NCBI GenBank assembly: GCA_965197645.1
Contig: OZ240219.1
Span: forward strand, 288,001 to 352,000
Direction: 5' to 3'
Source: Dehalococcoidia bacterium
GTDB taxonomy: Bacteria > Chloroflexota > Dehalococcoidia > Plut-88900
DNA length: 64,000 nucleotides
The notes under the pieces were generated by a model. That model had not been told where the DNA came from and did no database searches. It saw only the letters and a list, made by a program, of their open reading frames with translations. This document shows positions 1 through 64,000 of this stretch, piece by piece (position 1 is the stretch's first letter; each line of letters starts with the position of its first letter). The position numbers and the translations under genes are program-made.

Positions 1-2
1 TG

Positions 3-1184
3 CTGGCTATGACTCGCATGAACCGGGTGTTGGAGGTGGATACGGAGAACATGATCGCGGTTGTTGAGCCCGGTATGTTCAATCTCGATCTGAGCACGGC
101 GGTGGAGGAGTACGGCTTATACTATGCGCCCGACCCCTCCAGCCAAAAGGCCTGCACCATCGGGGGGAACGTGGCCGAGAACGCCGGCGGCCCCCACTGT
201 CTCGCCTACGGTGTCACCACCAACCACGTTCTGGGTCTCGAAGTGGTGCTCGCTGACGGGACGGTAATGTGGGTAGGTGGCAGGAACAGGGACATGCCCG
301 GGTACGATCTGCCGGGGATCATCGTAGGGTCCGAGGGGACTTTCGTCGTAGCTACCAAGGTGATGGTCCGGCTGATGAGGAAACCGGAATCGACCCGGAC
401 GCTGCTGGGCGTTTACGGAGACGTTCAGGAGGCCGTCAATAGCGTATCGGCCATCATAGGCGCCGGTATCGTCCCGGCGGCGCTGGAAATGATCGACAAC
501 CTGATAATCCGGGCCGTGGAGCCGGTGGTCCAGGCAGGGTACCCGTTGGATGCCGAGGCCGTACTGCTGATCGAAGTGGAAGGTCTGGAGGAGGCGGTCG
601 AGGAGGATGCAAAGGCGATTCAGCGGATCTGCCGGGAGAACAGCGCCACCGACGTTCGGCTTGCTGAGGACGACCGGCAGCGAGAGAAGCTGTGGGCAGG
701 ACGGAAAGGGGCCTTCGGTTCGCTGGGGAGGTTCGCCCCCAACTATTACATTCAGGACGGGGTGGTGCCTCGAAGCAAGCTGCCTGAGGTTATGAAGCGG
801 GTGCTGGAGATAGGCAGGGAGTACGATCTTACCATTGCCAACGTATTTCACGCCGGTGACGGCAACCTACACCCCATTATCATCTACGACGAGCGGGAGC
901 CTGGTACAAAGGAAAGGGTGATGGAGGCGGGCAGCAAGGTGATGAAGGCCTGTGTGGAGGTCGGTGGATCGCTCACGGGTGAGCACGGCATAGGTCTGGA
1001 GAAGCAACGGTTCATGCCCTGGGTGTTCACCGACCAGGACCTGGACGCGATGCGCAGGCTGCGTGCCGCCTTTTCATCGGAGGGGCTGTTCAATCCGGGC
1101 AAGATATTCCCCGACGAGGCGCGACCCGAGGAGTCCTGGCGCATTCCCTCGCTGGCCAACGTGGGCGCAGACATGCCGATCTAG
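3..1184 (+). CDS. glcD: Glycolate oxidase FAD-linked subunit GlcD (5' truncated by window edge)
   Basis: PDPSS-x-ACTIGGNVAENAGG, GSEGT, HAGDGNLHP, GEHGIG and NPGK motifs; first gene of D-E-F cluster. Confidence 0.88.
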   Translation: MAMTRMNRVLEVDTENMIAVVEPGMFNLDLSTAVEEYGLYYAPDPSSQKACTIGGNVAENAGGPHCLAYGVTTNHVLGLEVVLADGTVMWVGGRNRDMPGYDLPGIIVGSEGTFVVATKVMVRLMRKPESTRTLLGVYGDVQEAVNSVSAIIGAGIVPAALEMIDNLIIRAVEPVVQAGYPLDAEAVLLIEVEGLEEAVEEDAKAIQRICRENSATDVRLAEDDRQREKLWAGRKGAFGSLGRFAPNYYIQDGVVPRSKLPEVMKRVLEIGREYDLTIANVFHAGDGNLHPIIIYDEREPGTKERVMEAGSKVMKACVEVGGSLTGEHGIGLEKQRFMPWVFTDQDLDAMRRLRAAFSSEGLFNPGKIFPDEARPEESWRIPSLANVGADMPI

Positions 1185-1193
1185 GAGCCGCCG

Positions 1194-2537
1194 ATGCCGA
1201 GAGCCAAGGGCCTGGATAGGGCGGTGGCCGGACTGCCCGGCGCTCGTAAGATAACCCAATCTTCTGGGCTGTCGGATTACTCTGTCGATGGCTGCGCCCC
1301 GGAGGTGGTCGCTTTCCCCAATACCGTCGAGGAGATGAGCACTCTACTTGCAGCAGCGGAAAGTGAGGGCAAGACGGTGGTGCCGTGGGGTGGGGGGACG
1401 CATATGGGACTGGGGAACCTGGTAACGGGGGTGGACGTGGTGGTCGGGGCCTCCCGGTTGAACCGCATCGTCGAGCACGAGCCGGCGGATCTCACGGTTG
1501 TGGTGGAGGGAGGGACACTTCTGGACGTGCTTCAAAACGATCTGGCCGAACGAGGCCAGTTTCTGCCCCTAGACCCTCCTCGCGCCGCCGAAGCGACCAT
1601 CGGAGGCATTCTGGCCGGTAACGCCAGCGGCCCCCGCCGAGCTTTCTTCGGAACGGCCCGAGACAGGCTGATCGGCATCAAGGTAGTCCACGCCAACGGG
1701 GAAGTGACCAAGGGCGGCGGCAAGGTGGTGAAGAACGTCACCGGCTACGATATGAACAAGCTGTACACGGGCTCCCTGGGTACGCTGGGGATAATAGTCC
1801 AGGCGGCCTTCAAGGTGGCTCCCCTCCCCAAAGAGTACCGGACCCTGCTGCTACCCTGTCCCTCGGCGGAGGTAGCCGTTGCTTTGGCGTTGGAGACGCC
1901 CAAACGAGGATTCCAGCCCCTGGCCCTACAGGTGCTCGATGCCAGAGCCGCCTCACCAAAACTGGCGGCTCTGGCAGAAGCCCGGTCTCCATACGTTCTC
2001 GCCGTCGAGCTGGGGGGAACACCGGCGGCGGTGGGCAGGCAGGAGAAGGAGATAGGAGCGCTGAGCCGGGAGTGGTCCATCGAAGTACAGTCGATATCCG
2101 ACGTCGCGGAGTCCACAGATCTGTGGACGGCCATCAGAGACCTGGGCCGGGAAGAGTCTCGGCCGGCGACTATGATCGTCAAGACTACGTCGCTGCCGAC
2201 GCAGACAGGTCGTATCATCGAAGGGATCGAGTCCATTGGCGAGAAAGCCGAGCTGGACCACGCGTTGCAGTCCAACGTGACCAACGGTGTCACCCACAGC
2301 TGCTGGTGGAGCGATAACGGCTCCATCGATGCGCTGCAAAACGTCGTGGGCGAGATTCGCAGCCTGGCGCATAAAGCCGGCGGGCACGGCGTCGTAGAGG
2401 TGTGTCCCGTCGAGCTGAAGCAGCGGATCGATGTCTGGGGTTTCGATGGGCCGGAGCTTACATTGATGAAGAAGATCAAGGAGCAGTTCGATCCCCATGG
2501 AACCCTGAACCCGGGCAGGTTCGTGGGCGGGATCTAG
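1194..2537 (+). CDS. glcE: Glycolate oxidase FAD-binding subunit GlcE
   Basis: HEPADLTV, ATIGG, GGKVVKNVTGYD, GSLGTLG, DPxGxLNPGRF. Confidence 0.88.
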   Translation: MPRAKGLDRAVAGLPGARKITQSSGLSDYSVDGCAPEVVAFPNTVEEMSTLLAAAESEGKTVVPWGGGTHMGLGNLVTGVDVVVGASRLNRIVEHEPADLTVVVEGGTLLDVLQNDLAERGQFLPLDPPRAAEATIGGILAGNASGPRRAFFGTARDRLIGIKVVHANGEVTKGGGKVVKNVTGYDMNKLYTGSLGTLGIIVQAAFKVAPLPKEYRTLLLPCPSAEVAVALALETPKRGFQPLALQVLDARAASPKLAALAEARSPYVLAVELGGTPAAVGRQEKEIGALSREWSIEVQSISDVAESTDLWTAIRDLGREESRPATMIVKTTSLPTQTGRIIEGIESIGEKAELDHALQSNVTNGVTHSCWWSDNGSIDALQNVVGEIRSLAHKAGGHGVVEVCPVELKQRIDVWGFDGPELTLMKKIKEQFDPHGTLNPGRFVGGI

Positions 2538-2541
2538 TCCG

Positions 2542-3882
2542 ATGGCAAAGGCTAAACAACAAACTACGCTGGGCCTGGCAGACCTGGGCTTGGACGCCGG
2601 CGTCAACGAGAAAGAGCTGTACAAGTGTGTTCACTGCGGGCTGTGCTTGAGTTCGTGTCCCACCTATCTGGAGCTGGGACTGGAGACCGAGTCTCCCCGG
2701 GGCCGCCTGGCCCTGATGAAGGCGGTGAACGAGGGGCGAGCCGAGTATACGGACCGGCTGGTAGGGCACATGGAGCTGTGCCTCCTGTGCCGGGCGTGTG
2801 AAGCGGCGTGCCCGTCCCAGGTGCCCTTTGGGAGCTTGATGGCGGATACCCGGGCCAATATTCAAAACAGGACCGACGGTCCCCGGTTGGGCAGCCAGAT
2901 TCAAGACCTGGCGTTCAAACACCTGCTGCCCCACAAGAGGCGGCTGGCGCTGGCGTTCAGGCTGGCCCGCATCTACCAGGATTCCGGTTTGCAGCGATGG
3001 GTGCGAAAGTCGGGGCTACTGAGCATGGTCCCCTCCAAGCTGGCCGAGATGGAATCGGCCATGCCTCCCCTGCCAGAGAGGTTCTTCCCACCGTCCAACA
3101 TGGATTTCTTCCCGGCAATGGGCAACGCCAGAGCAGTCGTTGGTTTCTTCTCCGGTTGTATCATGCCTCTGACCTTCGGGCACGTAAACGCCGCCACGAT
3201 GCGAGTGTTGTCCAGAAATGGCTGTGACGTAGTGATCCCCTCGGCACAGGGGTGTTGCGCCGCTCTGAACCACCACGGCGGGGAGAAAGAGGCGGCCGGC
3301 GAGATGGCCAAACGGAACATCGACGCCTTCGAGGCTGCGGGAGTGGACGCGGTGATCGTAAACTCGGCCGGGTGTGGCGCGATGCTGAAGGAGTACAGCG
3401 AGTTACTGGAGGGTGAACCGGACTACGCGCAAAGGGCGAAATCCTTCGTAGGAAAGGTCAAGGACATCAGCGAGTTCCTCTCCGAGCTATCCATCGACGC
3501 CAACATGGGGCGCATAGACAAACGAGCGACGTACCAGGACTCGTGCCACCTAGCCCACGCCCAGCGGATCAAGGACCAACCCAGAGAACTGATGGGCATG
3601 ATCCCCGGCCTGGAGCTGATCGAGATGCCTGGCTCGGACAGATGCTGCGGCGCTGCCGGGGTGTACCAGATAACCCAGCGGGAGATGTCGTACCGGCTGT
3701 TGCAGAGCAAGATGGACGATGTAACGTCGACGCGCGCCGATCTTGTGGTCACGGCCAACCCTGGATGCATGATCCAGCTCGACTCCGGGTTGCGGGAGCG
3801 AGGTGTTCCCGGAAGGTCCTTCCACGTCATCGAGCTGCTGGACTGGGCCTACGCCCTCGCTGACACGAATAGCTCGGAGTAG
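2542..3882 (+). CDS. glcF: Glycolate oxidase Fe-S subunit GlcF
   Basis: CVHCGLCLSSCPTY, CLLCRACEAACPS and two CCG domains. Confidence 0.9.
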   Translation: MAKAKQQTTLGLADLGLDAGVNEKELYKCVHCGLCLSSCPTYLELGLETESPRGRLALMKAVNEGRAEYTDRLVGHMELCLLCRACEAACPSQVPFGSLMADTRANIQNRTDGPRLGSQIQDLAFKHLLPHKRRLALAFRLARIYQDSGLQRWVRKSGLLSMVPSKLAEMESAMPPLPERFFPPSNMDFFPAMGNARAVVGFFSGCIMPLTFGHVNAATMRVLSRNGCDVVIPSAQGCCAALNHHGGEKEAAGEMAKRNIDAFEAAGVDAVIVNSAGCGAMLKEYSELLEGEPDYAQRAKSFVGKVKDISEFLSELSIDANMGRIDKRATYQDSCHLAHAQRIKDQPRELMGMIPGLELIEMPGSDRCCGAAGVYQITQREMSYRLLQSKMDDVTSTRADLVVTANPGCMIQLDSGLRERGVPGRSFHVIELLDWAYALADTNSSE

Positions 3883-3940
3883 AGGCCCCACAGGTCGTTC
3901 AGGCTCACACGCGCGGCCGTACGACCCCAAGAGGTGAAGA

Positions 3941-5128
3941 CTACGCTTCGGTGTAGGTCCGGCTGGCGGCCCCGACTCCCGCCGACGCGGGGACCTCATA
4001 GCCCTGAGCGAGGAGAATCTTCTCCAGGGCAGAGAGCGCCAACAGCACGTTGCTGGCCTGGGAGGAGTAGCCCATCAGGCCCACTCTCATGGCTCTGCCC
4101 TTGAACTGGCCCAAGCCTCCGCCGGTCTCGATCTTGTAATCGTTCATCAGGGCGCTGCGGACCTGGTCGGCGTCGATGCCGTCGGGCATGAGCACACCGT
4201 GTACGGTGTCCGATCTGCAGTCCTCGGAGGCGATCAACTCGAGGCCCATGGCCTCCAGTCCGGCCCGGAAGGCCGAACCGTTCAGGTGATGCCGGGCAAA
4301 GCTGTTTTCCAGCCCCTCTTCGTCAACGATTCGCAGCGACTCTCGCAGGGCGTAGACCATGTTGGCTGGAACGGTGTGGTGGTACTTGCGACCGCTTACC
4401 CAGTACTCGTCCAGCATGGTCAGGTCCAGGTACCAGCTTCGGGGCTTCTGCTGCCGGGATTTCAATGCCTGGGCGGCCTGATCGCTGAGGGTTATGGGAG
4501 CAAGGCCGGGAGGACAGCTGAGACACTTCTGACTGCCGCTGTAGCATACGTCTATTCCCCAACCATCGACGGCAACGTTGTGGCCACCCATGGAAGCGAC
4601 AGTGTCCACCAGGAACATGGCTCCGTGGTCACGAGCCACCCGGCCGATCTCCTCCAGGGGCTGAAGGGTGCCGGTGGAGGTCTCGCAGTGGACCAGGGCC
4701 ACTACCTTGGCCTCAGGGTGCTGCTTCAACGCCTCCTCCACCTGCTCGGGCTGGACCACCTGGCCCCAATCGGTCTCGACGGTTACGACGTTGGCCTCGG
4801 CACGCAGGGAGATCTCGGCGAGACGGGCGCCGAAGAAACCGGACACGCCAACGACTACTGTATCACCGGGCTCCAGGGAGTTGTAGATCGCCGCCTCCAT
4901 TCCCGCCGAGCCGGTGCCGGAGAGGGTCAGTGTAAGCTCGTTGCGGGTCTGGAACATCTGCTTGAGCAGGTCGACGGTGTCGTCCATGATCTGCCACATG
5001 TCGGGGTCCATGTGGCTGAGGGTCGGGCTGGCCATGGCCTTGTAGACCCTGGGATGGACGCTGCTGGGGCCGGGGCCCAGTAAGGTCTTGGGAGAAGGCT
5101 CGATGTAGTCGGTCGAGGGCCGGGGCAT
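3941..5128 (-). CDS. Alanine-glyoxylate / serine-pyruvate aminotransferase (class V PLP)
   Basis: LLGPGPS, HCETSTG, DTVAS, SGSQKCL PLP-lysine, YHHT. Confidence 0.9.
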   Translation of the reverse strand: MPRPSTDYIEPSPKTLLGPGPSSVHPRVYKAMASPTLSHMDPDMWQIMDDTVDLLKQMFQTRNELTLTLSGTGSAGMEAAIYNSLEPGDTVVVGVSGFFGARLAEISLRAEANVVTVETDWGQVVQPEQVEEALKQHPEAKVVALVHCETSTGTLQPLEEIGRVARDHGAMFLVDTVASMGGHNVAVDGWGIDVCYSGSQKCLSCPPGLAPITLSDQAAQALKSRQQKPRSWYLDLTMLDEYWVSGRKYHHTVPANMVYALRESLRIVDEEGLENSFARHHLNGSAFRAGLEAMGLELIASEDCRSDTVHGVLMPDGIDADQVRSALMNDYKIETGGGLGQFKGRAMRVGLMGYSSQASNVLLALSALEKILLAQGYEVPASAGVGAASRTYTEA

Positions 5129-5369
5129 GACTTCCTCCTCGTCATGAGGTTCCTGAGATTACGATTTCGATGTTGAATATTCGCCGGTGGAGGTTCTTGG
5201 TCGCAATCGCCGTATGAACCTAGTCCCGGGTGGTTTCAGCCCTGCCGCCCACCTCGCCTGTCGTCCGCAAACTCCTTGCTCCAAGCTTGCCCTCGCAGCA
5301 ATCGCGGCGAGGGGGAAAAGCGAGGGTAGTGTAGCAACGGGTCTGGGTGTAGTCAACGTGGGAGAGGCT

Positions 5370-6032
5370 TTAGCCACCGTCCAGCAGCGAGTAGTCGAAG
5401 GCGAGCAGGGAGTCGATGCGGATATCGGCTTCCGATAGGTCCAGGTCCCTGGTCAGAGGAGTTACAACGGCGACCACCTTCATTCCAGCGCTCTTGCCGG
5501 CGCTGATGCCGTGGGGTGAGTCCTCGATGACCAGGCACCGGGCCGGGTCGACGCCCAATCTTCGCGCCGCGGTGAGGAATATCTCCGGGTCCGGCTTACC
5601 ATTGGTTACCATTTCGCCCGATACGATTGTCTCGAATTTGTCCTGGACGCCCAGGGTGGTCAGCAGCGCCTCCACCCAGTTGCCCTGGGAGGACGAAGCC
5701 AGCCCCAGCTTCAGCCCCCGGGCTTTGACGCCATCCAGAAGCTCGTAGACGCCGGGCGAAGCCTCGACCCGTCGTCGCAGGTTGTCGACTATGATGGAGT
5801 CGTACCTGGCGACCCAGTCCTCGAGGCTGCCCTCCAGCCCAAACCGGTCGATGATCCATCTCCAGGAGTACTCGACGGTGGTGCCGAGGATCTGGGCATT
5901 GTCCTCATCGGTCAGGGCGTAGCCATGCTCACTGAGCACCTGGTTCAGAGAGTCCTGGTAGATAGGCTCACTGTCGGACAATACGCCGTCCATATCGAAG
6001 ATGACGGCCTGTATCGGTTTCGACGTTTCCAT
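5370..6032 (-). CDS. HAD-family phosphatase (HAD-IA, beta-PGM/Gph-like)
   Basis: FDMDGVL, LASSS, KPDPEIF, IEDSxxG; start placed at METSK ATG. Confidence 0.88.
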   Translation of the reverse strand: METSKPIQAVIFDMDGVLSDSEPIYQDSLNQVLSEHGYALTDEDNAQILGTTVEYSWRWIIDRFGLEGSLEDWVARYDSIIVDNLRRRVEASPGVYELLDGVKARGLKLGLASSSQGNWVEALLTTLGVQDKFETIVSGEMVTNGKPDPEIFLTAARRLGVDPARCLVIEDSPHGISAGKSAGMKVVAVVTPLTRDLDLSEADIRIDSLLAFDYSLLDGG

Positions 6033-6233
6033 TGGTGAATTCCGGCCAAGTCTAGCACCCGATCCCGAATCGACAAAGTTGTGCGAGTTCTTCGAAACGC
6101 GGTCCCACCAGCTCGCCACGAACTAGCGATTGAGTTCGTTGACAGGCCTGCGCGGCAGAACGTAAGGTAGAAATCGATTGAATTCTTAGGTCCGCAGGCC
6201 GGATCGCAGCCATCGCCAGATCGAAGCCATTTA

Positions 6234-7094
6234 ATGTTTCCCGTATCAGACCCCGGACTTCCCACCAAGCAGTTCCCGATCGTCAACGTCACCCTGATCG
6301 GCATCTGCATCCTGGTTTTCCTGTACGAGTTTACCCTAGACGATTTCCATCTCACCAGGCTGTTCAACAACTACGGGCTGGTCCCCTACGAAATAAGCGG
6401 GAAGGGCGACCTCTCTGAGCTGATCCAGGTAGGGAAGCGCACCCGAGATTTGACTCCTATCATGGAAATCGAAGGGGTGCCGGGGATGCTGGTCCAACAC
6501 GCCACCGGTTCAGGGTTTACGGACGGGATCCCTTTCCGTGACATTAGGGACGTCTACGAGGGCGGGCCTCCAACGGTTTGGCTGACCCTCTTCACGTCGA
6601 TGTTCCTACACGGCGGTTGGATGCACCTCATAGGGAACATGGTCTTCCTGTGGGTCTTCGGCGACAACATCGAGGATCGGTTGGGCAGGTTCAAGTACCT
6701 GGTCTTCTACGCGATATGCGGGCTGTTCGCGGCCGCCTTCCAGCTTGTATCCAACCTGATCAGGGTGGACCTGGAATCGGGGATTCCGATGGTGGGCGCC
6801 AGCGGGGCTATCGCCGGTGTGCTGGGCGCTTACTTCGTTCTACATCCCAAGTCCCAGATCAGGACCGTCATCTTCTTCTTCTTGATTACCCTGATACATC
6901 TACCCGCCTGGCTGCTGATAGGTATCTGGATACTCATGCAGTTCTTCAATGCCGTCGGGTCCTTGGGCGGCGACTTCGCCGGGGGCGTAGCCTACTGGGC
7001 CCACGTGGGAGGGTTTGTAGCCGGACTGCTGATCCTGTCTGCGTTTCTCGGAGTGTCAGGAGTGAGGCACCGGTTCGCCGGACACATACCGTGA
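6234..7094 (+). CDS. Rhomboid intramembrane serine protease
   Basis: TSMFLHGGWMHLIGNM, GASGA catalytic Ser, AYWAHVGG catalytic His. Confidence 0.93.
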   Translation: MFPVSDPGLPTKQFPIVNVTLIGICILVFLYEFTLDDFHLTRLFNNYGLVPYEISGKGDLSELIQVGKRTRDLTPIMEIEGVPGMLVQHATGSGFTDGIPFRDIRDVYEGGPPTVWLTLFTSMFLHGGWMHLIGNMVFLWVFGDNIEDRLGRFKYLVFYAICGLFAAAFQLVSNLIRVDLESGIPMVGASGAIAGVLGAYFVLHPKSQIRTVIFFFLITLIHLPAWLLIGIWILMQFFNAVGSLGGDFAGGVAYWAHVGGFVAGLLILSAFLGVSGVRHRFAGHIP

Positions 7095-7118
7095 CGAGCT
7101 TGGTTAACAGGAGAACCC

Positions 7119-8543
7119 ATGATGCACTTCAATCGTTTGCACAACCGCTTTCTCAGCAGGTTCCCATCGCTTGAAGGCAAGAGAAGGACGGCAGAAGCGT
7201 CCCTGGTCGTTCTGCTGGGCATGCTGGCATCCCTGGGACTAATGGAATGCGGCAGCGGAGAGCCGCCTACCCCAACACCGGATAGCCTCATGAGCTCAGT
7301 CACCGATCTGTGGCCGGAATGCAACGGGGAGTTCTGGAGCCAAGCAGATGAAGATCAAGTTCAAGCCGAGTTGGATGCAGGGTTGGCGATTGATGCCGGG
7401 GTCACAGACAACTCAACACCGCTACATTGCGCGGCTGCGCTCAGTCCCAATCCAGGAGTAGTTGGATTGTTGCTCTACCGAGGGGCAGACATAGAGGCGC
7501 AGTCCGATAGTGGTATGACCCCATTACATAGCGCCGCAAGGTTCAACAGTAACCCCGCCGTGGTCGGACTGTTGCTCCGCAGAGGGGCGAACATCGAGGC
7601 AAGGGCCTTCTCCGATGACAAAACGCCCTTGTCGGTCGTCGCTCATTACACACCCTTGCACTTCGCCGCCCAGTACAACACCAACCCGGAGGTAACTGGA
7701 CTGTTGCTGGACAGAGGCGCAGACATACAAGCGCAGGGCTCTTTTGACAGAACGCCCCTGCATGAGGCCGCACGGTCCAACAGCAACCCTGAAGTTGTCG
7801 AGTTGCTGCTGGATAGAGGCGCAGACATAGCAGAGCGGGGCGCTTATGACCAAACGCCTCTGCACAGCGCCGCACTTAACGGCAACCCTGAGGTTATCGA
7901 GTTGCTACTGGATAGAGGCGCAGACATAGCAGAGCGAGACGCTTACGACCAAACGCCTCTGCACAGCGCCGCTGGATACAACAGCAACCCTGAGGTTATC
8001 GAGTTGCTACTGGAAAGAGGCGCAGACGTAGCGTCGCAAAGCGTTTTTGACCATACGCCTCTGCACTTCGCCGCTGCATCCAACAGTAACCCTGAAGTTA
8101 TTGAGCTATTGCTCGAAGAAGGCGCAGTCATAGCGTCGCGGGACCATATAGGCCAAACGCCTCTGCACTTCGCCGCTGGACACAACGACAACCCTGAAGT
8201 TATTGGTCTATTGCTCGAAGAAGGCGCAGTCATAGCATCGAGGAGCTATGACGGCGAAACGCCACTGCATGAGGCCGCCAAATACAACGACCATCCTGAA
8301 GTTATTGAGCTATTGCTCGAAGAGGGCGCAGACATAGCGTCGCGGGACGATAAAGGTGAAACACCCCTGCATGAGGCCGCCGCACGGTATGACGACAACC
8401 CTGAAGTTGTCGAGTTTCTGCTCAAGCATGGAGCGGACGTCAACGCGCGGGACACCAACGGCGAAACTCCTCTGGACCTTGCCGTAGCGGAGAATAACTC
8501 TGAGGTAATCGAGATGTTGCAGGCCTACGGATCGGGTCAGTAG
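7119..8543 (+). CDS. Ankyrin-repeat protein (11 repeats), probably exported or membrane-anchored
   Basis: 11 TPLH/TPLD..AA..N-PEVIELLL.GA repeats of ~34 aa; hydrophobic N-terminal segment followed by Cys and a PT linker; start codon uncertain. Confidence 0.9.
   Translation: MMHFNRLHNRFLSRFPSLEGKRRTAEASLVVLLGMLASLGLMECGSGEPPTPTPDSLMSSVTDLWPECNGEFWSQADEDQVQAELDAGLAIDAGVTDNSTPLHCAAALSPNPGVVGLLLYRGADIEAQSDSGMTPLHSAARFNSNPAVVGLLLRRGANIEARAFSDDKTPLSVVAHYTPLHFAAQYNTNPEVTGLLLDRGADIQAQGSFDRTPLHEAARSNSNPEVVELLLDRGADIAERGAYDQTPLHSAALNGNPEVIELLLDRGADIAERDAYDQTPLHSAAGYNSNPEVIELLLERGADVASQSVFDHTPLHFAAASNSNPEVIELLLEEGAVIASRDHIGQTPLHFAAGHNDNPEVIGLLLEEGAVIASRSYDGETPLHEAAKYNDHPEVIELLLEEGADIASRDDKGETPLHEAAARYDDNPEVVEFLLKHGADVNARDTNGETPLDLAVAENNSEVIEMLQAYGSGQ
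7410..8520 (+). repeat. Tandem ~102-bp coding repeats of the ankyrin gene
   Basis: Recurrent ACGCCTCTGCAC...AACCCTGA(A/G)GTTAT...GAGGCGCAGACATAG units. Confidence 0.85.
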
Positions 8544-8738
8544 TCTTCTTCGATCTACTGGCGCCAGGTAACAACGCGTCATCAGCCACCTCTGGATCAT
8601 GGCGCGCACCTTGGACACCCTGGTGCCGCCCGTACCTTGAAGGAGTCGCGAATGTTGGGCAGAATGAAACATGCCCAACCGCTTCGAGTGTGATAACATT
8701 CTCTCATATCTACCACTAATACCTCCGGAGGTGACGCC

Positions 8739-9899
8739 GTGGCGGGATGCTTGAGCGGTATTCGAGTGTTGGAGCTGGCCCGTTACCAGGCCGGCCCAAG
8801 GGCAGGGATGCTCATGTCCGACATGGGCGCCGAGGTAATAAAGCTGGAGAAGGTGGGAGGAGAGGAGACCCGGGCCCACGCTCCCCTGGTCAACGGCACC
8901 AGTGTCTACTTCACCGTGTACAACCGCGGGAAGAAGAGCATCACGTTGAACATGCGCTCCCAGGAGGGCAAGGATATCTTTACCGACCTGGTCAAGACCG
9001 CCGACGTGGTGCTGGAAAACTTCAGGCCAGGGGTCATAGCCAAGATGGGGTTTGGTTACGACGTGCTGAAGGGCATCAAAGAGGACATCATACTGACCTC
9101 GGTGTCCGGGTTCGGGCAGTACGGACCGTATCGCGACAGGCCCGCCTTCGACCCCATTGGGCAGGCGATGTCGGGATTGATGGAGATCACCGGCCTCCAC
9201 GAAGGCCACCCGATACTCACCGGCTCGCCGATCATCGATAGGATAACGTCGCTGCACGCCTGCATCGGCACCCTGGGAGCGATAATTCATCGAAACGCCA
9301 CCGGAGAGGGGCAGGTAATCGACGTGAGCCTGCTCGATACGGGCGTCACCCTCACGGAGATTCCCATCTCCCATCATATGGGCACCGGCGCCGATGCCGA
9401 GGACTACTACGGGTCCGTTTACAAGGCCAAGGACGGCTACGTGACCATTCCTGCGGCCTCGAGAACCATCTGGACGCGGATATTCATCGCCATGGGTAGG
9501 CACGAGTTGGCAGAAGACCCGGAGATTCTGGGCAACGGGTCCTCCAACGAGGCGAAGGACAGGCGTTTGGACATCCTGCGGGAGTGGGTGGCCGATACCT
9601 CGGTGGCGGAGATTACGGACAAGCTGGTCATCGCGGAGGTGCCGGTGGGACCGGTCCAGACTGTGCCACAGATGGCCCGGGACCCTCACCTCAAAGCGAG
9701 GGAGATGATGGTGGAGGTGCCCACGGAGGACGGCAAGGGCACCATCATGGCGCCCGGCTTGACCATAAAGTTCTCGAAGACGATGGGCACGGTGGAAAAG
9801 GTCCCGGCGGCGGGGGAACATACGAAGGAGATTCTCGGCGGGCTGCTGAACTTCGATGACGAAAAGCTGGAGGAGCTGAGGGCGGAAGGGGTAATATAG
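8739..9899 (+). CDS. CaiB/BaiF family III CoA-transferase
   Basis: LSGIRVLEL, GAEVIKLE, NRGKKSI, ENFRPG, SGFGQYGP, catalytic Asp in AFD. Confidence 0.92.
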   Translation: MAGCLSGIRVLELARYQAGPRAGMLMSDMGAEVIKLEKVGGEETRAHAPLVNGTSVYFTVYNRGKKSITLNMRSQEGKDIFTDLVKTADVVLENFRPGVIAKMGFGYDVLKGIKEDIILTSVSGFGQYGPYRDRPAFDPIGQAMSGLMEITGLHEGHPILTGSPIIDRITSLHACIGTLGAIIHRNATGEGQVIDVSLLDTGVTLTEIPISHHMGTGADAEDYYGSVYKAKDGYVTIPAASRTIWTRIFIAMGRHELAEDPEILGNGSSNEAKDRRLDILREWVADTSVAEITDKLVIAEVPVGPVQTVPQMARDPHLKAREMMVEVPTEDGKGTIMAPGLTIKFSKTMGTVEKVPAAGEHTKEILGGLLNFDDEKLEELRAEGVI

Positions 9900-10082
9900 G
9901 CCCCGTTCGCTGGGCTGTAACTCTTCGTCCTCAACGGAATCGGGGTATACGCGTAACGGCCTACCCAGGCCTGTCGGGAGTTTCGATGAGTGCCCCGATG
10001 CTACAAAGCCCACGAGGGCCACGCCAGCGGACGCCAGGAACAAGTTGCGTTCATGTCGAATAGAGGAAAAAGGACCGTACAC

Positions 10083-10225
10083 GAGTTCGTCTCAGAACTC
10101 TATATTGAGGGAGTCCAGAGGGAAGTTTCCCTCTGGCAGGGGGCGTGGGGGATGTTCCCCCAGTTACAAAATCGTCCGAGGGCGGGCGGTTGGGACGATA
10201 ACGTCCGAGCTTTTGCGATGAGTTC
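10083..10225. mobile_element. Degenerate MITE-like palindromic element
   Basis: Imperfect terminal inverted repeats GAGTTCGTCTCAGAA / TTTTGCGATGAGTTC; internal hairpins CCAGAGGGAA..TTCCCTCTGG and TGGGGGA..TCCCCCA. Confidence 0.5.
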
Positions 10226-10237
10226 ATACGACGCATA

Positions 10238-11368
10238 ATGGACAGCATCAAAGACAAGTGCGCCATCATCGGCATCGGCGAAACGGAGTACTCCAGGGAC
10301 TCGGGAAGAAGCGAGTTGGCCCTGGCCGTCGATGCCTCTGCCAAGGCCATTAGTGATGCGGGGCTGAAGCCCCAGGACATAGACGGCATCCTTCGCTTTG
10401 CCGTCGATACCTCCTCCGAAGACGAGGTGATGGCCTGCCTGGGCATCCGGGAGTTGACCTTCTACGGCGAGCTGGGATACGCCGGCAGCGCCGGAGCCGG
10501 GCTGGTGGCCCACGCAGTATCGGCCATAGCTTCGGGGATGGCGACCAACGTGCTCCTCTATCGGGCGATGAACGGTCGGTCGGGTCGGAGGTACGGCGCC
10601 GGTGCGGTGACCGGTAGGGGTGGGGCTGGGGCGACGGCTTTTTCCGAACCCTACGGCCTCTTGGTGCCGGGCCAGCAGGTGGCTATGTACACCCGGAGGC
10701 GTATGCACGACTACGGGACGACCAGCAGGCAGTTCGGCGCGGTGGCAGTGGCATTCCGAAAGCACGCCAATATGAACCCCAGAGCCGTGATGCACGGCCG
10801 GCCCCTGACTATAGAGGACCACCAGACCTCGAGGACCATATACGATCCGCTCAGGCTGTTCGATTGCTGCCTGGAGACCGATGGAGGAGTGGCCCTGGTG
10901 ATAACCTCCGCCGACCGGGCCAAGGATGCTCCCAATCCGCCGGCCTACATCATGGCGGCGGTGCAGAGTCTGGGAGCGGAGGTCGAAGGTCGGGGCTCGA
11001 TGAGGGAATCGGCCAAGGAGCGCTCTGCGAAGCGGGTCTTCGACATGGCGGGGGTCACGCCCAGGGACATCGACGTGCTCGGGCTCTATGATCACTTCTC
11101 TCCCATGGTCGTGTTCACGCTGGAGGACCTGGGTTTCTGCAAGAAAGGCGAGGGCGGCCCCTTCGTCGAGGAGGGGGGGATCGAGCTAGGTGGCGACCTG
11201 CCAACGAATACGGCCGGAGGCCATCTATCGGAAGCCTACCTGCACGCGGTAAACCAGTTCGTAGAGGCGGTTCGCCAGCTCAGAGGCACGTCGACGGCCC
11301 AGGTACAGGACGCCGAGTTGGCCCTCGTGGACAGCGACGGCATGGGTACCGTGATACTCAGGAGATGA
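10238..11368 (+). CDS. Thiolase-fold lipid-transfer protein (Ltp2-like aldolase)
   Basis: AIIGIGET, PLRLFDCCLETDG, LYDHF, NTAGGHLSEAYLH; lacks the thiolase nucleophilic Cys. Confidence 0.85.
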   Translation: MDSIKDKCAIIGIGETEYSRDSGRSELALAVDASAKAISDAGLKPQDIDGILRFAVDTSSEDEVMACLGIRELTFYGELGYAGSAGAGLVAHAVSAIASGMATNVLLYRAMNGRSGRRYGAGAVTGRGGAGATAFSEPYGLLVPGQQVAMYTRRRMHDYGTTSRQFGAVAVAFRKHANMNPRAVMHGRPLTIEDHQTSRTIYDPLRLFDCCLETDGGVALVITSADRAKDAPNPPAYIMAAVQSLGAEVEGRGSMRESAKERSAKRVFDMAGVTPRDIDVLGLYDHFSPMVVFTLEDLGFCKKGEGGPFVEEGGIELGGDLPTNTAGGHLSEAYLHAVNQFVEAVRQLRGTSTAQVQDAELALVDSDGMGTVILRR

Positions 11369-11375
11369 CATTCCA

Positions 11376-11789
11376 GTGGCTTCACCTACCCCTCTCCCTC
11401 TGCCCATCCCCAATCCTGATAATCAGGAGTATTGGGATGCCTGCAAGCGGCACGAGCTTATAGTCCAGCGCTGCTCTAGCTGTCGGGCCTATCGCCATCC
11501 GCCTCTACCGAACTGCTTCGAATGCGGTTCTGGTGAGTGGGAATGGATGAAGTCCAGCGGCCGGGGCACCGTTTACACCTACACCATCACCCACCATCCG
11601 GTCCACCCTGCCCTCCAAGAAAAGGTGCCGTGGACGGTGGTAAGCGTCGAGCTGGAAGAGGGTGTCCAGATCACCAGCAACCTGTTGGACACTCCGCCCG
11701 ACGAGGTGAAGATCGGCATGCCCGTGGAGGTCACCTTCGAGGCGGTAAACGAAGAGATAACGCTGCCCCAGTTTCGTCCTGTATCCTGA
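11376..11789 (+). CDS. DUF35 Zn-ribbon/OB-fold acyl-CoA-binding protein
   Basis: QRCSSC...PP...CFECGS, SGRGTVYTYT, IGMPVEVTF. Confidence 0.9.
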   Translation: MASPTPLPLPIPNPDNQEYWDACKRHELIVQRCSSCRAYRHPPLPNCFECGSGEWEWMKSSGRGTVYTYTITHHPVHPALQEKVPWTVVSVELEEGVQITSNLLDTPPDEVKIGMPVEVTFEAVNEEITLPQFRPVS

Positions 11790-11808
11790 CAAAAGCAGGC
11801 CCCGAACG

Positions 11809-12879
11809 ATGGCGGAGAAATCCCAGGTAGGGAAGGTGCAGACGGTGCTGGGCCCGGTCTCGCCCGACGAGTTGGGCACCACCCTGACCCATGAGCATCT
11901 GCTGGTGGATGCGTCCCACCTGCTGGACCCACCTGACTACGCTAGTGACCGAGACCGCTTCTATGCTCCACTAACCATCGAGCTGCTGGGCTGGCTGAGG
12001 CAGGGCAACGGTGTGAATCGCGAGGTGGCGAGCCTGGTGGACCTGGATGTGGCTATAGAAGAGGCCCGGTATTATCAACGGGCAGGGGGCCAGTCGGTGG
12101 TTGATGCCACCAGCAAAGGCATCCACCGCGATCCGCAGACCCTTGCCCAGATCTCCAGGGCTACTGGCCTGAACGTAATTATGGGCGGGTCCTACTACGT
12201 AGCTGCCTCCCATCCGGCGGACATGAACGATCGGACTGAGGACTCTATCGTGGAGGAGATCGTCAAGGACGTAACGGAAGGGGTCGGCGATACCGGCATA
12301 AGGCAAGGGATCATCGGAGAGGTGGGCTGCACCTGGCCCCTAGAGCCAAACGAGCGCAAGGTGCTTCGAGCTTCAGGTCGGGCCCAGCGATTGACCGGCG
12401 CCCCTCTTATCATCCATCCCGGGCGCGACGAGATGGCGCCGGCGGAGATAGTAGGGGTCCTGAGGGAAGTGGACACCGATATCTCTCGGACCATCTTCAG
12501 TCACATGGAGCGGACCATCTACAGGCCGGAGAACCTGAAGAGCCTGGCTGAGACGGGCTGCATCATTGAGTACGACCTGTTCGGGCAAGAGCACACCATC
12601 TATCCCGCGGCCCCTAACCTGGACATGCCAAACGATGGCCGGCGGCTCGACTGGATAACCTGGTTGATAGAGCAGGGGCACGGCGACCAGGTGGTTATGT
12701 CCCATGACATCGATTACCGGATCTACCAGAAGCGGGGCGGTGGCCACGGAAGGGGGCACATCCTGGAGAACGTTGTGCCTCTGATGCGCAGGAAGGGGTT
12801 TACCCAGGAGCAGATCGACGCCATTCTAGTGGAGACCCCGAAACGGGTCCTGGCCTTCGCCGAGCCGGTCACGGAGTAG
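11809..12879 (+). CDS. Phosphotriesterase-homology protein (PHP/PTE family)
   Basis: VQTVLGPV, TLTHEHL, GIIGEVG, IHPG, SHD. Confidence 0.9.
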   Translation: MAEKSQVGKVQTVLGPVSPDELGTTLTHEHLLVDASHLLDPPDYASDRDRFYAPLTIELLGWLRQGNGVNREVASLVDLDVAIEEARYYQRAGGQSVVDATSKGIHRDPQTLAQISRATGLNVIMGGSYYVAASHPADMNDRTEDSIVEEIVKDVTEGVGDTGIRQGIIGEVGCTWPLEPNERKVLRASGRAQRLTGAPLIIHPGRDEMAPAEIVGVLREVDTDISRTIFSHMERTIYRPENLKSLAETGCIIEYDLFGQEHTIYPAAPNLDMPNDGRRLDWITWLIEQGHGDQVVMSHDIDYRIYQKRGGGHGRGHILENVVPLMRRKGFTQEQIDAILVETPKRVLAFAEPVTE

Positions 12880-12913
12880 CAGGGGACTCTCAACATCGAC
12901 GCCGCTGTTCTGG

Positions 12914-12943
12914 TTGACGGTGCGGAGACGGCCTTGCTATAGT
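12914..12943 (+). promoter_or_regulatory. Sigma70-type promoter of tRNA-Ala
   Basis: TTGACG-N18-TATAGT with extended TG, 11 nt before the tRNA. Confidence 0.65.
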
Positions 12944-12954
12944 CGAAAGCGATC

Positions 12955-13030
12955 GGGGACATAGCTCAGTTGGGAGAGCGCCGCGTTCGCAACGCGGAGG
13001 TCGGGGGTTCGAATCCCCCTGTCTCCACCA
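12955..13030 (+). tRNA. tRNA-Ala(CGC)
   Basis: 76-nt cloverleaf, G3:U70 pair, anticodon arm CCGCG-TTCGCAA-CGCGG, GTTCGAATC, encoded CCA. Confidence 0.96.
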
Positions 13031-13293
13031 ACGCACTCCCTGGATATGGGTGCGGTTTCAGTCCAATTTCACTGTCCTAACCCGGCCGCTGTAAAGAAGA
13101 TCAACTCATTACCGTCTGAAGCGCCGGAAAACCTGACGTTGGCGCAAAAATGGTTGGACCCAAGAGTGTGAGTGTCACGCCCCTCGCTAGCATTGGCCGC
13201 TAGTACCTAACAAGGTCAAGTCGACGGCACCTATTTTCTGGATACTGTGGAGATGAGTGCGTTGGATCCATAGAGCAGGTTCGTTCTTGCCAT

Positions 13294-13989
13294 TCAAGCA
13301 AACACAACGTAGGGAATGTTCCACTGCTTCAGAATGGATGATATGAAATCCATAATCCGGCACATTCGAGAGATTGCCTCTTCGAAACTATCAGCCGATA
13401 AGTTAAACGCCAGCATGGTGCCATCCCCTAGAGGACCTACCGCCCTACTAAACACTTTATTCCGTGACGAAACTGATCGCGGGGTCCAAGTCACCGCCCC
13501 AGGTCCCATTATCTGGCTGAATAAGGACACATACCCATGAGAGAAACCATCACGGTCAAGAAAGACCTTTTCTAGGTCTTCTTGCAACTCTGGCGTCATC
13601 TGAGAACCGAAACAACGCAAAAATTCTTTGCGCAACGGCTCCGAAGATAGAGTTTCAAGCTTCTTAGTCGCGGAAACTCGCAACGCGTTGGGGAAATGGC
13701 TACCGTTCTCTACGGCGTTCAGTTGCCTCAACTTAGCATCCTCATTAATGCAGATTAAAGCGACCATCTGGCTTTGTAGCCAGAGCGTAGCAGTTACGAG
13801 TTTGCCATATCGAGCAAATCCCTCTTTCTCATTAAGCACATACAATAGGAAATGTGGTGGCATGCCATCTACCATAGGTGCCGAGTCGAAGAACATTTTT
13901 TTCCAAGCGCCCTTAGGAGTTAATTGCGGCCCGCGAGTTTTGGGTTCAGTGCTCAACCTCTTGTTTCGTCGTCGTTCCGCCCTGTTCAT
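13294..13989 (-). CDS. Hypothetical protein with HEPN-like R-x4-H motif
   Basis: AGGAG RBS 8 nt before MNRAERRR; RDGFSH; visibly lower GC; lies just 3' of the tRNA. Confidence 0.6.
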   Translation of the reverse strand: MNRAERRRNKRLSTEPKTRGPQLTPKGAWKKMFFDSAPMVDGMPPHFLLYVLNEKEGFARYGKLVTATLWLQSQMVALICINEDAKLRQLNAVENGSHFPNALRVSATKKLETLSSEPLRKEFLRCFGSQMTPELQEDLEKVFLDRDGFSHGYVSLFSQIMGPGAVTWTPRSVSSRNKVFSRAVGPLGDGTMLAFNLSADSFEEAISRMCRIMDFISSILKQWNIPYVVFA

Positions 13990-14500
13990 GTATTGCACTC
14001 CTGAATGAGCTAGGGATTAACCGCGGCAGCCGATCCGACGATACTACCGGAACCGGGCCAACAGGGCGGACGCATCAAGGTCTGGAGGATGGCCTCGATC
14101 TTGGGGAGACCACGCGACCATCGCGATTGCCGGCATAAGGAGTAGACCGATAGTAAGCACTGGCCTGCGACTCTGACTTAAGATATTATACTCCAGCCCA
14201 CACATCGTAACGTCCAGTTAAGCATGTTCCGCACTGTCCTTAGTCAAGAAACAGAAGGAGACATGACGGGAGATGACAACTGATGCCGTGCAGAGATGCT
14301 CTGGTGTTTACCCCCCACGTTAGCACTAATAACTTGAGTCGGGGGACTCAGTATGCTAGCGAACGACCCACCCACAATTGGAAGGGCGTTCTGTCTACAA
14401 TCAACTCTAGTCTATCAGGGCCAGGTATTGGTCAGCAGCAGCGACGCGAAATGAAGATATGGCTGGCTTTGGGGTGTGATGCGTCGTATCATGGGGTGCT

Positions 14501-14860
14501 TTGCGCCACGTCTTTAGCTTCGATATCGATGGCACTCTGGAGGTAGGAGCGCCGCCGGGCCCTATATCGGTGACGCTGATCCGCAGCATCCAGCAGATGG
14601 GACACGTCGTCGGCAGCTGCTCTGATCGCACCCTTGCTCATCAACGAGAGACCTGGAAGGAGCTGGGACTCCAGGAGGACTTCGTGGCGCTCAAGACCGG
14701 TCTTCCCAGCATCCGCGACCGTTTCAAAGCCGGGTCCTACTATCACGTAGGCGACTCGGTGGTCGACCGTATCTACGCCGAAAAGGCCGATTTCACCTAC
14801 GTGACGCCCGACCCATCGGCAGTCGAGGCCCTATCGAAGGATGGAGACACCGGAACATAG
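14501..14860 (+). CDS. Small capless HAD-superfamily hydrolase
   Basis: FDIDGTL motif I, S motif II, HVGDSVVD motif IV. Confidence 0.75.
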   Translation: MRHVFSFDIDGTLEVGAPPGPISVTLIRSIQQMGHVVGSCSDRTLAHQRETWKELGLQEDFVALKTGLPSIRDRFKAGSYYHVGDSVVDRIYAEKADFTYVTPDPSAVEALSKDGDTGT

Positions 14861-14899
14861 GCCGATGGCTCTCAGCCCGTCAGCGAGCTCACCTGCTAG

Positions 14900-16447
14900 C
14901 TACACCACCACCTTGGCCAGGTCTTTCAGTATGGCCTTAGCCGCGTTGTGTCCCGGCGCGCCGGTGATGTTGCCCCCGGGGTGGGTACCCGCTCCGCACA
15001 GGTAAAGCCTCTCGATGGGTGACCGGTAGGGCATGCGCCCAGAGAAGATCTGGCGGGAGTTGATATCGATGTGGCGGATATTCCCGTCGGTCATCCCCTC
15101 CCGAATCTCGATGTCCTTGGGGCTCTGGGCCGTCCAGTCGACAAGAGAGTCTCGGAAGTTGGGGGCGTACTCGGTTATGGCGTCGATGATCTGCTCCCCG
15201 ACCCGTTTGGCCATGGCCGCGTCCCAGGGGCCTTCGGCCGGGTGGGCGGGGTAGTAGTTGGTCCAACAGGACAGGACGTGGTGTCCCGGCGGGGCTAGGG
15301 AGGGGTCGTAGGCCGAAGGTATCTGGATGTCCATTATGGGGCTGTTGGTGAGCCGGCCGTTCTTAGCGTCGTCCCAACTTTGCTGAGCGTACTCCGCCGA
15401 CGGGCAGATTTCGATCATGGCAGCTTCTCGGGGGTCGTAGTCCTCGCCGAGGAAGGCGCTGAAGTCGGGCATCTCCCGAAGGGCGGCCAGGAACTTGACG
15501 GCATTGCCCTCGGTCGAAAGGTTCTCGACTTTTCGGGTGAAACCTTCGTCCAGGTGTTCGGCATCGACCAGCGATAGATAGGTGGACTTGGGGTCTGCGT
15601 TGGAGACGGTGATGAAGCTGCGGATCTCCTCGCCGCTGTCGAGGACGACGCCCCGAGCCATCCCGTCTTCCACGATCACCTTGTCCACCTTTACGCCTGT
15701 CCTGATCTCGACGCCCCGGTCTCTGGCGGAGCTGGCCATCGCCTGGGTGATCTGGCCGATGCCGCCGCGAGGGATGCCGATGTCTTCGGTACGGCTGAAG
15801 GTGCTGCAGTGCTCGTAGGCGATGCTAACGATGCTGCCCGGAGCGCTGGGATCGCCCTCGCCTACCGTGCTTATGTGGGCCCCTTTCATCTGTTCAGACT
15901 CGAAATAACGCTCGACCAGGTCCCGGTTGCTGACGGTAAGCATGGTCTCCCATATCTCTTCGTCCCTGGTGCCCCGCAGGTCCTCGGAGACCTGGGCCAG
16001 CGTGGGGGGATCCTGGAGCCAGTACCGGTGAAGAATGCCCGAGGCCCGCTCCCAGAACTCCTCCCACTGCGGGTAGATCTCGGCGTCATGCGGGGAGAAG
16101 GCTGCGATCTGGGTCAAGTCCTCGTTGTGCCCTTCGAAGAATCCCAGGCTCATGTGTTTGCCATCCGGGAAGGGCCGGAAGAGGCCGTGGGAAGGAGGAA
16201 TGATGTCCAGCCCGTATTCCCGAAGCTTCAGGTCGTCGATGACCTTGCCCTGAAGGAGGTAGACGACGTAGGCGCAGTAGGGCACGAAGAAGCCCGGGTA
16301 GAGCTCCTCGGTCACTATAGCGCCCCCCACTACGTCCTGCCGCTCCAGCATCAGGACCGACAGGCCGTCTTCGGCGAGATAGCCGGCTGTGACCAGGCCA
16401 TTATGGCCGGAACCGATGATGATGGCATCATACTGTGTCTGTTCCAT
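14900..16447 (-). CDS. Phytoene-dehydrogenase-like FAD oxidoreductase (COG1233)
   Basis: IIGSGHNGL, VSNADP, LYLCGAGTHPGG.ITGAPGHNAA. Confidence 0.88.
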   Translation of the reverse strand: MEQTQYDAIIIGSGHNGLVTAGYLAEDGLSVLMLERQDVVGGAIVTEELYPGFFVPYCAYVVYLLQGKVIDDLKLREYGLDIIPPSHGLFRPFPDGKHMSLGFFEGHNEDLTQIAAFSPHDAEIYPQWEEFWERASGILHRYWLQDPPTLAQVSEDLRGTRDEEIWETMLTVSNRDLVERYFESEQMKGAHISTVGEGDPSAPGSIVSIAYEHCSTFSRTEDIGIPRGGIGQITQAMASSARDRGVEIRTGVKVDKVIVEDGMARGVVLDSGEEIRSFITVSNADPKSTYLSLVDAEHLDEGFTRKVENLSTEGNAVKFLAALREMPDFSAFLGEDYDPREAAMIEICPSAEYAQQSWDDAKNGRLTNSPIMDIQIPSAYDPSLAPPGHHVLSCWTNYYPAHPAEGPWDAAMAKRVGEQIIDAITEYAPNFRDSLVDWTAQSPKDIEIREGMTDGNIRHIDINSRQIFSGRMPYRSPIERLYLCGAGTHPGGNITGAPGHNAAKAILKDLAKVVV

Positions 16448-16474
16448 GTCCTCTCCTTTGGCTGGGACGGTTTG

Positions 16475-16852
16475 CTAAGCGTCGGGATCGGTGGAAATCA
16501 CTGCTCGTTTGTGGATAGCGACACCGATCTTCTTGTCGCCTTCGTTGGCCTCGATGGAGTAGGTGAGGCGGTTCCGGTCTATCTCGGTGAGCACCGCCTT
16601 GATGGTGACCTTCCCGCCAATGGCCGTGGGAGCTATGTGGCGCAGACCATCGACGGCGAACCCGACGGTGGTTGCGCCCTCGGGCAGGTAGGGGTCCGAG
16701 GCCTGTATGCAGGTATCCTCCATTACCTCCAGCAGGGCTGGGGTGGAGAACACGTCAGCACCGGGCCGGCCCATACGATTGGTGGTCATGGGCTTGGTGA
16801 TCTCGAAATCCTTTTCGGCGCTCTGGCCCGTTTCCAGTTTATCCAAGTTCAT
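16475..16852 (-). CDS. Hot-dog thioesterase, fluoroacetyl-CoA thioesterase (FlK)-like
   Basis: VFSTPAL..ME, TTVG, HIAPT. Confidence 0.82.
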   Translation of the reverse strand: MNLDKLETGQSAEKDFEITKPMTTNRMGRPGADVFSTPALLEVMEDTCIQASDPYLPEGATTVGFAVDGLRHIAPTAIGGKVTIKAVLTEIDRNRLTYSIEANEGDKKIGVAIHKRAVISTDPDA

Positions 16853-16897
16853 GTCGTAACCTCTCGCTCGGTTATATCTGCCCCTTGGCCAGTCGGA

Positions 16898-17758
16898 TTA
16901 GATCTGACTATACCCGGAACCCGGGTCCTTGGCATCGACGCCGGTGCCCCTGGCATCCGACATCCACCCGAACTCACTCAGGATCTGCTGGCTGTAGGTG
17001 ACGCGCCCGGTGATCTTCTCCTGGGGTTCTGTGGCCAGAAGGAGAGTGGACTGGGCCATCAGGTCCGGGTGCTCACCGGTGGGGTCGTCGATGCCGGTGA
17101 CCAAGTTGTGATAGACGGTACCCGGTGTCGGCACCACCAGGGACGGCGAAAGGCAGGTTATCGAGACGCCGTACTCGAAGACCTCTGCGGCCATGCCCTG
17201 GGTAAACCGCTCCAGGGCGGCCTTCTGAGAGCCGTAGCACACATCGCCCTCGGCTGTCTGTCTCTCCTCGGCGCTGTAGGGGCCCCGGCCCGGGCCGATG
17301 GCCGAGCTGGACGAGATGTTGACGATGGAGCCGGCCTTGCGAGGGATCATGTCCTCCAGGACCAGCTGGCTCAGTATGAAGGGTGCGTGGACGTTGACCG
17401 CCCAGGTTCGCATCCACCGGTTCACTTTGTAGTCTTTTATCGACTCGAAATAGGTGAGGGCAGCGTTGTTGACCAGGACATCCACAGGGCCATAGGCGTT
17501 GTGGGTCTCCTCGATCAGCTTCTCGCAGTCTTCGGGGAGCGATATGTTCACCGCCACGGGCGTGGCCTGCCCTCCATCGGCGTTGATGTCGTCACAGGTC
17601 TTCTGAAGGGAACCCTCGAATATGTGATCGCCCTCTTTCAAGGTCCGCGCTGCGCAGACCACCTTTCCTCCCTCTTTGGCAAAGAGCTTGGCGATGTACT
17701 CGCCGATGCCCCTGCTCGCTCCGGTAACTATTGCTACCTTGCCGTCCAGCTTTCCCAT
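16898..17758 (-). CDS. Short-chain dehydrogenase/reductase
   Basis: TGASRGIG, NNAA, YGSQK. Confidence 0.9.
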   Translation of the reverse strand: MGKLDGKVAIVTGASRGIGEYIAKLFAKEGGKVVCAARTLKEGDHIFEGSLQKTCDDINADGGQATPVAVNISLPEDCEKLIEETHNAYGPVDVLVNNAALTYFESIKDYKVNRWMRTWAVNVHAPFILSQLVLEDMIPRKAGSIVNISSSSAIGPGRGPYSAEERQTAEGDVCYGSQKAALERFTQGMAAEVFEYGVSITCLSPSLVVPTPGTVYHNLVTGIDDPTGEHPDLMAQSTLLLATEPQEKITGRVTYSQQILSEFGWMSDARGTGVDAKDPGSGYSQI

Positions 17759-17771
17759 GCTGCCCTCCTGA

Positions 17772-18713
17772 TTACTCTTCTAGTGGGGATATCTCGTCGA
17801 TGGCCTGTTTGTCTTCGGGCGTAATATGCCACTCGCTGGCCTTCGCGTTGGCCACTACCTGCTCGGGCCGGGTGGCTCCGGCGATGACGCTGCAGACCGA
17901 GGGAACGGCCAGCAGCCAGGCCATGGCCAGCTCGGTTACAGTGTGGTCTCGTTTGGCAGCGAAGGTCTCCAGCTTATCCAGGATATCGAAATTCTTATCG
18001 GTAAGGACCCGCTGCCAGGCCGGGACCTTGGACATGCGGGTGCCCTCCGGCACCGCTTCGCCCCGGCGGTACTTGCCGGTCAGGAAGCCCGACTCCAATG
18101 GGAAGTATGGAATCACGCCTACGCCCTTGGCCTGGCAGAAGGGCACCAGCTCTCGCTCCACCTCTCGCTTTAGCAGATTGTAGTAGGGCTGCTCGGTCAC
18201 GAACTGGGTCAAGTTGCAGGACTTGGCGGTCCAGTTGGCCTCTGCTATCTGCCAGCCGCCAAAGTTGGAGCTGCCGATGTAGCGTACCTTGCCCTGTTGC
18301 ACCAGATCGTGGAGGGCGTACATCGTCTCCTCTATGGGGGTCTCGGGGTCGGGCTGGTGAAACTGGTAGAGATCGATGTAGTCGGTCTGGAGCCGCTTCA
18401 AGCTGGCATCTACTGCGTCGATGATATGCCCTCGCGAGCCGCCGGACTGATTGGGCCCATCTCCCAGTGGCATGCCGAACTTGGTGGCCAGGATGACCTT
18501 GTCCCGCTTCCCCTTCAATCCACGGCCGATTATCTGCTCGGACATGGTCTTGCTGTAGATGTTGGCGGTATCGATGAAGTTGATTCCCAGATCGATGGAC
18601 TGGTCTATGACCCTGACCGAGTCCTCTTCCGAGCACCTGGAGCCGAAGTTGTTGGCGCCCAGCCCGATGGCCGAGACCTTCAGGCCGGAGGGTCCCAGGG
18701 ACCGGTACTCCAT
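17772..18713 (-). CDS. Aldo/keto reductase
   Basis: LGPSGLKVS, DTANIY, ATKF, SLKRLQTDYIDLY; start at MEYRSL after GGAGG. Confidence 0.92.
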   Translation of the reverse strand: MEYRSLGPSGLKVSAIGLGANNFGSRCSEEDSVRVIDQSIDLGINFIDTANIYSKTMSEQIIGRGLKGKRDKVILATKFGMPLGDGPNQSGGSRGHIIDAVDASLKRLQTDYIDLYQFHQPDPETPIEETMYALHDLVQQGKVRYIGSSNFGGWQIAEANWTAKSCNLTQFVTEQPYYNLLKREVERELVPFCQAKGVGVIPYFPLESGFLTGKYRRGEAVPEGTRMSKVPAWQRVLTDKNFDILDKLETFAAKRDHTVTELAMAWLLAVPSVCSVIAGATRPEQVVANAKASEWHITPEDKQAIDEISPLEE

Positions 18714-18835
18714 TGATTCCTCCCGTGAAACGTCTTTGGAGACTTTCGGGCCACATGATAGCCTATGACGCTCAATCAGGAAAGGCGTATCTGTGCCTAT
18801 GCCACGGCATTGACGTTGAGCTGGGAGTAGGACGC

Positions 18836-19219
18836 CTAAGTACCGGTGCGCCACGGGCCGGCAACGGGAATAGCCTCGTCGTCTCCGGGCCAGGGCGGCA
18901 TGGTAGCGATGATGAACCGGAGCGGCCCATCTCCCGTGTTTTGAAACTGGAAATGGACGCCGACAGGGATGTCCAGGCAAACGCCCGGGCCTACGTCTAT
19001 CGTTTCCTCGAGTTCGTCCTGCTTGCGCCAGAACTGACCGGTGCCCTCCAGAAAGTACCAGACCTCCTCGATCGTCTTGTGGGTTATGGCCTGGGATACG
19101 GTGCGAGGAGGGAGGGTGAAGTGGTTCAGAGCACCCCTTGTAGCGTCCACCAGGAGCCGGACCTCAGAGCCGTCCGGGGCGATGGTGTCGTATTCTTGGC
19201 GGAGGCGAGCCGTTTGCAT
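18836..19219 (-). CDS. Cupin-domain protein
   Basis: HxxxEEVWYFLEGTG and PVGVHFQFQN cupin motifs. Confidence 0.85.
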   Translation of the reverse strand: MQTARLRQEYDTIAPDGSEVRLLVDATRGALNHFTLPPRTVSQAITHKTIEEVWYFLEGTGQFWRKQDELEETIDVGPGVCLDIPVGVHFQFQNTGDGPLRFIIATMPPWPGDDEAIPVAGPWRTGT

Positions 19220-19373
19220 CTGCCTGTCCTCACGTGGAGTAGCTAAGGGGACGGGTATGTCCCGTCGGGCCTGACGGTCTGTCGATCAGGCACGTCTATG
19301 CCGGGGATTAGACCACCTGTAATTGGGCCTGTCAATTTGCGCCGCGTGGAGGGAAAAGGGTACCCTCGGTAAG

Positions 19374-19724
19374 ATGACTATCGAATCGATCAGCGCGATA
19401 ACCCTGGCCACCAACGACATGGCCCGTTCGGTGCGGTTCTATCGCACGCTGGGCTTCGAGATGTTGTACGGCGGCGAGAAAGCCCATTTCACCAGCTTCA
19501 AAGTAGGCGCCGGATATCTGAACCTGATAGCCCAGGTCAGGGAGCAGGGGTGGTGGGGTCGGGCGATATTCTACGTTTCCAACGTGGACGATGTGTACAA
19601 GCTGGCCCTACGCGAGGGGCTAAAGCCCGATACGGAACCACGAGACGCCGAGTGGGGCGAGCGGTACTTCCACATCACCGACCCCGACGGCCATGAGCTC
19701 AGCTTCGCGAAGCCGTTGACGTAG
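19374..19724 (+). CDS. VOC/glyoxalase family protein
   Basis: ITLATNDMARSVRFY..LGF, WGERYFHITDPDGHEL. Confidence 0.88.
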   Translation: MTIESISAITLATNDMARSVRFYRTLGFEMLYGGEKAHFTSFKVGAGYLNLIAQVREQGWWGRAIFYVSNVDDVYKLALREGLKPDTEPRDAEWGERYFHITDPDGHELSFAKPLT

Positions 19725-19742
19725 GAGCTGTCCCCTGGCCGC

Positions 19743-20264
19743 CTAGATGGGGCTGCCCTTCATGCCCTGCAGACCCTTGAGGACCCAGAGCTCGCCGAGG
19801 TGGCTGTATCCGTGATTCATGACAGTACGGTCTATTACATCGATCAGCGGCGACTCCCCGAAGGGTTTGACCATCACGTTTTCGGATAGGTCACTGTCGG
19901 ACAGGGTCGCCAGGTAGGCTTCCGCCTCTCTGAAAACGGTGCTCATGTAAGTGGGAAACTCGGCCCACGGGTCCAATCGAAGAGCGGCTGCGTCTTCCGA
20001 GGGCATGCCGGTGCCCTGAGACTTGCTATCCAGGTTGTACTTCGCGTCCCAACCGCCTTCGATCCACACGGTCGGCTTGCGTTGGAGCACCCAGAGGAAG
20101 ATGTTGTCCTCGGTGCGGAGGTAGTGCCAAAGGATGAAGGCGATGTGGTTGGCCAGACCTCCGGGACGCCAGTGGGCCTGCTCATCGGTGATGTCGGCTA
20201 CGGCATCGGTGAACGCTCCGTGAAGGTTCTTCATCGAGTCTTGCACGAACTCTATTGTGCTCAT
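19743..20264 (-). CDS. DinB family protein
   Basis: NHIAFILWH and HGYSHLGE metal-His motifs; AGGAG RBS. Confidence 0.8.
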   Translation of the reverse strand: MSTIEFVQDSMKNLHGAFTDAVADITDEQAHWRPGGLANHIAFILWHYLRTEDNIFLWVLQRKPTVWIEGGWDAKYNLDSKSQGTGMPSEDAAALRLDPWAEFPTYMSTVFREAEAYLATLSDSDLSENVMVKPFGESPLIDVIDRTVMNHGYSHLGELWVLKGLQGMKGSPI

Positions 20265-20265
20265 T

Positions 20266-21381
20266 TTATGCTCCTTTTCTTCTGGGTTGGACATCGACGT
20301 CGAAGGTGAAGGCCCCGCTGACATCATCGTTCACGACGACGCGGCCGCTGGCGCCGGCATCCCCACCCTGAGACACCCGCACGGATACATGGAAGGAGTC
20401 GCCGCCCAGGTTCACCCTGAAGGCGCCTTCAGATGGACCGGTCGATACCAACTTCTTCAGGCTCGCCAGCGACTCTTCCTGGTCCCTGAGTGCTCTGTGG
20501 GCTTCCTCGATCTCGATGGCCATGAAGCGCACCTCATCGCCGGGGATGCTCTGGGCAAGCCGCCCCGCGTCCACGCTGATGATGGTGGCGATCTTCGCAT
20601 AGCCTCCTGAGGTCCCCCGGTCGGCCATCAACGCTATGGGCTGGCCATCTCCGGCGACCTGTATCGCCCCGAACGCTATACCATCGGACACGATGTCGGG
20701 GCTGGACTTGTGCTCGATTATCGGACCCTCTAGCCTGTACCCCATCCGGTCTGACAGGGGTGTGATTGTGTAGGTAGAGTTGAGAAAGGTCTCGATACCG
20801 CGGCTGGTGAATGCGTCGTCCTGGGGGCCCAGAATCACCCTCAGCTCGAGCTCGTGAGGGTAGGAGGGCTGAGGCGCCCTCCGCCCTTCAAGGTCGGGAG
20901 GTGGCGAGAGAGGGGTGGTGGACAGCACATCGCCGACCGCCAGTGCCTTGCCGTCCAGGCCGCCGAATCCGGCCTTCAAGTAGGTGGACCGGCTGTCCAT
21001 TACCCCGGGCACCTCGATGCCCCCAGCTACGGCCACGTAGGCCCGGCTTCCCTGCTTTAGCCCCTTGAAGGACAGGGTAGTCCCCTGGGCGACCAGTACC
21101 GAACGCCAGGTGTGCGTAGGACTCCCATCCAGGTTGGGGGCCATGTCTGCGCCCGTAATGGAGATGAGGGCATCGGCGAGGAATCTGAGCTTCGGGCCGG
21201 CGATGGTCATTTCAACGCAGGCGTGGTCCTCGGGATTTCCCACAAGGATGTTGGCAACACGCAGCGCGTAGGTGTCCATGGCGCCCGCAGTGGGCACGCC
21301 GTAGCGCATGTAGCCATACCTGCCCAGGTCCTGGACGGTGGTCAGCAGACCCGGTTCAACGACTTCGATGACGTCGGTCAA
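20266..21381 (-). CDS. pxpC: 5-oxoprolinase subunit C (AHS2/KipA)
   Basis: TTVQDLGR, GAMD, SDRMGYRL, TSGGYAKI. Confidence 0.9.
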   Translation of the reverse strand: MTDVIEVVEPGLLTTVQDLGRYGYMRYGVPTAGAMDTYALRVANILVGNPEDHACVEMTIAGPKLRFLADALISITGADMAPNLDGSPTHTWRSVLVAQGTTLSFKGLKQGSRAYVAVAGGIEVPGVMDSRSTYLKAGFGGLDGKALAVGDVLSTTPLSPPPDLEGRRAPQPSYPHELELRVILGPQDDAFTSRGIETFLNSTYTITPLSDRMGYRLEGPIIEHKSSPDIVSDGIAFGAIQVAGDGQPIALMADRGTSGGYAKIATIISVDAGRLAQSIPGDEVRFMAIEIEEAHRALRDQEESLASLKKLVSTGPSEGAFRVNLGGDSFHVSVRVSQGGDAGASGRVVVNDDVSGAFTFDVDVQPRRKGA

Positions 21382-21421
21382 GAGTCCTCTTCCCCCTTGC
21401 GTTAAGGGGCGCTATCAACTA

Positions 21422-22150
21422 CTAGCTAGAATCTAGCCTGACCACCTGGTAGGCGCCCGATTTCACCTGGTCTTCCAGCTCCCGGTAACGGGCTTCATCG
21501 ATGGAGACGAACCGGACGGTATCTCCGGCCTGGGCTACTGCGGGCGGTTCGCGGTCGGGGTCGAAAATGGGGACGGGAGTACGCCCGATGAGCCGCCAGC
21601 CGCCAGGGCTGTCCAGGGGATATACGCCGGTCTGGGACTCGGCTATGCCCACCGAGCCGGCGGTTATGGTAACCCGTGGTGTGCTCAACCGGGGAGTAGC
21701 TATCCGCTCCGACATCCCGCCCAGATAGGGAAACCCGGGGTTGAACCCGAGCATGTATACCAGGTATTCGCCGCCGGTATGTATGTCGATAACTTCTTGC
21801 TGGGACAGGTTGTTGTGGGAGGCCACGAAATCCAGGTCTGGGCCGTACTCGCCGCCGTACAAGCAGGGGACCTCCACGATACTGGCAACCTCGGAAGCTT
21901 CCTCAGTAGACGATTGGTTGAGGGCGGTCAGGCGGCACTGTAGATCGTCGACGGCTATGCGCAACGGGTCATAATAGACAAGGATTGAGCAATAGGTGGG
22001 CGCCAGGTCTATGACACCCGGGATGGACTCCTCATCTATAGAGTGGACCAACTGCTTGATTCGGCGGTTGACTTCTCGGTCTATCGAACTGCCCAACTCG
22101 ACGTAGAGGGCCTTATCGCCACCGAGGAGAAATCGGGGTTGCTGGTACAA
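21422..22150 (-). CDS. pxpB: 5-oxoprolinase subunit B (AHS1/KipI)
   Basis: YGGEYGPDL, GFNPGFPY, SPGGWRLIGRT; TTG start 7 nt after GGAG. Confidence 0.9.
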   Translation of the reverse strand: MYQQPRFLLGGDKALYVELGSSIDREVNRRIKQLVHSIDEESIPGVIDLAPTYCSILVYYDPLRIAVDDLQCRLTALNQSSTEEASEVASIVEVPCLYGGEYGPDLDFVASHNNLSQQEVIDIHTGGEYLVYMLGFNPGFPYLGGMSERIATPRLSTPRVTITAGSVGIAESQTGVYPLDSPGGWRLIGRTPVPIFDPDREPPAVAQAGDTVRFVSIDEARYRELEDQVKSGAYQVVRLDSS

Positions 22151-22178
22151 AAGTTGACTCCCGGCTGGTGGGTCTCGA

Positions 22179-22943
22179 TCAGCAGAAGGCGCCCATGGGA
22201 ACCACCTGCACGCCCTCGGCCTCGAATTTGCTCCGCAGTCCCGCTGCCAGCTCGACCGCGCCGGGATTGTCGCCGTGGAGGCAGATGGTATCGGCTTCCA
22301 TCTGGATCTCCTCACCGGTAATGGCGGTGACCCGGGACTCCTTCACCATCTTGAGGCTGCGCCCGATGACCTCTTCAGGCTCGTGGAGGACGGAGCCGGG
22401 TTGAGAGCGGGCTACCAGGGTGCCATCGGGGTTGAAGGCCCTGTCAGCGAAGGTCTCGCGGGCGATCCTCGTCCCCATCTCGTTCCCTATCTCCACCCAC
22501 TGGGTGCCGGCGAGGACCACCAGGATGAGCTCGGGATCAACCTCCAGGACGGCTTCGCAGATGGCCCGGGCCAGGTCGGCGTCCTTGACGGCCATGTTGT
22601 AGAACGCGCCGTGGGGTTTGACGTGCTGCAGATGCCCGCCTTTGACGAAGCCTTTCAATGCGCCTATCTGGTACTTGATGTAGGCCTTGGCCTCATCAGG
22701 GGTGATGGTCATGTTTCGCCGTCCAAATCCCATCAGGTCGGGGAAACCGGGGTGGGCGCCGATGGCTACGCCGTTGTCGTCTGCGATGTCGACGGTGTGC
22801 TGCATCCACTGGGGGTCGCCGGCGTGAAAGCCGCAGGCCACGTTGGAAGAGGTTACATGTTTGATCACCTCTTCGTCCAAGCCCATCTTGTAGGCCCCGA
22901 AGCTCTCGCCCATGTCGCAGTTGAAATCTATCTTAGCGCTCAT
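22179..22943 (-). CDS. pxpA: 5-oxoprolinase subunit A (LamB/YcsF)
   Basis: DFNCDMGESFG, ACGFHAGDP, HVKPHGA, TICLHGD. Confidence 0.93.
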   Translation of the reverse strand: MSAKIDFNCDMGESFGAYKMGLDEEVIKHVTSSNVACGFHAGDPQWMQHTVDIADDNGVAIGAHPGFPDLMGFGRRNMTITPDEAKAYIKYQIGALKGFVKGGHLQHVKPHGAFYNMAVKDADLARAICEAVLEVDPELILVVLAGTQWVEIGNEMGTRIARETFADRAFNPDGTLVARSQPGSVLHEPEEVIGRSLKMVKESRVTAITGEEIQMEADTICLHGDNPGAVELAAGLRSKFEAEGVQVVPMGAFC

Positions 22944-23060
22944 GCCTATTACCTCCTGGCTAGACAGTATCGTACCGTTGGGTGGAAGCTAGTGTCAATG
23001 AGGGCAGCGGGGTTTGTGCGCGGTGGACTGCGTAAGTAAAATCCGAGGTGGGTTATCGCA

Positions 23061-24602
23061 GTGACGAACGTAACGCGTCGAACTTTTCTGAAGTGGTCCG
23101 GGGCAGCCATACTGGCAGGGCTGGCGGCGTACTCGGGCTGTAGGTTTCAGTCAGGCGGCTCGCAAGTCCCTGAAGATGTGGACCTGGAGAAGGTAAGGGA
23201 CGTCATCGTAGTGGGAGCGGGCATATCCGGGCTGGTAACGGCCTATCTCTTATCCCTAAGCGGCAGGCGGGTCACGGTCCTGGAGGCCAGCGATCGTCCC
23301 GGCGGGAGAGTGCACACCCATCGATGGCCCAACGGCCAGACCTCGGAGCTGGGGTTCGAGGAGTTCTTCGACCGGAACGTGGACTCCGACGTCTGGTGGC
23401 TTGCGTCTGAGCTGGGATTGACTGAAGATATCAGGACGTATCCCGGTTCGGTTGGAGCCTACCTCAGGGATAAATTCGTGCCTCCGAGGTCCTGGGAGAG
23501 CTGGGTGAGGGCCCTCCCCTGGCAGGATTCCACGGTGGACGCCGCGGAGTACTTGGAGATGTCCGAGAACATCTCGAGCCTTATCGGATACCTGTGGGCG
23601 CCGGGGCGGGAGGACGACTACCTAGCCTACGACCACCAGAGCATGTCCGATTGGATACTGGAAAATTACGACACATCGGGGCGGGGAGAGATCGAGTGGG
23701 TGATGAATATCTTTTTGAAAGCGGGATTTGGCGTACCCGTGGACCGTGTTAGCGCGGCGTACGGGATAGGCTCTTACTGGGTGTGGTACAACTCCCAGGC
23801 ATTTCACCTGCAGCATGGCAACGATCAGCTGGTCCACCGCCTCGTCGACCGGCTTCCTGCCGAAACCCTGAAGCTGGAGTCTCCGGTCTCCTCGCTGCGG
23901 CACACCGGCGATGGCGAAAAGGTGGAGGTCAAGTTTCAAACCGAGGGAACAGCTCGTACGCTGTCCGCAGACGTTGTCGTGACGACCGTACCCCATACCC
24001 TGGTGCCGGGAATCGTGCCCGAGCTCCCGGATGCCAGGACAAAATCGCTGTCCATGTTGGAGCACTCAAAGGTAATCCGCACCGACTATCAGTTTTCGGA
24101 GAGGACTTGGCAAAAGGAGTACGGGTTCTACGGTCTTGGCATATACACCGATCAAACGGCAGCCTGGATAGGCGACCTGGGCTCCGGAGGCCACGATACC
24201 GGCGTGCTGGCCGGATACGTCAACGAGCCCGAATCATCCGAGCACTGGGTGGACATGGATACGGAGTTCGTGCCCCACGCCTTGTTGAGCGAAGAAGCGG
24301 GCCGGCCTATCGCCAACCGAGTTCTGGGGGAGTTGGAGCGGGTGTGGCCCGGTCTGGAACGGTCGCTGATGGAGACAAGGGTCTCACAGGTGCCTTACTA
24401 TGGGCCGGTCCACCCTCCGAGATACGTCGCCGACGGGGCCTACTCCCTGAACCAGGAGCCGTTCGGTAGGATCTTCTTTGCCGGTGACTGGGTATACGGA
24501 TTCGGAGCCTCGGACGCAATTGGCCGCGCCAGGGACGTCGCCACTCTCCTGACCCAGAAGGGACCAGGTGCTGGACTGGGCGCTAGACGCCGAGTACTGT
24601 GA
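23061..24602 (+). CDS. Tat-exported flavin amine-oxidase family (lipo)protein
   Basis: TRRTFLK twin-arginine signal ending in Cys; VVGAGISG, LEASDRPGGR, IFFAGD. Confidence 0.82.
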   Translation: MTNVTRRTFLKWSGAAILAGLAAYSGCRFQSGGSQVPEDVDLEKVRDVIVVGAGISGLVTAYLLSLSGRRVTVLEASDRPGGRVHTHRWPNGQTSELGFEEFFDRNVDSDVWWLASELGLTEDIRTYPGSVGAYLRDKFVPPRSWESWVRALPWQDSTVDAAEYLEMSENISSLIGYLWAPGREDDYLAYDHQSMSDWILENYDTSGRGEIEWVMNIFLKAGFGVPVDRVSAAYGIGSYWVWYNSQAFHLQHGNDQLVHRLVDRLPAETLKLESPVSSLRHTGDGEKVEVKFQTEGTARTLSADVVVTTVPHTLVPGIVPELPDARTKSLSMLEHSKVIRTDYQFSERTWQKEYGFYGLGIYTDQTAAWIGDLGSGGHDTGVLAGYVNEPESSEHWVDMDTEFVPHALLSEEAGRPIANRVLGELERVWPGLERSLMETRVSQVPYYGPVHPPRYVADGAYSLNQEPFGRIFFAGDWVYGFGASDAIGRARDVATLLTQKGPGAGLGARRRVL

Positions 24603-24628
24603 GGGGGACAAGCTAAGGTTCGCTAGAG

Positions 24629-25417
24629 ATGTCGGAAGATCAGGACCACAAGAGAATCTTGATAGTGGACGACGAATGGGACTCGTCCATCGTTAAGGCG
24701 GTACGGCGGCGGATGGAGGACGAAGGATGGGAGACCGTTGCCGTTACGCCGGATGACTCATGGACATCGGCAGACGGGTTCGAGGATGCCGCTCTGTACG
24801 CCATCGAGCAGCACAGCCCCGATGGTACGTTGCTGGACGTACGATTCGGAGAGCACCGGGACGATAGGTTCAAAGGGCTGGGGATCCTCCGAAAGATCAT
24901 CGAGCGTCATCCCAGGCTGCCGGTGTTGATGTTCACCCAGTACGCCTCAGGGCCGGAGCGGGAGACGGCGATGCGCGGCACCCTGAAGTGGGACGCCCTG
25001 GTGGACTTCATCGATAAGCTGGCCAGCCCGGAGGAGACGGTGCTCCGGCTGCGGCGGCTAATGGGTGGTGCCCAGGAGACGATCTCCATCGGAGAGCGCA
25101 TCAGTCTGGATACAAGGACGAAGACCGTGTATTCGAAGAAGGGGGAGGCGTCCCTGCCCGTCGACGATATCCGGGGGATGAGATACGAGATCCTGCGCGA
25201 GCTGGCCGAGACTTGGTACCGGAGTCCAGGGGAACTGGTGCCCTTCAGCAAGCTGGAACGGTACTCCGAGGGCGAGGACGCCCGGGCCTCGCTGCGGGTC
25301 AGGATCAGAGAGATCAAGGCCTCTCTGAGCAAGGCCCTAGGATGGCGGCTGGGGGCAACCGACCTGATAATCAACGTGCGAGACCAGGGCTACCGTCTGG
25401 TCCCCCCTGCAAAGTGA
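24629..25417 (+). CDS. Response regulator with C-terminal winged-helix DNA-binding domain
   Basis: ILIVDDE, LLD phospho-Asp, conserved T and K; C-terminal INVRDQGYRL. Confidence 0.85.
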   Translation: MSEDQDHKRILIVDDEWDSSIVKAVRRRMEDEGWETVAVTPDDSWTSADGFEDAALYAIEQHSPDGTLLDVRFGEHRDDRFKGLGILRKIIERHPRLPVLMFTQYASGPERETAMRGTLKWDALVDFIDKLASPEETVLRLRRLMGGAQETISIGERISLDTRTKTVYSKKGEASLPVDDIRGMRYEILRELAETWYRSPGELVPFSKLERYSEGEDARASLRVRIREIKASLSKALGWRLGATDLIINVRDQGYRLVPPAK

Positions 25418-26379
25418 GAGCCGTCTCAAAGCTGACGGCCGTCAGAGTGGCCGGGGCGCTGGCGGCCATCGGTGGGGCCATCCTTCTCGTCCTTTCGCCC
25501 TTCATTGGCGATTCCGTCTTTTCCAAGCTATGGGCGGTCGAGCCGCTGGCTTACATCGGGGCCGTCCTAGTAGCCGCAGGCATGCTGGCAACTTCCCTCG
25601 CCTACGTTGTGCCGGAGATAGTGGCCAGGAAGCGTGGTGTAAGGGTCGATGACCTGGATAGATGGGTCCGTACAACCCAGGACTACTTCGACCTGTTCCA
25701 TCACGACCTCGGCCGGCCTCTACGTAGAATCCTGGGCAAGGAGCGAGAGCTCAGAGCGCTGCTGGCGTCCAGCTCGGCGGGAGTAAGCTCCGAGGTAAAG
25801 GAGCTTCTCGACGAGATCGAAGGCCAGGCCCCCAACTTCCGGCTGATGATGTCCAACATCCAGGTGCTGGTGCAGTTGGAGATGCCCGGAGCGCCTCGGA
25901 CGCCGGAACCGGTGGAGCCTTCCGAGATAGTGAGAAGGATCGTCGATAGGTATGGGGCCGTAGCCGAGGAGGCCGGTAAATCGATCACGTGGTGGACTGA
26001 GCCTACAGAGTTCGGCATCGTCTATGCGGATAGCTCGGCCATGGAGCACATAGTTACCAATCTCGTAGATAATGCGCTCCGGTTCGCCAGGAGCCAGGTG
26101 GAGGTAAAGCTGACGAGAAACCAGGACCACTTCTTTGTAAGGGTGTGGGACGACGGCGGGGGCATCTCTCCTCAGTACCTTCCTCATATCTTCGATCGGG
26201 GGTGGACTCCCCAGGTAGCGCGGCGGGAAGAGAAAAACAGCTCGGGGATTGGGCTGTTCATTGCCAAGACCCTCGCCGAAGCCAACGGAGGCGCTCTGAC
26301 TGTGGAGAGCAGCTCTGCCCCGGACCCGGAGACCCATACGACCTTCCTTCTCGGCCTTCCGTTGGGAGAAGCGAAGTGA
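25414..26379 (+). CDS. Membrane sensor histidine kinase
   Basis: Two TM helices, HDLGRPL H-box, NLVDNALRF, DDGGGI, IFDRG, GIGL; GTG overlaps the RR stop. Confidence 0.88.
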   Translation: MRAVSKLTAVRVAGALAAIGGAILLVLSPFIGDSVFSKLWAVEPLAYIGAVLVAAGMLATSLAYVVPEIVARKRGVRVDDLDRWVRTTQDYFDLFHHDLGRPLRRILGKERELRALLASSSAGVSSEVKELLDEIEGQAPNFRLMMSNIQVLVQLEMPGAPRTPEPVEPSEIVRRIVDRYGAVAEEAGKSITWWTEPTEFGIVYADSSAMEHIVTNLVDNALRFARSQVEVKLTRNQDHFFVRVWDDGGGISPQYLPHIFDRGWTPQVARREEKNSSGIGLFIAKTLAEANGGALTVESSSAPDPETHTTFLLGLPLGEAK

Positions 26380-26406
26380 TACTGCCCCCAGACTGGACCA
26401 GATAGT

Positions 26407-27000
26407 TTGAAACCGTACGTAGCATCCGGAAAACGTAGGTGGGTCTCCAGGGGCTTGATCGTCTCGCTGATCATCATCGTTGTACCGCTATGGCTGGCTG
26501 GGTGTGCCACGTCCGTGGAGCGTTCGGGCGGCGCGACGCCGGCATCCATACCGGCAACTCCAACTTCCAGCCCGACTCAGGTCCCGATAACAACCGCGAC
26601 ACCCTCCCCTACGCCGGCTCCGATTGCCACAGCCAGCCCGACGGTTGTTCCAACCCCGGCGCCTACGACCACCTCAACGGCCACGCCGACCCCGGCGCCA
26701 ACTCCGGAGGCCACCCCCACCTCCCTTCCCATCGGCAGCGAGTTGATCGACGACCTGTTCCTGCAGATAACCAACTTCCCCAAGGAGAGTGTGGTTCGCA
26801 CCAACACCGTCGATCTAGCGGGCCGCACCAGTCCCGACGCCCTCGTCAGCGTTAACGGAGTGCTGGTTGACGTGGACGCCGACGGTGCTTTTGCGGCGAC
26901 GGTGACCTTGAACGAAGAACCCAATCTGGTAGAGGTCATCGCCAGCGACTTTCGCGGCAATCAAGTAAGCGCCGTGCTGACCATTATCTACATACCATAA
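26407..27000 (+). CDS. Lipoprotein with Pro/Thr linker and C-terminal Ig-like domain
   Basis: LAGC lipobox, PT-rich tract, GRT...VSVNG..V..DGAF...L....N.VEVIA. Confidence 0.75.
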   Translation: MKPYVASGKRRWVSRGLIVSLIIIVVPLWLAGCATSVERSGGATPASIPATPTSSPTQVPITTATPSPTPAPIATASPTVVPTPAPTTTSTATPTPAPTPEATPTSLPIGSELIDDLFLQITNFPKESVVRTNTVDLAGRTSPDALVSVNGVLVDVDADGAFAATVTLNEEPNLVEVIASDFRGNQVSAVLTIIYIP

Positions 27001-27040
27001 TCACAATAATTGGTAACACAGCAGTAATGCTCTTAATGAA

Positions 27041-28894
27041 ATGATCAAGACACCGAGACGAAAAACGCGATTAGTGGAGGTTGGGACAGGGAGAGTGATA
27101 AACCCGGGCCGCCTGATGGCAGCGGCGACGATCGTGCTGCTACTCTCGATGATCACCGCGGGAGGCGCCTTTGCCGCCCCTGTGTTTCAGCTGAGCGAAG
27201 AGCGGGGGGGAGTGTTCGGTACGGTATCCGCCATTCTGGACGACTCCCTGGTGCTGGACGGTGAGAAGATAGTGGCCACCGACAGCAACACCCGCGTGCT
27301 GGTCCCCGGCGCCGAGGAAGCGAGCCTGGAGGATATTTCGATTGGAGACCGGCTGGCCGTCGTTGCGGAGGCGCACGAGGATGGGGGCATAGTAGCCATA
27401 GACATAATGGTGACCCCTCCACAGCCCGTTAACAACGACCACGTGGTAGGGGTGGTAACCAACACGGAAAACGGTGTCATCACCGTCACCGACAACGATG
27501 GCAACTCCGTCGATGTAGAGGTTCCCGATACTGCGGAGATCAAAATAGGGGACTTTCTCACCATAGTTTCCGACAAGGGCAGCGAAACGGAAAATCGCTC
27601 AGCGCGAGCGATAGCCGAGATCGACCATGTGATAAATCGCCTCACTGAGGACATCGAGGCGGCGACGGATAGGGCCACAATGAGGCTGCAAGAGTTGCTG
27701 GAGGACAACGGCGACGGACACCTGACGGCTCTTTCGAAGGTCCTGGAGAAGACTTCTCAGCAAGCCCGAGAGGCCCTGGAAAGGGCTTTTGAGCAGGCCC
27801 AACTCGAGCTCGAGGAGACGCTGGCAGAGCTCGGGGCCAATAGTCCTGGCATAAGAGTGCGGGGATTCGTGAGAGGGTTGGTTATCGAGCAGGCTATAGG
27901 GGTCATTGCCATCGACTCCATCGACGACGGTGTAGTAATACTGAAAATCACCGGCGAAACCGATTTGGCAGAGGGCGTAGAGGAAGGGAGCTTCGTCAAG
28001 GCCAGCTACAATCGGGGCCAACTAGCATCCAGGATTACCCTTGACGACGACTCGGTAGTTTTCAGAGGCGTGATTCAGCGCCTTTCCGACACGGCGTTCC
28101 TGCTCGAGGACATTGAGTTTCAGATAGTCGAAGAGACGGAGATACAGGGCATGCTGGAAGCAGGGGCGTCCGTCCAAGTGAAAGGCGTACATGAAGGTAA
28201 AGAGCTCGTCGCGGTAGCGGTGGAAGTAATGGGAGTGGATGAGGAAGAAGGGGACCCCGACAAGATCGAGTTTCTGGGCGTGGTCACCGTCGTGCTTTCC
28301 GACCAAGAGGTCGAAATAGAGGGTCACGCAGTAGTAATAACTCCGGACACGGAGATAGACGGCAGGCTGGTGGAGGGCGCACTGGTCAAGATTCAGGGCG
28401 AAATCAGCGACGGATCGCTGATCGTTAAAGAGATAAGAATGCTGGAAGTCGGGAGTGACGATGTCAGGTTCAGAGGCGTAGTCACCGGGATCTTGAGCGA
28501 GGGTGACATAGAGGTGGACGGGCGGATTGTCCGGATAACTGAGGACACGGAGATAGAGGGTGATCTGGCACTGGGGGCTCAAGCAAAGATCGAGGGGATC
28601 AGGGACGGTCTGACGGTCATCGCCTCCGCGATAGACGTAAAAGCGCAGGAGGAGTTGGAGAGGGAGGTGGAATTCGCCGGTACGATTACGGAAATCTTCG
28701 ATACGGGCCTGAAGGTCGATGGACTGACGGTGCGGCTGGCGCCTGACTCCAACGTCGCGGAGACCCTTTACCTGGGTGCCAGGGTGCGGGTGGAGGCCGT
28801 GATGACCGAGGATGGTCTCGTGGCGGCGGAAATTGTGATAGAGGAGTTGGAGGGGGACGAGGATGACGCTCCGCTTGATGTCGGAGACGCGTAA
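27041..28894 (+). CDS. Acidic secreted protein with multiple DUF5666-like beta-barrel repeats
   Basis: Signal peptide ending AFA; repeated F.G.V.......VDG..V.IT.DTEI.G.L..GA.V.I.G units; helical DUF5667-like segment. Confidence 0.75.
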   Translation: MIKTPRRKTRLVEVGTGRVINPGRLMAAATIVLLLSMITAGGAFAAPVFQLSEERGGVFGTVSAILDDSLVLDGEKIVATDSNTRVLVPGAEEASLEDISIGDRLAVVAEAHEDGGIVAIDIMVTPPQPVNNDHVVGVVTNTENGVITVTDNDGNSVDVEVPDTAEIKIGDFLTIVSDKGSETENRSARAIAEIDHVINRLTEDIEAATDRATMRLQELLEDNGDGHLTALSKVLEKTSQQAREALERAFEQAQLELEETLAELGANSPGIRVRGFVRGLVIEQAIGVIAIDSIDDGVVILKITGETDLAEGVEEGSFVKASYNRGQLASRITLDDDSVVFRGVIQRLSDTAFLLEDIEFQIVEETEIQGMLEAGASVQVKGVHEGKELVAVAVEVMGVDEEEGDPDKIEFLGVVTVVLSDQEVEIEGHAVVITPDTEIDGRLVEGALVKIQGEISDGSLIVKEIRMLEVGSDDVRFRGVVTGILSEGDIEVDGRIVRITEDTEIEGDLALGAQAKIEGIRDGLTVIASAIDVKAQEELEREVEFAGTITEIFDTGLKVDGLTVRLAPDSNVAETLYLGARVRVEAVMTEDGLVAAEIVIEELEGDEDDAPLDVGDA

Positions 28895-29074
28895 GACTCT
28901 ACGTCATCACTTGGATTTCAGCCCGCGTGCTCCAACTGCCCACCTATCGGAGAAGGGGTCCTGCCACGGCTCCACTACTACCGGTAGGAATTCTCTGAAC
29001 TCGTTCAGATAGATGTGAGACAGAGGATGCTCGTCGGTGTTAGACTGAGCCGCAAAATCTCCGGGAGCTTGCTC

Positions 29075-29902
29075 ATGAAGTTCAGCATCATCTATCCCAT
29101 TATGGAGCACTACTGTGACCCGAAGCTGATAGCGCCCGTGGCCAGGGCCGCGGATGGCATCGGCTTCGATTCATTTCTGGTCTGGGACCACTACACCCTG
29201 CCCGACGGCCCCGAAACGTTGGATGCCTGGGATGTTCTGGCCTACGCGGCCGGCGTAACTTCCCATATGCGTCTGGGAACGGTCGTAACGCCCATCCCCT
29301 TCCGGCCTCCCGCCCAGCTGGCCAAGCAGGTCGCTACCGTGGACATCTTGTCCGAGGGCAGGGCGATCCTGGGCGTGGGCGTCGGATGGCACCAGGACGA
29401 GTTCGATGGATACAGCCAGTGGGACCCGCTGGGAGTCCGGGTGAAGAAGACGATGGAAGGGCTGGACCTGATTGTTCGGCTGTGGACGGAGGACAAGGTG
29501 GACTTCGATGGGGAGTACTACCAGGCCAAGGGCGCCGTCCTCGAGCCGAAACCGGTGTCCAAGCCCCACCCGCCCTTGTGGTTCGGGGTGCTGGGACCAA
29601 AGATGCGGAGGCTGACCGCCAGATATGGAGACGCCTGGATCCCCAACCCGACGGGAGGAGACGAGTACCGGCAAATGCTGGAAGAGATGCACCGCCACCA
29701 GGCCGAGATCGGCACTTCGCCGCCGGTGATCGGGGCGATCCAGCACGACTGCTGCAACACCGTAGACGAGTACCTCAGCGTCTTCGAGGAGTACGGCAAG
29801 GCGGGATGCGAGAACTTCGGGCTGATCTGGGCCTATCCCCAGGACGAGATGGTGGACCGGCTCAAATGGTTCGAGCGGGAGGTTATGCCGAAGGTCTCCT
29901 GA
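29075..29902 (+). CDS. LLM-class (luciferase-like) flavin/F420-dependent oxidoreductase
   Basis: GFDSFLVWDH, RLGTVV, RPPAQLAKQVATVD, GRAILGVGVGW, PKP..KPHPP. Confidence 0.9.
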   Translation: MKFSIIYPIMEHYCDPKLIAPVARAADGIGFDSFLVWDHYTLPDGPETLDAWDVLAYAAGVTSHMRLGTVVTPIPFRPPAQLAKQVATVDILSEGRAILGVGVGWHQDEFDGYSQWDPLGVRVKKTMEGLDLIVRLWTEDKVDFDGEYYQAKGAVLEPKPVSKPHPPLWFGVLGPKMRRLTARYGDAWIPNPTGGDEYRQMLEEMHRHQAEIGTSPPVIGAIQHDCCNTVDEYLSVFEEYGKAGCENFGLIWAYPQDEMVDRLKWFEREVMPKVS

Positions 29903-29908
29903 TCCGGG

Positions 29909-30463
29909 TCAGGCGCCGAAGGACTGCCGCAGCCGGTAGATGGTCATCTCCGGTTCAATGGGGGCTACGGGAACGGGATCCCCTTCCTCGATCTTGGCTA
30001 CGATGACCCAGGGGCCGTCTTCTCTGAGTGCCCGCTGGAAGGCTTCATCAAACGCCTCCATGTCCCGGACCGTCTCCGTCCTGCTTATGCCGGCGCCCTT
30101 AGCCACCTGCTCCAGGTCGGTATCGAACGCTGTGTGGGTAGGTTGATGGCCCGTCTGGCACCACTCCTCGTTGTCCCATACGACGACGATCAGGTTCCTC
30201 GGTTTCTCACGGGCTATGGTTGCCAGTGCCCCCATGTTCATGAGGAGGGAACCATCGCCATCGAGAGAGACGACCTTCTCATCCGTCGATAGGGCCACTC
30301 CCAGGGCTATCGAAGAGCAGAGGCCCATCGATCCGTAGGTGTAGAGGTTCCTATCCCTGTGCCCCAGCTTCCAAAGCTCGTCGGTGGTAGGACCCAGGTT
30401 GGACACCAGCACCTCGTTGGTGACGTGCCTTAGAAGGAGCTCGGTGGCCGGAATCCTAAGCAA
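29909..30463 (-). CDS. comE: TPP-dependent decarboxylase beta subunit (sulfopyruvate/phosphonopyruvate decarboxylase, ComE-like)
   Basis: GSMGL, DGDGSLLMN...DN TPP-binding motif. Confidence 0.8.
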   Translation of the reverse strand: MLRIPATELLLRHVTNEVLVSNLGPTTDELWKLGHRDRNLYTYGSMGLCSSIALGVALSTDEKVVSLDGDGSLLMNMGALATIAREKPRNLIVVVWDNEEWCQTGHQPTHTAFDTDLEQVAKGAGISRTETVRDMEAFDEAFQRALREDGPWVIVAKIEEGDPVPVAPIEPEMTIYRLRQSFGA

Positions 30464-30962
30464 GCTTGCCCCCGTGAAGCAGAGGGCTCAGGCACAGAGC
30501 CACGGGCTCCCGGCTGCTGTAGCAGAGCTTGAGGGCGCCGGACACCACCTTATCGAGGCGGTCTTCTGTGGTGAGATCGTAGTAGGGGATACCCAGGACA
30601 TCGAGGATCGGGCGGGTCGCCCGGCCCATGGCCACTTGGGCAATGTTGAACTCGCCCACCTCGCCGCGCAGGTTGATGAACATCGGCAACGGGATGCGGC
30701 AGGGGATGCATAGGCTGGAGATGGCGTTGATGGTGTTGCCGAAGCCGCTGGACTGCATGAACACAGCTGCGTTTCGGCCCGCGGCGTAGGCGCCGCCGGC
30801 GATCCCTAAAGCCTCCTCCTCACGGGTGGCGGCTATCACCCGGAAGTAGGGATCTTCCTCCAGCTGCTTCGTGACCTTGTCGATGCTGATGTCCGGTACG
30901 AATGAGACCAGGGAGACCTGGCTCTCCTTCAGTGAGTCCACTATGGTCTCGGCCCAGCCCAT
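30456..30962 (-). CDS. comD: TPP-dependent decarboxylase alpha subunit (ComD-like)
   Basis: VPD, TREEEALGI, MQSSGFGN, RG motifs; overlaps the beta subunit. Confidence 0.8.
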   Translation of the reverse strand: MGWAETIVDSLKESQVSLVSFVPDISIDKVTKQLEEDPYFRVIAATREEEALGIAGGAYAAGRNAAVFMQSSGFGNTINAISSLCIPCRIPLPMFINLRGEVGEFNIAQVAMGRATRPILDVLGIPYYDLTTEDRLDKVVSGALKLCYSSREPVALCLSPLLHGGKLA

Positions 30963-30972
30963 CGGATGGTTA

Positions 30973-32358
30973 CTATACCACCGGCCAGCGGTGCTGGGGA
31001 AAGGGTAGGCCCGTCCTGGCCAGCATCTCCTCGCCGACGGCCTGCACCTTCTGGATCAGCTCCCACTCGTCGACATAGGTGGGCTTGTGGTCTTCGATGA
31101 CCACTTTGCCATCGACGATAACGGTGTGAACGCTGCGGCCGTCGGCGTTATAGACCAGGGTGTTGACCGGGTTGAACAGGGTGCGCCATTCAGGCCTGCG
31201 GGTGTCAAAGAGGACTAGGTCCGCCTTCTTGCCCTCCTCGATGGAGCCGACCTGGTCTTCCAGGCCCAGGGCAGCTGCGCCATCGATAGTGGCCATCTCC
31301 AGGGCTTTCTCCGCGGGCATCACGTCGGTGGTCTCCCGTCCATCCTTGTACAGGGTTGCCACCAGGTACATGGATCGCATCGCCTCGACCAGATTGGAGT
31401 TGTTGCCCGAATCGGTGCCTATGCCGACACGAACACCCTTTTCCAGAAGCTCGGGCAGCATGCCATGACGGGTGGTGCCCGAGGCCATCTTCATGGCGGC
31501 CGTCGGACACATGACGACTTTGGCGTCGGTGCGGGCGATGCTGTCGACCTCAGCCTCGTCGAGACCCACGGCGTGGGCCAGCAGAACGTTGGGGCCCAGG
31601 GCGCCGATGTCCTCCATATAGACGGCGGGCCGCTTGCCGTATCTGTCCAGGTGCGCCTGCACCGAGTCCTGGCTATTGGCCATGTGTACGGTAGCCCCGG
31701 TGTCATACTCGTCGGCCAGCTTCCGAGCGGCCACCAGGATTTCCGCCGAGGCCTGGTCCGTCGAGAAGGGCATGGCCCAGGCCCGGACGCGTCCGTCCAA
31801 TCGGTGATCGAACTTACGGATCGCCTCCTCCATCTGTCTGATCGCTTCGTCAGGAGGGATGAGGGGCAGGTTGAGAGCGTTGGGCATGTCGCCAACCCCT
31901 GCCCCGATGATCACCCTGCAGCCCGATTCCTGATAGGCCTGCATGCAGGCGTCTATGTACTTGGTGCTGCCCGGGTCCAGGAAACAGGTGGTGCCGTACT
32001 TCAGCAGCTCGGTGATGGCGAGGAGGGAGGTCAGATACTCCTCCTCCTCGGTCATAGCGGACTGGAGCTTGAAGACGTTGGCCAGGTAGTCCTGGGGGTG
32101 CAGATTGTCGGGAAAGATGCCGCGGGTAGCGTGGGCGTAGCTGATGTGGATGTGCCCGTTGCAGAAGCCCGGGGTTACCACCATCTCCCGCCCATCGATG
32201 ACCCGGTCCGCGGAGACGTCCTCCATCTCCTCGGCCTTGCCCACACGGCTGATCCTCTGCCCCTCCAGCAGGACCGATCCGTCCCGAATGATGCGGCGCT
32301 GGGGGTCTAGCGTGAGAAGAAACCTGGCATTCTCTATCTTGATGGTCCGGTCTGCCAT
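30973..32358 (-). CDS. Amidohydrolase, Atz/Trz/MTA-SAH deaminase-like
   Basis: PGFCNGHIH, LAHAV, GTDS, GSIEEGKKADL. Confidence 0.85.
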   Translation of the reverse strand: MADRTIKIENARFLLTLDPQRRIIRDGSVLLEGQRISRVGKAEEMEDVSADRVIDGREMVVTPGFCNGHIHISYAHATRGIFPDNLHPQDYLANVFKLQSAMTEEEEYLTSLLAITELLKYGTTCFLDPGSTKYIDACMQAYQESGCRVIIGAGVGDMPNALNLPLIPPDEAIRQMEEAIRKFDHRLDGRVRAWAMPFSTDQASAEILVAARKLADEYDTGATVHMANSQDSVQAHLDRYGKRPAVYMEDIGALGPNVLLAHAVGLDEAEVDSIARTDAKVVMCPTAAMKMASGTTRHGMLPELLEKGVRVGIGTDSGNNSNLVEAMRSMYLVATLYKDGRETTDVMPAEKALEMATIDGAAALGLEDQVGSIEEGKKADLVLFDTRRPEWRTLFNPVNTLVYNADGRSVHTVIVDGKVVIEDHKPTYVDEWELIQKVQAVGEEMLARTGLPFPQHRWPVV

Positions 32359-32486
32359 GGATGTGTCCCCCTTGTTACATATAGCCGAGATTGCCCGCTA
32401 CGACCCGCTTTGTCATCGGCGCTTCGCCAGGCTGCCGCGGCCTCTCTCGCTTGGGAAAAGCAGTTGTGCTCGTTGTTACACCTTTA

Positions 32487-33230
32487 TCATGTGACCGAGG
32501 GCTTTGAGGGTTGAGTTTGAGGTTTTAGTTTAACGTAAATGAGCGAGGGCCCGCCTTTGGTTTTCGATTGCCGCATTTCGAACAGTTTAGGTCGAGACTT
32601 GATGAGCAGTGACAATTGCTTGTGTCCGTAGCTCCGGGAATCGAAGGCAGGATCCAACTGACGCAAGTAATCTCCGACTCGTCCAAGAAATGCCCAATCG
32701 TCGTCCTGAGCGGCCATCTCAATAGCGCGCACAACCGTTTCGGTCCAGTCTGACGAGGCCAACTCAACTACCTTGGAATCACCGCCCTCGTCAGGCGATA
32801 AATTCTCCGTGTAGACGAAAACCTCGCAAGCATTGACAAACGACTTGGGCGTATCCGATCGACCGATGCCCATCACGAACAACCCTTGCTCACGAATCCT
32901 CGTGGCTAGCCTCGTGTAGTCGCTGTCACTGGACACGATGCAGAAACCGGAAACGGTTCCACCGTGCAACAGGTCCATGGCGTCGATTATCAGGGCACTG
33001 TCGGTTGAGTTTTTCCTGACGGTGTAGTGGAACTGCTGTGCAGGTTGGATCGCGTGAGAATGAAGAGAGTCCTTCCACCCTGACATCTCCGACTTCGTCC
33101 AGTCACCGTAGATGCGTCGGGTCGTCACGACACCATATTTTGCCGTTTCGGCTAAGATATGCTCAATCAACGATGGCTGAGCGTTATCACCGTCTATCAA
33201 AATGGCGATAGGCCGTGCGTCGGTACTCAT
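32487..33230 (-). CDS. NYN (LabA/DUF88) domain protein with C-terminal OST-HTH/LOTUS
   Basis: IDGDN, RIYGDW, KNSTDSALIIDAMD, SSDSDYT, FDSRSYG. Confidence 0.9.
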   Translation of the reverse strand: MSTDARPIAILIDGDNAQPSLIEHILAETAKYGVVTTRRIYGDWTKSEMSGWKDSLHSHAIQPAQQFHYTVRKNSTDSALIIDAMDLLHGGTVSGFCIVSSDSDYTRLATRIREQGLFVMGIGRSDTPKSFVNACEVFVYTENLSPDEGGDSKVVELASSDWTETVVRAIEMAAQDDDWAFLGRVGDYLRQLDPAFDSRSYGHKQLSLLIKSRPKLFEMRQSKTKGGPSLIYVKLKPQTQPSKPSVT

Positions 33231-33386
33231 GGCTCCCTGATTATACCGAATAGCTCATCGGTCGCTATTAGTCCAGCCCGTTCAACCCTTGTCCTATCTC
33301 TCGTGGAAAGGTCGTGGAATTGAGCGGTTTGGTCACAAGGGATACAATGACCCCATCTCGCTAACCGATCTCCCCGGAGGTGCAAG

Positions 33387-35120
33387 ATGTCCAGGATATT
33401 CGCTCCCAACAGGCCACCGATTCAAGGCGTGACCCACATGGTCTCGTCAGGGCACTATCTGGCTTCTGCGGCGGGCTATCGAGTCCTGGAGGAGGGAGGG
33501 AACGCGGTGGACGCGGGCGTAGCGACGGGCATAGTCCTAAATGTCACTCTCCCTCACTGGACCAGCTTCGGGGGTGTGGCTCCCATCATGATCTACTCCG
33601 CCGAGTCGCAAGAGGTGGTAACCATCAGCGGACTGGGCAGGTGGCCCAAGGCCGCAACCCTGGACTACCTGTTGGAGCTGGGCGGCGGAGATATGCCCGG
33701 GATGTTGAAAAACGTCATACCGGCTGCCTGCGACGCCTGGCTCACCGCCCTGGAGAAGTACGGCTCGATGACCTTCGAGCAGGTGGTGACTCCTGCCCTG
33801 GAGCTGTGCGAGCAGGGGTTCGTGGTGCAGGGCACGCTGGCGAGGCATCTACCTCTGTCGAGGGAGCTGTTCGAGGCCAACCCAACGCTTCGACAGGTGT
33901 TCATGTCCAACGGCCGGGTCATGGGCGAACGGGACGTGCTGGTGCAGAGAGACTTGGGCAAGACCTTCCGGCGGCTCATCGAGGTCGAGCGCTCCCAATC
34001 CCACCAGGGGCGGCAGGCGGCAATCCGGGCGGCCAGGGACTACTTCTACAAGGGCGACATAGCCCATGAAATGGCCGAGTTCTCCGAGTCCAACGGTGGG
34101 CTAATCACCTACGAGGATATCTCGGAGTTCAGGGTCAAGCTGGAGCAGCCGGAGACGGGAGAGTTCAAGGGCCTGACGGTGTTCACCTGCGGGCCGTGGT
34201 GCCAGGGCCCATCGCTGATAGAGGTGCTCAACATCCTGGAGGGGTTCGACCTGAAAGGGATGGGGCACAACAGCCCCGACTACGTTCACACCCTCGCCGA
34301 AACGATCAATCTGGCCTTCGCCGACCGGCACTACTACGTCGGCGACCCGGAGTTCGTTCCGGTGCCCACGGCCGGCCTGCTGTCCAAGGAGTACGCCAAC
34401 GATAGGCGAGGGGCGCTGGACATGGCGAGAGCGTGGCCCGAGATGCCCGAGCCGGGTGACCCGTTCCAGTATCAGCCGGGCCCCAGGCCCGAATTTCAGC
34501 TGGCGAGGAAACCGGTCGCCAAAGAGGGCGCAGAGCTGCGGGACACTAGCTACCTGTGTGTAGTGGACCGGTGGGGCAACGCGATATCCGCTACCCCCAG
34601 CGACGGATATGGAACGCCCTTCGTGCCGGGCCTCGGGTTCAGCATATCGGGCAGGGGGACTCAATCGTGGCTGGAGGAGGACCACCCATCGTGCGTGGCG
34701 CCGGGGAAGAGACCTCGGTTGACGCCCAATCCGGCCATGGCTCTCAAGGACGGCAAACCCTACATGGTGTTCGGGACGCCGGGCGCCGACGTGCAGGTCC
34801 AGGCGATGACCCAGCTCCTGCTGAACGTGGTGGAGTTCGGGATGGACCCCCAGCAGGCCATCGAGGCCCCGAGATTCTCCAGCTACAACTATCCCCAGTC
34901 CTTCTGGCCCCACAGCTACCTGCCGGGGCTGCTCTGCGTTGAGCCGAGTTTGGGGCGGCAGGTGTCGGAGGACCTGAGCGCGCGGGGACACCGGATGCGA
35001 GACTGGGAGGAGAGGGACTTCCTCGCCGGTGGGCTGTGCGCCATCAAGGTGGACCAGGACCGGGGAACGCTGTCCGGAGGGGCGGACTTCCGCCGAGAGT
35101 GCTACGCCATGGGGAGATAG
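33387..35120 (+). CDS. ggt: Gamma-glutamyltransferase family protein
   Basis: GGNAVDA, DTS nucleophile Thr, PGKRP, GTPG, GGADFRR. Confidence 0.9.
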   Translation: MSRIFAPNRPPIQGVTHMVSSGHYLASAAGYRVLEEGGNAVDAGVATGIVLNVTLPHWTSFGGVAPIMIYSAESQEVVTISGLGRWPKAATLDYLLELGGGDMPGMLKNVIPAACDAWLTALEKYGSMTFEQVVTPALELCEQGFVVQGTLARHLPLSRELFEANPTLRQVFMSNGRVMGERDVLVQRDLGKTFRRLIEVERSQSHQGRQAAIRAARDYFYKGDIAHEMAEFSESNGGLITYEDISEFRVKLEQPETGEFKGLTVFTCGPWCQGPSLIEVLNILEGFDLKGMGHNSPDYVHTLAETINLAFADRHYYVGDPEFVPVPTAGLLSKEYANDRRGALDMARAWPEMPEPGDPFQYQPGPRPEFQLARKPVAKEGAELRDTSYLCVVDRWGNAISATPSDGYGTPFVPGLGFSISGRGTQSWLEEDHPSCVAPGKRPRLTPNPAMALKDGKPYMVFGTPGADVQVQAMTQLLLNVVEFGMDPQQAIEAPRFSSYNYPQSFWPHSYLPGLLCVEPSLGRQVSEDLSARGHRMRDWEERDFLAGGLCAIKVDQDRGTLSGGADFRRECYAMGR

Positions 35121-35190
35121 GGCGCTCCAGCTTGTATCAGTACAGCTGACCTCTCGGTACGAACTACCGCCGCTCACAACGACGACCTCT

Positions 35191-35390
35191 GTCATTCCGA
35201 GTCCATCGAGGAATCCTCTTCGTCGGGGCGTCGCAATCTGGCAAGTCGGGACGGTCGAACCAGACCAGATTGCTTCGCTCCCATCAGCCCTCCAGGACGA
35301 ACTTCCCCTCGCTCGCAATGACCACGACCGTTCGACCGAATACGCACCCTCGTCATTGCGAGGTCCGACAAAGTCGGGGCGTGGCAATCT
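35191..35390. repeat. REP/BIME-like cluster of three alternating palindromic units
   Basis: GTCATT(C/G)CGAG...GTCGGGGCGT(C/G)GCAATCT at 35191 and 35352, inverted AGATTGC...CTCGCAATGAC between them. Confidence 0.7.
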
Positions 35391-35568
35391 AGCGAGCGCG
35401 GTTAGGGCCGCCTTTCAAGAGGGTTAGGCTTTGTTCCTTGGGACTACGCCGTAGGCCTCCTTAGATAGCACAGCGTACGAGGCCAAAGGCGACGGAGAGG
35501 CCGCCCGGTGGGAGCATCGGCCCAGATACTCATGTATACTCGGCATCGACCTGAGTGGGACCCCAACG

Positions 35569-36828
35569 TTGACTGAAACCCTTCCGCTACGAACCGTTGC
35601 TCCTGCGGAAAGCTCCGCCCGCTGGCTTATGCTGGCCCTCCTCTGGCTGCTCTACTTCTCCTTCGGCCTGACGATGGGCTCCGTTGCGCCGTTGGTCACG
35701 CCCATCCTCGATGATCTCAAAATGAGCTCCAGCCAGATGGGCCTGGTGCATGGCAGCTGGCAGCTGATCTACGTGTTTCTCTCGCCGCCGGCGGGCGCCA
35801 TCGTCGATAAACTGGGGATCCGCCGGTCCATGGGGATCGGCATCTCAATCGTATGGATTTCGATGGTGGTCAGGGGCCTGTCCATCGACTTTACAACGCT
35901 CATCCTGGCCGTATCTGTCTTTGGTATCGGCGGCCCGTTTTTATCGGTAGGAGCACCCAAGCTGGTGTCGGTCTGGTTCGCCGGCCGGGAGCGCGGCCTG
36001 GCCGCCGGGGTCTATGCCACTGCCCCGCCTGTCGGACTCGCCTTAGCATTCGCCACCGCGAGCAGCGTGGTGCTTCCCGTCACCGATACCTGGCGAGGAG
36101 TCTCCGTGGTCTACGGCGTGATCATCCTGCTAGTGGTCAGCGCCTGGTGGCTGCTAGCCAGAGACCCGGGGCCGTCTTCAGCTCCCGACGCTGCACAGTC
36201 GACCATAGAAACTCAGTCCACCCGCTCCGCCTTCGCGTCGTTGATCCGGCTCAGGAACGTCCAAGTGCTGCTGTTCATATCGTTGGGACAGTTCGTGCTG
36301 ATGTCGGGCCTGAGCGCCTGGGCTCCCGCCATCCTGGAGGAGAAGGGGATGACCCTCTCGCAAGCGGGACTGTGGACCGCGGTGGCAACAATCGTCAGCA
36401 TTGTCAGCGTCGTATTCGTTCCCGGCCTTGTCAAACACGGGTTCAGGACCAAGGCCGTCGCCGTCCTCCTCCTGGTCTCGGGACTGGGCGCATTCGGCAT
36501 GGGCTTCTTCGATGGCCCGCTCCTTCTCACTGGCCTGATGGTCTTCAGTCTCAGCAGTCAGCCCCTGCTTCCCCTGACCACGTTGGTGTTGATGGAGACG
36601 CCAGGTGTTGGAGCGGCGCGCATGGGGGCGGCTGCGGGCCTCTTCTTCTCCACCGGAGAGCTTGGTGGGTTTCTGGGGCCCCTTTGCATGGGACTGCTGA
36701 GGGATGCGACAGGCCTGTTGAACCCGGGGTTCATGATGCTCGGGGCCGTATCCGTCTTTCTGGTCTCCCTCCTGCCCATCGTGAGAGAGAGCCCATTGGT
36801 GGAGTCCCGGTCCGCGGCTACTGCATAA
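35569..36828 (+). CDS. MFS transporter
   Basis: About 12 hydrophobic helices; GAIVDKLGIRR motif A; WF..RERG.A.G. Confidence 0.9.
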   Translation: MTETLPLRTVAPAESSARWLMLALLWLLYFSFGLTMGSVAPLVTPILDDLKMSSSQMGLVHGSWQLIYVFLSPPAGAIVDKLGIRRSMGIGISIVWISMVVRGLSIDFTTLILAVSVFGIGGPFLSVGAPKLVSVWFAGRERGLAAGVYATAPPVGLALAFATASSVVLPVTDTWRGVSVVYGVIILLVVSAWWLLARDPGPSSAPDAAQSTIETQSTRSAFASLIRLRNVQVLLFISLGQFVLMSGLSAWAPAILEEKGMTLSQAGLWTAVATIVSIVSVVFVPGLVKHGFRTKAVAVLLLVSGLGAFGMGFFDGPLLLTGLMVFSLSSQPLLPLTTLVLMETPGVGAARMGAAAGLFFSTGELGGFLGPLCMGLLRDATGLLNPGFMMLGAVSVFLVSLLPIVRESPLVESRSAATA

Positions 36829-37017
36829 ACCTATGTCATCTACGGACTCGGCGCATGCACCCGGTGATGCCTACCCTCGAGTGACGGTTACTGACAACGT
36901 GGGTGAGGCGCTTGTCGAGCTAGGCCAGGTCAGCCGGGCCAACGAGTACGCCGTGCGTCACCACCTGCCCTCCGGCAAGCCGGGGAGACTGCACAGTCTG
37001 AGTCTCGAGACCGCAAA

Positions 37018-37187
37018 CAGGCTGTTGAAAAATGGGCTATGCAGACGGGCGAAGCAAATTCTTCTGAGACTGTCTGCTGAGGGCCGGGAGTCTGAGGGTG
37101 TCCCTCAGAGACAATCTCTATTTCTGCCCCATTCCTGGCCAAAAATGGGGCAAGGGGGATGGTCGAAAGGGTTTTTTCAACACCCTG
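37018..37187. mobile_element. MITE (170 bp), copy 1
   Basis: TIR CAGGCTGTTGAAAAA / TTTTTCAACACCCTG (14/15); homologous to 48526-48718. Confidence 0.75.
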
Positions 37188-37260
37188 CTAACGGGGTGAA
37201 CAAGGATAGGGCGTCGCCGGATCGTCCAAACCGCTGCCGGACAAAAGACGGGAGGAGACT

Positions 37261-38661
37261 ATGGACCTGGTAATCAGAGGCGGGACCGTGGTTACCGCAG
37301 AGAGCAAGTACGCGGCCGATGTAGGAGTCCGGCATGGGAAGATCGCTCAAATCGGGGGTGATGTTTCCGCCGCCAGGGAGATCGATGCCAGCGGCAAGCT
37401 GGTGATACCCGGCGGTGTCGATGTTCATACGCACCTGGAGCGCTCCGACCTACTGCATGCCGGTGGGGAGCTCCGGGAGGACGGCCTTCCTCGCATGGTG
37501 GACGATTACTACGCCGGTACCGCCGGTGCGGCCATAGGGGGCGTGACCACCATCGGCAACATGGTGGCCCCCGAACCCACCGAACCCATTGGTCTCAGTG
37601 AGATGCTGGAGCGCTCAGAGGCCGACGCCCTCGCCAGCTCCATGATCGATTTCACCTTTCACCCCACCATATACGACCCCTCTCCGAAGGCCATAGCCGA
37701 GCTCCCTCGCCTGGTTGAGGAGGGTTACACCAGCATCAAGATCTTCACGCTCTACAACTTCGATAACCGGGTCGACGACTTCATCAACGTCATCGACGCC
37801 GCCGGTCGCAACGGCATTCTCACGATGGTCCACTGCGAGGACCGGCCGATCAATCAGTTCCTGGAACGGCGCCAGATCGATCAGGGGAAGTCCGACATAC
37901 GCTACTGGGCTCAAACCCGCCCCGACTACGCAGAAGCGATCGCGACGGCGCGCGCCGTCGCCATCTCCAAGGCCGTCGACGCCGCCGTCTACATCGTCCA
38001 TCTTTCCTCGAAGGCGGCCCTGGACGTCACCCGGCGCGCCAATGCGGCAGGTCAACAGGTCTACGTGGAGACCCGACCGATCTACCTGCACTTGACCAAC
38101 GAACGCTACCAGCTGCCCGATGGCGCCAAGGACGTGGGCTGGCCCCCGCTCCGCGACCAGTCCAACGTGGACGCACTTTGGCATGGACTTACCACTGGGG
38201 CCATACACACCGTCTGCACCGACCACGCTCCCTGGACGCTGGACCAAAAGCTGGACCCCACCCTCAACGTGAGCAGCTTCCTGCCGGGCATGGCCAATCT
38301 GGAGACGGTGATGCCCATGCTCTACTCCGAGGGTGTTCGGACCGGCAGGATATCGGCGAACAGGTGGGTGCAGCTGGTCTCTACCAACGCCGCCAAGCTG
38401 TTCGGCATGTTCCCTCAGAAGGGCTCGATAGCCGTGGGTTCGGACGCCGACCTGGTGGTTTGGGACCCGGACCGGAAGCGTACCATCCGGGGTGAGGAGA
38501 TGGCCTCCAACGCCGGATACGACATATACGAAGGGTGGGAGGTCCACGGCTGGCCCGAATACACCATCTTGAGGGGGCAAGTGATCGTCAAAGACGGTGA
38601 GCTAAGGGCATCAAGAGGCCAGGGCCGCAGGGTCATTCGCGGGCCCCACAGCCCTTTGTGA
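37261..38661 (+). CDS. Dihydropyrimidinase / hydantoinase
   Basis: PGGVDVHTH, GGVTT, SIK carboxy-Lys, VHCED, PPLR, TDHAP. Confidence 0.85.
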   Translation: MDLVIRGGTVVTAESKYAADVGVRHGKIAQIGGDVSAAREIDASGKLVIPGGVDVHTHLERSDLLHAGGELREDGLPRMVDDYYAGTAGAAIGGVTTIGNMVAPEPTEPIGLSEMLERSEADALASSMIDFTFHPTIYDPSPKAIAELPRLVEEGYTSIKIFTLYNFDNRVDDFINVIDAAGRNGILTMVHCEDRPINQFLERRQIDQGKSDIRYWAQTRPDYAEAIATARAVAISKAVDAAVYIVHLSSKAALDVTRRANAAGQQVYVETRPIYLHLTNERYQLPDGAKDVGWPPLRDQSNVDALWHGLTTGAIHTVCTDHAPWTLDQKLDPTLNVSSFLPGMANLETVMPMLYSEGVRTGRISANRWVQLVSTNAAKLFGMFPQKGSIAVGSDADLVVWDPDRKRTIRGEEMASNAGYDIYEGWEVHGWPEYTILRGQVIVKDGELRASRGQGRRVIRGPHSPL

Positions 38662-38764
38662 TCCGGGTTTGGCAGGGTGGTTGTCCAGGCGACGAGGGCC
38701 GGATAACCGTATGCTAAGATGAGCGGTGGCAGGACCGGATGTGAGAAGGTGAGGTGGCCCGAGC

Positions 38765-39877
38765 ATGGCTACGTACAGGTTGATATCGTCTGATTCCCAC
38801 ATCATCGAACCGGCCGACCTCTGGGAAAAGAGGATCGACGCCAGGTTCAGAGACCGTGCGCCAAGCCTTGTCCGAGAGGGTGACAAGGACCAGTGGTACT
38901 GCGATGGCGTGGCATTCGGGCTCATCGGCACCAACCAACAGGCGGGGCTACGGTTCGAGGAGCCGGAAAAGCTTTCCGAAGAGGGAAGCATGGAGACCAT
39001 ACCGTTGGGCGGGTTGGACCCTCACGAGCACGTCAGGGACATGCAGAAAGACAGCGTATCCGGCGGGGTCCTCTATCCCTCCCAGGGACTGACCTTGTGG
39101 ACCGTTCCGGCGAGCGACCTGCTGGCCGCTGCCTTCCGTGCCTACAACGACTACCTGGCGGAGTTTTGCGGCGCACAACCAGACTGGCTCAAGGGCATCG
39201 CCATGATCACCGTGGACGACGCCGAGGATGCCGTCGAGGAGTTGAAGCGCGTGGCAGACCTGGGACTGGCCGGGGCCATGATCACGGTGCGTCCCATGCT
39301 TCGCTATGACCATCCCGCCTACGAGCACTTTTGGGCCGCCTGCCAGGACCTGGACATGCCTCTCAGCCTACATACGGGAACACGTCGCTGGATACCGGGA
39401 TTGGACCCGGCCAACCTGATGGCCGGAGACGCCCTGGACTTCCCCAACCGGGAGTACGATGCCCGGCAGTGCATCAGCGATATGATGTTCTCAGGGGTGT
39501 TCGAGCGTTATCCCAAGCTGAAGGTCGGCGTCATAGAGTTCGAAATCGCCTGGGCGCCCTACTTCATACGGAGGATGGACGAGTTCTACATGCAGCGGGC
39601 CCAGGGAGTCCACGGCAACCGGTTCGAAGGGGACGCCACGCCCAGCGATTTCTTTCGTAACCAGGTGTTCATCGGCTTCCAGGAGGATGACCTGGGGATT
39701 GAACTGCGCCATCACGTCGGCGTCGACAACCTGTTGTGGGGGTCCGACTATCCGCATGCCGAGTCCACCTTCCCCCGGTCCAGGGAGATCGTGGAGCGCA
39801 TACTGCAGGGCGTCCCCGAAGACGAGAAGGCCAAGATCGCCGGGGAGAACACGGCGAGGCTGTATCACTTCAACTAG
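38765..39877 (+). CDS. Amidohydrolase_2 family protein
   Basis: ISSDSHIIEP, LSLH, GVFERYPKL, WGSDYPHAEST. Confidence 0.88.
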   Translation: MATYRLISSDSHIIEPADLWEKRIDARFRDRAPSLVREGDKDQWYCDGVAFGLIGTNQQAGLRFEEPEKLSEEGSMETIPLGGLDPHEHVRDMQKDSVSGGVLYPSQGLTLWTVPASDLLAAAFRAYNDYLAEFCGAQPDWLKGIAMITVDDAEDAVEELKRVADLGLAGAMITVRPMLRYDHPAYEHFWAACQDLDMPLSLHTGTRRWIPGLDPANLMAGDALDFPNREYDARQCISDMMFSGVFERYPKLKVGVIEFEIAWAPYFIRRMDEFYMQRAQGVHGNRFEGDATPSDFFRNQVFIGFQEDDLGIELRHHVGVDNLLWGSDYPHAESTFPRSREIVERILQGVPEDEKAKIAGENTARLYHFN

Positions 39878-40674
39878 GGCGTCCACTTACCCTTCCAGTT
39901 GGGCCGCCAATCGGTCCATGTAGGGGTGGGTTTGGGCTCGATGCCGGTCTCGTACACTTCCACGCCCAGTGAGTGGACCATATTGTCCTCGGGAACGCTG
40001 AAAGCCCGGGTATTATCGGCGTTGGGGCAAACGGACAACGATATCACCAGGTCCATTTCGGCGTAGAACTCGATATAGTCCCCCGGCTTCGAGTCGCTAC
40101 GTGCGGTGTACTTCTTTCCGTCCTCGGGGCTGATGCGCATCTTCTGGAAGACGTCGACGTTGTCGTGAATGTCCTCCTCCGTCAACCCGAAGGGCTCGAT
40201 TCCCTGCAGGAGATTGACGAAGCACCCGTTCAGTCCCGTAAGGCCGTACTTCAGTTCGTACACCTCCGGAGCACAGTGGGTACCCACGAGATGGTGATGG
40301 TAATCGCCGTTGGGCGGCTGGGTAATCACCGTATCTTCGATGCAGGTGGCCATGGGATGCAGCCACGGCACATCGGACCATAGGCGGGAATACGGCCTGA
40401 CGAACCATCCCTCCAACATCCAGGTGCGCATGCCGCCGAAAAACTCCCCGGTGTTGTGGGCGTTCCATAAGCACACGTCGCCGACCTGGGGGCCCTCCGG
40501 CTGGGTGACTCGGAATGTTTGGCCCCTGTCGACTTTGAATCCGCGTCCGTTGAAGGGCGGAATGACAAACTTGTCCAGGAGCTTATGCCCGCTGGCGGCC
40601 CGTACCCTGTCGCAGAACGCCTGGTCCACCTGGTAGCGAGGCTGCATCTCTGATAGGTCTTTGAGCTCCGGCAT
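39874..40674 (-). CDS. DUF1989 / urea-carboxylase-associated family protein
   Basis: EGPQVGD, H...THC...C..NL, SKPGDYIEFYAEMDL...SVCP. Confidence 0.82.
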   Translation of the reverse strand: MPELKDLSEMQPRYQVDQAFCDRVRAASGHKLLDKFVIPPFNGRGFKVDRGQTFRVTQPEGPQVGDVCLWNAHNTGEFFGGMRTWMLEGWFVRPYSRLWSDVPWLHPMATCIEDTVITQPPNGDYHHHLVGTHCAPEVYELKYGLTGLNGCFVNLLQGIEPFGLTEEDIHDNVDVFQKMRISPEDGKKYTARSDSKPGDYIEFYAEMDLVISLSVCPNADNTRAFSVPEDNMVHSLGVEVYETGIEPKPTPTWTDWRPNWKGKWTP

Positions 40675-40822
40675 GTCTCCCCCAATAACACCGATTGTTG
40701 AGCCGATCTGATGCAATGATGAATGTTACCATTTCTTGTTGCCCATACCCTTTGTTGATACAATCGAAGCAAGCTTTCTCGATAGCCCCACCTTTCCAGC
40801 AGACCCCGGAAGGAGACGCGAC

Positions 40823-41863
40823 ATGGACGTGGGAAGCATTTTGACCGGATTGGCCCGCGATGGTGAACCACCCCTGATCGCCCAGCTGTCCCGGGCGGCA
40901 TGGCTTGCGGGTGTAGCACAGACGGCCGTCAGGGTGGACCTGTTTACCAAGTTGAAGGGCAAGAAGCTAAACGCCGCGGGGATAGCTGATCTCATGGGAT
41001 CAGATCCTCGATACACTGGGGGTCTGCTGAACTCCTGCGTATCTATCGGCTTGCTGGAGAAGACCGGCGACCAGTACCAGAATACCCATGAGAGCGACAC
41101 GTACCTGGTCAAAGGGGAGCCACTGTACTACGGTGATAGCCTTACCTACCAGACGGGGTTGTGGCCTCTGCTGGACTCGCTGGACACCGCGGTGCTCACA
41201 GGGGAAGCGATCTCCCACGAGCACGAGTCTGAATCGGAGGAAGAGAAGGCAGCCTACTGGCGTCATTACATGATGGCGATGCATCAGTGGGGCCTTACGG
41301 GACACCAGCAGATGCTGGTCAAGAACACTGACCTGACGGGCAGAAGGCGTATGCTGGACGTGGCCGCTGGATCGGGAGTGTACTCCATGGCCTTCTGCAG
41401 GGAGTACCCGGAGCTTACCTCCGTCATGTTCGATCAGGAAAAGGCGCTGCCCCTTGCGAAATCGCTGATAGAAGCCGAGGGCCTGTCATCGCGTATCTCG
41501 ACGTTAGCCGGCGATTACTATACGGATTCCCTCGGCTCGGGCTACGACGTGGTCCTGTTTTCGGGAGTACTGTGCCAGGAGTCTATCGAGTGGCAGCGCA
41601 AGCTGATGAGACAGGCGTACGAGGGCATGGATTCCGGCGGTCTGGTCATAGTGCACGACGTCATGAAGATGGCCCCCTACAACACCGAGACTTCGCCCCT
41701 AACGGCCATAATGAGCTTCATAATCTCCATAGCCTATGGACGCTCGGCGGGAGTAGGTACCGGGGATGATACCGTGGAGTCCCTCACGTCGGTAGGCTTC
41801 ATCACTCCCGTGCAGACTCCCCTTCCCGGGGTTTTCTCTCTGATCACCGCCCTGAAGCCGTAG
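40823..41863 (+). CDS. SAM-dependent O-methyltransferase (Methyltransf_2 with dimerisation domain)
   Basis: MLDVAAGSG, AGDY, YDVV; AGGAG RBS. Confidence 0.85.
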   Translation: MDVGSILTGLARDGEPPLIAQLSRAAWLAGVAQTAVRVDLFTKLKGKKLNAAGIADLMGSDPRYTGGLLNSCVSIGLLEKTGDQYQNTHESDTYLVKGEPLYYGDSLTYQTGLWPLLDSLDTAVLTGEAISHEHESESEEEKAAYWRHYMMAMHQWGLTGHQQMLVKNTDLTGRRRMLDVAAGSGVYSMAFCREYPELTSVMFDQEKALPLAKSLIEAEGLSSRISTLAGDYYTDSLGSGYDVVLFSGVLCQESIEWQRKLMRQAYEGMDSGGLVIVHDVMKMAPYNTETSPLTAIMSFIISIAYGRSAGVGTGDDTVESLTSVGFITPVQTPLPGVFSLITALKP

Positions 41864-41891
41864 GGGTTCGAACCGAGAGAAGGGAACCGCT

Positions 41892-42242
41892 ATGACCATC
41901 ATCGATAGTAGGCAGGCCTCCGCCCAGGAGTCCTTCCCGGGCATAGACAGGCGGACGTACGTCAACGCCGAGATGGGGGCACAATCTCTCAGTGTGATGG
42001 ACCTGGTGATGTCCGCGTCATCGACGGTGCCGACCCACACCCACCCGACGGAGGAGGCGATGGTGGTGCTGGAGGGTCAGTTGGAGGCCGTCATAGGAGA
42101 CCAGGTAGTGACCGTTCAGCCGGGCCAGACCGTCCTGGCTTCGGCGGGCGTCTCGCATGGGCTGACCAACAAGTCGGGAGCCGATGCCCGCATCATGGCC
42201 ATCTTCCCCACGGGCACTGTCGAACGCACCCTCGTGAATTGA
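41892..42242 (+). CDS. Cupin_2 protein
   Basis: PTHTHPTEE..VLEG and GVSHG. Confidence 0.88.
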   Translation: MTIIDSRQASAQESFPGIDRRTYVNAEMGAQSLSVMDLVMSASSTVPTHTHPTEEAMVVLEGQLEAVIGDQVVTVQPGQTVLASAGVSHGLTNKSGADARIMAIFPTGTVERTLVN

Positions 42243-42250
42243 GCTGCGGC

Positions 42251-43114
42251 TTACGTTTCGCGTCGCTCCGGTAGTGCGGCGTGGGTTCCGAGGACAAGTC
42301 CGGCCTCGTGCACCTGAGCTACAAGAGAGTCCCATAGCCCACGCAATTCCTCTCTGGTGCGCTGGCGCCGCGGCCCTTTCTGAGCCTGCCAACTCCTCGG
42401 GTTGAAGTACTCACTCGGAAGGCCGATCACCGGACGTGGAAAGCCTGCATCGCCGTGCGCCGGCATCGCGGGGAAGAAGCTGAACATACCCTCTACCGGA
42501 TTGTCGGGTGTTGCTCCCATGTAGAGCCTGAACGAGGCCCTCTCGTTGTCCGTAATGGGGCCGCCGGTTACCGTGAGGAATGCCTCAGGCGCGGCGTCCT
42601 CTAGCGTCGAGCGCGCCTCCGGTGCCCTGTAGGTGAGGGAATCCGCGACCACGAGCACGGTGTCGAGCACCCACCTACGTTCGCCAGCTATTTTCCTTCC
42701 GCTCCCAAACGCGATCACCGTGCCTCGTCCGAGGTGCGCCAGGCTCGGGACGCTCCCCTGTTTGCAGTTTGAATACAGGAACCGCTCGCCGAAGATGAAC
42801 GGATCGGTGTTGTGCAACAATCGATAGTTGCTTTTGGGGACGTAGTATGGACTCCAGAGATAGCCAGGATACTGCCGGTCCTGTCGGGGTTGCTGGAGCT
42901 TGGAGGTGAGGTCCGATTCGGCTTCCCACTCGCCCCAAGCACGGAGGCTGCCGCTCCGTTCGGTGCCGTCTCCTTCGATCCATTTGCCGCGGAACTCCAT
43001 GAACTTGCGAGCGTGACTGTTGGGGAGAGTGTTCCAACCCTTCCTTCCGTTGGGATCGGGTTCATGCTCTCCGCCCGGATGAGGGAATTGAACAAAGCAC
43101 CTGTTATCGGTCAC
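42251..43114 (-). CDS. Hypothetical protein, possibly nucleotide-modification-associated (Nmad-like)
   Basis: GTG start with GGAGG RBS overlapping the upstream stop; motifs HPGGEH, WGEWE, NTDPFIFG..FLYSNCKQ. Confidence 0.6.
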   Translation of the reverse strand: MTDNRCFVQFPHPGGEHEPDPNGRKGWNTLPNSHARKFMEFRGKWIEGDGTERSGSLRAWGEWEAESDLTSKLQQPRQDRQYPGYLWSPYYVPKSNYRLLHNTDPFIFGERFLYSNCKQGSVPSLAHLGRGTVIAFGSGRKIAGERRWVLDTVLVVADSLTYRAPEARSTLEDAAPEAFLTVTGGPITDNERASFRLYMGATPDNPVEGMFSFFPAMPAHGDAGFPRPVIGLPSEYFNPRSWQAQKGPRRQRTREELRGLWDSLVAQVHEAGLVLGTHAALPERRET

Positions 43115-43880
43115 GGTGAAATACCTCCAATGCGGTCGCGCCTGCTTCTCGCTTCTGGATGTTGCCCAGCCGGCCAAGGGGCTTCTGCGCTGCGGGGATG
43201 AAGACAAAAAGTGATGGTTTGCTGCTGATCTCGCACCAGCGTACAGAAACACTCACAGGTCGTTTGCGGGGTGTGCCCTGCCCTGTTCGGTCAAACAGGT
43301 GGACGACTTGCCACCCGTTCAGGAAATTGAATTGAATGCGCGATAGATGGTGGCGCGCAACAGACAGTATCACTATTTGCGGTCGCAGCACTTTCAGTAA
43401 GGCGTGCCAGAGCGGACCGCCGTCCTTCTCGAGAGTCTCCCGCACCGTTGGGTCGAGGCGGCTCCATGTCGGGTCGGTGGCGACGGAAGAGCAGATGTCG
43501 GTATGGAGGACTGTCGAGGACTGCCCCTGATAGTAGCTCGCCTCCATGCCGTTAAGCAGCGGCTCGAACGCGCTGAACCAACCTCTATACGGATCGGTAC
43601 GGAAGTAGGCCGAGAGCGCGTCCAGGTAGCGGTCCGGCTCACTTGCCGTAACGCTCTCAGCTAGCGGGAACCGCCGGAAGGGGGACTCCGTTGGGAACTC
43701 GTGCAACGAGGGATTTAAGCCTACGGTCAGGATGCGTACCCTTGAAGAAAAGTAAACGTGAAGGTCGCCAAAGAACAGTATCGGGATGGAAGGACTGACG
43801 CGTGATGGCAGGGCGTCTGCGCGCTCGAATGCGCTCCACGCCCCCGCCACCACCTGGCTAAGGGTTGCCATCTCCTTCAA
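43104..43880 (-). CDS. Uracil-DNA-glycosylase-superfamily-like protein
   Basis: P..FFGD...RILTVGLNPS..EF motif-A-like segment, HTD, LRPQIVIL; start uncertain. Confidence 0.62.
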   Translation of the reverse strand: MKEMATLSQVVAGAWSAFERADALPSRVSPSIPILFFGDLHVYFSSRVRILTVGLNPSLHEFPTESPFRRFPLAESVTASEPDRYLDALSAYFRTDPYRGWFSAFEPLLNGMEASYYQGQSSTVLHTDICSSVATDPTWSRLDPTVRETLEKDGGPLWHALLKVLRPQIVILSVARHHLSRIQFNFLNGWQVVHLFDRTGQGTPRKRPVSVSVRWCEISSKPSLFVFIPAAQKPLGRLGNIQKREAGATALEVFHRDR

Positions 43881-43889
43881 AAAAGACCC

Positions 43890-43916
43890 ACAAGGACCTG
43901 CGTTGCAGGTCCTTGT
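43890..43916 (-). terminator. Perfect 12-bp hairpin followed by a T6 tract on the minus strand
   Basis: ACAAGGACCTGC-GTT-GCAGGTCCTTGT; function uncertain. Confidence 0.4.
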
Positions 43917-44099
43917 CCTCCTTCAACGCCATGAAAGGATAATACCCGATGGTGCCTCCCGCGTGGAACATTGCGGATGGCCCTAACCCATGCCTGCTTT
44001 CTTGCGGCAGCCCCCCGGCGTAACCTGCGACGCCGAAATGCAGCCCCAATCGTGATACAATCGGGCTGGAAGCCAACTCACGTCTCAAGGGAGGGCGAC

Positions 44100-44603
44100 A
44101 TGAGCTACAAACCAAAGGGACTGGGACACGTGAACATCTACGTGCGGAACGTGGAGCGGTCAGAGCAGTGGTATCGGGACCTACTGGGTTTGCACACCTA
44201 TGACTTTGCGCCCGGAGAAGCCGCCTTCATGTCGGCCGACCCGGAGGTCTCCCACGAAATCGCCCTGATAGAGGTGGGCGACGACGCCCTCGGGCCGCAG
44301 CAGGCGCAGGTTGGGCTGAACCACATGGCCTGGTACATGCACAATCTGGACGACTTGAAGGAGCTGTATCTCAGGGTCAAAGCAATGAACATACCCATTG
44401 AGACCGTGTCCGACCACGGCCTCTCCATAGGCATCTATATCCACGACCCAGACGGCAACGGCATCGAGCTCTCCTACGAGTTGCCCCGCAGCGAATGGGG
44501 CCGGGAGGAGAACATCTTCATGGGCGGCGACTTCACCCAGATGGGCCGCTTCCCGGGACCGTGGGACGAAGAGCTCGTCAAGGACGCCGCTACCACGACC
44601 TAG
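44100..44603 (+). CDS. VOC family protein (extradiol-dioxygenase-like domain)
   Basis: LGHVNI, GLNHMAW, DHG, IY..DPDGNGIEL. Confidence 0.88.
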   Translation: MSYKPKGLGHVNIYVRNVERSEQWYRDLLGLHTYDFAPGEAAFMSADPEVSHEIALIEVGDDALGPQQAQVGLNHMAWYMHNLDDLKELYLRVKAMNIPIETVSDHGLSIGIYIHDPDGNGIELSYELPRSEWGREENIFMGGDFTQMGRFPGPWDEELVKDAATTT

Positions 44604-44742
44604 CCCGGGCCTGCGAGGAGCTGAAAATCCTACGATGGACTGATGCCCAGCGGTTACCGACAATAGCTCGCTCTGTATGGTCCACAAACAGAGCCACTTT
44701 GACTTCACGTTTCCCTGTTCACAACCGATTAAGGAGTGACAC

Positions 44743-45495
44743 ATGACAGGCAGCTTCGAGAACAAGATAGCTCTGGTTACGGGAGGAAGCTCGGGGATCG
44801 GGCGGGCCACGGCCCTGGTCTTCGCCAGAGAAGGCGCTAAAGTCGTAGTGGCTGATGTCGGGACCGAAGGAGGGGAGGAGACGGTGGGGATGATAGGGGA
44901 GAACGGTGGCGACGCTACGTTCCTGAAGGTCGACGTGTCCAGGCGGGACGAAGTCGAGTCGATGGTGAACAGCGTAGTGGAAACTCACGGCCGGCTGGAC
45001 TGTGCCTTCAATGCCGCCGGTATCGAAGGGCCGGTGGGCCTGGGAATAGACTACTCCGAAGAAGATTGGGACCGAATCATCGACATCAACTTGAAGGGTG
45101 TTTGGCTGTGCATGAAGTATGAGATTCCTGCGCTGCTCGAGGGTGGTGGCGGGGCCATCGTGAACGTGTCATCGGTTAGCGGGCTGGAGGGCAGCGAGAT
45201 GATGGCGGCCTACTCGGCCAGTAAGCACGGAGTGGCCGGACTTACCCGGGCCTTCGCCAACGAGTACGGGGGAAACGGCATCAGGGTCAATGCGGTGTGC
45301 CCGGGCGACATCGACACGCCCATGGCAGAGCGGCTTCGCGCCGCGAGGCTGGAGGACTGGGGCACGGGCCGGATTCCCATTGGGCGCGCCGCCCCTCCGG
45401 CAGAAGTTGGGGAAGTGGCCGTGTGGCTCTGCTCGGAGGCGGCATCCTACGTCAACGGCATCCTCATGCCAGTGGACGGTGGATACATGGCCTGA
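44743..45495 (+). CDS. Short-chain dehydrogenase/reductase
   Basis: TGGSSGIG, YSASK, IRVNAVCPG, VDGG. Confidence 0.92.
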   Translation: MTGSFENKIALVTGGSSGIGRATALVFAREGAKVVVADVGTEGGEETVGMIGENGGDATFLKVDVSRRDEVESMVNSVVETHGRLDCAFNAAGIEGPVGLGIDYSEEDWDRIIDINLKGVWLCMKYEIPALLEGGGGAIVNVSSVSGLEGSEMMAAYSASKHGVAGLTRAFANEYGGNGIRVNAVCPGDIDTPMAERLRAARLEDWGTGRIPIGRAAPPAEVGEVAVWLCSEAASYVNGILMPVDGGYMA

Positions 45496-45507
45496 CGGTT
45501 GGCAGAA

Positions 45508-45584
45508 TGGTCGGGGCGCCGGGATTTGAACCCGGGACCTCATCGTCCCGAACGATGCGCGCTACCAAACTGCGCCACGCCCCG
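45508..45584 (-). tRNA. tRNA-Pro(CGG)
   Basis: CGGGGCG acceptor stem, anticodon arm CATCG-TTCGGGA-CGATG, GTTCAAATC, CCA; TATAAT upstream at 45606-45611. Confidence 0.96.
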
Positions 45585-45730
45585 TCTGCAAACAGGTCAA
45601 GCAACATTATAGCCCCTCCTGTCCACTGCCCTTGCACCTGTCTTCTTTTCCCACAACAAAAAGCACTAGTCGTGTAGAATGGGCTTGTTGCTGTGTTTAC
45701 TCGAACTGCCGCCAAGCTAGCCCGAACCAG

Positions 45731-46648
45731 ATGAACAATCGACCAACCAGGGTGACCCTTCGGGCCCCGGCCACCACGGCCAACATGGGGCCAGGTTTCG
45801 ACTCTATGGGCATGGCCTTGGACATTTTCAACACCGTTTCGGTAGAGCCGGCCGATTCGCTCCGGATATCCATTACCGGACACGGCAGCGATCTCCTCAG
45901 CCGGGACCAGGACAACATGGTCTACCGGGGCTTCGAGGCCGTTTACCGGGAGACTGGCACTACGACACCTCTCGTACACCTGTCCTGCCACAACGAAATT
46001 CCCCTCAGGAGAGGGCTGGGAAGCAGCGCCGCGGCCGTCACCACCGGCCTCGTGGCGGGGAATGTACTGAGCGGCGCCGGCCTATCCACCGAAGCGTTGC
46101 TCTCCCTCGCCGACGCCATCGAGGGCCATCCCGACAACGCCGCGCCCGCTCTCTTCGGCGGCTGCCAGATAGTGATCAGAGATGGTGGGAGGTTGGAATC
46201 CCACCCGGTTCCCATCAAAGACCGGGTCTCGGCCGTCCTCCTCATCCCGGAGTTTGAAATCCCCACCGATGCGGCCAGGGCGGCGCTGCCAAAACAGGTG
46301 GACATGGGAGATGCCGTGTTCAACGTCGGCCGGGCCGCATTGATGTGCGTTGCCCTGTCAACGGGGCGTAACGGCGCCCTGAGGCTGGCCAGCCAGGACT
46401 CGCTGCATCAACCCCACAGGGCCCATCTCTTTCCCCCGATGCAGAAGGTCTTCTGCGCTGCTCTCGAGGCTGGGGCTGACGGCGTGTTCCTTTCCGGCAG
46501 CGGCTCGACGATACTGGCCCTCGCCACCGATAACGAGTCCAGCATAGCCAAGGCCATGCTGGATATCTGCGTCGGGGAAGGCGTCCAGGGTACGACCCGC
46601 ATCGCTCATCCCTGCCCCACCGGCGTAACCGTTGTGGAGGAGAGATAG
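45731..46648 (+). CDS. thrB: Homoserine kinase
   Basis: PATTANMGPGFD, IPLRRGLGSSAA, EGHPDN, LSGSG. Confidence 0.95.
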   Translation: MNNRPTRVTLRAPATTANMGPGFDSMGMALDIFNTVSVEPADSLRISITGHGSDLLSRDQDNMVYRGFEAVYRETGTTTPLVHLSCHNEIPLRRGLGSSAAAVTTGLVAGNVLSGAGLSTEALLSLADAIEGHPDNAAPALFGGCQIVIRDGGRLESHPVPIKDRVSAVLLIPEFEIPTDAARAALPKQVDMGDAVFNVGRAALMCVALSTGRNGALRLASQDSLHQPHRAHLFPPMQKVFCAALEAGADGVFLSGSGSTILALATDNESSIAKAMLDICVGEGVQGTTRIAHPCPTGVTVVEER

Positions 46649-46650
46649 CG

Positions 46651-47874
46651 TTGGCGCTTCTGGTACAGAAGTACGGCGGTTCCTCCGTAGCCGACTCCCA
46701 GCTAATCGTCAACGTGGCCAAACGCATAGTCTCGACGGCGAAGAAGGGGAACCAGGTGGTGGTTGTCGTCTCGGCGATGGGGGACACCACCGACGAGCTG
46801 ATCAACCTCGCTCACCAGATAACCGACGACCCCGCACCTCGTGAGCTGGACGTACTGCTGTCCACCGGCGAGATGGTCTCCAGCACCCTGATGTCCATGG
46901 CTATCAGGAACCTCGGCCACGAGGCCATCAGTCTCAGCGGCGCCCAGGCCGGCATCCGGACCGATTCCGCCTACAGCAGCGCTCGGATCACCGCCGTAGA
47001 AGTGGAAAGACTTCTGAAGGAGCTGGAAAAGGGCAAGATCGTCATCGTCGCCGGGTTTCAGGGCATCACGCCGGACATGGACGTGACCACCCTCGGACGG
47101 GGAGGCTCCGACACCAGTGCCGTCGCCCTGGCGGCGGCCCTCAACGCCAGCCAGTGCGAGATATACACAGACGTTAGAGGCGTCTTTACAGCCGACCCAC
47201 GGGTTGTGCCCGGCTCCCTTCAACTCGACCAGATAAGCTTCGAAGAGATGCTGGAGCTGGCCAGCTATGGCGCCGTCGTGCTTCACCCCCGGGCGGTGGA
47301 GCTGGGCGCCGCCTACAACATCCCCATCCTGGTTGCCTCCAGCTTTGAGGACGTGCCGGGTACTTTGATACATGGAGGTGAGTCCTTGGAGGTCAGAAAC
47401 AAGCTCAGCGGCATAGCTCTAGATACCGACGTGGCCAAGATAACCATACTGGGAGTGCCGGACAGGCCGGGCATAGCCGCCTCCATATTCGAACCCCTCG
47501 CCGACTCCGGCATCAGCGTCGACACGATAGTCCAGAACGCCAGCACCGAAAACGTCACCGATGTAACGCTGACCGTCTCTCGAAAAGACCTGAAACAGGC
47601 CGAGGTGCTGATGAAGCCGATCTCCGAGACCCTGGGCAGCAGTGGGTTCGTTTCGGACCCGGACCTGGCCAAGGTCAGCATAGTGGGCACCGGCATGCAG
47701 AACGCCCCGGGCTACGCCTCCCGCATGTTCCGGGCGCTGTACGATGCCAACATCAACATCGAGCTGATCACCACCGCCGAGATCCGAATCACCTGCATAG
47801 TCGGCTTGTCCAAGGCAAACGAGGCAGTCGAGGCCCTTCACAACGCTTTCGTCCTGGAGAAGATGGAGGGTTAG
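46651..47874 (+). CDS. lysC: Aspartate kinase
   Basis: VQKYGGSSV, VVSAMG, TLGRGGSD, two ACT domains. Confidence 0.95.
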   Translation: MALLVQKYGGSSVADSQLIVNVAKRIVSTAKKGNQVVVVVSAMGDTTDELINLAHQITDDPAPRELDVLLSTGEMVSSTLMSMAIRNLGHEAISLSGAQAGIRTDSAYSSARITAVEVERLLKELEKGKIVIVAGFQGITPDMDVTTLGRGGSDTSAVALAAALNASQCEIYTDVRGVFTADPRVVPGSLQLDQISFEEMLELASYGAVVLHPRAVELGAAYNIPILVASSFEDVPGTLIHGGESLEVRNKLSGIALDTDVAKITILGVPDRPGIAASIFEPLADSGISVDTIVQNASTENVTDVTLTVSRKDLKQAEVLMKPISETLGSSGFVSDPDLAKVSIVGTGMQNAPGYASRMFRALYDANINIELITTAEIRITCIVGLSKANEAVEALHNAFVLEKMEG

Positions 47875-48098
47875 GCCCCGGTTTTACAGGCGCCCGGATA
47901 GGAGGCGTGTAGAGCGCCACCTTGCATTTCTCCATTCAGATACGGAGCGGCATTTAGTTCTCCGTCGGACGGTGGCATCGTACCCTGAAATCCTTTTGCG
48001 GGATTTAGTTGTGCCGGGGGTTATTCCGGAAATTGGGTCTCTGACCCCTTGATTCCTTCCCGGAGACGTTCCAAAATCCAGGGAAAAAGAGGCAGCCA

Positions 48099-48533
48099 AT
48101 GAGTTCCGTAGAAAACATACTTAAGGACAGCCGAACGGTTGCTGTGGTGGGGCTTTCGCCCAAGCAGCACCGGGACAGCCACGAGGTCGCCAAGTATCTC
48201 CAGGACCAGGGCTACCGCATCATCCCTGTGAATCCCAAGGCCGAGGAGGTCTTGAACGAAAAGTGCTACCCGGACCTGGAGTCCGTCCCGGACAAGATAG
48301 ACGTGGTGGACATCTTCAGACGCTCGGAGGACGTGCCGCCGATAGTCGACCAAGCCATCTGCATCGGTGCTTCAACGGTATGGATGCAACTGGGCATCGT
48401 GAACGAAGAAGCCGCTGCCAAGGCTGAAGCCGCGGGGCTGAACGTTATCATGGATAGATGCACGCTCGTGGAGCACAAACGGCTGGTCCGGGAGGGTAAA
48501 CTGCCCCGAAAACCCGGCGCACTGACAGACTGA
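48099..48533 (+). CDS. CoA-binding protein (YccU-like)
   Basis: AVVGLS, IIPVNP, VDIFR, WMQLG, MDRC. Confidence 0.92.
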   Translation: MSSVENILKDSRTVAVVGLSPKQHRDSHEVAKYLQDQGYRIIPVNPKAEEVLNEKCYPDLESVPDKIDVVDIFRRSEDVPPIVDQAICIGASTVWMQLGIVNEEAAAKAEAAGLNVIMDRCTLVEHKRLVREGKLPRKPGALTD

Positions 48534-48718
48534 TGAAAAATGGGGTATGCAGAGGAGCGAAGCAAATAGTTCTGAGACTGCCTGCTTGGGGCCGGGAGTC
48601 TGAGAGCCTGCCCTGAGCCCGCCGAAGGGGCGTCCCTCAGGAACAATCTCTTTATCTTCCTCCTTCCTGGCCAGGAAGGGGGCTAGGGGGATGGTCGGAA
48701 CGGTTTTACAGTACCCTG
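48526..48718. mobile_element. MITE (193 bp), copy 2, with nested REP-like insert
   Basis: Degenerate TIR CAGACTGATGAAAAA / TTTTACAGTACCCTG; colinear with 37018-37187 plus an extra GCCTGCCCTGAGCCCGCCGAAGGG. Confidence 0.7.
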
Positions 48719-48726
48719 CCAAACCC

Positions 48727-48755
48727 TTGAAATAGTGAACGCCAGTGGATAGAAT
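48727..48755 (+). promoter_or_regulatory. Sigma70-type promoter
   Basis: TTGAAA-N17-TAGAAT upstream of the TPR gene. Confidence 0.55.
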
Positions 48756-48778
48756 GCACCATCCCCGCAGGGGCGATT

Positions 48779-49633
48779 ATGGAAACTAGAGCACCTAGAA
48801 GCAGAAAATCGAGCCCTCAGGCCCTGGAGGCCGAGGCTATCGAGCTGGCCACGGCCGGCCGGTGGCAGGAGGCCCTCGAGGTCAACACCGAGTGCATCGA
48901 GATCTCACCGGAAGACTCCGGTGCGTACAATCGGCTCGGCAAGGCCCTGATGGAGCTGGGCCAGTACCACGAGGCGCAAGCCGCTTTCAGTCGCACCCTG
49001 GAGATCCTGCCCACCAACTCCATCGCCAAGAAGAACCTGAAACGGCTGGAGCACTTGCTGGAATCGGCCCCGAACCGTCAGACCACCTACACCAAGATAG
49101 CGCCGCAGCACTTCATAGAGGAGACGGGCAAGACCGGCATTACCGTCCTTATCGCTCCCGGCCCGCCGGAGGTTCTGGCCTGGCAGGACCCCGGAGTCCC
49201 CGTAGTCCTGCGACAGGACAGTGGGAACCTCATCGTGGACAGCGCCGATGGACAGTACCTGGGTCAGGTGGAGCCCAAGCTCACGTTCCGCCTCTCGCAG
49301 CTAATGGAGGGCGGCAACAGGTACGAAGGCGCCGTGACCAGCGTCGACGACGACAAGATTTCCGTGATCATTAGAGAGGTGTTCCAAGACCCGAGCCAGG
49401 TTGGGAAGTTCCCGTTTCCGTCCAAGGGCTCGGATGGGTTTCGCTCCGATATCAAGGAAAGCGTCATCAAATACGAGTTGGGGCAGGAAATTGCCTCTCA
49501 CGACGACGAGTTGGATTCCTGGGAGGACAAAGAGGACCCCAACGTCCCTGACGGCATCAGCATAGTCAGCGGAGACCGGGACAAATTTACGGTCGTGGAA
49601 GAGCCGGAAAAGGACGAAACCGGGGAATCCTGA
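48779..49633 (+). CDS. Tetratricopeptide-repeat protein
   Basis: AYNRLGKAL..LG.Y.EA..AF...LE..P.N..A TPR; acidic tail. Confidence 0.85.
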   Translation: METRAPRSRKSSPQALEAEAIELATAGRWQEALEVNTECIEISPEDSGAYNRLGKALMELGQYHEAQAAFSRTLEILPTNSIAKKNLKRLEHLLESAPNRQTTYTKIAPQHFIEETGKTGITVLIAPGPPEVLAWQDPGVPVVLRQDSGNLIVDSADGQYLGQVEPKLTFRLSQLMEGGNRYEGAVTSVDDDKISVIIREVFQDPSQVGKFPFPSKGSDGFRSDIKESVIKYELGQEIASHDDELDSWEDKEDPNVPDGISIVSGDRDKFTVVEEPEKDETGES

Positions 49634-49670
49634 AACCGGCCCCCGAATACGGAACTCGATGTTCCGCGCG

Positions 49671-49698
49671 GGCCTGGGCCATAGCCCAGGCCTTACTT
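49671..49698 (+). terminator. Probable intrinsic terminator of the TPR gene
   Basis: GGCCTGGGC-CATA-GCCCAGGCC followed by TTACTT. Confidence 0.5.
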
Positions 49699-49807
49699 GC
49701 GCATAGGTCCCGTCCGGAATGAGGGCTGACACATTAATCCAGTGTCGCCATTCCGCCGGATGGACCTCCTCATTGAAAGAATAGGCGAAAAAGGGTTAAA
49801 CTGAGGC

Positions 49808-50746
49808 GTGCGTCACAGCGAGACTTTACCTCTCTCCCAGGAATACCTGGGCCTCATCTCCAAATATCCCCCTCTTCAGGCCATCGGCAACACGCCCCTG
49901 GTGGGCCTTGATCTGGGCTTGGACATCGGCGACGCCGAGATCTTCGCCAAGTACGAGAACCTGAACCCGGGCGGCTCCATCAAGGACCGGCCCGTGCTGC
50001 GAATGCTCGTCGAGGCGGTCCTCTCCGGCGAGCTGACCAGGGACAAAACCATCCTGGACTCCACCTCCGGCAATGCCGGCATCGCCTATGCCATGATCGG
50101 CGCGGTGCTGGGCTACAAGGTGGAGCTCGTCATGCCTGCCAACGCAAGCGAAGAGCGGAAGAAGCGGGTCAGGTCCCACGGCGCCAACATCGTCTTCACA
50201 GACCCCCTGCTGGGCTACGATGAAAGCCTTCGGGAGGTCAGGCGGCGGTACGAGGATAACCCAGAAAAGTACTTCTTCTGCGACCAGTACAAGAACCGGA
50301 ACAACTGGCTTGCCCACTATGACACCACCGCCGATGAGATTCTCAAACAGGCCCCGGACCTCACCCATTTCGTTGCCGGAGTTGGCACCGGGGGCACGAT
50401 AACCGGTGTGGGCAAGCGTCTCAAGCAGGAGAAGCCGGACGTGAAGGTGGTCTGCATCATCCCGGGAGACTGGCGGGGCATCGAGGGGCTCAAGCCGCTG
50501 GGCGAAGACGATATAGTCCCTGAGATCTTCGATGAGAGCGTTGTTGACGAGAAGATGGATATGGACGTGGATGCCGCCCACAAGATGTCCAAGCTGCTGG
50601 CATCCAAGGGGATATTCGTGGGCCAATCCTCGGGGGCATACGTGCAGGGCGCCTACGAGGTTGCTCGCAGGGAGCGTAAAGGGCGCATCGTGACCGTCTT
50701 CAACGACCTCGGCGAGCGCTACTTCAGCACCGGCATGTGGGACTAG
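49808..50746 (+). CDS. cysM: PLP-dependent cysteine synthase family protein (CysM/CysK)
   Basis: IGNTPLV, NPGGSIKDR, TSGNAG, GVGTGGT, GERYFST. Confidence 0.85.
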   Translation: MRHSETLPLSQEYLGLISKYPPLQAIGNTPLVGLDLGLDIGDAEIFAKYENLNPGGSIKDRPVLRMLVEAVLSGELTRDKTILDSTSGNAGIAYAMIGAVLGYKVELVMPANASEERKKRVRSHGANIVFTDPLLGYDESLREVRRRYEDNPEKYFFCDQYKNRNNWLAHYDTTADEILKQAPDLTHFVAGVGTGGTITGVGKRLKQEKPDVKVVCIIPGDWRGIEGLKPLGEDDIVPEIFDESVVDEKMDMDVDAAHKMSKLLASKGIFVGQSSGAYVQGAYEVARRERKGRIVTVFNDLGERYFSTGMWD

Positions 50747-50753
50747 GCCGCCC

Positions 50754-52346
50754 CTAACGCTCTCTCCTCATCACCCGCCCCACCTTCTTCCCGTTGTACC
50801 GTCCCTCGTCGACCACAATCTGGCCGTTTACCAGCACGTACTCGATCCCCTCGGGATATCGTCTCGGGTCTTCCATGGACGATGTGTCTCTGACATCATC
50901 CAGGTTGAACAGCACCAGGTCCGCATCGGCGCCCTTGCGAACTACCCCCTTGCCTGAGAGCCCCATGGTCTGAGCGGGATAGGAGGTCATCTTCCTGACC
51001 GCCTCCTCCAGGCTGATGAGCTTCTCGTCCCTTACGTACTGGCCCAGCACTCTGGGGTAGGTTCCGTACTGGCCCGGGGGTGGCTTGCCATCGGAGTAGC
51101 CCATGGCGTCCGTCTCCAGCATGGTCAGCGGATGGGAAAGCGCCGTGCGAAAGTCCTCTTCTACTCCGTAGGGGCCGTACATGCTCACCTGGCACTGCTC
51201 CTCCAGTACCAGGTCCATCACCGCCTCCGAGGGGTCGACGCCCCGCTCCTCACTCACCTCCACGAGGGACATACCCTCCAGCGGCTTGTTCGCCTGGGTC
51301 ATTACCCTGCTGATGTAAACGTCGCTCCATCTCTCATCCAGGGGTTGGCCCAACTCATCCACCGAATCCCCGGACATCTCCTCCCTGATCCGGCGGCGGG
51401 TATCCGGGTCCTGCAATCGCCGGTACAGGTCGTCCAGGGTTCCCTCGCTGACCCAGTGAGGCAGAAGCACCCGCAGAGTGGTCCCCGCCGAGGTGAAGAT
51501 ATCGGTGGTGACGTCCAGCCCCTCTTCCCGGGCCTGGTCCATCGCCGCCAGCGCGCTTTCGAGCAGGCCCGCCGTACCGACGCGAGGCGTGACGATATGG
51601 GAGACGACCACTGGAATCTCGGCCTGCCGGCCCACCTCGAAGCTCTCGTCCAGGGCCTGGAGCACCTCTTCCGAATAGCTGCGCATGTGGGTGGCGTACA
51701 GTCCGCCGTTTCTCCCGGCCACGCTGGCCAGATCGATGATCTCCGGCGTGGCGGCGTAGGCGCCGGGCGCGTATGCGAGGCCCACCGAGAACCCGAAGGC
51801 CCCGGCATCCATCGCCTCCTGCACATAGGCGCGCATCTGCTCCAGCTCGGATGGGGACGGGTCACGAACGTCGAAACCCATGGCGGCTATGCGCACCGTC
51901 CCATGCCCGACCAAGGGCACGAAGTTGGTGGGGATTTCGAAGCCTGACAGCGCCTCCAGGTACTCGGCGAAGGTGCGCCACTCCCAGGAGAGCACACCTT
52001 GTTCGGGCGATTCGAAGGCCACAAAAGTCTTCAGCAGATCAAGGCGGTCCGGGTGCACCGGCGCCGCCGTTTCGCCGCAGTTCCCGCCGACCTCGGTGGT
52101 AATACCCTGCCTGAGCTTGAAGTCCCGGGGGTTGGACTCGTCCAGGATGGTGAAATCGGCGTGGCAGTGAACGTCGATGAAGCCGGGCGCCAGGTGGAGC
52201 CCCTGGGCATCGATCACCCTCTCGGCCTCCGCCGACACCTGCCCGATGGCGGCGATGGCATCGCCCTGGACGGCTACGTCCCCTGGGAACGGGGGCGCAC
52301 CCGTGCCATCGATTATCAGGGCATTGCGGATCAGGACGCTATACAA
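50754..52346 (-). CDS. N-acyl-D-amino-acid deacylase (D-aminoacylase)
   Basis: DGTGAP, PGFIDVHCHAD, GNCG, YATHMR, GTYPRVLG. Confidence 0.9.
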   Translation of the reverse strand: MYSVLIRNALIIDGTGAPPFPGDVAVQGDAIAAIGQVSAEAERVIDAQGLHLAPGFIDVHCHADFTILDESNPRDFKLRQGITTEVGGNCGETAAPVHPDRLDLLKTFVAFESPEQGVLSWEWRTFAEYLEALSGFEIPTNFVPLVGHGTVRIAAMGFDVRDPSPSELEQMRAYVQEAMDAGAFGFSVGLAYAPGAYAATPEIIDLASVAGRNGGLYATHMRSYSEEVLQALDESFEVGRQAEIPVVVSHIVTPRVGTAGLLESALAAMDQAREEGLDVTTDIFTSAGTTLRVLLPHWVSEGTLDDLYRRLQDPDTRRRIREEMSGDSVDELGQPLDERWSDVYISRVMTQANKPLEGMSLVEVSEERGVDPSEAVMDLVLEEQCQVSMYGPYGVEEDFRTALSHPLTMLETDAMGYSDGKPPPGQYGTYPRVLGQYVRDEKLISLEEAVRKMTSYPAQTMGLSGKGVVRKGADADLVLFNLDDVRDTSSMEDPRRYPEGIEYVLVNGQIVVDEGRYNGKKVGRVMRRER

Positions 52347-52396
52347 AACTCTAGCCTGCTCCTTGGTGGCCCCGGCCTGCTCCCCGTTGCTGGCTG

Positions 52397-53281
52397 CTAG
52401 TTTCCGTCCCTCTTTTCGCCGTCCTTCTGAGAGTCCGCGGCCATGTTGACAAAGGGTTTCAGAATGCCGGTGAACTCCATGGGGAAGATGAACTTGGTCG
52501 AGGGGCTGGAGCCGAGCTGCTTCAACGTATCGAAGTACTGGAGGCTCATGGTCTTAGCATCGACGTTCTGGGCGACCTCATAGACCTTGTTCAGAGCGTT
52601 ACTGAAACCCTCGGCGTTGAGAATGGCTGCTTGACGCTCGCCTTCGGCGGTGAGAATCGCCGCCTGTCTATTGCCCTCTGCGCTCAGAATCGCCGCTTGC
52701 TTTTCACCCTCGGCAACGGTTATGTTCGCCTGCCGGCTGCCATCGGCCTCGGTGACCACCGCCCTTCGTTCCCGCTCGGCCGCCATCTGCCGGTTCATAG
52801 CGTTCTGGATATCGGTTGGGGGATCGATCTCCCTGATCTCGACAGCGGTGACCTTGACGCCCCAGCGCTCTGTCACTTCGTCCAATTTCACTCGAAGAAT
52901 CTGATTGATCTCTTCCCTTTTGGCCAGAACGTCGTCCAGCGGGATGTCGCCTATGACGGCACGCAGAGTAGTAGTGGCCATTCCTACTATCGCCGCCCGG
53001 AAGTCCTGCACCTCCAGGACCGAGCGTTCGGCCTGCGCTTCCATAACCTTATAGTAGATGAGGAAGTCGATGCCAATTGGGGCGTTGTCCTTGGTGATGT
53101 TGGTCTGGCGGGCCACGTCTATGACGTTTTCCCTCAGATCAACCTTCTGAAAGCTGTCCAGGAAAGGCACCAGCAGCTTGAGGCCGGCGTCCTTCATTCC
53201 AATGTACTTCCCGAGCCTAAAGGTCACCATCCGCTCATACTGTCTTACGATAGCAAAGGGGAATATCACGGGCGTCGTCAT
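52397..53281 (-). CDS. SPFH/stomatin-like (slipin) protein
   Basis: QYER..FRLG, ITKDN, TTLRAVIG, WGVKV..VEI, AERERRA. Confidence 0.92.
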   Translation of the reverse strand: MTTPVIFPFAIVRQYERMVTFRLGKYIGMKDAGLKLLVPFLDSFQKVDLRENVIDVARQTNITKDNAPIGIDFLIYYKVMEAQAERSVLEVQDFRAAIVGMATTTLRAVIGDIPLDDVLAKREEINQILRVKLDEVTERWGVKVTAVEIREIDPPTDIQNAMNRQMAAERERRAVVTEADGSRQANITVAEGEKQAAILSAEGNRQAAILTAEGERQAAILNAEGFSNALNKVYEVAQNVDAKTMSLQYFDTLKQLGSSPSTKFIFPMEFTGILKPFVNMAADSQKDGEKRDGN

Positions 53282-53299
53282 TACAGGCCTCCTTTTACG

Positions 53300-54631
53300 C
53301 TACACCTTCCGCACTTTTACCGTTAGACCCACTATCTCCACCACCTCCACGTCTTCGCCACTGGGGATGACCTGTTCCTCTTCGGAAACGGCGCTCCATT
53401 CCTCACTCGCCACTTGCACCGTGCCGGTGGGGTCCAGGTCCGTTGTCACTCGCCCCTTCTGTCCCACAAGGACCGTTAGAGAACTGACATACTTGATCTT
53501 TCGGGACCGGACTACCGCCGTCACTACAACTAGGGCGAACAGGGCCATTATACCCGAGAGGATGCCCACCAGCCAAAGGCTGATCTTGATCACCGGCGCA
53601 CCTGGAAAGTCCGGCTCGCCCACCGAGAACAACAACAGTGCTCCCAGGATGAAAGCGACCACCCCCGCCAGCCCAAGGAACCCCAGGCCCGGCACCTGTA
53701 TCTCGAAGAAGATGAGCACCGCCGCCAGGGCCAGCAGCGCAATGCCAGCCCAGTTGAAGGGCAGGGTGCCCAGCGCTACCAGCCCGATGATCAGCGCGAT
53801 AGCCCCCGAAACGCCGGGCACTATCAGGCCCGGATGAAGTATCTCAAAGAATATACCCAGGGTGCCTATGGTCAGCAGGATGCCTATTACGTTGGGGTTG
53901 CCGACGAAGGACAGGAATTTCTCGGCCAGGTTCATGTCCAAGTCTCTTACGACGATCCCCTCGGTGTTCAGCGTCACGATACCGGATGCTGTTTCCGCCT
54001 CCCTGCCATGCAGCTGGTGCAACAGGTCGTCGACGCTGGTAGCGATGAAGTCCACCACGTTCTGCTCCACGGCTTCGATGGCGGAGAACGCCTTGGCCTC
54101 GGTCACGGTGCTGATGAGGAGCTCCTTGTTGCGGCCCCGCTTGTCTGCGATCCCCTCGACCATGGCTACGGCTATGTTCGTTGCCTTTTCGGAGAGGGTT
54201 TCGGGCAGGTCCTCACCCCCCGCCCCCACCGGCGAGGCCGCCCCGATGGAGGAGCTTTCGGACATTACGGCAAAGTTGGCCGCTGTGGTCACGAAGGTCC
54301 CAGCCGATGCAGCCAAGGCCCCGGCCGGATATACGTATACCGCCGTCGGCACGTCGGCGGTTAGGAGCGTTGACACAATCTTTTCAGTAGAGGAGAGAAG
54401 CCCGCCCGGCGTATCCAACAGGATGACGACCACCTCCGCCCCATCATTCTCAGCCTCCTCGACGCCCCGCCCTATGTAGCGTTGGGATATAGGCTCGATG
54501 GCCCCGTCTACAGTGAGAATGAAGGCCTCCCTGCCTTCGCTTTGGGCGTACGCCGAAGACGCAAGTCCCAGGAGGCCGAGACACAGCAAAGTTATGGATA
54601 TCGCCAGTCTGACCCGCCTGCCGCCAATCAT
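53300..54631 (-). CDS. nfeD: NfeD membrane-bound serine protease (long form)
   Basis: LDTPGG, AASAG, IGAASPV, TM region, C-terminal OB domain; paired with SPFH gene. Confidence 0.92.
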   Translation of the reverse strand: MIGGRRVRLAISITLLCLGLLGLASSAYAQSEGREAFILTVDGAIEPISQRYIGRGVEEAENDGAEVVVILLDTPGGLLSSTEKIVSTLLTADVPTAVYVYPAGALAASAGTFVTTAANFAVMSESSSIGAASPVGAGGEDLPETLSEKATNIAVAMVEGIADKRGRNKELLISTVTEAKAFSAIEAVEQNVVDFIATSVDDLLHQLHGREAETASGIVTLNTEGIVVRDLDMNLAEKFLSFVGNPNVIGILLTIGTLGIFFEILHPGLIVPGVSGAIALIIGLVALGTLPFNWAGIALLALAAVLIFFEIQVPGLGFLGLAGVVAFILGALLLFSVGEPDFPGAPVIKISLWLVGILSGIMALFALVVVTAVVRSRKIKYVSSLTVLVGQKGRVTTDLDPTGTVQVASEEWSAVSEEEQVIPSGEDVEVVEIVGLTVKVRKV

Positions 54632-54697
54632 ATGTCAATTATACCTTGCCCAACCAGAATGCCCATTCTCTCTGGATTGTCCAGGCACGATTTAGCT

Positions 54698-54726
54698 TTG
54701 ACTCAGGCATGGAGATATGGTAGGAT
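54698..54726 (+). promoter_or_regulatory. Sigma70-type promoter for the C26 peptidase-gyrA unit
   Basis: TTGACT-N17-TAGGAT with extended TG. Confidence 0.55.
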
Positions 54727-54850
54727 GAGATAAGCGTTTGAAGGCCACATTTCTACATATCCGGTCCTCCACCTCGTCCCTTGCAGACGATGCAGGTTTC
54801 GTCGGCCCTTACGCTGAATTCCGCGGCAGCTCCGTCTCTCCCTATCGTTC

Positions 54851-55534
54851 ATGACCGTAATAGGCATATCCACGTCCAGCAGGGCCAAAGTACGTCGGTA
54901 TAGACACGTTGTCGAAAAATTGGGCGCGGACCCCCTGCCCCTGAGACCCCACCCCAAGCCTGACATCGACCGGGTGCTGAACGAAGTGGACGGCCTGATT
55001 CTATCCGGCGGCGAGGACATAGACCCAATCTATTACAATGACCCGCCGGAAAACTCCAGCCCGGACCAGGAGCGGGACGCCTTCGAGATACCCCTGGTGA
55101 CGACAGCCCTGGAACGGGACATGCCAATCTTCGGCATCTGCCGGGGGATGGAAGCGCTCAACGTGGTGCTGGGGGGTAAGCTGATACAGAACATCTCCGG
55201 GCACCGCACCCACGATAGGATCGAGTCAGAGTACCACGACGTCTACGTAGCCCCCGGCAGCAGGCTGGGCCGAATTCTCGGCGGCGGACCGGTCATGAAG
55301 GTCAACAGCCGTCATCGCCAGGGGTTCAACCACGCCATCAAAGCGCCGGGGCTCCTCGCTTCCTGCTACGTCCTTGATGGAGACCTGATCGAAGGTGTCG
55401 AAGCGCCCGAGTACTCCTGGGTCGTCGCCGTGCAATGGCACCCGGAGCGAGAGGACGAGGTCCCGGCCCGCAACATGAACCTGTTCCAAGGTCTTATAGA
55501 AGCCGCCGAACGTATGGCCGCTACGGCCCGCTAG
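54851..55534 (+). CDS. Peptidase C26 / gamma-glutamyl-gamma-aminobutyrate hydrolase family
   Basis: GLILSGGEDIDP, GICRG, VNSRH.Q, VQWHPE. Confidence 0.9.
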   Translation: MTVIGISTSSRAKVRRYRHVVEKLGADPLPLRPHPKPDIDRVLNEVDGLILSGGEDIDPIYYNDPPENSSPDQERDAFEIPLVTTALERDMPIFGICRGMEALNVVLGGKLIQNISGHRTHDRIESEYHDVYVAPGSRLGRILGGGPVMKVNSRHRQGFNHAIKAPGLLASCYVLDGDLIEGVEAPEYSWVVAVQWHPEREDEVPARNMNLFQGLIEAAERMAATAR

Positions 55535-55543
55535 CGAGAGATT

Positions 55544-58021
55544 ATGGTCACCAACATCGGGAAGATCAGGCCGGTAAAGATAGAAGAGGAGATGCGAGGG
55601 TCCTACCTGGACTACGCCATGAGCGTAATCGTGGCCCGGGCCCTGCCGGACGTCCGAGACGGACTCAAGCCGGTGCACCGTCGCATCCTCTACGCCATGG
55701 ACGAGCTGGGCATCCAGCCGGACAGCCCCTACAAGAAGAGTGCCCGAATAGTGGGCGAGGTGATGGGTAAGTACCACCCCCACGGCGACTCGCCCATATA
55801 CGATGCCATGGTGCGGATGGCCCAGCCCTTCTCCATGCGCTACATGCTGGTGGACGGCCAGGGCAACTTCGGCAGTGTCGACAACGACCCACCGGCCGCC
55901 ATGCGCTATACCGAGGCTCGGCTAACTGCCATTTCCACCGAGCTCCTCGCCGATATAGACCAGGACACCGTAGATTTCAACCCGAACTTCGATGACAGCC
56001 TGCGGGAGCCATCGGTCCTGCCGGCTCGAATCCCCAACCTGCTGATAAACGGCAGCTCGGGAATCGCCGTGGGCATGGCCACCAGCATACCTCCCCACAA
56101 CCTGGGCGAGGTCATCGACGCTATCGGCCGCCTAATCGATAACCCCGATACCTCCATAGAAGAGCTGATGGAGATAGTGCATGGGCCCGATTATCCCACC
56201 AAGGCGGTCATCTGGGGCAAGGAGGGGATCCGCAACGCCTATACCACCGGCCACGGCAAGGTGGTCACCAGGGCAAGAGCGGAGATCCAGGAGATCTCCA
56301 AGGGCGGCAAAAGCCAGATAGTAGTATCTGAGCTGCCCTACCAGGTCAACAAGGCCAACTTGATAGAAAAGATCGCCGATCTGGCACGGGATAGACGAGT
56401 AGAGGGCATCACAGAGGTCCGTGACGAATCGGACCGGGAGGGCATACGCATAGTCATAGAGATAAAGCGGGACCAGTATCCGGAGCAGGTGCTAAACAAC
56501 CTGTACCTCAACACCTCTATGCAATCGGCCTACTTCGTAAACATGCTGGCCCTCGTGGACGGGGCCCCGCGGGTGCTGAATCTCAAGACCGCCCTGCAAC
56601 ACTTCATCGATTTCCGCCGCGAGGTCATCGTCCGGCGCTCCCGCTATCAGCTCAAGAAGGCCCAGGAGCGCGCCCACATCCTCGAGGGTCTCAAGATCGC
56701 CCTGGACCGGCTCGATGCGATAATCGCCACCATCCGGCAGTCCCCCAGCGTAGAAGATGCTCGCAACAACCTGATGCACCTGTTCAACCTGACCCAGGTA
56801 CAGTCCCAGGCCATCCTGGACATGCAGCTGCGCCGCATCGCCGCCCTGGAGCGGGAGAAGATAAACGACGAGTACACCGATACCATCAAGAGGATCAATT
56901 ACCTGGAGGACCTGCTGGCCAGTCCACGCAAGGTGATGTTCCTCATCAAGGACGAGATGCTGGAGATCAAGGCCAAATATTCCGACGCTCGCAGCACCGA
57001 GATAACAGACGAGGAGCCTACGGCCTTCTCCAAGGAGGACCTGGTAGCCCACGAGGAGACGGTGGTTACCCTCAGCCACCAGGACTACATCAAGCGCATG
57101 CCCCGGGACACCTACAAGGTCCAACGTAGAGGCGGTAGAGGCGTAGCCGGGATGGAGACCCGGGAGGCCGACGCCGTACAGCACCTCATAGTGGCCGATA
57201 CCCATGATACCCTACTCTTCTTCAGCAGTCGCGGCCGGGTCACACCCCTGAAGTGCTATGATATTCCTCCCGCTCTATCCCGCACGGCGAAGGGGATATC
57301 CATCAATAATCTTCTCTCCCTGGAAGAGGGCGAGCAGATAACCGCCCTGATCAACTTCCAGGACTACGAGACCGACAAGTTCTTCGTTATGGCAACCCGA
57401 AAGGGACAGATCAAGAAGACGCCCCTCGAGGGATTCGTCAACATCCGGGGCAACGGCCTCAACGCCTTCAAACTGGACAGGGGAGACGATCTGGTGTCCG
57501 TGGTTCTCGCCGGGGACGAAGATGAATATGTCATAGTCACGGAACAAGGTCAGTCCCTAAGGGCCAAGGTCGAAGCTCTTCGCAGCGCCTCCAGGTACAG
57601 CGGCGGCGTCCGGGGCATCAAGCTGGTCGGGAGTGACAGGCTGATCGCCATGGCTAACGTTATACCAGACCACCATCTCCTCACCATATCGATCAATGGC
57701 TTCGGGAAACTTACGCCGCTGCGGTCCTATCACACCCAGGCCAGGGGAGGTCAAGGGGTGATAACCTTCCGGGTGAACCCCAAGACGGGCCCTCTAATCT
57801 CCGCCCGGGTCGTTAGCCGCGACCAGGAGTTGATAGTGGTCTCCACCCACGGAATCCTCTCTCGAATCAATCTGAAAGAGATATCCGTACAAGGGAGAAT
57901 CACCCAGGGCGTAACCATCAAGAAGCTGGACACCGGAGACTCGGTAGCGGCCATAGCCACAGCCAACGGCCACATCGATGTCCCCTCAGACGACCAGCCC
58001 AAAGGCAAGGGCAAGGCCTAG
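55544..58021 (+). CDS. gyrA: DNA gyrase subunit A
   Basis: [27 protein letters not shown], GyrA-box QRRGGRG. Confidence 0.97.
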
Positions 58022-58081
58022 CAGGGCGGCCGAGTATCCCTTTCGGCCATCCGGTGTTACCCTCGCAACTGCCACAGGAGG

Positions 58082-58777
58082 ATGTTCATGAAATTGGTAT
58101 TTGTCCACGGCTCCGGCGGCTCGGAAACGGATTTCTACTATCAGACCCGCTACTTCGAGGACTCGGAGGCCGTCAACCTTCCAGGCCACCCCGACGGCGC
58201 GGCCTGCCAGTCGATTCCCGAGTACGTCCAGTGGCTCCGCGGCTACTTCTTCGGCCGGGGATACGAGGATATCGTTCTGTCCGGCCACTCCATGGGAGGC
58301 GGCATAGTCCTCTACTATGCCCTGATGCATCCCGGCGAGCTGAAGGCCATAATCCCCATAGGCAGCGGGGCAAGGTTAAGGGTGCATCCGACATACCTGG
58401 CCGAGCTTCACGACGGCATCACCAACCGGCAGGCCTGGGAACAGGAGCACCGCGAGCAGACCTACGACGAGGACCCAGAGGTGAATCGGCTGATGCTGGA
58501 TGCAATGTTACGAGTCGGGCCGGCCGTGGCATACACCGACATGTTGGCCTGCGACAACTTTGATCTGATAGGACGCATGAAGGAGATAAGACTGCCCACC
58601 CTGGCATTTTGCGGCAGCGACGACGAAATGACTCCTCCTCTCTACACCAACTACCTGGGCGAGAACATACCAAACTGCAAGACCCTCGTCATCGAGGGGG
58701 CCGGCCACAGCGTCATGTCGGAGAAGCCTAAGGAGACCAACCGCGCAATAGAGGAGTTCCTGACCTCGCTGGCCTAG
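58082..58777 (+). CDS. Alpha/beta hydrolase
   Basis: FVHGSG, LPGH, GHSMGG, GSDD, GAGH. Confidence 0.9.
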   Translation: MFMKLVFVHGSGGSETDFYYQTRYFEDSEAVNLPGHPDGAACQSIPEYVQWLRGYFFGRGYEDIVLSGHSMGGGIVLYYALMHPGELKAIIPIGSGARLRVHPTYLAELHDGITNRQAWEQEHREQTYDEDPEVNRLMLDAMLRVGPAVAYTDMLACDNFDLIGRMKEIRLPTLAFCGSDDEMTPPLYTNYLGENIPNCKTLVIEGAGHSVMSEKPKETNRAIEEFLTSLA

Positions 58778-58839
58778 TCCCGAGCCGGGAAGGCCGGTCA
58801 ACGGGTTGGTTTATTGCTCATCACCCGTGTTTGTGATTA

Positions 58840-58869
58840 TTGACACTACTAGGTAGGCTTGGTTAGAAT
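58840..58869 (+). promoter_or_regulatory. Sigma70-type promoter of the rplU operon
   Basis: TTGACA-N18-TAGAAT, 8 nt before the ATG. Confidence 0.65.
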
Positions 58870-58877
58870 GTCTTGAA

Positions 58878-59264
58878 ATGACCAAAGACGAAGACTACGC
58901 AATCGTGATGTCCGGCGGGAAGCAGCACCGGGTCTCGGTGGGCGATACCGTAAGAGTAGAGCGACTGCCCCAGGAGCCTGGAGCAGCCGTCGATCTCAAC
59001 GAGGTACTGCTGGTCTCTCGGAAGGGTGATGTGAGACTTGGCGCTCCGCTGGTACCCGGAGCCAAAGTAAAGGCGAAGGTGGTCGACCATGGCCGGGACG
59101 ACAAGGTCACAGTCTTCAAGTACAAGAGCAAGGTGAGGTATCGCCGCAAGACCGGCCACCGGCAGCACTACACGGACCTGGCCATCGAAAGGATCAACGT
59201 CGGCCGCAGCCAGTCTAAGAGGTCCGTCAAGGCGAAGTCCGAGGAAGCGAAAGAGGACGAGTAA
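58878..59264 (+). CDS. rplU: 50S ribosomal protein L21
   Basis: [25 protein letters not shown]. Confidence 0.96.
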
Positions 59265-59518
59265 TGGCTCACAAAAAGGGTGGAGGCAGCAGCCGCAACG
59301 GTCGGGATAGCCAGTCCAAGCGGCTCGGCGTCAAACGATACGGTGGCGAGTTGGTCACGGCGGGTACCATCATCGTGCGTCAACGGGGCACGCGAATACA
59401 TCCCGGCAGCAACGTGGGGTTGGGCCGGGACCACACCCTGTTCGCCCTGCTGGACGGCAAGGTGCAGTTCGAGCGGGCATCCAAAGAGCGCAAGAAGGTT
59501 AGCGTGTACCCCGGCTAA
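59264..59518 (+). CDS. rpmA: 50S ribosomal protein L27
   Basis: [23 protein letters not shown]. Confidence 0.98.
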
Positions 59519-59528
59519 GGAACCACCC

Positions 59529-59732
59529 ATGAAGACTAAGATACATCCCAAGTACCATAGAGCTAAGGTTACCTGCGGAAGCTGTGGCACCACCTTCGAG
59601 ACCGGCTCCACCAGGGAAGAGTTACGCGTGGAGCTGTGCAGCAAATGCCACCCCTACTTCACCGGGGAGCAGCGGATTGTGGACAGCGGCGGCAGAGTGG
59701 AGCAGTTCAAGAAGCGCTACGGACTGGAGTAA
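59529..59732 (+). CDS. rpmE: 50S ribosomal protein L31 (Zn-binding form)
   Basis: [29 protein letters not shown]. Confidence 0.96.
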
Positions 59733-59792
59733 CTTACGAATATCCGAGAGTCACGAGGGAGCACGAGGCTCCCTCGTTTGGTTTAGGGGACA

Positions 59793-60746
59793 ATGCCTCA
59801 GAAGAGCTTCTACGGCGGCCAGGCAATCATCGAAGGGGTGATGATCCGCGGCAAGGAGAACATCTCCATAGCCGTCCGCTGCCCGGACGAGCACATAGAC
59901 CTCCACGTAGAGCCTATTCGGAGCATCTTCGGCGGCCCCCTCCGGAAAATCCCCTTGATACGGGGGTTCCTCGTCCTGCTGGAGGTCCTCATCATCGGTA
60001 CCCGGGCATTGATCAGGTCGGCCAGGCTCTCGTTGGAAGAGGACCCGGACGAGTCCTACTCCCTGGTCCTTTGGGCCACGGTGGCCGCGGGCCTGGTCAT
60101 AGGCGTTGGCATATTCTTCGTATTCCCCGTGTTCGTTCAGGAGTGGCTCGACTCCTACGTAGAGTCATCGGTGCAGCTGAACCTCATCGAGGGCGGCTTG
60201 AGGCTGGGCCTGTTCCTGGGCTATCTGAGGCTTATAGGCTTCATGGGAGATGTGCGAAGGGTCTTCCAGTATCACGGCGCCGAGCACATGTCCATCCACG
60301 CCTATGAGCACGGCGAGAGCCTGGACACGGATTCGGTACGCAAATACACCACCCTCCATCCCAGATGCGGCACCGCTTTCCTCCTGGTGGTAGTGGTGGT
60401 GGCGATAGTCGTCTTCGTTCTGCTGGGGCACCCGCCGCTATGGCTTCGCATCGTATCTCGAATCGTCCTGCTGCCCGTCGTCGCAGGCATCGCCTACGAG
60501 ATCATCCGCTTCCACGGAGCCCACACTGACAACCGGATTCTGAAGGTACTGCTGTCTCCCGGCCTTGCCCTCCAGAAGCTTACCACTCGCCGGCCCGACG
60601 ACTCCCAGATAGAGGTCGCCATAACGGCGCTGAATGGCGCCCTTGAGGCCGATGGCGTAGCTCCCACCGCAACGCCTGAGCAGGGGGCCGTCGATTCGTC
60701 CAGCCCATCCTCGATAGGGGCCAAAGGCTCCAACCCCGCCGACTGA
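59793..60746 (+). CDS. DUF1385 membrane protein
   Basis: GGQAIIEGVMIR, FQYHGAEH, HPRCGT, LQKLTT. Confidence 0.92.
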   Translation: MPQKSFYGGQAIIEGVMIRGKENISIAVRCPDEHIDLHVEPIRSIFGGPLRKIPLIRGFLVLLEVLIIGTRALIRSARLSLEEDPDESYSLVLWATVAAGLVIGVGIFFVFPVFVQEWLDSYVESSVQLNLIEGGLRLGLFLGYLRLIGFMGDVRRVFQYHGAEHMSIHAYEHGESLDTDSVRKYTTLHPRCGTAFLLVVVVVAIVVFVLLGHPPLWLRIVSRIVLLPVVAGIAYEIIRFHGAHTDNRILKVLLSPGLALQKLTTRRPDDSQIEVAITALNGALEADGVAPTATPEQGAVDSSSPSSIGAKGSNPAD

Positions 60747-60897
60747 GTCCCGTTCCTACACGGGCCTCTCACGGTCAGGTTTGTAACTGAGTAGACATCC
60801 ATGGCCCCCGCAGCCGGCCAGCGAGCCTCCGATGTTAGTAGCAGGTTGAATAACCGGACCCTGAGCGATCGTTAAGTGACGAGCGCCCCCCTGGACT
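60746..60897 (-). ncRNA. Candidate 6S RNA (rod-shaped ncRNA)
   Basis: Nested pairings AGTCC/GGACT, TCAC/GTGA, GTCCGGTT/AACCTGAC, ACATC/GATGT with internal loops; a G-U pair favours the minus strand. Confidence 0.5.
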
Positions 60898-60947
60898 GAT
60901 TCACCGGACGATTCTTCCCAGTTCCGGGCCGTTGGCACGACGGCCTG

Positions 60948-61562
60948 CTAACGTCTGCGGGACCTCAGCTCCTCCCAAACGTCCTCGGGGGTGAGGTCGC
61001 AGGCGGCCAGCAGTACCATGGTGTGAAACCAGAGATCGGCAATCTCTCGTGTGGTCTGTTCCGCGTCGCCTTCCACCGCGGCTATGGCCGATTCCCCCGC
61101 CTCCTCGATGACCTTCTTTCCCACCCGGCCGGGACCCTCGGACAGGAGCTTGGCCACGTAGCTGTCCTCCGGTTTCTCCGCCTTTCGCTGCTGGATTATC
61201 TGAAATAGCTCGTCCAAGACGGGCGATGCCTTTCTCTCGAAGTCCACCTGGTCCTCGGCGGGCATAGACCGGAAGAAGCAGCTCTCCTCCCCGGTGTGAC
61301 AGGCGGGGCCCAAGGGATCGGCCCTGATCAGTATGGTATCGCCATCACAGTCAATGGACAGACTCTTGACGTTGAGGTAGTTGCCCGACGTCGCCCCCTT
61401 GTGCCACAGCTCCTGCCGGCTCCTGCTGTAGAACCACGCCTGCCCCGTTTCGATGGTCTTTCCGATCGACTCTTGGTTCATATACGCCAGCATGAGGACC
61501 CTTCCCGTAGCATCGTCCTGAACTATGGCCGGCACCAGACCCTTCTCATCCAGCTTGATCAT
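60948..61562 (-). CDS. hisIE: Bifunctional phosphoribosyl-AMP cyclohydrolase / phosphoribosyl-ATP pyrophosphatase
   Basis: [33 protein letters not shown]. Confidence 0.96.
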
Positions 61563-62358
61563 CTACTGCCTCTCTCGTCGCGACCCGCCGTACGGGAACG
61601 CCGCGCTTCTCCAGATAGTCTTTGGTATCCGATATCGTGTAGGTACCGTAGTGGAAGATGCTGGCGGCCAGGGCCGCGTCGGCCCTACCCTCGACCAGCG
61701 CTCGGCACATATGCTCGGGAGTCCCGGCGCCTCCGCTGGCCACCACCGGCACCGTTACCGAATCCGCCAGCGCCTGCAACAGCTCCAGATCGTAGCCCTC
61801 TCTAGTGCCGTCGGCATCGATGCTGTTGGCCACTATCTCCCCCGCACCAAGCTCCTGCGCCATGAGGGACCACTCAATGGCGTCCAGGCTGGTCTGCTTA
61901 CCTCCGCCTTTCCCCGTCCGTATGCGCACTTCCCACTGCAACGGATCGCTGCCCGGTATCCTCAACGCGTCCAGCCCGAGAACGATGCACTGGCTCCCAA
62001 ACTGCTCAGCACCTTGCTTGATAAGATCAGGATTTTCCACAGCGGCCGTGTTTATGGACACCTTGTCGGACCCAGCCTGCAGCATCTGGTTCATATCGTC
62101 GATGGTCCGCAGCCCGCCGCCAACGGTCAGAGGAATGAAGACCCGCTCCGCCACCCGGGAGACCACGTCGAGCATTATGGCCCGGCCGTCGGAGGAGGCC
62201 GTAATATCGTAGAAGACCAGCTCGTCGCACCCCTGCCGGTCGTATTCGCCGGCGAGCTCAACGGGGTCGCCCGCGTCCCGATGGTCGAGGAACTTCACCC
62301 CCTTGACCACCCTGCCGCCTTTGACGTCCAGGCAGGGGATTATCCGTTTAGTAAGCAC
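61546..62358 (-). CDS. hisF: Imidazole glycerol phosphate synthase cyclase subunit
   Basis: [38 protein letters not shown]. Confidence 0.97.
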
Positions 62359-62414
62359 GGGTTCACGTTTCCTATCAAGGTTTCAACGCAACAACTATTG
62401 GCAGCCATCTCTCC

Positions 62415-63131
62415 TCAGCTTGCCGCGATGTCGACCGCCTCCGGCAGGGCGATGTCTCCATCGAACAGCGCCTTGCCGACAATGGCTCCCTCGACCCCGA
62501 TCTCCTTCAAGCGTACCAGATGCTCAAGGGTCGATACTCCGCCGGAGGCGATCACTGCCCCGGAAGTCAGGGCCTGGAGCTGGGCAACCGCCTCGAAGTT
62601 GGGATGCGTGAGAGTGCCGTCCCGTGATACGTCAGTGTAGATGAACCTCTGCGCGCCCAGCTTCTCCATCCGGCTTACCAACTCAATGGCCGTAATGTCG
62701 GAATCACGGGTCCACCCGGCGGTCCTGACGTAGCCGTCCTTGGCATCGACCGCTATGATCACGGACTCCCGGTACCGGCTGCAGGCCTCCCGAACAAAAT
62801 CCTCGTCCTCCACCGCGGCCGTCCCCAGTATCACCCTCTGGACTCCCGCCTCTAGATATCGCTCAAGGGTTTCCATATCCCTGACTCCACCTCCCAACTG
62901 CAGCGGAACGGTGACCTCCGCGGAGACACTTTCGACGATGGACACGACCTGCGGCGTGCCTGATACGGCGGCTTCCAGATCGACTATGTGAATCCGGGGA
63001 GCGCCCTCCCTTTGCCACCTCTGGGCCACCCCCACAGGGTCATCCGAGTAGACCCGCTCTTTGCCGAAGTCGCCCTGGTACAGCCGGACGGCCCGGCCGT
63101 TCTTCAGGTCGATGCAGGGGATCACCTCCAT
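62415..63131 (-). CDS. hisA: ProFAR isomerase
   Basis: IPCIDL..G.AVRL.QG, QLGGGVR, TDVSRDGT, IASGGV. Confidence 0.96.
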   Translation of the reverse strand: MEVIPCIDLKNGRAVRLYQGDFGKERVYSDDPVGVAQRWQREGAPRIHIVDLEAAVSGTPQVVSIVESVSAEVTVPLQLGGGVRDMETLERYLEAGVQRVILGTAAVEDEDFVREACSRYRESVIIAVDAKDGYVRTAGWTRDSDITAIELVSRMEKLGAQRFIYTDVSRDGTLTHPNFEAVAQLQALTSGAVIASGGVSTLEHLVRLKEIGVEGAIVGKALFDGDIALPEAVDIAAS

Positions 63132-63754
63132 TGCCGGCCCCTGATCCAGTACTTGACGAAGTTATCATACAGATGCAGTCCCAAATCTCCGCTCTTCTCC
63201 GGGTGAAAGAGGGTGGCGACCAGATTATCTCGGGCCACGGCAGTGCAAAAGGTGGCGCCATACTCCGTCTCACCGATGGTTACCGATGGGTCGCTGGGGT
63301 TGGGATAGTAGCTGTGTACGAAGTAGAAGTTCGATTTATCGGGCACGCCCTCGAAAAGAGGGCAAGTCCCCTTCTGAATCACCTGGTTCCATCCCATGTG
63401 GGGCACCTTCAGGCCCTGGGGCAGCCGTTGTACCCGACCAGGCAACACGCCCAGGCACTCCTGGTCCCTCTCGTCCGAGAAATCGAACAGCACCTGCAGC
63501 CCCATACAGACCCCGAAGAACGGCCCTCCGTCTGCGATGTACTTGAGCAGGGGATCGATGAGGCCCCGAGATTGGAGGCCGTTCATGGTGGCCTCCGCGG
63601 CGCCCTGGCCCGGAAGCACCACCGCATCGGCGGCGCCTATGTCGTCGGCTGAACCGGACACAACCGCAGTGTGGCCCAATTTCTCGAAGGCCTTGGCCAC
63701 GCTCCGAAGATTGCTGGCCCCATAGTCCAGTACCAGGACTCTTACATTACTCAA
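63122..63754 (-). CDS. hisH: Imidazole glycerol phosphate synthase glutaminase subunit
   Basis: DYGASNL.SV, GVCMGLQ, VPHMGWN, YFVHSY, FHPEKS. Confidence 0.96.
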   Translation of the reverse strand: MSNVRVLVLDYGASNLRSVAKAFEKLGHTAVVSGSADDIGAADAVVLPGQGAAEATMNGLQSRGLIDPLLKYIADGGPFFGVCMGLQVLFDFSDERDQECLGVLPGRVQRLPQGLKVPHMGWNQVIQKGTCPLFEGVPDKSNFYFVHSYYPNPSDPSVTIGETEYGATFCTAVARDNLVATLFHPEKSGDLGLHLYDNFVKYWIRGRQWR

Positions 63755-63771
63755 CAGGCCCTTCTCTCCTG

Positions 63772-63999
63772 CTAACCGCCGGTGGCCAGGGAATGGCCGT
63801 CCAGGAAGTCCAACAGCAGGGACTGGACATCCTCGCCGTCGTCACCGAAGAGCAAAGCGGTCCCGTGAGCCGAGCCCGCGTAGATTTTCAGCTTCTTGTT
63901 TTCGCGGGCCAGCTCGTAGAGCCTGGCGGCGTGGATGGCTGCGCTCCTGTCTTCCTCGGATACGACGATCAGCATTGGCTCGTCCACTTCGCCTATCTC
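63772..63999 (-). CDS. C-terminal part of an alpha/beta hydrolase (truncated by window edge)
   Basis: P.LIVVSEED...GSAHG catalytic Asp/His-like segment. Confidence 0.6.
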   Translation of the reverse strand, partial: EIGEVDEPMLIVVSEEDRSAAIHAARLYELARENKKLKIYAGSAHGTALLFGDDGEDVQSLLLDFLDGHSLATGG

Positions 64000-64000
64000 C

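Follow-up and report, generated by a model that had tools for sequence, protein, structure and literature searches.

Two overlapping genes on the minus strand

The window, a stretch of 64,000 nucleotides from a Dehalococcoidia-type genome, holds a pair of intact minus-strand genes that overlap end to start. The features of the pair, with the evidence used for each, are as follows:

43104..43880, minus strand: gene 1, putative Brig3-like UDG-fold DNA glycosylase (open reading frame and translation, AF2 model, Foldseek, residue conservation)
42251..43114, minus strand: gene 2, BapA-like double beta-barrel (ASCH/PUA-like) protein (translation, AF2 model, VIA-align, Foldseek)
43124..43128, minus strand: GGAGG ribosome-binding site of gene 2, within gene 1 (sequence)
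43104..43114, minus strand: overlap of 11 bp, in which the last bases of gene 1 are also the first of gene 2 (sequence)

Gene 1 ends in a TAA stop (43106-43104) and may start either at a TTG at 43880 (258 aa) or at an ATG at 43871 (255 aa, P0001); the TTG is the position from which gene 1 homologues align, and 258 aa is a common homologue length. Gene 2 (P0002, 287 aa) runs from a GTG at 43114-43112 to a stop at 42253-42251, with the GGAGG (43128-43124) placed 9 nt ahead of the GTG. Judged by their many relatives, both are real genes and not chance open reading frames, and their overlap implies translational coupling. In most of the 48 related loci in which the genes are adjacent, the tblastn alignments of the two overlap by 7 nt. 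We read the motifs PILFFGDL and ILTVGLNPSLHEF in gene 1, and HPGGEH, WGEWE, NTDPFIFGERFLYSNCKQ, and GTVIAFGS in gene 2. A preliminary description of the locus had reported the two minus-strand genes, the 11-bp overlap, the GGAGG inside gene 1, and the motifs it quoted, all of which are present; the span it gave, 42251-43944, does contain both genes but reaches ~ 64 bp further upstream than the start of gene 1.

By Pfam, the plus-strand neighbours comprise amidohydrolases, an O-methyltransferase, a cupin, a glyoxalase-family protein, and an SDR, while a DUF1989 gene lies on the minus strand. The pair had been described as running against the flanking catabolic genes, which is true of most neighbours but not all, since the DUF1989 gene shares its strand. 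The defence-island setting that had been envisaged was not found, as the window's own flanks are metabolic genes. No anomalous base composition was seen over the gene pair, and the region upstream of gene 1 was not conserved among 8 close relatives. When 11 same-family genomes were compared in search of an empty site, the only DNA-level matches were a tRNA and SDR paralogues, so that no insertion boundary could be drawn. Ten DNA-type sequencing runs with the locus, from 4 studies, are listed, and no RNA run.

Gene 1 has a UDG fold with a conserved candidate pocket

The AF2 model of gene 1 (pLDDT 78) consists of 9 helices and 6 strands. Its best 15 Foldseek matches all belong to the UDG superfamily (top probability 0.99, at a modest E of 3.6e-3); the Sulfolobus tokodaii family-4 UDG comes first, and the top matches comprise family-4 UDG, TDG, SMUG1, and UdgX. 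The Pfam UDG model (PF03167) reaches 14 bits on gene 1 (E 0.054), below its cut-off of 24.3. A UDG fold that lacks the classical signature, as the preliminary description had it, is therefore what we observe. UDGs carry a His before P-A-A-Q, and the position preceding the conserved P-A-A-Q is variable in gene 1 relatives.

Across 121 relatives, the N-P-S block and its Glu are nearly invariant (N53 in 121, P54 in 118, S55 in 121, and E58 in 120), as are the aromatic, His, and Asp positions F34 (119), Y95 (119), W98 (120), F99 (120), H123 (118), and D125 (121). A172 is kept in 119/121 and R202 in all 121. In the model, R202 sits in the hairpin between strands 188-195 and 201-215, while Q229, the candidate wedge position, lies in loop 225-236, which links the final strand to the final helix. 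This position is Gln in 108/121 relatives and Asn in only one.

Gene 2 is a double beta-barrel of PUA-like type

Gene 2 is modelled by AF2 (pLDDT 72.7) as a mostly beta protein with two beta-barrels. PUA-like folds fill all of the first 19 VIA-align rows (Z 5.6–4.0), although a Z of 5.6 is modest and, according to the tool, perhaps reflects merely a common arrangement. Matches include ASCH, EVE, YTH, the McrB N-terminal domain, VcaM4I, and THYN1, with ZmASCH at similarly modest scores (Foldseek E 0.057, VIA Z 5.1). Foldseek returned no match for gene 2 at E <= 0.001, and its split-barrel flavoprotein rows were set aside for poor rmsd. Comparison with PUA and EVE folds had been proposed beforehand, and the two tools do give a PUA/EVE/ASCH-type fold. 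Among 271 relatives, D104 (in NTDPF) is conserved in 264, and E62, E64, and D151 are near-invariant acidic residues.

PUA-like domains are also found in restriction enzymes: the archaeal McrB N-terminal domains, VcaM4I, and PD-T4-3 match gene 2 at Z 4.7–2.8. Enzymes of this type likewise target modified cytosines of phage DNA, but their PUA-like domain does no more than bind the base and has a nuclease or GTPase attached to it, whereas gene 2 is of greater size, comprises two barrels, and probably acts as a catalyst.

Gene 2 had been likened to Nmad2, which we take to be Pfam PF18753. This resemblance was not upheld, as no Pfam Nmad family was detected at E <= 1 in P0002 or in any of the 86 members of alignment A3 (P0002 included). 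Nmad3 had come up for gene 2 as a protein-atlas lead (score 0.88, 26% of one cluster) and was rejected, with an hhalign probability of 6%. The comparison set consisted of Nmad3 genes (PF18754) taken from 12 genomes of the phylum, and gene 2 profiles found none of these proteins with HMMER at E < 0.1. Nmad3 proteins are similar in size (about 290–310 aa) but differ in their conserved motifs.

Neither protein has a match in NCBIfam. A PADLOC check, also proposed at the outset, drew a blank: no family matched either protein at E <= 1 in PADLOC-DB 2.0.0 (2023), a library older than Brig1 and Brig3. Profiles A3 and A1 found no PDB sequence at E <= 10.

Relatives are often paired, sometimes fused, and patchily distributed

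At E <= 0.001 and 90% clustering, we found 1056 relatives of gene 1 and 755 of gene 2; clustering at 50% gave 1403 representatives for gene 2. Among the matches listed (120 per gene), identity to the query was 52–95%. The two genes adjoin in 48 of 80 loci. Together with proteins that carry both domains in one polypeptide (P0280, P0364, P0296, and, in reverse order, P0347), this supports the expectation that homologues stay paired, and such natural fusions argue for tight functional coupling. Gene 2 stands without gene 1 in 31 of the 80 loci and is thus not strictly dependent on it. In P0283, gene 2 is fused to a TIR domain, while the extra domains of other fused gene 2 proteins matched no Pfam family at E <= 0.01. 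Clustering of open reading frames across the 80 loci revealed no conserved third gene, only lineage-specific synteny.

The family is spread very patchily over at least 11 phyla, and the hosts of the relatives are uncultured lineages. Among 201 sampled genomes from the same class, relatives of gene 2 were found in 2 and relatives of gene 1 in 6; nine other genomes of the same family held relatives of neither. As many as 3 copies occur in some genomes, and different phyla mingle on the tree of gene 2. The distribution is patchy and horizontally spread, and the genes behave as accessory, mobile ones. Some related loci adjoin type I restriction-modification, CRISPR type I-D, McrBC, or type IV restriction genes or transposases, and one gene 2 locus adjoins a DUF262-type type IV restriction gene. 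On viral contigs, gene 2 relatives amounted to 3 weak matches at 31–39% identity.

Comparison with the Brig3-BapA operon

A literature search returned a single work that describes the Brig3-BapA operon (Mejia-Pitta et al., bioRxiv 2026, 10.64898/2026.02.25.707755; GenBank PX942695), and what follows on this system reflects the accessible portion of that preprint. Brig3 is a UDG-superfamily 5-hydroxymethylcytosine (5hmC) glycosylase. The downstream bapA gene, whose family the preprint calls unknown, overlaps it and encodes an ASCH-like hydrolase that takes glucose off glucosyl-5hmC. The pair in the window has the same architecture, a UDG-superfamily gene overlapping a downstream ASCH-like double-barrel gene. 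An anti-phage module that acts on modified bases, as the preliminary description suggested, thus has its closest described counterpart in a system that acts on modified cytosines; two further elements of that description gave way, since the architecture it called undescribed is in the preprint, and the partner it cast as a reader corresponds to an enzyme that removes glucose.

We set the registers of gene 1 against Brig3 and of gene 2 against BapA by residue numbers, spacing, and topology, not by sequence alignment. On this basis, the 12 reported active-site residues of Brig3 (F31, N50, P51, S52, E55, Y97, W100, F101, H125, D127, A174, and R197; 10.64898/2026.02.25.707755) correspond to F34, N53, P54, S55, E58, Y95, W98, F99, H123, D125, A172, and R202 of gene 1, whose numbering is shifted by -2 to +5. 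The N-P-S-x-x-E, Y-x-x-W-F, and H-x-D blocks therefore stand at nearly equal residue numbers, and W and H are 25 residues apart in either protein. The reported Brig3 fold comprises nine helices and six strands, and its R197 lies in the beta4-beta5 hairpin; gene 1 shows this topology, including the Arg in that hairpin. Recognition of the hydroxymethyl group and the pocket of Brig3 are ascribed to E55, the S52 backbone, W100, and D127. Given as E55/W100/position 127 for Brig3 and Q81/W122/Q147 for Brig1, the published pockets place gene 1 with the E/W/D pattern of Brig3.

Two differences were also seen. The Brig3 wedge is N225, located on the beta6-alpha9 loop, while the candidate wedge of gene 1 is a Gln; Brig3 G229 has a likely counterpart in gene 1 G233, four residues after Q229. 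Moreover, indels of 5–7 residues separate the proteins in two segments between the motif blocks.

The published model of BapA shows two beta-barrels that resemble ZmASCH, the first of them ASCH-like, and D101 of BapA is essential (10.64898/2026.02.25.707755). By residue number, this Asp corresponds to D104 of gene 2, and the retention of the essential Asp beside several near-invariant acidic residues is a pattern that fits an enzyme. BapA Gln252 is predicted to occupy the space that the flipped base vacates and is dispensable for activity. Its candidate counterpart in gene 2, in an unaligned register, is Q243, which is Gln in 168/271 relatives; a 10–12-residue insert in some gene 2 relatives would give the Asp-to-Gln spacing of BapA.

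The settings of the two loci differ, since the window pair lies among metabolic genes of a Dehalococcoidia-type genome and the published operon beside CBASS and Ssp genes on an unassigned soil cosmid. Gene 1 also shares features with Brig1, a defence glycosylase for modified cytosine: a UDG fold, an S. tokodaii UDG as best structural match, and patchily distributed homologues, going by the accessible text of that study (Hossain et al., Nature 2024, PMC11078745). Unlike the window pair, Brig1 takes alpha-glucosyl-5hmC directly and acts alone.

Interpretation of the pair

We consider the window pair to be a homologue of the Brig3-BapA anti-phage operon, with a probability of roughly 0.8, on the strength of the residue pattern, spacing, and topology that set it beside Brig3 and BapA. 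The folds, residue conservation, pairing, natural fusions, and patchy spread were obtained here for the pair and its relatives; by analogy with the published system, we infer both chemistries and phage protection at the window locus. Gene 1 would be a monofunctional UDG-superfamily DNA glycosylase that flips a 5-substituted cytosine, most likely 5hmC, into an aromatic pocket made up of F34, Y95, W98, F99, and H123. E58 would read the hydroxymethyl group, N53 and D125 would cut the glycosidic bond, and the resulting abasic sites would block replication of the phage DNA. Gene 2 would be an ASCH-like double beta-barrel hydrolase in which D104 takes the sugar off glycosylated 5hmC, providing gene 1 with its substrate and widening the range of phages affected.

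Since the hosts are uncultured and their phages may carry other DNA modifications, the substrates may differ from those of the published pair. That the same two families act here on another hypermodified pyrimidine, rather than on 5hmC and glucosyl-5hmC, is an unlikely but credible alternative. The published Brig enzymes differ in specificity (alpha-glucosyl-5hmC for Brig1, modified thymidines for Brig2, and 5hmC for Brig3), and the wedge Gln and the indels between motif blocks could accompany such a change. Against it, every residue assigned to hydroxymethyl recognition and the pocket in the accessible text on Brig3 is matched in gene 1, and the essential Asp of BapA is matched in gene 2.

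We regard it as very improbable that gene 2 reads modified bases without any catalysis of its own and, within a complex, guides or activates the glycosylase. Reader domains (EVE, YTH, the McrB N-terminal domain, VcaM4I, and THYN1) are among its best fold matches, the gene 1-gene 2 fusions would suit a complex, and P0283 has the look of a sensor-effector fusion. Yet BapA releases glucose in vitro and does not co-purify with Brig3, Brig3 is active by itself (10.64898/2026.02.25.707755), and the near-invariance of D104, E62, E64, and D151 in gene 2 fits an enzyme. Housekeeping repair by a divergent glycosylase for uracil or mismatches, working alongside an accessory protein that binds nucleic acids, is an explanation to which the UDG fold and the residual uracil activity reported for Brig enzymes would lend themselves, but it is hardly tenable given the rarity of the genes in the class and their absence from the nine same-family genomes, the multiple copies, the intermixed phyla, the sub-threshold Pfam UDG score, and the variable residue before P-A-A-Q.

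Under the Brig3-BapA reading, an architecture hitherto represented by one unassigned soil cosmid becomes part of a large family, with 1056 relatives for gene 1 and 755 for gene 2, and conservation across these relatives supports the catalytic residues given in the accessible part of the preprint. Two large families currently annotated as "hypothetical" thereby gain a name. The gene 1-gene 2 and TIR-gene 2 fusions, solo gene 2 genes, and a spread over at least 11 phyla do not appear in the portion of the preprint accessible to us (10.64898/2026.02.25.707755).

Occurring alone in genomes devoid of a Brig3-like gene, fused to TIR in at least one lineage, or beside a DUF262 gene in one locus, BapA-like proteins may strip or sense the sugars of phage DNA on behalf of several effectors. 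We therefore raise, tentatively and as a possibility we would not favour, that gene 2 relatives are a portable eraser or sensor of DNA hypermodification, independent of Brig3. A helper that is often found without the glycosylase or with TIR suggests that stripping phage DNA of its sugars is a defence tactic of more general use. If the portable reading were true, the spread over at least 11 phyla would make phages with glycosylated cytosine a major pressure in uncultured communities.

Anatomy of the gene pair and its families

The best explanation for the two minus-strand genes is an anti-phage pair of the Brig3-BapA type, a kind described in 2026; the substrate of the pair is something that we infer. 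The features of the locus are as follows:

43880 (TTG) or 43871 (ATG) to TAA 43106-43104, minus strand: gene 1, the UDG-fold glycosylase-like gene (ORF and translation)
GTG 43114-43112 to stop 42253-42251, minus strand: gene 2 (ORF and translation)
11 bp, minus strand: overlap between gene 1 and gene 2 (sequence)
43128-43124, minus strand: GGAGG, 9 nt ahead of the gene 2 GTG (sequence)
43881-43916, minus strand: terminator-like hairpin, a 12-bp stem followed by a T-run, ending directly at the gene 1 TTG
45508-45584, minus strand: tRNA-Pro (CGG), 1.6 kb from gene 1

Every motif cited in the preliminary description was found in the two genes. By sequence comparison, the TTG start of gene 1 is more likely than the ATG, because many relatives are 258 aa long, with first residues aligning to the codons after the TTG in the window. 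AAGGAG directly adjoins the ATG and therefore leaves no room for ribosome-binding-site spacing, which also counts toward the TTG. Gene 1 residues are nevertheless numbered here from the ATG. The neighbours of the pair are metabolic genes (two amidohydrolases, DUF1989, an O-methyltransferase, a cupin, a glyoxalase-family protein, an SDR, a GHMP kinase, and an aspartate kinase), and base composition across the region is unremarkable. Just upstream of the hairpin there is no minus-strand gene for it to terminate, and it was not conserved among eight close relatives compared; it could be an attenuator or an insertion relic.

In a 90%-clustered collection, 1056 relatives of gene 1 and 755 of gene 2 were found at E <= 0.001, with 52–95% identity to the query for the best 120 of each, and many pairs agree in the length of their longest contig, a hint that the partners share a contig. 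Scanning a 50%-clustered library in full gave 1403 gene 2 representatives, almost all nameless, the named ones being "hypothetical protein". Against Pfam, gene 1 had only a sub-threshold UDG match (14 bits vs the cut-off of 24.3) and gene 2 no credible match, while neither matched NCBIfam or PADLOC. Judged from their sequences, both are real, conserved genes. An internal tandem duplication of ~60–70 residues, repeating a conserved block, was seen in P0227 and P0096 (one a gene 1 relative, one a gene 2 relative), and may be an assembly or gene-call artefact.

Predicted folds and likeness to Brig3-BapA

The AF2 model of gene 1 (pLDDT 78, pTM 0.83) bore out the proposed UDG fold: the best 15 Foldseek matches all belong to the UDG superfamily (top probability 0.99, best E 3.6e-3), including family-4 UDGs (S. 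tokodaii, T. maritima), human TDG, SMUG1, and UdgX. The gene 2 model (pLDDT 72.7, pTM 0.80) is mostly beta and had no significant Foldseek match, with ZmASCH listed at E 0.057. In an exhaustive VIA-align search, the first 19 rows were all PUA-like (PH1033, two EVE-type proteins, ZmASCH, YTH domains, archaeal McrB N-terminal domains, VcaM4I, THYN1), with Z of 5.6–4.0, where Z < 8 can reflect a common arrangement; the PUA/EVE-type assignment follows from the agreement of the 19 rows and not from the score.

The preprint describes Brig3, encoded on a soil cosmid, as a glycosylase of the UDG superfamily that excises 5hmC and blocks T-even phages, and the overlapping bapA is called "of unknown structure and function", with a ZmASCH-like model of two beta-barrels in which D101 is essential (bioRxiv 10.64898/2026.02.25.707755). 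The residues that it gives from the Brig3 crystal structure are F31, N50, P51, S52, E55, Y97, W100, F101, H125, D127, R140, A174, E175, R197, N225, G229, T230, and N233 (bioRxiv 10.64898/2026.02.25.707755). These residues recur in gene 1, their order unchanged, as F34, N53, P54, S55, E58, Y95, W98, F99, H123, D125, R138, A172, R202, and G233, in a register inferred from residue numbers and not from sequence alignment, as is that between gene 2 and BapA. Among 121 gene 1 relatives, the counterparts of the residues reported as essential are near-invariant (N53 in 121, E58 in 120, W98 in 120, D125 in 121, R202 in 121), and the position matching R140, dispensable per the preprint, is variable (R in 26/121). 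Going by the same preprint text, Brig3 and the gene 1 model both have nine helices and six strands, with the hairpin Arg and insertion loop placed alike, and the pocket triad of gene 1 is E/W/D as in Brig3, in contrast to Q/W/Q in the related defence glycosylase Brig1. D104 of gene 2, within NTDPF (264/271 relatives), is by residue number the obvious counterpart of BapA D101.

Differences from the reported Brig3 were also observed. The N-P-S to Y..WF spacing is 42 in most gene 1 relatives, vs 47 in Brig3 and 48 in a distant relative (L074); the A174-R197 segment of Brig3 is seven residues shorter than its equivalent, and the candidate wedge residue is Gln in gene 1 vs Asn in Brig3. Because of the residue-number register, these spacing differences, and the Gln wedge, we regard membership of the same two families as probable, not proven.

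The preliminary description had read the locus as an undescribed two-gene reader/excisor defence module. The two-gene module is real, and its general nature was well read. "Undescribed" no longer applies, as such a pair was already described in 2026 (bioRxiv 10.64898/2026.02.25.707755). That gene 2 passively reads modified bases is less likely than predicted catalysis, because of the published BapA assays (bioRxiv 10.64898/2026.02.25.707755) and the conserved acidic residues of gene 2; in view of a TIR fusion, some of its relatives may have a sensing role.

Linkage, fusions, and neighbourhoods

We found 80 gene 2 loci in species-representative genomes. The proposed coupling held in 48 of the 80, with gene 1 immediately upstream and reading frames usually overlapping, and did not extend to 31, which had no gene 1 match at E <= 1e-5 (in two of these the sequence upstream is <50 nt, too short for an assessment). 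All that remains of gene 1 at one locus (L029:7440-7787 and 10001-10891) are fragments lying 2.2 kb upstream of gene 2, the gene having probably been split by an insertion. Five of the 31 keep a gene 1 remnant of ~30–50 residues beside gene 2 (L021, L028, L031, and L016 at E < 0.01; L063 at E 0.046). At L021:9767-10891 (+), the reading frame passes from the first ~30 gene 1 residues straight into gene 2, as though a deletion had removed the bulk of gene 1. Of five genomes with a solo gene 2 that were searched in full, three yielded no gene 1 relative.

The gene 1 profile also matches 6 of the 150 gene 2 representatives listed. Nearly the whole profile is matched, N-terminally, in P0280, P0364, and P0296, and the order is reversed in P0347, with the gene 1 domain C-terminal to the gene 2 domain. 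In a further representative, the 441-aa protein P0283, a TIR domain (Pfam TIR_2, E 2e-25) forms the N-terminal part, ahead of a fused gene 2-like domain of full length (residues 165-440); the arrangement resembles an effector with a sensor attached. How large and widespread both families are, the natural fusions, the TIR fusion, and a helper gene often found alone all go unmentioned in the available part of the Brig3-BapA preprint.

No third gene conserved across lineages was found among the gene 2 loci. Matches of 119 neighbouring ORFs from 30 loci (counts are of ORFs, not loci) were mostly to metabolic or housekeeping families. The suggested defence-island setting is not supported at the window locus, with its metabolic flanks; among the 119 ORFs, single ones matched a type I restriction enzyme, Cas10d and Cas6d, McrBC, a type IV restriction enzyme, and several methyltransferases, and two matched a DDE transposase family. 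The PADLOC type IV methyl-directed restriction model was matched by one ORF (E 6.5e-52), which we think is the 615-aa ORF at L016:7880-9724 (+). That ORF has a DUF262-like N-terminus by eye, and the next gene downstream is a solo gene 2 relative, with the gene 1 remnant (~50 residues) between them. Seven Dehalococcoidia loci (L009, L011-L014, L039, L066) share a downstream 571-aa ORF, e.g. L012:15469-17184 (+), that by eye resembles a large serine recombinase, together with a 200-aa ORF that, also by eye, is helix-turn-helix-like; the two suggest carriage on an integrative element.

Distribution and mobility

When 201 genomes were sampled evenly across the same class, 2 had relatives of gene 2 and 6 had relatives of gene 1 (three of the gene 1 matches strong), with the window genome counted in both, and neither gene was found in the nine other genomes of the same family. 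There is one copy in the window genome, three in one Dehalococcoidia genome, and two each in two others. A quick maximum-likelihood tree was built from 71 gene 2 proteins, after dropping nine of the 80 loci whose matches covered <230 profile positions; in it the window gene 2 falls within a Dehalococcoidia clade (support 99). Labels change on well-supported branches at least four times for Chloroflexota and at least three for Pseudomonadota, and a Longimicrobiales protein branches as sister to one from Rhodospirillales (support 96). Because presence is patchy, copy number varies, and phyla mix on the tree, the pattern fits an accessory module moving between phyla and then inherited within lineages. 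Housekeeping DNA repair is unlikely because of this distribution.

The Nmad2 resemblance proposed for gene 2 found no support in Pfam profile searches, and a protein atlas lead to Nmad3 failed when tested against Nmad3 genes from the same phylum (L085-L096), whose ORFs are unrelated to gene 2. Nmad3 (PF18754) occurs in 25/401 genomes of the phylum, in ORFs of ~290–310 aa whose N-terminal motif resembles KIILSRKGFDS. The genomes covered include taxa with sponge-suggestive names, e.g. Candidatus Poriferisocius, and many of these bins are presumably sponge-derived.
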